DNA from: Candidatus Woesearchaeota archaeon | GTDB lineage: Archaea > Nanobdellota > Nanobdellia > Woesearchaeales > GW2011-AR4 | Direction: 5' to 3' | Assembly: GCA_016181305.1 (NCBI GenBank) | Contig: JACOZN010000017.1 | Coordinates: 1-19,850, forward strand | Length of the DNA stretch: 19,850 bases | Part shown: positions 1 to 19,850 of the stretch, one piece after another | Numbering within the stretch: the first letter of the stretch is position 1 | Layout: each line of letters begins with the position of its first letter | Notes under the pieces: generated by a model | Databases searched by the model: none | The model's input: the letters and a program-made list of their open reading frames with translations, nothing else | Told to the model about the DNA's origin: nothing | Position numbers and translations under genes: made by a program

Positions 1-1
1 A

Positions 2-832
2 GGTAATGGAAATGATTGGCTTAGTGTTGTCAGATCAGGTTTTACTATAAGCAGTGTGAGTTTTCCAAACGGCAACGTCGGCATCGGGACGACGAGCCCG
101 GCGGCTAATCTTGAAGTATCTAATGGCTCAAGCGCATCTAAACTTATAATATCGACTACAAACACTGGTGCTGATACAGCAACAATCAGATTAAAAAATA
201 GCGCTGGGGCTTATAATGATATTGTTGAAATAAGCCATGGTTCAGGGCGCACTGATTTCAGGGATGGCAATGGGCTTAATGTTATGACTATAGATATGTC
301 AGATGCACAACTAGGCATCAATGACACAAGCCCAGACGCGACTTTAGAAGTGGGAGGAGGAACCTTTATGGTTTCGAGCACTTCAAGTGGTGATGGAGAC
401 CGGTTGATTGTCAATAGCGCAGGCAACGTAGGGATAGGGACGACAGGGCCTCTAAGCAAGCTTTCCATAGGCGGCGCCGGCACTGCAAGCGCTGATTTGT
501 ATATAGCCAACTCTAACATCGCCACAATCTATCTCGATGGAACTACAAATCCGTCAGGCTCTCAACTTATTATTCAAGGCAGAGACGCTACAGTCAGAAC
601 CACTACTTTATCACAGGACTCCAGCGGATTGTTTACTATTAACAACAGCGGCACAGCAGGAACAGAGTTTTCAATAACGACAGGAGGAAATGTCGGCATC
701 GGGAAGACGAGCCCAAACGCAAAATTAGATGTTGCTGGTACGGTTAATGCTAGTAGTTTTAGCACTGGTGGTTTTAGCGGTAGTAATGGTCGGATTGTTG
801 CATTCTGGAACCCCGCAAATGTTACAGCTTAA
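2..832 (+). CDS. GNVGIG-repeat surface/tail-fibre-like protein, 5'-truncated by the window; N-terminal part of a frameshifted gene
   Basis: Frame 2 is open from base 2 (GNGNDWLSVVRSGFTISSVSFPNGNVGIGTTSP), upstream of the track's GTG at 56. GNVGIG motifs start at 71, 422 and 686, followed by typical spacers (AKLDVAGTVNASSF). Confidence 0.8.
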   Translation, partial: GNGNDWLSVVRSGFTISSVSFPNGNVGIGTTSPAANLEVSNGSSASKLIISTTNTGADTATIRLKNSAGAYNDIVEISHGSGRTDFRDGNGLNVMTIDMSDAQLGINDTSPDATLEVGGGTFMVSSTSSGDGDRLIVNSAGNVGIGTTGPLSKLSIGGAGTASADLYIANSNIATIYLDGTTNPSGSQLIIQGRDATVRTTTLSQDSSGLFTINNSGTAGTEFSITTGGNVGIGKTSPNAKLDVAGTVNASSFSTGGFSGSNGRIVAFWNPANVTA

Positions 833-1862
833 TCCTCTAGGCGGCAACGTCGGCATCGGGACGACGAATCCTGCGGCAAAGCTGGAAGTTGTGGGAAGTA
901 ACCCTACTTTACGAATTAATGCTACGGCAGATACAAGCGGGACATTATCCATATATGATGGTGCAAAACCTGCCGTTAACATAGGGGATGCTGGCAGTAA
1001 TTCCGCTGTTGGCTATACTGATTTATATGATGATACTGGAACTATTAAAATCCATTTACAGGCCAACGATGTTGCTTATTTCAACAGCGGCAACGTCGGC
1101 ATCGGCACAACAACTCCAGCATCCACTTTAACCATAACAGGCAACTTCTCTGCCACAGGCACAAAGTCAGCAGTTGTCAACACAACTTACGGCATAAGAA
1201 AGCTTTATGCAATGGAATCTCCTGACATAAGGTTTTATGATGAGGGCAGGGCTAGATTAAATAATGGAATTGCTAATATAAGCCTTGATCCAATATTCAT
1301 TGAGACAGTTGAGCCTGACTATAATGTGCATCTGACTCCTGAAGGCAAAACGCTTGGAATTTATGTTGCTGAAAAAGCCAAGGAATACTTCATTGTGAAA
1401 AGCTATGTGCCGAACAGCAATGTTGCATTTACGTGGCAGATAAGCGCGATAAGGAAAGGCTACAGGGATGTAAGGCTTGACTTGGAGAGAAAGGAAGACA
1501 TTGAAATTGTTGCTGTAATTGATGAAGACAATAAAGTAACTGATGTTCAAATCAGTGAAAATGTTGTTTTTGAAAATAATTCTAATGTAAATGCACCTAA
1601 CCTGATAACAGGGAATGCCGTAGATAAAAATGACGAATTAAGTCAAAATAAAATAACAATCAATTCTGACGATGAAGATGATGTAATTGAAGAGATGGCG
1701 CAAAAGACAAAGATTGGCAAGGACAAAATCAAGAGAGCAATAACTTTCAAGCGCAAGGAGCCAAGCACAGAACTTCTGGGAGAGCCTGAAATTGCATTCC
1801 TGCAGCCGCAGCTGACCAGAATCACAGAGGTAAACGGCAGCATAATCATGAGACTGGGCTAA
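819..1862 (+). CDS. C-terminal part of the GNVGIG-repeat protein, with a tail-fibre-type C-terminal domain (GTKSAVV..YG.RKLYAMESP...W.ISAIRKGY)
   Basis: Frame 3 reads LQLNPLGGNVGIGTTNP at ~822-870 and has another GNVGIG at 1089. ATG at 819. It overlaps the end of the upstream ORF, so it is probably the same gene across a +1 shift near 790-815. The domain assignment is by recall of similar phage/CPR fibre C-termini. Confidence 0.7.
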   Translation: MLQLNPLGGNVGIGTTNPAAKLEVVGSNPTLRINATADTSGTLSIYDGAKPAVNIGDAGSNSAVGYTDLYDDTGTIKIHLQANDVAYFNSGNVGIGTTTPASTLTITGNFSATGTKSAVVNTTYGIRKLYAMESPDIRFYDEGRARLNNGIANISLDPIFIETVEPDYNVHLTPEGKTLGIYVAEKAKEYFIVKSYVPNSNVAFTWQISAIRKGYRDVRLDLERKEDIEIVAVIDEDNKVTDVQISENVVFENNSNVNAPNLITGNAVDKNDELSQNKITINSDDEDDVIEEMAQKTKIGKDKIKRAITFKRKEPSTELLGEPEIAFLQPQLTRITEVNGSIIMRLG

Positions 1863-1863
1863 A

Positions 1864-2517
1864 ATGGACGAAGAAATAACAGCAAAAATAAAAAAGAAAC
1901 TGGCTGAGTTAGAGGCAAAAGTAAACAGCCTCAACATCCAGAAGCTTGTCTTAGGCAATATAGCTGATGAGCTAAATAAAAACACTAACGTAAAATTAAG
2001 CAATATACTGCAGGGCGTTGACTTAAAGGAAGAAATTTCCAACATAAGCGACTGGATTGAGTTCCATTCAAAAGAGATTGAAAGGTGCAAAGCAAAGCTG
2101 AGAAAGCTGGAGCAAGCCAAGGAAGAGTCTATAAAAGACTCTTTCAAACTCGTATTCAGGGAGGCAGGAGAAAAGCCATTTGCATTAATGGAAAAATTAA
2201 ATATAAATAAGATAACTGCCAAATTCAATCAAAAACAATTATTTAAGTATGCAGTTCCGGTTGCTGTCTTGCTGATTGTCGCTGCAAGCCTGTTTTTATT
2301 AAAGCCTTCATTGACAGGCTTCGTGACTTTGGCTGAAGAAACTTATAAGGACAACTTAAACCTCAAGATAAACGAAAGTAGCTCTTATGAGTGGCAGCCA
2401 AAGAATATTGGAAATATCAAGTCAATCAAGGCGACTGGGAGCATCGGAGGCAATGGAAGTGTTAAGATTTATATAGAAAAAGACGGCAAAAGGTATTTGA
2501 TATATGGGAATAAGTGA
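1864..2517 (+). CDS. Membrane-anchored protein: coiled-coil N-terminus, one TM helix, SLTGFV motif and a small extracellular beta domain
   Basis: Starts 1 nt after the upstream stop. Heptad-rich N-terminus, hydrophobic YAVPVAVLLIVAASLFLL. The C-terminal domain is paralogous to the N-terminal domain of 2561..3484. Confidence 0.8.
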   Translation: MDEEITAKIKKKLAELEAKVNSLNIQKLVLGNIADELNKNTNVKLSNILQGVDLKEEISNISDWIEFHSKEIERCKAKLRKLEQAKEESIKDSFKLVFREAGEKPFALMEKLNINKITAKFNQKQLFKYAVPVAVLLIVAASLFLLKPSLTGFVTLAEETYKDNLNLKINESSSYEWQPKNIGNIKSIKATGSIGGNGSVKIYIEKDGKRYLIYGNK

Positions 2518-2560
2518 AAAATACAAAGTTTTATTAAATTTAAATTTAAGGAGATAAATT

Positions 2561-3484
2561 ATGCCAAGCAAAAAGAGGGAATTTGACAAGAGGCTGATTT
2601 TCCTTATAATAGCTATTATTATATTAAGCGTCCTTATATTCAAAAAGCCAGCCATTACGGGGCAGGCCGTACTAAGCCAAGAGGCTATCCACAGCGACAG
2701 CCTGAACTTAAAAATAAACGAAAGCGGTGAATATGAGTGGCAGGTTAAGAGCCCAGGCAATATAAAGTCATTAAAAGCAACTGGCTCTGTAACCTCAAAC
2801 GGCACTGCAAGGGTTTACATAGAGAATAACGGAACAAGGCAATTAATTTTCGACAGCTCGAAGCAGCTTTTTGATGTTGACATTCATGTATTGCCGGAAT
2901 ACAAGAAGGTAATGCAGGGCGACAAGATACTGATACAGAATGTCTTGTTCAACCTAAGGGGATTCGGTGCAGGCAATGTTAATGTAAGGTATTCTGTAAA
3001 AGACTCGGATGGAAATGTTGTTGCAGTTCAGGAAGAATCTGTTTACATAGAAACGCAGGCAAAGTTCATAAGGGAGTTAATCATCCCTCCTGAAATAAAG
3101 TCAGGCACTTACACTGCTTTTGTTGAGGCGTTCACAAACAGCACATCCCTTGGGACAGGCTCCGACACATTTGAGGTCAGGGGCGAAAAACAGCCTTTCT
3201 ACCAGCAACTGAAGTTTTATATAGCTGCGATGGCTGCTGTTGTTGCCTTGGCTATTGCCTTGATATTTGGAGTGCATGAATACCAGCTGTTGAAGAAAAG
3301 AAAAGAAATTGAGGAAATAAAGGCAAAGGAGCCTGAAGAGAAGATAAGGAAGATGGAAGGCGAGTTAAAAGCTTTGGAAGAGGCTTACAAGTCAGGCTTT
3401 ATTTCAGAGGAAACTTACCAGAAAGAAAAGAAGAGGATTGAGGAAAGGCTTGAGGCTTTAAAGAAAGGCGATGAAAAAACTTAG
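2561..3484 (+). CDS. Two-TM surface protein: N-terminal TM, AITGQAV motif, beta/Ig-like domains, second TM and a SHOCT-like C-terminal helical tail
   Basis: GGAG RBS upstream. Hydrophobic LIFLIIAIIILSVLIF and FYIAAMAAVVALAIALIFGV. Tail LKALEEAYKSGFISEETYQKEKKRIEERL. Confidence 0.85.
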   Translation: MPSKKREFDKRLIFLIIAIIILSVLIFKKPAITGQAVLSQEAIHSDSLNLKINESGEYEWQVKSPGNIKSLKATGSVTSNGTARVYIENNGTRQLIFDSSKQLFDVDIHVLPEYKKVMQGDKILIQNVLFNLRGFGAGNVNVRYSVKDSDGNVVAVQEESVYIETQAKFIRELIIPPEIKSGTYTAFVEAFTNSTSLGTGSDTFEVRGEKQPFYQQLKFYIAAMAAVVALAIALIFGVHEYQLLKKRKEIEEIKAKEPEEKIRKMEGELKALEEAYKSGFISEETYQKEKKRIEERLEALKKGDEKT

Positions 3485-3495
3485 TCACTTATTAT

Positions 3496-3620
3496 AGCGG
3501 ACTTTAATATCCGTAATAATTGTTAAAGTCCGCTTATATAGGCAAGGATAGTTATTATACGAAAATTAATGTCCTTGCCTATAGATTAAAAAGCTAAGTA
3601 GACTTCCTTTAGGAAGTCTA
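3496..3620. repeat. Cluster of three tandem inverted repeats
   Basis: agcggactttaa(3496-3507)/ttaaagtccgct(3523-3534); tataggcaagga(3537-3548)/tccttgcctata(3572-3583); tagacttcct-tt-aggaagtcta(3599-3620). Confidence 0.85.
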
Positions 3621-3689
3621 TAAAATATTTAATCAATTTATTTGCGATTAAAAATAATGTTTAAATAATAATGAGTTTGGAAAGCTAAA

Positions 3690-4046
3690 ATGGCAGAGAC
3701 GATAGCCGCGATAGAGTTTGGATTTGACGTGATTATACTAATTCTTTCATTAGTGGTGTTCTTGGCATTTTTATTCAACATAAACAAGTTTGTCGAAGGC
3801 GAGTCAAAGAAAATCTTTGCATTGCTGCTTGCATTCCTGCTGGTGCATTTCCTGAGCCTTGCTGCTGTTGAGCTGTTGGAGATGGCGCATGCGACAGGAT
3901 TGTATAAAGAGCCGCTGACAGAGGAGCTTGAGGATACAGCAGAGCTGGCGGCGCATATTCTCCAGTTAATCGGCTTGGGCATTTTGTTTTACATGGCGGT
4001 ATTATTCGCCAATTTTGCAAAAAAGCTTGAGAAAGCAAAGTCATAA
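3690..4046 (+). CDS. Small 3-TM membrane protein
   Basis: Three hydrophobic segments, two containing His. TATA-like tttaaata at ~3660-3667. Confidence 0.8.
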   Translation: MAETIAAIEFGFDVIILILSLVVFLAFLFNINKFVEGESKKIFALLLAFLLVHFLSLAAVELLEMAHATGLYKEPLTEELEDTAELAAHILQLIGLGILFYMAVLFANFAKKLEKAKS

Positions 4047-4066
4047 ACTATAAAAAAGAGGCTGAA

Positions 4067-4366
4067 ATGATAGATTTGGGATTGTTTGAACTGGAAGAGC
4101 TCTTGACATTGGCTATAAGCATTGTTGCTTTTGCATTTGTTTACAGGGCTTACAGGCAGGCAAGCGACACGCCTCCTTTAAAAAATTTCTGGGCTTATTT
4201 TTTATTGATTTCCGCCTTTATACTGCTTAACAGGATATCAACCAATATAGAAGGCATTGCGCTGAAAACATTTTTTAATCTTGTCCAGCACTTGAGCAAT
4301 GTCGCTGTTGCAGTTGTTTTTGTGCTGGTTGTAAGAAAATCAGCTAAAGGTGCTAAAAATGGCTGA
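4067..4366 (+). CDS. Small 3-TM membrane protein, type A copy 1
   Basis: GAGG RBS. Paralog of 4879..5181 (AFAFVYxAYR, FWxYFLxI, FNLxQHLS). Confidence 0.85.
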   Translation: MIDLGLFELEELLTLAISIVAFAFVYRAYRQASDTPPLKNFWAYFLLISAFILLNRISTNIEGIALKTFFNLVQHLSNVAVAVVFVLVVRKSAKGAKNG

Positions 4367-4697
4367 AATTTTTTCAAATGAAATTGTGATTATGGGCATT
4401 GATATAGCTGCAACTATACTTACCCTTATTGCCATTTTCTACGCTTACAAAATGTTCCAAAGAACCAAAAAATCTACCGATATATGGCTTCTTATAGGAT
4501 TTGCTGTCTTTATCTTATTTTTGATTTCATTGTCCAGTGCTGCTGAGCGCTACCCTTACCTTGCCGCATTATTTGCAGGAATCCAGCCATACAAATACGA
4601 GACGCTTGACATATTGGGAGAATACCTCAATATTCTGTTTTCCATAACTTGGATTTACATTGCCTACAGGTTCATTCTCTTCGGGAAATTGGAATAA
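4359..4697 (+). CDS. Small 3-TM membrane protein, type B copy 1
   Basis: The ATG at 4359 is preferred to the GTG at 4350 because aaggtg acts as its RBS. 8-nt overlap with the upstream stop. Paralog of 5174..5497 (TDIWLL..FAVF..FLISLS, ETLD..GE.LN, WIYIA). Confidence 0.85.
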   Translation: MAEIFSNEIVIMGIDIAATILTLIAIFYAYKMFQRTKKSTDIWLLIGFAVFILFLISLSSAAERYPYLAALFAGIQPYKYETLDILGEYLNILFSITWIYIAYRFILFGKLE

Positions 4698-4704
4698 GGC
4701 TTAT

Positions 4705-4840
4705 AGAGAATTTCGAAATATATTAACCTTGTCAAAATTCTCTTAGAGAACTTTGAATGTCCTAAAAAATTGCAATGCAATTTTTGGGAATGTCGAAAAT
4801 GCTTTGCATTTTCGAACACCTCGCAATTCCAAGGAATTGC
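4705..4840. repeat. Cluster of four tandem inverted repeats
   Basis: agagaattt(4705-4713)/aaattctct(4735-4743); aaaaattgca-a-tgcaattttt(4765-4785); tcgaaaatgc-ttt-gcattttcga(4793-4815); gcaattcc-aa-ggaattgc(4823-4840). Confidence 0.85.
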
Positions 4841-4878
4841 TTATTTAAACTTGTTTCAAGAATAACCACTATATTAAA

Positions 4879-5181
4879 ATGGATATACCTATCGGGCCGT
4901 TCAGCTTAAGCGAGCTTGTGAACCTAGTTTTCAGCCTGATTGCCTTTGCATTTGTTTATAAGGCGTACAGGAAAGGCGCAAATGACGCTGCTGCAAGAAA
5001 ATTCTGGACATACTTTTTGATTATTGCAGCGATTATACTGCTAACGAAAATATTTGACACTCTTGACGATTTGGCATTTGAGCCTTACTTTAACCTGCTC
5101 CAGCATTTAAGCAGCATTGCTGTTGCAGCTGTATTTTTGCTTGCCGGAAAAAACATACTGGAAGGTGGGTTAAGTGGCTGA
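4879..5181 (+). CDS. Small 3-TM membrane protein, type A copy 2
   Basis: Clear paralog of 4067..4366. TATA-like tatttaaac at ~4842-4850. Confidence 0.85.
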   Translation: MDIPIGPFSLSELVNLVFSLIAFAFVYKAYRKGANDAAARKFWTYFLIIAAIILLTKIFDTLDDLAFEPYFNLLQHLSSIAVAAVFLLAGKNILEGGLSG

Positions 5182-5497
5182 CATTGCATCCATTGCATCA
5201 AACAATCTGCTGATCAGCGGCATAAGGGCTGTTGCTGCCGTCATATTTCTTGTAGCGCTTTTTTACATGGTAAAGATATACCAGAAAACAAAAAATACTA
5301 CAGATATATGGCTTTTGGTGAGCTTTGCTGTTTTCACAGCCTTTTTGATATCATTGTCAAATTCCCTGGAATGGTATTTTAACATGAATGAAACTCTTGA
5401 TGCAATTGGTGAGCAGCTGAATGTAATTTTTTCTCTGGTGTGGATTTACATAGCGTTTAGGTTTATATCGCTGAGAAAAGCTGAGGAAAAGGCTTGA
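5174..5497 (+). CDS. Small 3-TM membrane protein, type B copy 2
   Basis: GTG start with aggtgg RBS. Same 8-nt xTGGCTGA overlap as the first pair. Paralog of 4359..4697. Confidence 0.85.
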   Translation: MADIASIASNNLLISGIRAVAAVIFLVALFYMVKIYQKTKNTTDIWLLVSFAVFTAFLISLSNSLEWYFNMNETLDAIGEQLNVIFSLVWIYIAFRFISLRKAEEKA

Positions 5498-5522
5498 GTC
5501 AGAAATTGATTTTTATTCGTTG

Positions 5523-5581
5523 CCCTCATCCAAACTGCTGTCTTTTGGCTCTGGCTTTGCAACATCTCCAAAGAATTCCTT
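5523..5581. repeat. 59-bp exact direct repeat, copy 1 (orphan copy of the 3' end of gene 6428..6988)
   Basis: Identical to 6438-6496 by direct comparison. On the minus strand it encodes KEFFGDVAKPEPKDSSLDEG, then NE-stop at 5513-5515. Confidence 0.95.
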
Positions 5582-5639
5582 GGTTTTGTTACTGGGATTT
5601 TGGCAAACTATAAATATCCAAATCCATGCTTAAACAATA

Positions 5640-6053
5640 ATGACATTAAAATACTACATAGACACAGCTATCTGGAGAGACCTGCACGAAAACAGGAAGG
5701 ATAAATCCAAAAATCTTGGAGAACTGGCATTTGAATCACTTAAGAAAATACGAGCCAATAAAGGGAAAATCGTTTATTCGGATTTTGTTGTTGAGGAACT
5801 GTCGCGCGCTTACGACAAGCAAACTATTAACAAACTCCTTAAAGGCGCATCAGAGGCTCTAGAGAAAGTTGAAATCAATGGCATGCAATTAAAAGAAGCG
5901 GCTGATTTGTCCAAAAAACTAAACATTCCCTTTGGCGATGCTGTTCATGGGGTGCTAGCCAAAGACAATAGCGCAGTTATGGTAACAAGGGATAGGCATT
6001 TTAGAAAGTTAAAAGATAAAATCACTATCAAAAAGCCAGAAGACTTAATTTAG
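5640..6053 (+). CDS. vapC: PIN-domain ribonuclease (VapC-like toxin)
   Basis: YYIDTAIW (N-terminal Asp), VVEEL, FGDAVHG and VTRDRHF give the PIN acidic tetrad pattern. TATA box tataaata at 5609-5616. Confidence 0.9.
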   Translation: MTLKYYIDTAIWRDLHENRKDKSKNLGELAFESLKKIRANKGKIVYSDFVVEELSRAYDKQTINKLLKGASEALEKVEINGMQLKEAADLSKKLNIPFGDAVHGVLAKDNSAVMVTRDRHFRKLKDKITIKKPEDLI

Positions 6054-6311
6054 CTTAATCCCAAACTTCTTGGCGTATTCGCTGGCAACCTTATTCCTAA
6101 TCTTGTGCAGTTCCTTGTCGCTTATTTTCTTCTTTGCAGCGCCTTTAAAAGCAACTAGATGCTGCAGAACAATGTCCTTTTCTATTGTATTAAGCTTTTC
6201 CCTTACAGATTCCCTGATAAACTCTGTTCTGTTGCTGAAATGCAAAGGCTTTAAGACTGAATCTATCTTCTTTAAAACATCTTCCTGAAGCTTGAAAGTT
6301 ATAGTTTCCAT
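6045..6311 (-). CDS. vapB: CopG/NikR-like ribbon-helix-helix protein, probable VapB antitoxin
   Basis: METITFKLQEDVLKKID...SNRTEFIRESVREKL has the RHH pattern. Start placed at ATG 6311 because the TATA box and operator lie in 6313-6348. Convergent with the PIN gene, 9-nt overlap. Confidence 0.75.
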   Translation of the reverse strand: METITFKLQEDVLKKIDSVLKPLHFSNRTEFIRESVREKLNTIEKDIVLQHLVAFKGAAKKKISDKELHKIRNKVASEYAKKFGIKLN

Positions 6312-6312
6312 T

Positions 6313-6348
6313 ATATTACATGTGTAATACAATGTAATATTTAAATAT
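6313..6348 (-). promoter_or_regulatory. Promoter and palindromic operator of the RHH gene
   Basis: tattaca-tg-tgtaata (6314-6329) plus a third tgtaata half-site (6333-6339). Minus-strand tttaaata TATA box immediately upstream. Confidence 0.6.
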
Positions 6349-6427
6349 ATCGGTTTTTAGCCCCCGATTCCTCGAAACAAGAATTCAAGTAAATCCCAGA
6401 AAAAAATTGAATACATCAATTATTAAC

Positions 6428-6988
6428 CTAATCTTTACCCTCATCCAAACTGCTGTCTTTTGGCTCTGGCTTTGCAACATCTCCAAAGAATTCCTTATTC
6501 TTGTCTGCATTCAAATGGACGTCCCTGATTTTGACAATGGAGTCTACAACTTTATCATAAGAAGTAGTCCCTATTATTACTCCGCTGTGGACAATAAGAT
6601 TGCCGGACTGGTCTTCCTGCTTTGTCTGTATGCGCACGAATTTTCCAAAGATGTTCTCAATTAAATCAAAATCATAATGATAAAACTTGCCTTGTATATG
6701 GCAATCCTCCAGCTCGTCCAGAACCTTATTGAAATTATAGACAGCAGTGTCACCTCGCTCCATTTTCAGGCAAAATGCGCTGTCAGCCAGCTTCTCCAGA
6801 TGGTGCCATATTGTTGAATGCCCAAGCTTTATTGCCTTGTCTATCTGGCTGATTGTAACTCCTTGGGGGTTTAGCTCAACAATCTGCTTCAGCAAATTGG
6901 TTACGTATTCGCCTTTCTGGTAGGTTGACAGTGCAGCATACTGCTCTTTTCCGAGTATGTTTTCAGGCAGGTTCAGCTTTAATACCAT
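6428..6988 (-). CDS. Winged-helix DNA-binding protein with a C-terminal PUR-repeat-like domain (paralog 1)
   Basis: wHTH GVTISQIDKAIKLGHSTIWHHLEKL...ERGDTAVY. The C-terminal YDFDLIENIFGKFVRIQT matches the PUR signature. GAGAGG RBS and ttataaat TATA upstream. Confidence 0.8.
   Translation of the reverse strand: MVLKLNLPENILGKEQYAALSTYQKGEYVTNLLKQIVELNPQGVTISQIDKAIKLGHSTIWHHLEKLADSAFCLKMERGDTAVYNFNKVLDELEDCHIQGKFYHYDFDLIENIFGKFVRIQTKQEDQSGNLIVHSGVIIGTTSYDKVVDSIVKIRDVHLNADKNKEFFGDVAKPEPKDSSLDEGKD
6438..6496. repeat. 59-bp exact direct repeat, copy 2 (inside the 3' end of gene 6428..6988)
   Basis: Identical to 5523-5581; offset 915 bp. Confidence 0.95.
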
Positions 6989-7450
6989 AAGGCGCCTCTC
7001 TGGACATTTATAACGTTAATCATTTTTATAAGTTGTGTGTATAGTCTTTGACACAACCAATCATATGCATTCACTGGCTATGACACTTATAGCCTGAATG
7101 GCTGCTGTGAACTGATTGTGATGATTCAGCTTTTCCATGGATAATCAGTAAATCAGCCATGCATATGATTTACTGCTATGAGCGTGCAAGACAGCCATCC
7201 GAATGGCAGCAACAGGCAACTCTTTCCTCTTTTCGTTAAAGAGCTTGAATATAAAGTTTATGGTTGTTATGGGCATTTTGCCGCTTCCCATCCTGAATTC
7301 AAATTGCCTCTGCCTTGCTCTTAAAGGTTAATGGCAAAATTTACGCAAGTATGCAACACATACATAGCATCTGAATAATCAGCACACTGCTCATTTGACT
7401 GCTTATGTGAGATGCTTGTCGGAATAAGCATCCAAATGCATTTGAATGAA

Positions 7451-7912
7451 TTAATGCTTCTTTACTTTGCCCAGCTCTTTTACCAAATCATCTATAATCT
7501 CAACAGGAATATGGATGCCTTTGCATACAGCTTGGTTGCCCATCCTGTTCTCCCTTTTCTCCTGTATGCAGATAAATTTGCCTTCGCTGTTCTCCACAAG
7601 GCTTATGGCGTACTTGGACTTGCCTTTGCCAAGCTCATTCAAATGGCTCATGCTGCCTGAAGGATAATAAACATCAGTATTGCCTTTGGATACTTTGCTG
7701 CATTGGGCTGTGCAGCTAAGCACTTCAAGATGGTGCCATATGGTTGAATATGTAAGCCCTGTAGCTTCCTTTATCTGGGAAATTGTGACTCCTGTGGGAT
7801 TAAGCGCAATTGTCTTCTTCAGAACATTGCCTACGTACTCTTCCTTCTCCTTTGCAGGCAAAGACTTGAAAGTAGTTTTTTCCAATATGTCCGGAGGCAG
7901 GTTTATAGCCAT
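7451..7912 (-). CDS. Winged-helix DNA-binding protein with a C-terminal PUR-repeat-like domain (paralog 2)
   Basis: wHTH GVTISQIKEATGLTYSTIWHHLEVL...SKGNTDVYY. C-terminal YAISLVENSEGKFICIQE...KGIHIPVEIIDDLVKEL. Collinear with 6428..6988. Confidence 0.8.
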   Translation of the reverse strand: MAINLPPDILEKTTFKSLPAKEKEEYVGNVLKKTIALNPTGVTISQIKEATGLTYSTIWHHLEVLSCTAQCSKVSKGNTDVYYPSGSMSHLNELGKGKSKYAISLVENSEGKFICIQEKRENRMGNQAVCKGIHIPVEIIDDLVKELGKVKKH

Positions 7913-7920
7913 TTTAGAGC

Positions 7921-7972
7921 CATTTGAATAAATATTTGAATAGTCATTTGAATGATTATATATAAATTTTTT
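7921..7972 (-). promoter_or_regulatory. Promoter of 7451..7912 overlapped by three ATTTGAAT boxes at 12-bp period
   Basis: The minus strand reads aaaaaa-tttatata (BRE/TATA, ~7959-7972), then boxes at 7946, 7934 and 7922, then the ATG at 7912. Confidence 0.7.
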
Positions 7973-8355
7973 GATAAAATGGCGTTTTTTTATGAGCTAG
8001 CAACCATATAAATGTCATAACGCCTGTAAACTAAAACAGGAAAATTTTATGGATATTGCACTTGGCATAACCTAAACTATAAAAATAAAAAAAATGATAT
8101 TAACATCAGTAATAAATTCACTTGACATTATAGCTTACGCAATAGATGTAGAAAAAATAAAATTAATTCAAACAATCAATTGCATAAGATTAACTGATAA
8201 AATTATATTTACACCAACTATAAAATTTATCTTGGCTTTAACAATTATAGCTCAAATAAAAATTTAAAACAAATTTTCTTCTATAAAATCCATGGAAATT
8301 ATAAGATTAATTCTTGCAAATTCAAGCCGTTTGCAATACTACGAGTGGAAAATTT

Positions 8356-8392
8356 CATTTGAATAAATATTTGAATAGTCATTTGAATGATT
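8356..8392. repeat. Second exact copy of the 37-bp triple-ATTTGAAT element
   Basis: catttgaataaatatttgaatagtcatttgaatgatt is identical at 7921-7957 and 8356-8392 (offset 435). Confidence 0.95.
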
Positions 8393-8582
8393 GACGAGTA
8401 AAACTTGTTAAATCAAGCCATAAAAGAAGGAATACCCAAAAATCACGAGAGCGACTTTGCGCTTCCCAAACTAAAAGAAAGTAATCCGCTTGTGATTATT
8501 TGCCTGAAAGCTCGGGAAGACGGGCGTTAGATTAATTCAAAACAGAAAACTAAATATATAAGTTATGAAATTTATGGATATT

Positions 8583-8780
8583 ATGGCAGACACTACAATA
8601 TCAGTGAGCAAGGGCTTCCATGACTGGCTGAAAGGCAAAGGCAGGAAAGGAGAGAGCTATGAAGATATAATCAGAAGAATGCTAAAGCCGGAATTTCTCA
8701 ATGAGCTTGGCTCTAAAACATCTTCATCTGATGATGAGTCTGGCGCATCTGAAACAGATGCAAGCCTAGAGAACTTGTAG
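8583..8780 (+). CDS. Stand-alone RHH protein (archaeal antitoxin-like) with an acidic/Ser tail
   Basis: MADTTISVSKGFHDWLKGKGRKGESYEDIIRRML matches the TTI.VS...L...K..GES..D.I.R.L pattern. The TATA box aatatataag at ~8553-8562 favours a near-leaderless start at 8583 over 8565. Confidence 0.75.
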   Translation: MADTTISVSKGFHDWLKGKGRKGESYEDIIRRMLKPEFLNELGSKTSSSDDESGASETDASLENL

Positions 8781-8794
8781 TTTTTCTTTAAAAT

Positions 8795-8870
8795 ATACTT
8801 ATATAATATTTATTTTAACTTATAAAAATAAAAAAATACTTAAATAATATATAATAATACTTAATTAATA
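8795..8870. promoter_or_regulatory. Phased ATACTTANNTAATA boxes, cluster 1
   Basis: Exact matches at 8795, 8836 and 8857; degenerate copy near 8816. Confidence 0.55.
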
Positions 8871-9133
8871 TTATAACTTTGTTTAAATTCTTCTATTACA
8901 ATACCAAATAGAAAGCTTTATATATTACTTACTTACAAGTTATGTGTAACTAATAGGTGATAGATTTAAGTACAATTATTAAAACTTACATAATATTCGT
9001 AAAACAGCTCTAAACTTTGGCTTTGCAGCTAGTTAGCTTGTTCTTACTGCAAGCCATGGGGAGTTTGGCGCCCAACACAATTGAATTGAAACAAAATGAA
9101 ACAGAGACTAACATACTTTAATTTCTTTAATAA

Positions 9134-9189
9134 ATACTTATTTAATATAATAAAATACTTAGATAATATATTTTTATACTTATAAAGTA
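9134..9189. promoter_or_regulatory. Phased ATACTTANNTAATA boxes, cluster 2, directly upstream of 9193
   Basis: Matches at 9134 and 9155, and variant ATACTTATAAAGTA at 9176; exact 21-bp period. Confidence 0.6.
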
Positions 9190-9192
9190 AAT

Positions 9193-9699
9193 ATGCCATC
9201 AAAAGAGGAGTTTGTTGAAAAGAAGCTTTTAGATACTTTGAGCTATCTAAGAGAGCAAGGCTTTAGCTCTGAAGAGATTATTGAGCTGATAAGCAAGCTG
9301 TTGAGGGTGGAGGCAAAGGAAGAAGTCAAAGTTCCTATTTCTGTGTTCAACAATGATTACCTAAGTTCTCTGGAAAACATCGTAAAATACCTTCGGGAAA
9401 ACTTGCTTCTAAGCTTCAAGCAGATTGCAGAGCTTACAAACAGGAATGAAATAGCCTTGGCGGTAACGTACAGGAATGCCAAGAAAAAGATGGAGGCAAA
9501 GTTTGTCGTTACTGAAATATCGCCTTATTCAATTCCTGTTTCTATTTTGAAAGACAGGAACATCAGCGTTCTTGAAAATATTGTTGCTTACCTGAAGGAT
9601 AATTTTGGATTGGCGTATCACAAAATTGCTGTTCTGCTGAATCGTGACGACAGGACTATTTGGACTGTGTATCAAAGGGCAAAAAAGAAGAAAAAATGA
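9193..9699 (+). CDS. Tandem-repeat HTH DNA-binding protein (two sigma-region-4-like HTH units)
   Basis: Internal duplication: VPISVFNNDYLSSLENIVKYLRENLLLSFKQIAELTNRN...YRNAKKK versus IPVSILKDRNISVLENIVAYLKDNFGLAYHKIAVLLNRD...YQRAKKK. Confidence 0.8.
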   Translation: MPSKEEFVEKKLLDTLSYLREQGFSSEEIIELISKLLRVEAKEEVKVPISVFNNDYLSSLENIVKYLRENLLLSFKQIAELTNRNEIALAVTYRNAKKKMEAKFVVTEISPYSIPVSILKDRNISVLENIVAYLKDNFGLAYHKIAVLLNRDDRTIWTVYQRAKKKKK

Positions 9700-9761
9700 T
9701 GATTAAAAATGAAAAATAAGAAATTTAGAAGGATTATTGATTTAGAGAATAATTACGTACG

Positions 9762-10193
9762 TTATAATAGCTTTTTTGCCTTCAAGAATTCAACAAGCTC
9801 ATTTGTTGTAAAAACCTTAACTAAAGACTGCTCCTTAAAATGCGGGTCATTTGACCAGATTGGGCATTCATTCATCGACAATGATAAAGCCAGATACTCT
9901 GTATCATCGGGATCTGAAATCAGCTTATTGGCTTCGTCAAGAAATGACTTGAATTTTGATTTTTCAACTATTTTTATGTGTCCTCTTAATTTTGAAATCA
10001 ATGAGTCAATTTCTCCTGAAGATAAAGAAGAAAGCAATTTAATTCGAGATAAATGCTCTTTCAGCTCGTCAAATAAATATTCGGGCGCAAATAGCTTTAA
10101 ACTTTTGGAGAACAACAAGCCTTTTGTTATTCCTGTGCCGGTTAGCCCTGTAAATATTATACCAGAATCAACTGTCAGCTCAACAGAATCCAT
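9762..10193 (-). CDS. vapC: PIN-domain ribonuclease (VapC-like toxin)
   Basis: LTVDSGII, APEYLFDEL, DPDDTEYLALS, IWSNDPHF. Confidence 0.9.
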   Translation of the reverse strand: MDSVELTVDSGIIFTGLTGTGITKGLLFSKSLKLFAPEYLFDELKEHLSRIKLLSSLSSGEIDSLISKLRGHIKIVEKSKFKSFLDEANKLISDPDDTEYLALSLSMNECPIWSNDPHFKEQSLVKVFTTNELVEFLKAKKLL

Positions 10194-10442
10194 TTACCTT
10201 AGCCCCGGATACAATTTCTTGTATCTTGCATGCATTCCCCGGTTAACTTCTTTAGCCAACTGCATTGCATCCTTCTCTGTCAGCTTGGATTTGGAAACAA
10301 TCCTGTTGAACTCCCAGAAATCCTCATGCAGCATTTCACGCTTGATTGCATCCTCTCTTGCAATTTCAGACCAGTTAATCCAGGGGAATTTTTCCATTTT
10401 TGCCCTTAATTCATCGGATATTGTGAATGACACGCTTACCAT
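10194..10442 (-). CDS. vapB: RHH antitoxin (VapB-like)
   Basis: MVSVSFTISDELRAKMEKFPWINWSEIARE; C-terminal SKSKLTEKDAMQL; GAGGTGA RBS; directly upstream of the PIN gene. Confidence 0.85.
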   Translation of the reverse strand: MVSVSFTISDELRAKMEKFPWINWSEIAREDAIKREMLHEDFWEFNRIVSKSKLTEKDAMQLAKEVNRGMHARYKKLYPGLR

Positions 10443-10601
10443 TTATAATTCACCTCTTTGCTTCATGAATTTTTCAAATTCTTCTAAGTACTTAACCTTC
10501 TTCTCAAATGCTCTTCTAAACACCTCAGGCCAGTTTATGTCCTTGTGTTTGTCTAATCTTTCTTTCAATTCTTTTGGCAATGAAATTGTTACTGTTGGCA
10601 T
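10443..10601 (-). CDS. Second, short RHH protein (52 aa), absent from the ORF track
   Basis: Hand translation gives MPTVTISLPKELKERLDKHKDINWPEVFRRAFEKKVKYLEEFEKFMKQRGEL*. GGGAGG RBS at 10611-10616. Paralog of 10194..10442 (INW.E..R). Confidence 0.85.
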   Translation of the reverse strand: MPTVTISLPKELKERLDKHKDINWPEVFRRAFEKKVKYLEEFEKFMKQRGEL

Positions 10602-10610
10602 TTTAGATAA

Positions 10611-10680
10611 CCTCCCTGTTTTAACAATATCACGTGATTACGTAGAAATATTAGAAAACGTGCAAATATATAAATCTTTC
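10611..10680 (-). promoter_or_regulatory. Promoter/operator of the RHH-RHH-PIN operon
   Basis: Minus-strand gaaaga-tttatata BRE/TATA (~10667-10680). Palindrome atcacgtgat (10629-10638) plus two more ACGT cores between the TATA box and the RBS. Confidence 0.6.
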
Positions 10681-10720
10681 GATTCAGGCTTTGATTTAGA
10701 AGGGCAAAGAAAAAGAGAAA

Positions 10721-11140
10721 ATGAGCAGTAAAATAAAAAGAGGAATAGTGTATTTGATTTTGATGATTGTATTAGTCCTTGCATTGTCATCATGCAGCAT
10801 AAACAAGGATTCAAGCTCAATAACTGGGTTTGCAGTCAAGGACGACAAGGAAGACAAGAAAGGCGATGCAGAAAGCGTGACAGGGGCTGCAACAGCAGAT
10901 GCTTCAAACGAAACTGCAAATGAAACAGATGATAAATCCGACGGCAAAGATAAAAAGGAGGACGAGGAAAAAAAGGAAAAAGACGAAAAAGAGGACAAGG
11001 AAAAGCCAAAGGAAAATGTGCCTCCTGTGTGGAAATCCGACATTGAAGAATTTACCTTAAAGGGCAAAACGCCGATTGACTTACTGCAAAAATCGAGTTC
11101 ACTGCAACTGACGGAGAGAAGGCAACAACAAAAGAGATAA
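10721..11140 (+). CDS. N-terminal fragment of a giant surface protein: signal peptide with lipobox-like LSSC, SITGFAV motif, charged linker and start of an Ig-like domain
   Basis: The sensible reading ends at NVPPVWKSDIEEFTLKGKTPIDL (~11082), then shifts to frame 1 (LTAKIEFTATDG). Confidence 0.75.
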   Translation: MSSKIKRGIVYLILMIVLVLALSSCSINKDSSSITGFAVKDDKEDKKGDAESVTGAATADASNETANETDDKSDGKDKKEDEEKKEKDEKEDKEKPKENVPPVWKSDIEEFTLKGKTPIDLLQKSSSLQLTERRQQQKR

Positions 11141-11148
11141 CACTGATT

Positions 11149-14100
11149 GTGCCCGAGAAAACAATAACAAACAGCCTGGAGTACAAGGCTGGAACTGATT
11201 TTGACGCAAATGATGACGGGGTTGAGCCGACAACAGGAATTACAGACATGACTGTTGAGAATTCCGCATTCACCTGGGATGCTGATGAAACAAAGCTCTG
11301 CACGAGATGGAAGGTTGACAGCATAGAGGATGCAAAAAGCACAACTATATGCTACGGCAGCGCTAAATGCTGCAACTTTATTGACTTGGAGCCTTCAAGG
11401 GACAGCTGGAAAGGGGTGTTTTACTCGACATACGGGCAGTACGGGGCAACGCTGAATAATGTAGTAAGCTCACAAATTATTTATGCAGACTACAGCCTGG
11501 GCATAGACGAGCCTTTTGCCGAAATATACTACTCGGAATGGAAAGAGCTGCCTGCCAAGTATTACTTTGAGTTGATAGAATTTGAGAATGTATGCATTGA
11601 CACGTGCATATTAAGCGGCTTTAATGACACAAGCTACAAGCTTATTTTTGAGATTGAAAATGCTGTGCTGAATCTCGACTTTTTGACTTACTCCATTTCA
11701 GAGGAGATAAGCAATGTGCCGGTAAGCCTTGAGGTTAAAGACGACACTGGGGAGATTTCAGGCAGCTATACTTTGTACAGGGACAACGAGCCTGTCCAGA
11801 TTACAGAAGGATTTGTAGAGCCTGACTATTACAACATTGAAGTTACGCCTGTACAAAATGTAATCGACAAGCTGGTTATTGAGAATGCAAACCTTACAAA
11901 GCCGGTGACTGCAAGCATCGGCATTGACAATGTAAGCAGGGAAATCATAATAGAAAATGTTGACGCAAAGAAAAGGTATGCCATTAATCTCGAGGAGCTT
12001 GAGTTTGAGAAAGCCATTTTGACAGCAACTGCAAGCGCAAATTCATTATGGAAATGCAGGCAGTGGGACTATGACAGCGAAGTTTGCTTCGGCACATGGG
12101 AGAAAGTAAAGGACTTGACGCCCGGGCAGCAGTATGATGTAACATTAACGGCAAACGACCCGGGGTTTATCGAAGGAGACACAAACATAACAATTGCTCC
12201 TGTGAACATAACCAATGCAACAATAAACATAACAGGCTTGGCTTTGGCTAAGGACATCCCAAATATAACTATTGCCATTAACAAAAATGCAACGATTGAC
12301 TTGAACGAATATTTCTCCAACATCGATGAAAATACAATATTCACTTACTTTGGGCAGGAAGGCATAAGCATTTTGTTTGAGGGCAGCACGGCAACTATAA
12401 TGCCGGCAGAGAATTTCACAGGAACAATTTATACGTATATAACAGCGGCAAAAGGCAGCGAAACAGCAATCTCAAATGTTTTTGCAGTTAATATAGTGAA
12501 TGTAACAATTGATATAACACCCACAATAATTCTTGAGAAAAAGGATTTCATGCTTGACGAGGATGTTGAGATTGGCTTTGAGTACCTGACAAAGCAGGAA
12601 TTAATTGAAAATACCAGATGGAAAGAGGAATATGAAGTTTACGAAGAAACAACAGACAAAACAGAAGAGGAATTGGAATTATTGAGGGGGAAAATTTCAG
12701 AAGAGGAAAAGCTGCTTTCCGAGGCTGAAAAAGCAGTTAAAAAGCAAAAGAAAAAATGGCAGAAAGCAGATGACGCCATAGAAACATTTGTCTATGACAA
12801 TTCCGGCAATTTAAAAGATGTGGATGTTGAAATAGAGGAATTGAGGGAGGGCAAGTTTGGCGTTAAAATACCAAAGCCAAGAAGCTTTAAGGCTGGAAGA
12901 TACACACTGAAGCTGGATTTGACAAAAGATGGAATTGCTTACTCTTCACAGCAGGACTTTACATGGGGAGTTTTGGCAATTAATGTCAACAAATCAATTT
13001 ACCTGCCTAATGAGGACAGCTTCATCGGAATTGGGGTTCTTGATGATGCCGGCAGAGTAGTTTGCAATGCAGATGTAACTTTGGATATTATTAATCCTCT
13101 AAATCAAAAAACAACACTGACAACTGCAAACGGCGACATTTCAATTTCCCCTGAATGCGCTTATTTGGGAGTTACAGAGCTGCCTGATTACTACACAGGC
13201 TATAAAGTTGGCGGTGTTGGAGCTTATGCAATGAACCTGACTGCTGTGACTGCAAATGGCGTAAGAAGCATATCGGATAACTTTACTGTTCAAAGCTCTG
13301 TTGCATTTGATGTTGCGAGAAAAGGGCCGACAAGGGTTTATCCAAGAGCGCTTTACACAATGAAAATACCGATAATTGCAAACCAAGACTACAACGGCTT
13401 AGTCAATGAGTATGTTCCCTCTTCATTTGCAATCACTCCCCAGGATGGCTTAAGTGTTGCCGCATCTGGCGGCACTTCCATCTTGTCATGGAATGTTGAC
13501 ATGAAGCAAAACGATAAAATTGAATTATCTTACGAGTTTGACGCTCCCGACACTTCTCCTGAGTTTTATCTGCTTGGCCCTCTTGACATTGGCAATTTCA
13601 AAGAAGCAAGGCAGTGGCAGATTGCGAATGACCAGGCAGGAGAATTTAATTTTACCTATCCAGACGCAGGCGCTCCCGGAATGAACCTTGTCGTGCACAT
13701 GGTTGGAACCGGGTTTGCCCCTAATGACGCTGTTACAACAAATTCCTCGGGCAATATAACAGTTGGGCCGATAATTGTCACGGATGCAGACGGCAATTAT
13801 GTTACAACAAATGGCAGAGTGCTGACAACTGTGTTTTACATTCATCCAAATGCAACCCAGCAGGATGTGCAGGTCAATGTAAGCGGAATAAGGCTGCCAA
13901 GCGTGTTCAAGATTATAAGCCCTGTGAGGGACAGCGGCAATTTCACAGGCAAAACCTCAGGAGTCTTTGGCATAGGCGACACAAAAAATGGCACAAGAAC
14001 TGCAAGAGGGACAATTGTATTGGATTCGCTGATAATACCTGCAGGAGTCACTGTAAACATCAGCATGTCGGATACTGATTCTGCGCTTCCCGGAATACAA

Positions 14101-15627
14101 GGATATTTCCCAGTTACAATTATTGTTGATGGGATTGTGAATATTTCAGGGACATTGAATGTTAGTGGAAGCGCGGGAAGGGACGCAACTGGAGAAGGCG
14201 GAGGCGGAGGCGGGCACGGAGGGCCTGGAGGCGGTGGCGGAGGTGCAGGAGGAGGTGACAGGGCAACTGCAGGAACAATGGGCTCTGGCGGAAATGGATT
14301 TACTGGTGGTGGTGGAGGAGGATGCGAAAGCGGCACTAACTGCGTCAGAGGAGGGGATGGAGGAAACGGCACAGGAACTTTAGGAGGAATAGCGGCAAAT
14401 GACGGCGGGGCAATAGGCGGAAACTCCACATCGCCAAAAGTTGCAGGAGGCGGAGGCTCAGGCGTCGCTACAACAGGCGGAGGAGGTGGCGGTGGAACGG
14501 GATTCTTCTTCGGCTCTAGCGGAGCAGGCTCTGGCGGTGCTGGCGGCTCCGGAGGAGGGGGAGGTGGCGCTGGCGGAATTTCCCATGGCGGAGGAGGAGG
14601 CTTTGGAATATCAGGAGCAGATGGCGCTACAGGAACTGGCGGCTCTGGTTATGGCAGTATAGCCTTGATTCCAATTGCGGGCGGCTCTGGAGGAGGGGGA
14701 GGAGGAAGCAACACTGCTGGTGGAGGCGGAGCAGGGGGAGGGGGAGGGGCTGTTTTGATATTCTCTAATCAAAATATTACTGTTATGTCAACCGGGCAGA
14801 TTTTGGCAGATGGAGGCAATGGAGTTAACTCGGCTAACGGAGATGGCGGAGGAGGCTCCGGAGGAGGAATTGTGTTGCAGGCTGCAAATGTCTCACTTGA
14901 AGGAACATTGAGTACAAATGCAGGAACTGCTGGCGGAGGAAGCGGAGGTGCAGGCGGCTTAGGCAGAATTAGGGTTGATGGGTTGGACAACCCTGTAGCC
15001 CAGGCTAACTTTGGGTTTGCAGGAAGCAACTTCACAGGAGTTGCAATAAAGAATATTACTGATACCAGCATAGGCGGAACTGCGAATGCTAGTGCCAATA
15101 TAGTTGTCTTTGTGAAGAACCAAACAAGAGGCGGTGCAAGCAGCGTAAACACTACATTTACAGGAACAGCGGATGCTAACGGGCAGTTTGACATAGCAGT
15201 TACGTGGTATACGGGCAAAAATTTCATTGCGGTAATGCAAAATTCAACCAATGACGCCTACACTGTAATGAGCTCTGCTGCTGTTGCAACATATGATTTT
15301 GTTGTTGTGCCTGACAATACATTGCCGAGGATAAATGCTTCGTTAAACAACTCAGTGCCTTTCCAGGGAGAGATTGTAAACATGACAGCGAATGTCAGCG
15401 ACAATTCCGGATTGAGCTTCTGCCAGTTTGTTGACAACCAGTCATTGCCTAACGGCGCAAAGAACTTTTTCAATAAAACGGTCAGCGGCAAAAATGACCG
15501 GTGCTCGCAGAATTACACGATTGCGCTGCCCATTGGAAGCGTGATTAACTTTACGGTTATTGTCAATGACACGTCAACAGCAGTTGCAGGCGGCGGTGCA
15601 GGCTCCTCCGGATACAATATTGCCTAG
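11149..15627 (+). CDS. Giant surface protein, main fragment (Ig-like domains, conserved FTWGVLAIN region, glycine-rich domain); the frame is open from ~11080
   Basis: 1492-aa ORF rich in N-X-S/T sequons. Upstream of the GTG the frame reads LTAKIEFTATDGEKATTKEITLIVPEK. The Gly-rich block is at ~14170-14970. Confidence 0.85.
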   Translation: MPEKTITNSLEYKAGTDFDANDDGVEPTTGITDMTVENSAFTWDADETKLCTRWKVDSIEDAKSTTICYGSAKCCNFIDLEPSRDSWKGVFYSTYGQYGATLNNVVSSQIIYADYSLGIDEPFAEIYYSEWKELPAKYYFELIEFENVCIDTCILSGFNDTSYKLIFEIENAVLNLDFLTYSISEEISNVPVSLEVKDDTGEISGSYTLYRDNEPVQITEGFVEPDYYNIEVTPVQNVIDKLVIENANLTKPVTASIGIDNVSREIIIENVDAKKRYAINLEELEFEKAILTATASANSLWKCRQWDYDSEVCFGTWEKVKDLTPGQQYDVTLTANDPGFIEGDTNITIAPVNITNATINITGLALAKDIPNITIAINKNATIDLNEYFSNIDENTIFTYFGQEGISILFEGSTATIMPAENFTGTIYTYITAAKGSETAISNVFAVNIVNVTIDITPTIILEKKDFMLDEDVEIGFEYLTKQELIENTRWKEEYEVYEETTDKTEEELELLRGKISEEEKLLSEAEKAVKKQKKKWQKADDAIETFVYDNSGNLKDVDVEIEELREGKFGVKIPKPRSFKAGRYTLKLDLTKDGIAYSSQQDFTWGVLAINVNKSIYLPNEDSFIGIGVLDDAGRVVCNADVTLDIINPLNQKTTLTTANGDISISPECAYLGVTELPDYYTGYKVGGVGAYAMNLTAVTANGVRSISDNFTVQSSVAFDVARKGPTRVYPRALYTMKIPIIANQDYNGLVNEYVPSSFAITPQDGLSVAASGGTSILSWNVDMKQNDKIELSYEFDAPDTSPEFYLLGPLDIGNFKEARQWQIANDQAGEFNFTYPDAGAPGMNLVVHMVGTGFAPNDAVTTNSSGNITVGPIIVTDADGNYVTTNGRVLTTVFYIHPNATQQDVQVNVSGIRLPSVFKIISPVRDSGNFTGKTSGVFGIGDTKNGTRTARGTIVLDSLIIPAGVTVNISMSDTDSALPGIQGYFPVTIIVDGIVNISGTLNVSGSAGRDATGEGGGGGGHGGPGGGGGGAGGGDRATAGTMGSGGNGFTGGGGGGCESGTNCVRGGDGGNGTGTLGGIAANDGGAIGGNSTSPKVAGGGGSGVATTGGGGGGGTGFFFGSSGAGSGGAGGSGGGGGGAGGISHGGGGGFGISGADGATGTGGSGYGSIALIPIAGGSGGGGGGSNTAGGGGAGGGGGAVLIFSNQNITVMSTGQILADGGNGVNSANGDGGGGSGGGIVLQAANVSLEGTLSTNAGTAGGGSGGAGGLGRIRVDGLDNPVAQANFGFAGSNFTGVAIKNITDTSIGGTANASANIVVFVKNQTRGGASSVNTTFTGTADANGQFDIAVTWYTGKNFIAVMQNSTNDAYTVMSSAAVATYDFVVVPDNTLPRINASLNNSVPFQGEIVNMTANVSDNSGLSFCQFVDNQSLPNGAKNFFNKTVSGKNDRCSQNYTIALPIGSVINFTVIVNDTSTAVAGGGAGSSGYNIA
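15496..15594. repeat. 99-bp exact direct repeat (second copy at 15794-15892)
   Basis: gaccggtgctcgcag...gttgcaggcggc is identical in both copies. The offset is 298 bp, which is not a multiple of 3. Confidence 0.95.
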
Positions 15628-15928
15628 GATTAATGCTTCTCTTGATGTGACAAGCCCCATCAAGAACCAGCTGGTTAACCTAACAGCCAATATCACAGAT
15701 GAAAGCGGGCTTTCATTCTGCCAGTTCATAGACAACCAGAGCCTGCCGAATGGGGCAAAGCAGTTTATTAACAAAACAGTTGCTGGAACAGACGACCGGT
15801 GCTCGCAGAATTACACGATTGCGCTGCCCATTGGAAGCGTGATTAACTTTACGGTTATTGTCAATGACACGTCAACAGCAGTTGCAGGCGGCATGCTTCA
15901 AAGTTTTGGCAAACAATGTGACTATTGA
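15560..15928 (+). CDS. Giant surface protein fragment: one Ig-like repeat (meaningful part ~15596-15892)
   Basis: VQAPPDTILPRINASL...VIVNDTSTAVAGG is a paralog of the preceding domain PDNTLPRINASL...VIVNDTSTAVAGG. Confidence 0.75.
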   Translation: MSMTRQQQLQAAVQAPPDTILPRINASLDVTSPIKNQLVNLTANITDESGLSFCQFIDNQSLPNGAKQFINKTVAGTDDRCSQNYTIALPIGSVINFTVIVNDTSTAVAGGMLQSFGKQCDY

Positions 15929-18900
15929 CTGCCATGGGTTTGAGGTTAATTACTCTCAATCTGTTGTTGGGTATGGTGTGAACATTTCAAGATATAATTA
16001 CACTACAATAAGAAGCTGTTATGTTACGCAGGGCTCAGGCTCAACATTTTCTTATGGAGTTTACGTACTCAATTCAAGCAATTCTATATTTTATAATAAT
16101 AGTGTACAAGTCAGAGGCAGCAGCGGATATGGAATGTATTTAGTGTCCAGTACGCATAGCAGCATGATTTATAACAATAACATAACAATTAGAGGTGCAA
16201 ATGCCTATAGCATATACCTATTTGACAATGCCTATAATAATTCAATTTATAGCAACATTATAACAAATACCGGGCTGAATGGGATACTCCTAAACTCGTA
16301 TGCTTATAACAATTCTATTTACAGCAATATAATTACACTTGGCAGCTTAGTTGGAGGCAGTGGATTGTACTTGCTTGCGAATGTCTATAATAATTCTATT
16401 TACGGCAATACTGTAACTACTAGCGCAAGCGCTGCTTATGCGCTGCGTTTAACATCAACTGTCTACAGCAATCAGATTTACAACAATAACTTAACAACTT
16501 CAAATTCTGATAGCTATGGGGTTTATTTGAATAACGATATTTTCAATAATACGATTTATGGCAACAATATAACAACGAACAATGCTGTTGGCTCTTATAG
16601 TATTTACATGCTAAGGGATATAAATAACAATACATTCTACAGAAACGCAATTTCTTCATTAGCAGCAGGAGTTGTTGTTAATGGAAGCACTTTAATAGGA
16701 GGCGAGGAAACAAGATTCAACACTTTCACCAATGATACAATAGTTCCATGCACAGCAGGATGCGCAGGCAATTATCAGGATATTATCTTGACTGCAAATG
16801 CTACTGACATTACATTCACAAATGTTTCATTCAACAAGTCAAGGATTGCGTTTGTAGCATATGACCCATCAGTGCCGATTGAGAAAAACAACCTAACAAT
16901 TAGGTGGTTCCTGAATGTCAATGTAACTAACAGCACAAATAATGCTGCTATGATTGGTGCAGAGGTTGTGATTAACAACTCACTTGGAACGAATGTGTTT
17001 ACAGGCAGCACAAACTCTGATGGAAGTATTGCAACTGTTACAGTCACAGAGTTCACTATGAATGGCTCTGCGCCGTTTAATGTCGATACTGACACCTGTG
17101 TTGGGATAAGCAATGTCAACATAACCTGCTTTACTCCTATGAATATAACGGTTAATATCACAGGCTACGACAGCAACTTTACAAGCGTGGATGTCAACAG
17201 GAGCAAGCTGGTGAATGTAAGCTTGGGCATTACTGCTATTCTGGACACAACTGCGCCAATAGTGAATGCCACTTTGAACAAATCCCTGCAATTGATCGAG
17301 TTTAACGATATCATTAACCTGACAGCCAATACAACTGACGAAACAGGGTTAAGCTTTGGGCAGATCATTGTGAATGATACTGGATTTGTGAGGTACTTTA
17401 ACTTTAGCCTTGGGGGTGCAACAACTGCCCAGTTCAGCCAGAACATAAGTGTAAGCTGCTCGAATTGCATCATTAACTTCACAGCAAGGGCTAATGACAC
17501 AAGCAATAACTTCAGGACAAATGATACTATTGTAAGTGTAACTCCTGAAAAAGAGATTACTAATTGCACAAATCTTGACACGGCAAATACAAACTACAGC
17601 TTGACGCAGGATGCAAACTCCGGAGGGACTTGCTTCTATGTGCTGGCCAACAATGTTGGTTTAGACTGCCATGGATTTGAGATTAACTACTCTCAATCTG
17701 TTGTTGGGTATGGAGTAAATATCTCAGGCTATAATTATTCAACGATAAGGAGCTGCAATATTGTGCAGGCTGATTTGGCTGCTGATAATTCAAATGCTTA
17801 TGGGGTTTATATATTTAATAACGTCATTAATAATAATGTGTTTAATAATACGATAACAACTATTGGGAGCCAAGGTTATGATGTTTATTTGTTTTCAGGA
17901 GCCTATAACAATTCCGTTTATGGTAATAATCTGGTATACATCAGCGGAAGCTTTGGCATAGGGGTTTACCTAAATTCAAATGTTTATAACAATTCGGTTT
18001 ACGGGAATAACATAAACACCAGCGGCAGCAGCGCCTATGCAGTTTACCTAAATTCAAATGTTTATAACAATTCGGTTTACGGGAATAATATAACTAGCAT
18101 TGAGATTGGCGTATACTTATTTTCAAGCACTTTTAACAACGAAATTTATGGTAACACAATAACAACCACAGGCAATTCTAATGCTTATGGAGTAAACTTG
18201 CAGTCAACGGCTTACAGCAACAATATACATGATAATGTAATAACCACTAACGGGAACAGCGGAAGCGGCATAAGGCTGTTTAATACAGCTATTTACGCCA
18301 ACAGTATCTACAACAATAACATAACGACAAGGGGTGGCACTGCCTATGGAATTGTTTTAAATGCAAATGTATTCAGCAACAATATCTATGGCAACAACAT
18401 AACGACAAGGGGTGGCACTTCATCCGGCATTTCCATGGCTACAACTATTTATAACAATTCCTTTTATGGGAATGTAATAACAACCACCGGTAGTACTGGA
18501 TATGGAATGGATTTAAGTGGCTATAATAATTCCGTTTATGGGAATGTAATAACAACCAAGGGCAGTAGTGGGTATGGGATGCTTTTAAGTGGCTATAATA
18601 ATTCCGTTTACAGCAACAACATAACAACATACAACACAAGCAGTTATGGAATTTATCTAAATAGCAATGTTTTCAACAACACAATCTATGACAACAATAT
18701 AACAACAAAAAACATGACAGGCTCTTATGGAATTTATTTGTTAAATAGAGTTAATAACAATACTTTCTACAGGAACTCGATTTCTTCACTGGCTATCGGG
18801 ATTTTAGTTAACGGAAGCGGGCAAACAGCTGCACAAACAACAAGATTCAACACCTTCACCAACGACACAATCGTTCCATGCACTTCAGGTTGTGCATCAA

Positions 18901-19850
18901 ATTACCAAGACATTGTTCTGACTGCAAATGCGACTGACATCACGTTCACAAATGTTTCATTCAACAAGTCAAGGGTTGAGTTTGTGCCAAGAAGTCTTTC
19001 TGTTCCTGTTGAGAAGAACAACATGACAGTCAGATGGTTCCTTGCTGTGAATGTAACAAAAAACGACAATACAGCGCTGCAGGGGGCTGAAGTTGTTATT
19101 AATGATTCCTTCAACGTCAATGTATTTACAGGCAATACTGATGCGACTGGTAGCATTTCTCCGCAGACAGTTGCCGAGTACATCCAGAACGGAAGCGTTC
19201 CGTTTGCAGCAGGCGATACTTGCGTTGGCATAAATAATATAAATATAACATGCTTTACTCCATACAACATAACAATCAATCTTACCGGTTACGAAAGAAA
19301 TTTCACAAGCGCAGAAGTCAACCGAAGCAGGCTCGTTAATGTAAGCCTGGGCTTGGATACAACTGCTCCTGTGGTGAATACGAGCCTAAATAAGTCATTG
19401 ACAGGCATACTCCAGAGCGATATTATCAATCTGAGTGCAAATGCAACAGACAGGATAGGATTAAGCGTTGGACAGGTAATAGTTAATGACACTGGGTTTG
19501 TAAGGTATTTCAACTTCAGCTTATCTGGAACTAGTGCCCAATTCAGCCAAAATATAACTATAAGCTGCGCTGCAGGCTGTGTCATTAACTTCACTGCAAG
19601 GGTTAATGACACTAATGGCAATGTTAGAACAAATGATACAATAATTACAGTCGCAACAACGCCAGACACGACATTCCCTGTTGTTAACACATCTATTAAC
19701 AACACCAATCCACTTGTAAATGATGTTATTAACTTTACTGGAAATATAACGGATGATGTTGGTTTGCTGAGCGCCAATTGGACTTATAATGTGAGCGGTG
19801 TATTAACTAAGCTGAATTACAGCTTTGCAGGAGGAACTGCAATTGCTACT
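15894..19850 (+). CDS. Giant surface protein, distal fragment: two duplicated modules of right-handed parallel beta-helix (NosD/PbH1-type) plus Ig-like domains; runs off the window
   Basis: Hand translation of frame 3 shows no stop from 15894 to 19850 (1319 codons; in-frame ATG at 15864). It starts CFKVLANNVTIDCHG, and module 2 starts CFYVLANNVGLDCHG at 17631. Not listed in the ORF track, presumably because it lacks a stop. Confidence 0.9.

Follow-up and report, generated by a model that had tools for sequence, protein, structure and literature searches.

What kind of protein is encoded by a pair of small adjacent genes in a contig of a tiny uncultured Candidatus Woesearchaeota archaeon, and how do these proteins relate to the repeated boxes beside them? 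The pair lies in contig JACOZN010000017.1, and the 19,850 nt analyzed here are called the window. An earlier note on this DNA had proposed a regulator or an origin-melting system in which each protein joins a winged helix-turn-helix (wHTH) to a PUR repeat. To our knowledge, the PUR repeat has so far been described in eukaryotes and a few bacteria only. Two PUR repeats intertwine into one PUR domain, either within a chain or between chains. According to one account, with data of 2012, Archaea lack PUR and PC4 proteins (PMC3575825). The main text of a 2020 review of PC4-like domains leaves archaea unmentioned (PMC7549692).

Two Paralogous Genes and Their Neighborhood

Open reading frames and their translations place both genes on the minus strand, the type A gene (P0002, 153 aa) at 7451..7912 and the type B gene (P0001, 186 aa) at 6428..6988. 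Their products share 42% identity over 153 residues (BLASTP, E 3e-37) and are paralogs by sequence, as the earlier note had said of two reading frames at these positions. Both match one family profile, type A with an E of 1.1e-52 and type B with 2.4e-49, and in the tree type B forms its own clade (support 100/99), which is the sister of the type A clade. In related loci, type B invariably adjoins type A, directly downstream, and type A often occurs without type B, so that type A must function without its partner too. Type B consists of a wHTH (6728-6988), a PUR repeat (6515-6727) and, after the terminal helix, an acidic tail of 28 aa (6431-6514), all on the minus strand.

The family comprises about 250 clusters. 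It is scattered patchily over DPANN archaea and is also represented among Nitrososphaerota (distant members include Nitrososphaera); there are members from Aenigmatarchaeota and Methanobacteriota as well. Searches of Pfam, NCBIfam, PHROGs and PADLOC with both proteins returned only sub-threshold winged-helix matches, including parts of Csa3/CARF-wHTH proteins. No archaeal PUR protein and no winged-helix plus PUR architecture is described in the literature searched. With neither a Pfam or NCBIfam family nor a paper found, the suggestion that the fusion is undescribed has held up.

Divergent from the type A gene, a small protein of 71 aa is encoded on the plus strand (8565..8780; tblastn and Pfam). 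This conserved neighbor adjoins type A in 14 related loci (tblastn), has a weak Pfam match to DUF7557 that stays under the cut-off (E 0.0042), and probably has its conserved start at M7 (MADTTI...). Relatives that are syntenic for A and B show the order mem107-B-A-71aa-HTH gene, and their intergenic region is short, about 80-200 nt. In the window, an AT-rich segment of 398 nt (7958-8355, about 26% GC) is bracketed by two box arrays, and a spacer of 462 nt (6989-7450) separates A from B; neither of the two recurs at another place in this genome, nor in the related loci. The spacer holds a 48-aa reading frame, which is not conserved in the related loci. Scans of the window with Rfam (E up to 1) and for tRNAs gave no match. 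A sigma-70 promoter and terminator scan of the window was uninformative, the host being an archaeon.

The N-Terminal Winged Helix

Residues 1-86 of type A (7655..7912, minus strand) hold the N-terminal helices, the winged helix and the wing hairpin. The AF2 model of full-length type A (pLDDT 93.5, pTM 0.79) predicts four helices, a two-strand wing, four further strands and a terminal helix, and DSSP assigns the N-terminal elements to helices 12-16, 20-37, 44-51 and 55-67 and strands 71-76 and 79-84. The recognition helix reads ...STIWHHLE..., nearly identical in type B, and the winged helix is basic, with a family mean net charge of +3.2. In the structure search, residues 22-86 matched winged helices of the Zalpha/MarR/ArsR type with Z 9-10.5. 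A winged helix followed by four strands and a helix had been read from the sequence, and this layout stands, whereas its description as ArsR-like applies only in a generic sense. The two proteins score 14.0 and 16.3 bits with the ArsR/SmtB model HTH_5 (PF01022), whose cut-off is 22, and 15.1 and 12.1 bits with NF033788 (ArsR/SmtB), whose cut-off is 55; HTH_40 matched type A below its threshold.

The whole-chain type A model also aligns to the regulators Zur (3mwm; Z 9.9, rmsd 2.9, 95 residues) and to FurB, and neither protein has a Fur family match in Pfam. Four residues, C67, C115, H117 and C130, are conserved in the type A clade only. These clade-specific Cys and His residues are a hint of redox or metal sensing.

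The C-Terminal Domain Is a PUR/PC4-Like Repeat

Residues 87-153 of type A (7454..7654, minus strand) are modeled as a single repeat of four strands (87-96, 99-108, 111-121 and 127-136) and one helix (137-152). A model of the domain alone has the same elements (pLDDT 94.2), and the AF2 models thus show the four antiparallel strands and one helix, in about 60-70 residues, that define a PUR repeat. All of the best 28 Foldseek matches are PC4-like or PUR chains, with TM scores of 0.81 for 5a4n, 0.74 for 8cht and 0.67 for 3nm7. An unbiased search of 48,161 PDB representatives likewise returned PC4-like or PUR chains as its best nine matches (Z 9.9-6.2), led by 5a4n (Z 9.9, rmsd 1.8, 66 of 68 residues aligned) and followed by 5fgo (Z 8.4), 8chw (Z 8.3) and 3n8b (Z 8.2); the PUR chains 3n8b, 5fgo, 8chw and 3k44 together span Z 7.4-8.4. 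Both searches bear out the assignment of a PUR/PC4-like repeat, and the sequence signal is weak but consistent with it. Among the longer proteins (327-2000 aa), no fused two-repeat form was found, which counts as weak evidence. A kinship with COMM domains or COMMD-like proteins (PMC13392464) was considered and rejected: there are four strands, a winged helix takes the place of an HN domain, and the top structures include no COMMD chain.

At the sequence level, type A carries the motif Y-x5-E-N-x2-G-K-F-x2-I-Q-E. The peptides that the earlier note had singled out, YDFDLIENIFGKFVRIQT and YAISLVENSEGKFICIQE, are indeed residues 105-122 of P0001 and 101-118 of P0002, and the human PURA repeat II string that it quoted is correct, since the 8chu/8cht chain reads ...YYMDLKENQRGRFLRIRQT and aligns to the same motif. 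Outside the winged helices, the best PDB match of the family profile is human PURA (E 0.0027). With the C-terminal profile alone, PURA is matched at E 0.027, and both of its repeats (I and II) align at ENxxGxF. Pfam PurA (PF04845), whose curated cut-off is 25 bits, is matched by 6 of 72 family members at E<0.01, and the C-terminal domains of two same-genus members, L024 and L025, reach 26.7 and 26.8 bits (E 4e-6) over the whole repeat, in the region of PURA repeat III. P0001 and P0002, as full-length proteins or as C-terminal parts, match neither PurA nor DUF3276 (PF11680), and a six-frame search of the whole genome with these two models found nothing. As only relatives pass the PurA cut-off, the PUR link of the window's proteins is transitive. 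PC4 (PF02229) and DUF2128 matched none of 72 full-length or 26 C-terminal sequences.

The direct sequence signals lie at E 0.003-0.03 and are weak, so that homology is not proven against convergence on a small fold. The domain could accordingly be PUR/PC4-like by resemblance only, a lineage-specific module for dimerization or sensing in a winged-helix regulator akin to Fur or PadR, and the name PUR would then say nothing about its ancestry or function. Besides the weak signals and the missed PurA cut-off, the alignment to Zur and FurB and the Cys/His set of the type A clade speak for such an origin, as do the repeated origins proposed for PC4-like folds (PMC7549692). But two family members pass the PurA threshold over the full repeat, the best PDB sequence matches other than winged helices are to PURA with ENxxGxF in both repeats, and no PC4, Fur or other family is recognized by sequence. 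We therefore regard convergence as unlikely, and homology of the domain to PUR as likely on these sequence comparisons.

Boxes at the Type A Promoter

Read from the sequence, the type A promoter has a TATA box, TTTATATA, at 7959..7966 (minus strand), preceded by an A-rich BRE-like run, and the same aaaaaatttatata is found upstream of type A orthologs. Between this TATA box and the type A ATG lies array 1 (7921..7957, minus strand), three ATTCAAAT boxes in a 12-nt phase, the first of which is the full 12-bp palindrome TCATTCAAATGA with TCATT half-sites. Array 2 (8356..8392, minus strand), 435 nt upstream, is an exact 37-nt copy of array 1 (100% identity); it lies behind a decayed TATA-like stretch and is absent in relatives. 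A single box (TTCATTCAAATGCA; 7440..7447, minus strand) opens the A-B spacer, 3 nt beyond the stop codon of type A. Loci L011 and L016 likewise have a box immediately behind the stop codon of their type A gene.

The repeated boxes to which the earlier note refers are real and non-random: the window has 15 ATTCAAAT boxes against 2.8 expected, and 0 of 200 shuffles reach 15. Phased arrays occur at these two places only in the 1.07-Mb genome. The position of the box is conserved as well. The palindrome begins 3-4 nt past the type A TATA box in 10 of 16 orthologs from the same genus, and likewise in two further genera. Counted from the first nucleotide of the TATA box, a forward box begins at 13-14 nt in 10 of these 16 genes, which is about 11 times the background of the loci. 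The box is missing from the other 6 of 16, and the type B promoter in the window has none. Distant clades have different palindromes beside their own TATA box. This conserved position suggests that the proteins are transcription factors acting on the adjacent boxes, one of the two roles first envisaged.

The other role was that of a Rep-like initiator, for which the arrays would be iterons flanking the 398-nt AT-rich segment as an unwinding element, and the proteins would open the replication origin of an integrated element or a small replicon. Two exact 37-nt arrays around a segment of about 26% GC would fit it, as would a box density on the 19.85-kb contig of about 10 times the genome average. 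However, the AT-rich segment and array 2 are absent from relatives that are otherwise syntenic for A and B, and what is conserved is a box between TATA and ATG, a repressor position. Furthermore, the arrays are direct repeats, the GC skew has no turning point there, no replication gene was recognized in the window, and a scan of viral contigs gave no relatives of P0002. An origin function is very improbable.

Possible Nucleic Acid Contacts of the Repeat

In Pur-alpha, K-E-N-x-R-G-R-F-[LIV]-x-I spans strands 2-3, and its K-N-R and F contact nucleic acid (PMC4764581). The archaeal repeat keeps E107, N108, G111, F113 and I116 of this signature. Among 72 members, N108 is found in 59, G111 in 61, and position 113 is F in 48 and Y in 7. 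N108 and F113 correspond to two residues of fly Pur-alpha that contact DNA, N140 and F145, of which F145 is needed for unwinding (PMC4764581). Their strong conservation means that the repeat may do more than pair chains. Across the family, V/I/L stand in the place of K and E/F/L in that of R, leaving N and F alone of the four contacts. The net charge of the PUR part averages -0.6 (range -6 to +7), with +3 in type A and -4 in type B, whose tail adds -3.

These residues raise the question of whether the proteins work in two modes, the main idea of the earlier note, with the winged helix on double-stranded boxes and the PUR domain (A/A or A/B) gripping ssDNA or RNA in the manner of Pur-alpha and PC4. 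The melted start-site region might then be stabilized or created (activation or bubble trapping), or the nascent transcript bound. The PUR/PC4-like fold, the conserved N108, G111 and F113, the mildly basic type A repeat and the location of the boxes over the region that melts at initiation are compatible with this. Against it stand the family-wide replacement of K and R, the charge of the PUR part, most of all the acidic type B repeat with its acidic tail, and the example of Pur-alpha repeat III. That repeat shares the fold but serves chiefly for dimerization, and it binds DNA more than 30-fold more weakly (PMC4764581). We consider the dual mode unlikely. A more specific form, in which A and B build an asymmetric heterodimeric PUR domain like Pur-alpha repeats I-II that grips the displaced strand or nascent RNA while the winged helices hold the flanking duplex, appears decidedly improbable; if true, it would be a one-protein device coupling operator recognition to transcription-bubble control, in the first PUR-repeat family of Archaea. 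With array 2 and the AT-rich tract specific to this genome, K and R replaced, and the PUR part uncharged or acidic on average, the strand-opening or origin role given in the earlier note is not supported.

A Proposed Model of Dimeric Autorepression

Our preferred reading, which we hold to be probable, is that the proteins are dimeric autorepressors with the PUR repeat as pairing module. The winged helix would read dsDNA, and a two-residue turn joins it to the single PUR repeat. A single repeat is half of a PC4-like/PUR domain and is thus most likely the pairing module; single repeats pair between molecules in Borrelia Pur-alpha (PMC2954813) and in type II PC4-like domains (PMC7549692). A pair of intertwined chains would build one PUR domain and offer its two winged helices to the two TCATT half-sites of TCATTCAAATGA. 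Three palindrome copies in a 12-nt phase, tiled from the TATA side to the start codon, would serve as dimer sites. Since the palindrome lies between TATA and start codon, dimers on these sites would mask the region of the start site and keep the pre-initiation complex from forming, resulting in negative autoregulation of type A. The case for repression draws on where the box lies and on what is generally known of archaeal repressors. Type B is likely to modulate A by binding to the same boxes, either as a dimer of its own or as a heterodimer with A. The A/B heterodimerization is plausible and compatible with the data because type B always adjoins type A.

With this family, a sequence-recognizable PUR repeat enters Archaea, and its setting is new, as it is joined to a winged helix predicted to read dsDNA. 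It offers a small (150-aa) system for asking what a single PUR repeat contributes: pairing, single-strand binding or both. Several hundred proteins of DPANN and Nitrososphaerota that are called "hypothetical" or, generically, "wHTH regulator" could be named and assigned a likely operator, together with an autoregulatory circuit that is open to testing. If the repeat is a dimerization device only, the family is a modest addition to archaeal regulator architectures.

Comparison With Known Systems

The Fur/Zur, PadR/LmrR, ArsR/SmtB and MarR regulators share with the archaeal proteins an N-terminal winged helix, a small size and palindromic operators over their own promoter, and in Fur/Zur the overall layout of wHTH and beta/alpha dimerization domain is also similar. 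In contrast, these regulators pair via helices or Fur-type domains and not via a PUR repeat, and the archaeal proteins reach the cut-off of none of the Fur, PadR, ArsR and MarR models (best HTH_5, 16.3 bits against 22). PC4/Sub1 and its bacterial and phage homologs (BPSL1147, 5a4n; T5, 4bg7; YdbC, 2ltd) are type II homodimers of single repeats. These are stand-alone ssDNA binders, and their likeness to the archaeal domain is one of fold only (5a4n, TM 0.81).

The Pur-alpha of Borrelia burgdorferi (BB0047; 3n8b/3nm7; DUF3276/PF11680) has one PUR repeat per chain, as here, and was solved as a homodimer making one PUR domain (PMC2954813). It matches the archaeal prediction with Z 8.2, rmsd 2.5 over 65 residues and a Foldseek probability of 1.00. 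Unlike the archaeal proteins, it lacks a winged helix; its ligand is (GGN)n ssDNA, and the archaeal repeat is without the basic K and R contacts. Eukaryotic Pur-alpha/PURA (PF04845; 8cht, 3k44, 5fgp, 5fgo) shares Y-x5-E-N-x2-G-x-F-[LIV]-x-I in repeats I and II, and its repeat III, the dimerization unit, gives Z 8.3-8.4 against the archaeal domain. PURA has three repeats per chain, no winged helix and a basic K-N-R/F surface that binds ssDNA and RNA with unwinding, whereas the archaeal family has one repeat fused to a putative dsDNA reader, keeps only N and F, and carries a net charge of about zero.

Paralogous Genes and Their Family

The window is one entire contig (C22, 19,850 bp) of a 1.07-Mb, 78%-complete genome, and close homologs carry NCBI names of Candidatus Woesearchaeota (DPANN). 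The type A gene (7451–7912, minus strand) encodes the 153-aa protein P0002, and the type B gene (6428–6988, minus strand) encodes the 186-aa protein P0001. The earlier note had described two collinear paralogous ORFs here, and both are present on the minus strand, with 42% identity across the full shared length (E 3e-37). The peptides it quoted were found at the residues it gave in P0001 and P0002, and the human PURA string that it gave is exact against the PURA sequence.

Searches of Pfam and NCBIfam with P0001 and P0002 returned winged-helix matches below threshold only (HTH_5, 14–16 bits against a cut-off of 22). There were 41 close relatives for P0001 and, at the 50% clustering level, 113 representatives for P0002, nearly all of 150–180 aa and matching end to end. 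The profile built from 72 family members reached 254 clusters at E ≤ 1e-5, none of which has a precomputed Pfam domain; in their sources they are named “hypothetical protein,” “winged helix-turn-helix transcriptional regulator” or “ArsR family regulator.” The family extends to distant members in Nitrososphaera and Thaumarchaeota, and the ESM Atlas neighbors are unnamed archaeal clusters of Woesearchaeota, Aenigmatarchaeota, Nanobdellota and Methanobacteriota. The distribution of the family is patchy, with a full-length copy in about 22 of 36 same-genus genomes and in only 8 of 300 high-quality genomes of a phylum-wide sample (225 genera).

Fold and Kinship of the C-Terminal Domain

The AlphaFold2 model of P0002, computed from the 72-sequence alignment (pLDDT 93.5, pTM 0.79), opens with four helices and a wing of two strands; a turn of two residues then leads into four long antiparallel strands, and a helix closes the chain. 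Residues 22–86 superpose on winged helices of the Zalpha, MarR, ArsR and PadR types (Z about 9–10.5), and the C-terminal 67 residues modeled alone reach a pLDDT of 94.2. With this domain as the query, the first 28 PDB matches listed by Foldseek are all PC4-like or PUR structures, including the PC4 homolog 5a4n (TM 0.81), human PURA 8cht (0.74), Borrelia Pur-alpha 3nm7/3n8b (0.65–0.68), PC4, the T5 PC4-like protein and PUR repeat III. In a second, Foldseek-independent search of 48,161 PDB representatives, the nine best all have the PC4/PUR fold, led by 5a4n (Z 9.9, rmsd 1.8, 66 residues) and followed by fly and human PUR repeat III (8.4 and 8.3), Borrelia Pur-alpha (8.2), T5 (7.5), fly Pur-alpha I–II (7.4), PC4 (7.2) and MoSub1 (6.2), with YdbC and MRP1/2 ranking below these nine. 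The model and both searches thus agree on the PUR/PC4 fold that had been claimed, and the possibility named in the earlier note, that the domain would not model in this way, was not borne out.

Kinship can in part also be followed by sequence. With the family profile, human PURA is the top PDB match outside winged helices (E 0.0027, profile 99–157 against chain 93–152); with a profile of the C-terminal domain it is again first (E 0.027), and PURA repeats I and II both align on the motif YxxxxxENxxGxFxxI. Pfam PurA is matched at E < 0.01 by 6 of the 72 family members, and the C-terminal domains of two same-genus members, L024 and L025, score 26.7 and 26.8 bits over the whole repeat against the curated cut-off of 25 (E 4e-6). 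Neither P0001 nor P0002 matches Pfam PurA or DUF3276, and their PUR membership therefore rests on the transitive link and the fold. Homology of the domain to PUR repeats is likely.

Role of the PUR Repeat

In fly Pur-alpha, single-stranded DNA is contacted by K138, N140 and R142, and unwinding requires F145, which stacks on a base (PMC4764581). In the 72-member alignment, the contact asparagine is kept in 59 members (N108), the contact phenylalanine position (F113) has 48 F and 7 Y, and the glycine between them is kept in 61. The contact lysine is V, I or L in every family member, and the contact arginine is replaced by E, F, L or D. The net charges point in the same direction, against a conserved single-strand-binding surface: the PUR part has a family mean of -0.6 (range -6 to +7; +3 in P0002, and -4 plus an acidic tail in P0001), and the winged helix a mean of +3.2. 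Judged from these residues, the PUR part does not look like it has a conserved single-strand-binding surface, and with K and R replaced and no basic character on average, the strand-opening activity proposed earlier finds no support. Single repeats of Borrelia Pur-alpha form an intermolecular dimer (PMC2954813), “type II” PC4-like domains are likewise intermolecular dimers of single repeats (PMC7549692), and PUR repeat III is mainly a dimerization unit (PMC4764581). On the economical reading, the PUR repeat would pair two chains.

In a set of 117 type A sequences, conservation confined to the type A clade was seen at W59, H60, H61, C67 (92/117), C115 (104/117), H117 (101/117) and C130 (94/117), which fall within 7523–7738 on the minus strand. 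P0002 itself has Q at the H117 position, and the wider family has A, Y, Q and K at these positions. The Cys/His set may form a redox or metal-sensing site.

Candidate Operator at the Type A Promoter

The window has 15 copies of the box ATTCAAAT versus 2.8 expected, and none of 200 shuffles reached 15; the genome as a whole has 86, which makes this an enrichment of about 10-fold on the contig. Phased arrays are found in the genome only at 7921–7957 (array 1) and 8356–8392 (array 2, an exact 37-nt repeat of array 1). Array 1 lies directly between the type A ATG and its TATA box TTTATATA (7959–7966). When the flanking bases are included, the first box becomes TCATTCAAATGA; this inverted repeat (TCATT-CA-AATGA) suits a dimer of winged helices. 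Of 16 same-genus type A genes, 10 have a forward box beginning 13–14 nt past the TATA start, an offset where forward boxes are about 11-fold denser than in the locus background. Two other genera of the family share the TATA-box arrangement, one with three boxes in a 12-nt phase ending on the ATG, and more distant clades have other palindromes beside their own TATA boxes (e.g., TTGGTAACCAA and ATTTAAT repeats). Archaeal repressors bound between the TATA box and the start point block polymerase recruitment, and a candidate operator in this place points to negative autoregulation, in which type A would repress its own promoter. The family members most likely act as dimeric autorepressors.

Types A and B form distinct clades in a maximum-likelihood tree (B support 100/99). 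All type B genes found lie directly downstream of type A on the same strand, in the window's genome, G011, G014, G016, G022, G025 and G270 (another genus), and many genomes have type A without type B. With near-identical recognition helices (STIWHHLE), A and B probably recognize the same box. A/B heterodimers would be compatible with B's dependence on A and with PUR repeats of opposite net charge in A and B; where B is absent, type A must work as a homodimer. Fused A–B or two-repeat forms were not found, in a search that is weak as evidence. At one related locus (L007:1966–2172, plus strand; G017, contig C2), a 68-aa ORF directly after type A codes for just the four strands of a type B PUR repeat; it lacks the winged helix, its C-terminus is scrambled, and it probably represents a type B gene in decay.

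Locus Neighborhood

A second copy of the final 76 nt of the type B gene lies 915 nt away (5514–5589 and 6429–6504; 92% identity, 59 nt exact), and the two copies bracket a toxin-antitoxin pair of PIN (5640–6053, plus strand) and ribbon-helix-helix (6045–6332, minus strand) genes. In the relatives L010 and L012 the membrane-protein gene adjoins type B directly and the cassette is missing, which suggests that it was inserted recently and duplicated its target. The unique 398-nt segment at 7958–8355 (about 26% GC), between the exact 37-nt direct repeats of arrays 1 and 2 and absent from relatives, is, like the cassette, an insertion between copies of a duplicated target, which makes two such events at this locus.

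The arrays and this AT-rich segment had also been read as a replication origin served by a Rep-like initiator. This is very improbable: the segment and array 2 are peculiar to the window's genome, relatives having a gap of only about 80–200 nt between type A and the divergent 71-aa gene; the segment has no second copy in the genome or related loci; no replication gene is recognizable in the window; and the gene order shared with relatives (membrane protein, B, A, 71-aa gene, tandem-HTH gene) favors an ordinary conserved neighborhood.

The 71-aa gene (8565–8780, plus strand; weak DUF7557 match) is next to type A in 14 related loci, and its product, with the N-terminus MADTTISVSKGFHDWLKGKGRKGESYEDIIRRML followed by a Ser/Asp/Glu-rich tail, may be a co-regulated partner. 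Beyond it, at least four copies of a ~39-nt AT-rich box (core ATACTTA-N-TAATAT) form two clusters at 8784–9182, upstream of the 168-aa tandem-HTH gene (9193–9699), which has a Sigma70_r4-like match. A dispersed ~50-nt element, AATCACGAGAGCGACTTT-[~19 nt variable]-AAAGTAATCCGCTTGTGATT, lies at 8444–8497 (plus strand) and has at least 10 copies in the 1-Mb genome, including C11:12008–12079, C20:26706–26759, C5:25663–25724, C5:65461–65517, C2:65812–65873, C19:28579–28632, C15:14963–15020, C15:1113–1170 and C1:16510–16583. Its stems are invariant and its loop variable, with one compensatory pair; it is non-coding, has no Rfam match, and could represent either a family of small RNAs or a REP-like element. 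The right half of the contig is taken up by two very large plus-strand ORFs, presumably for surface proteins: one of 1492 aa (11149–15627, no Pfam match) and one of >1331 aa (15858–19850, right-handed beta-helix and NosD-like repeats).

Comparison With Known PUR Proteins

Overall, the earlier note's observation was upheld and its structural reading finds support, whereas its strand-opening and origin reading does not. The literature searched yielded no paper that joins a PUR domain, archaea and a winged helix, and archaea are unmentioned in the main text of a 2020 review of PC4-like domains (PMC7549692). This is probably the first PUR-repeat family recognized in Archaea. It represents no new kind of system; the fusion of a winged helix with a PUR repeat is a new domain architecture made of two known modules, and a testable addition for the study of PUR/PC4 domains or archaeal regulators.
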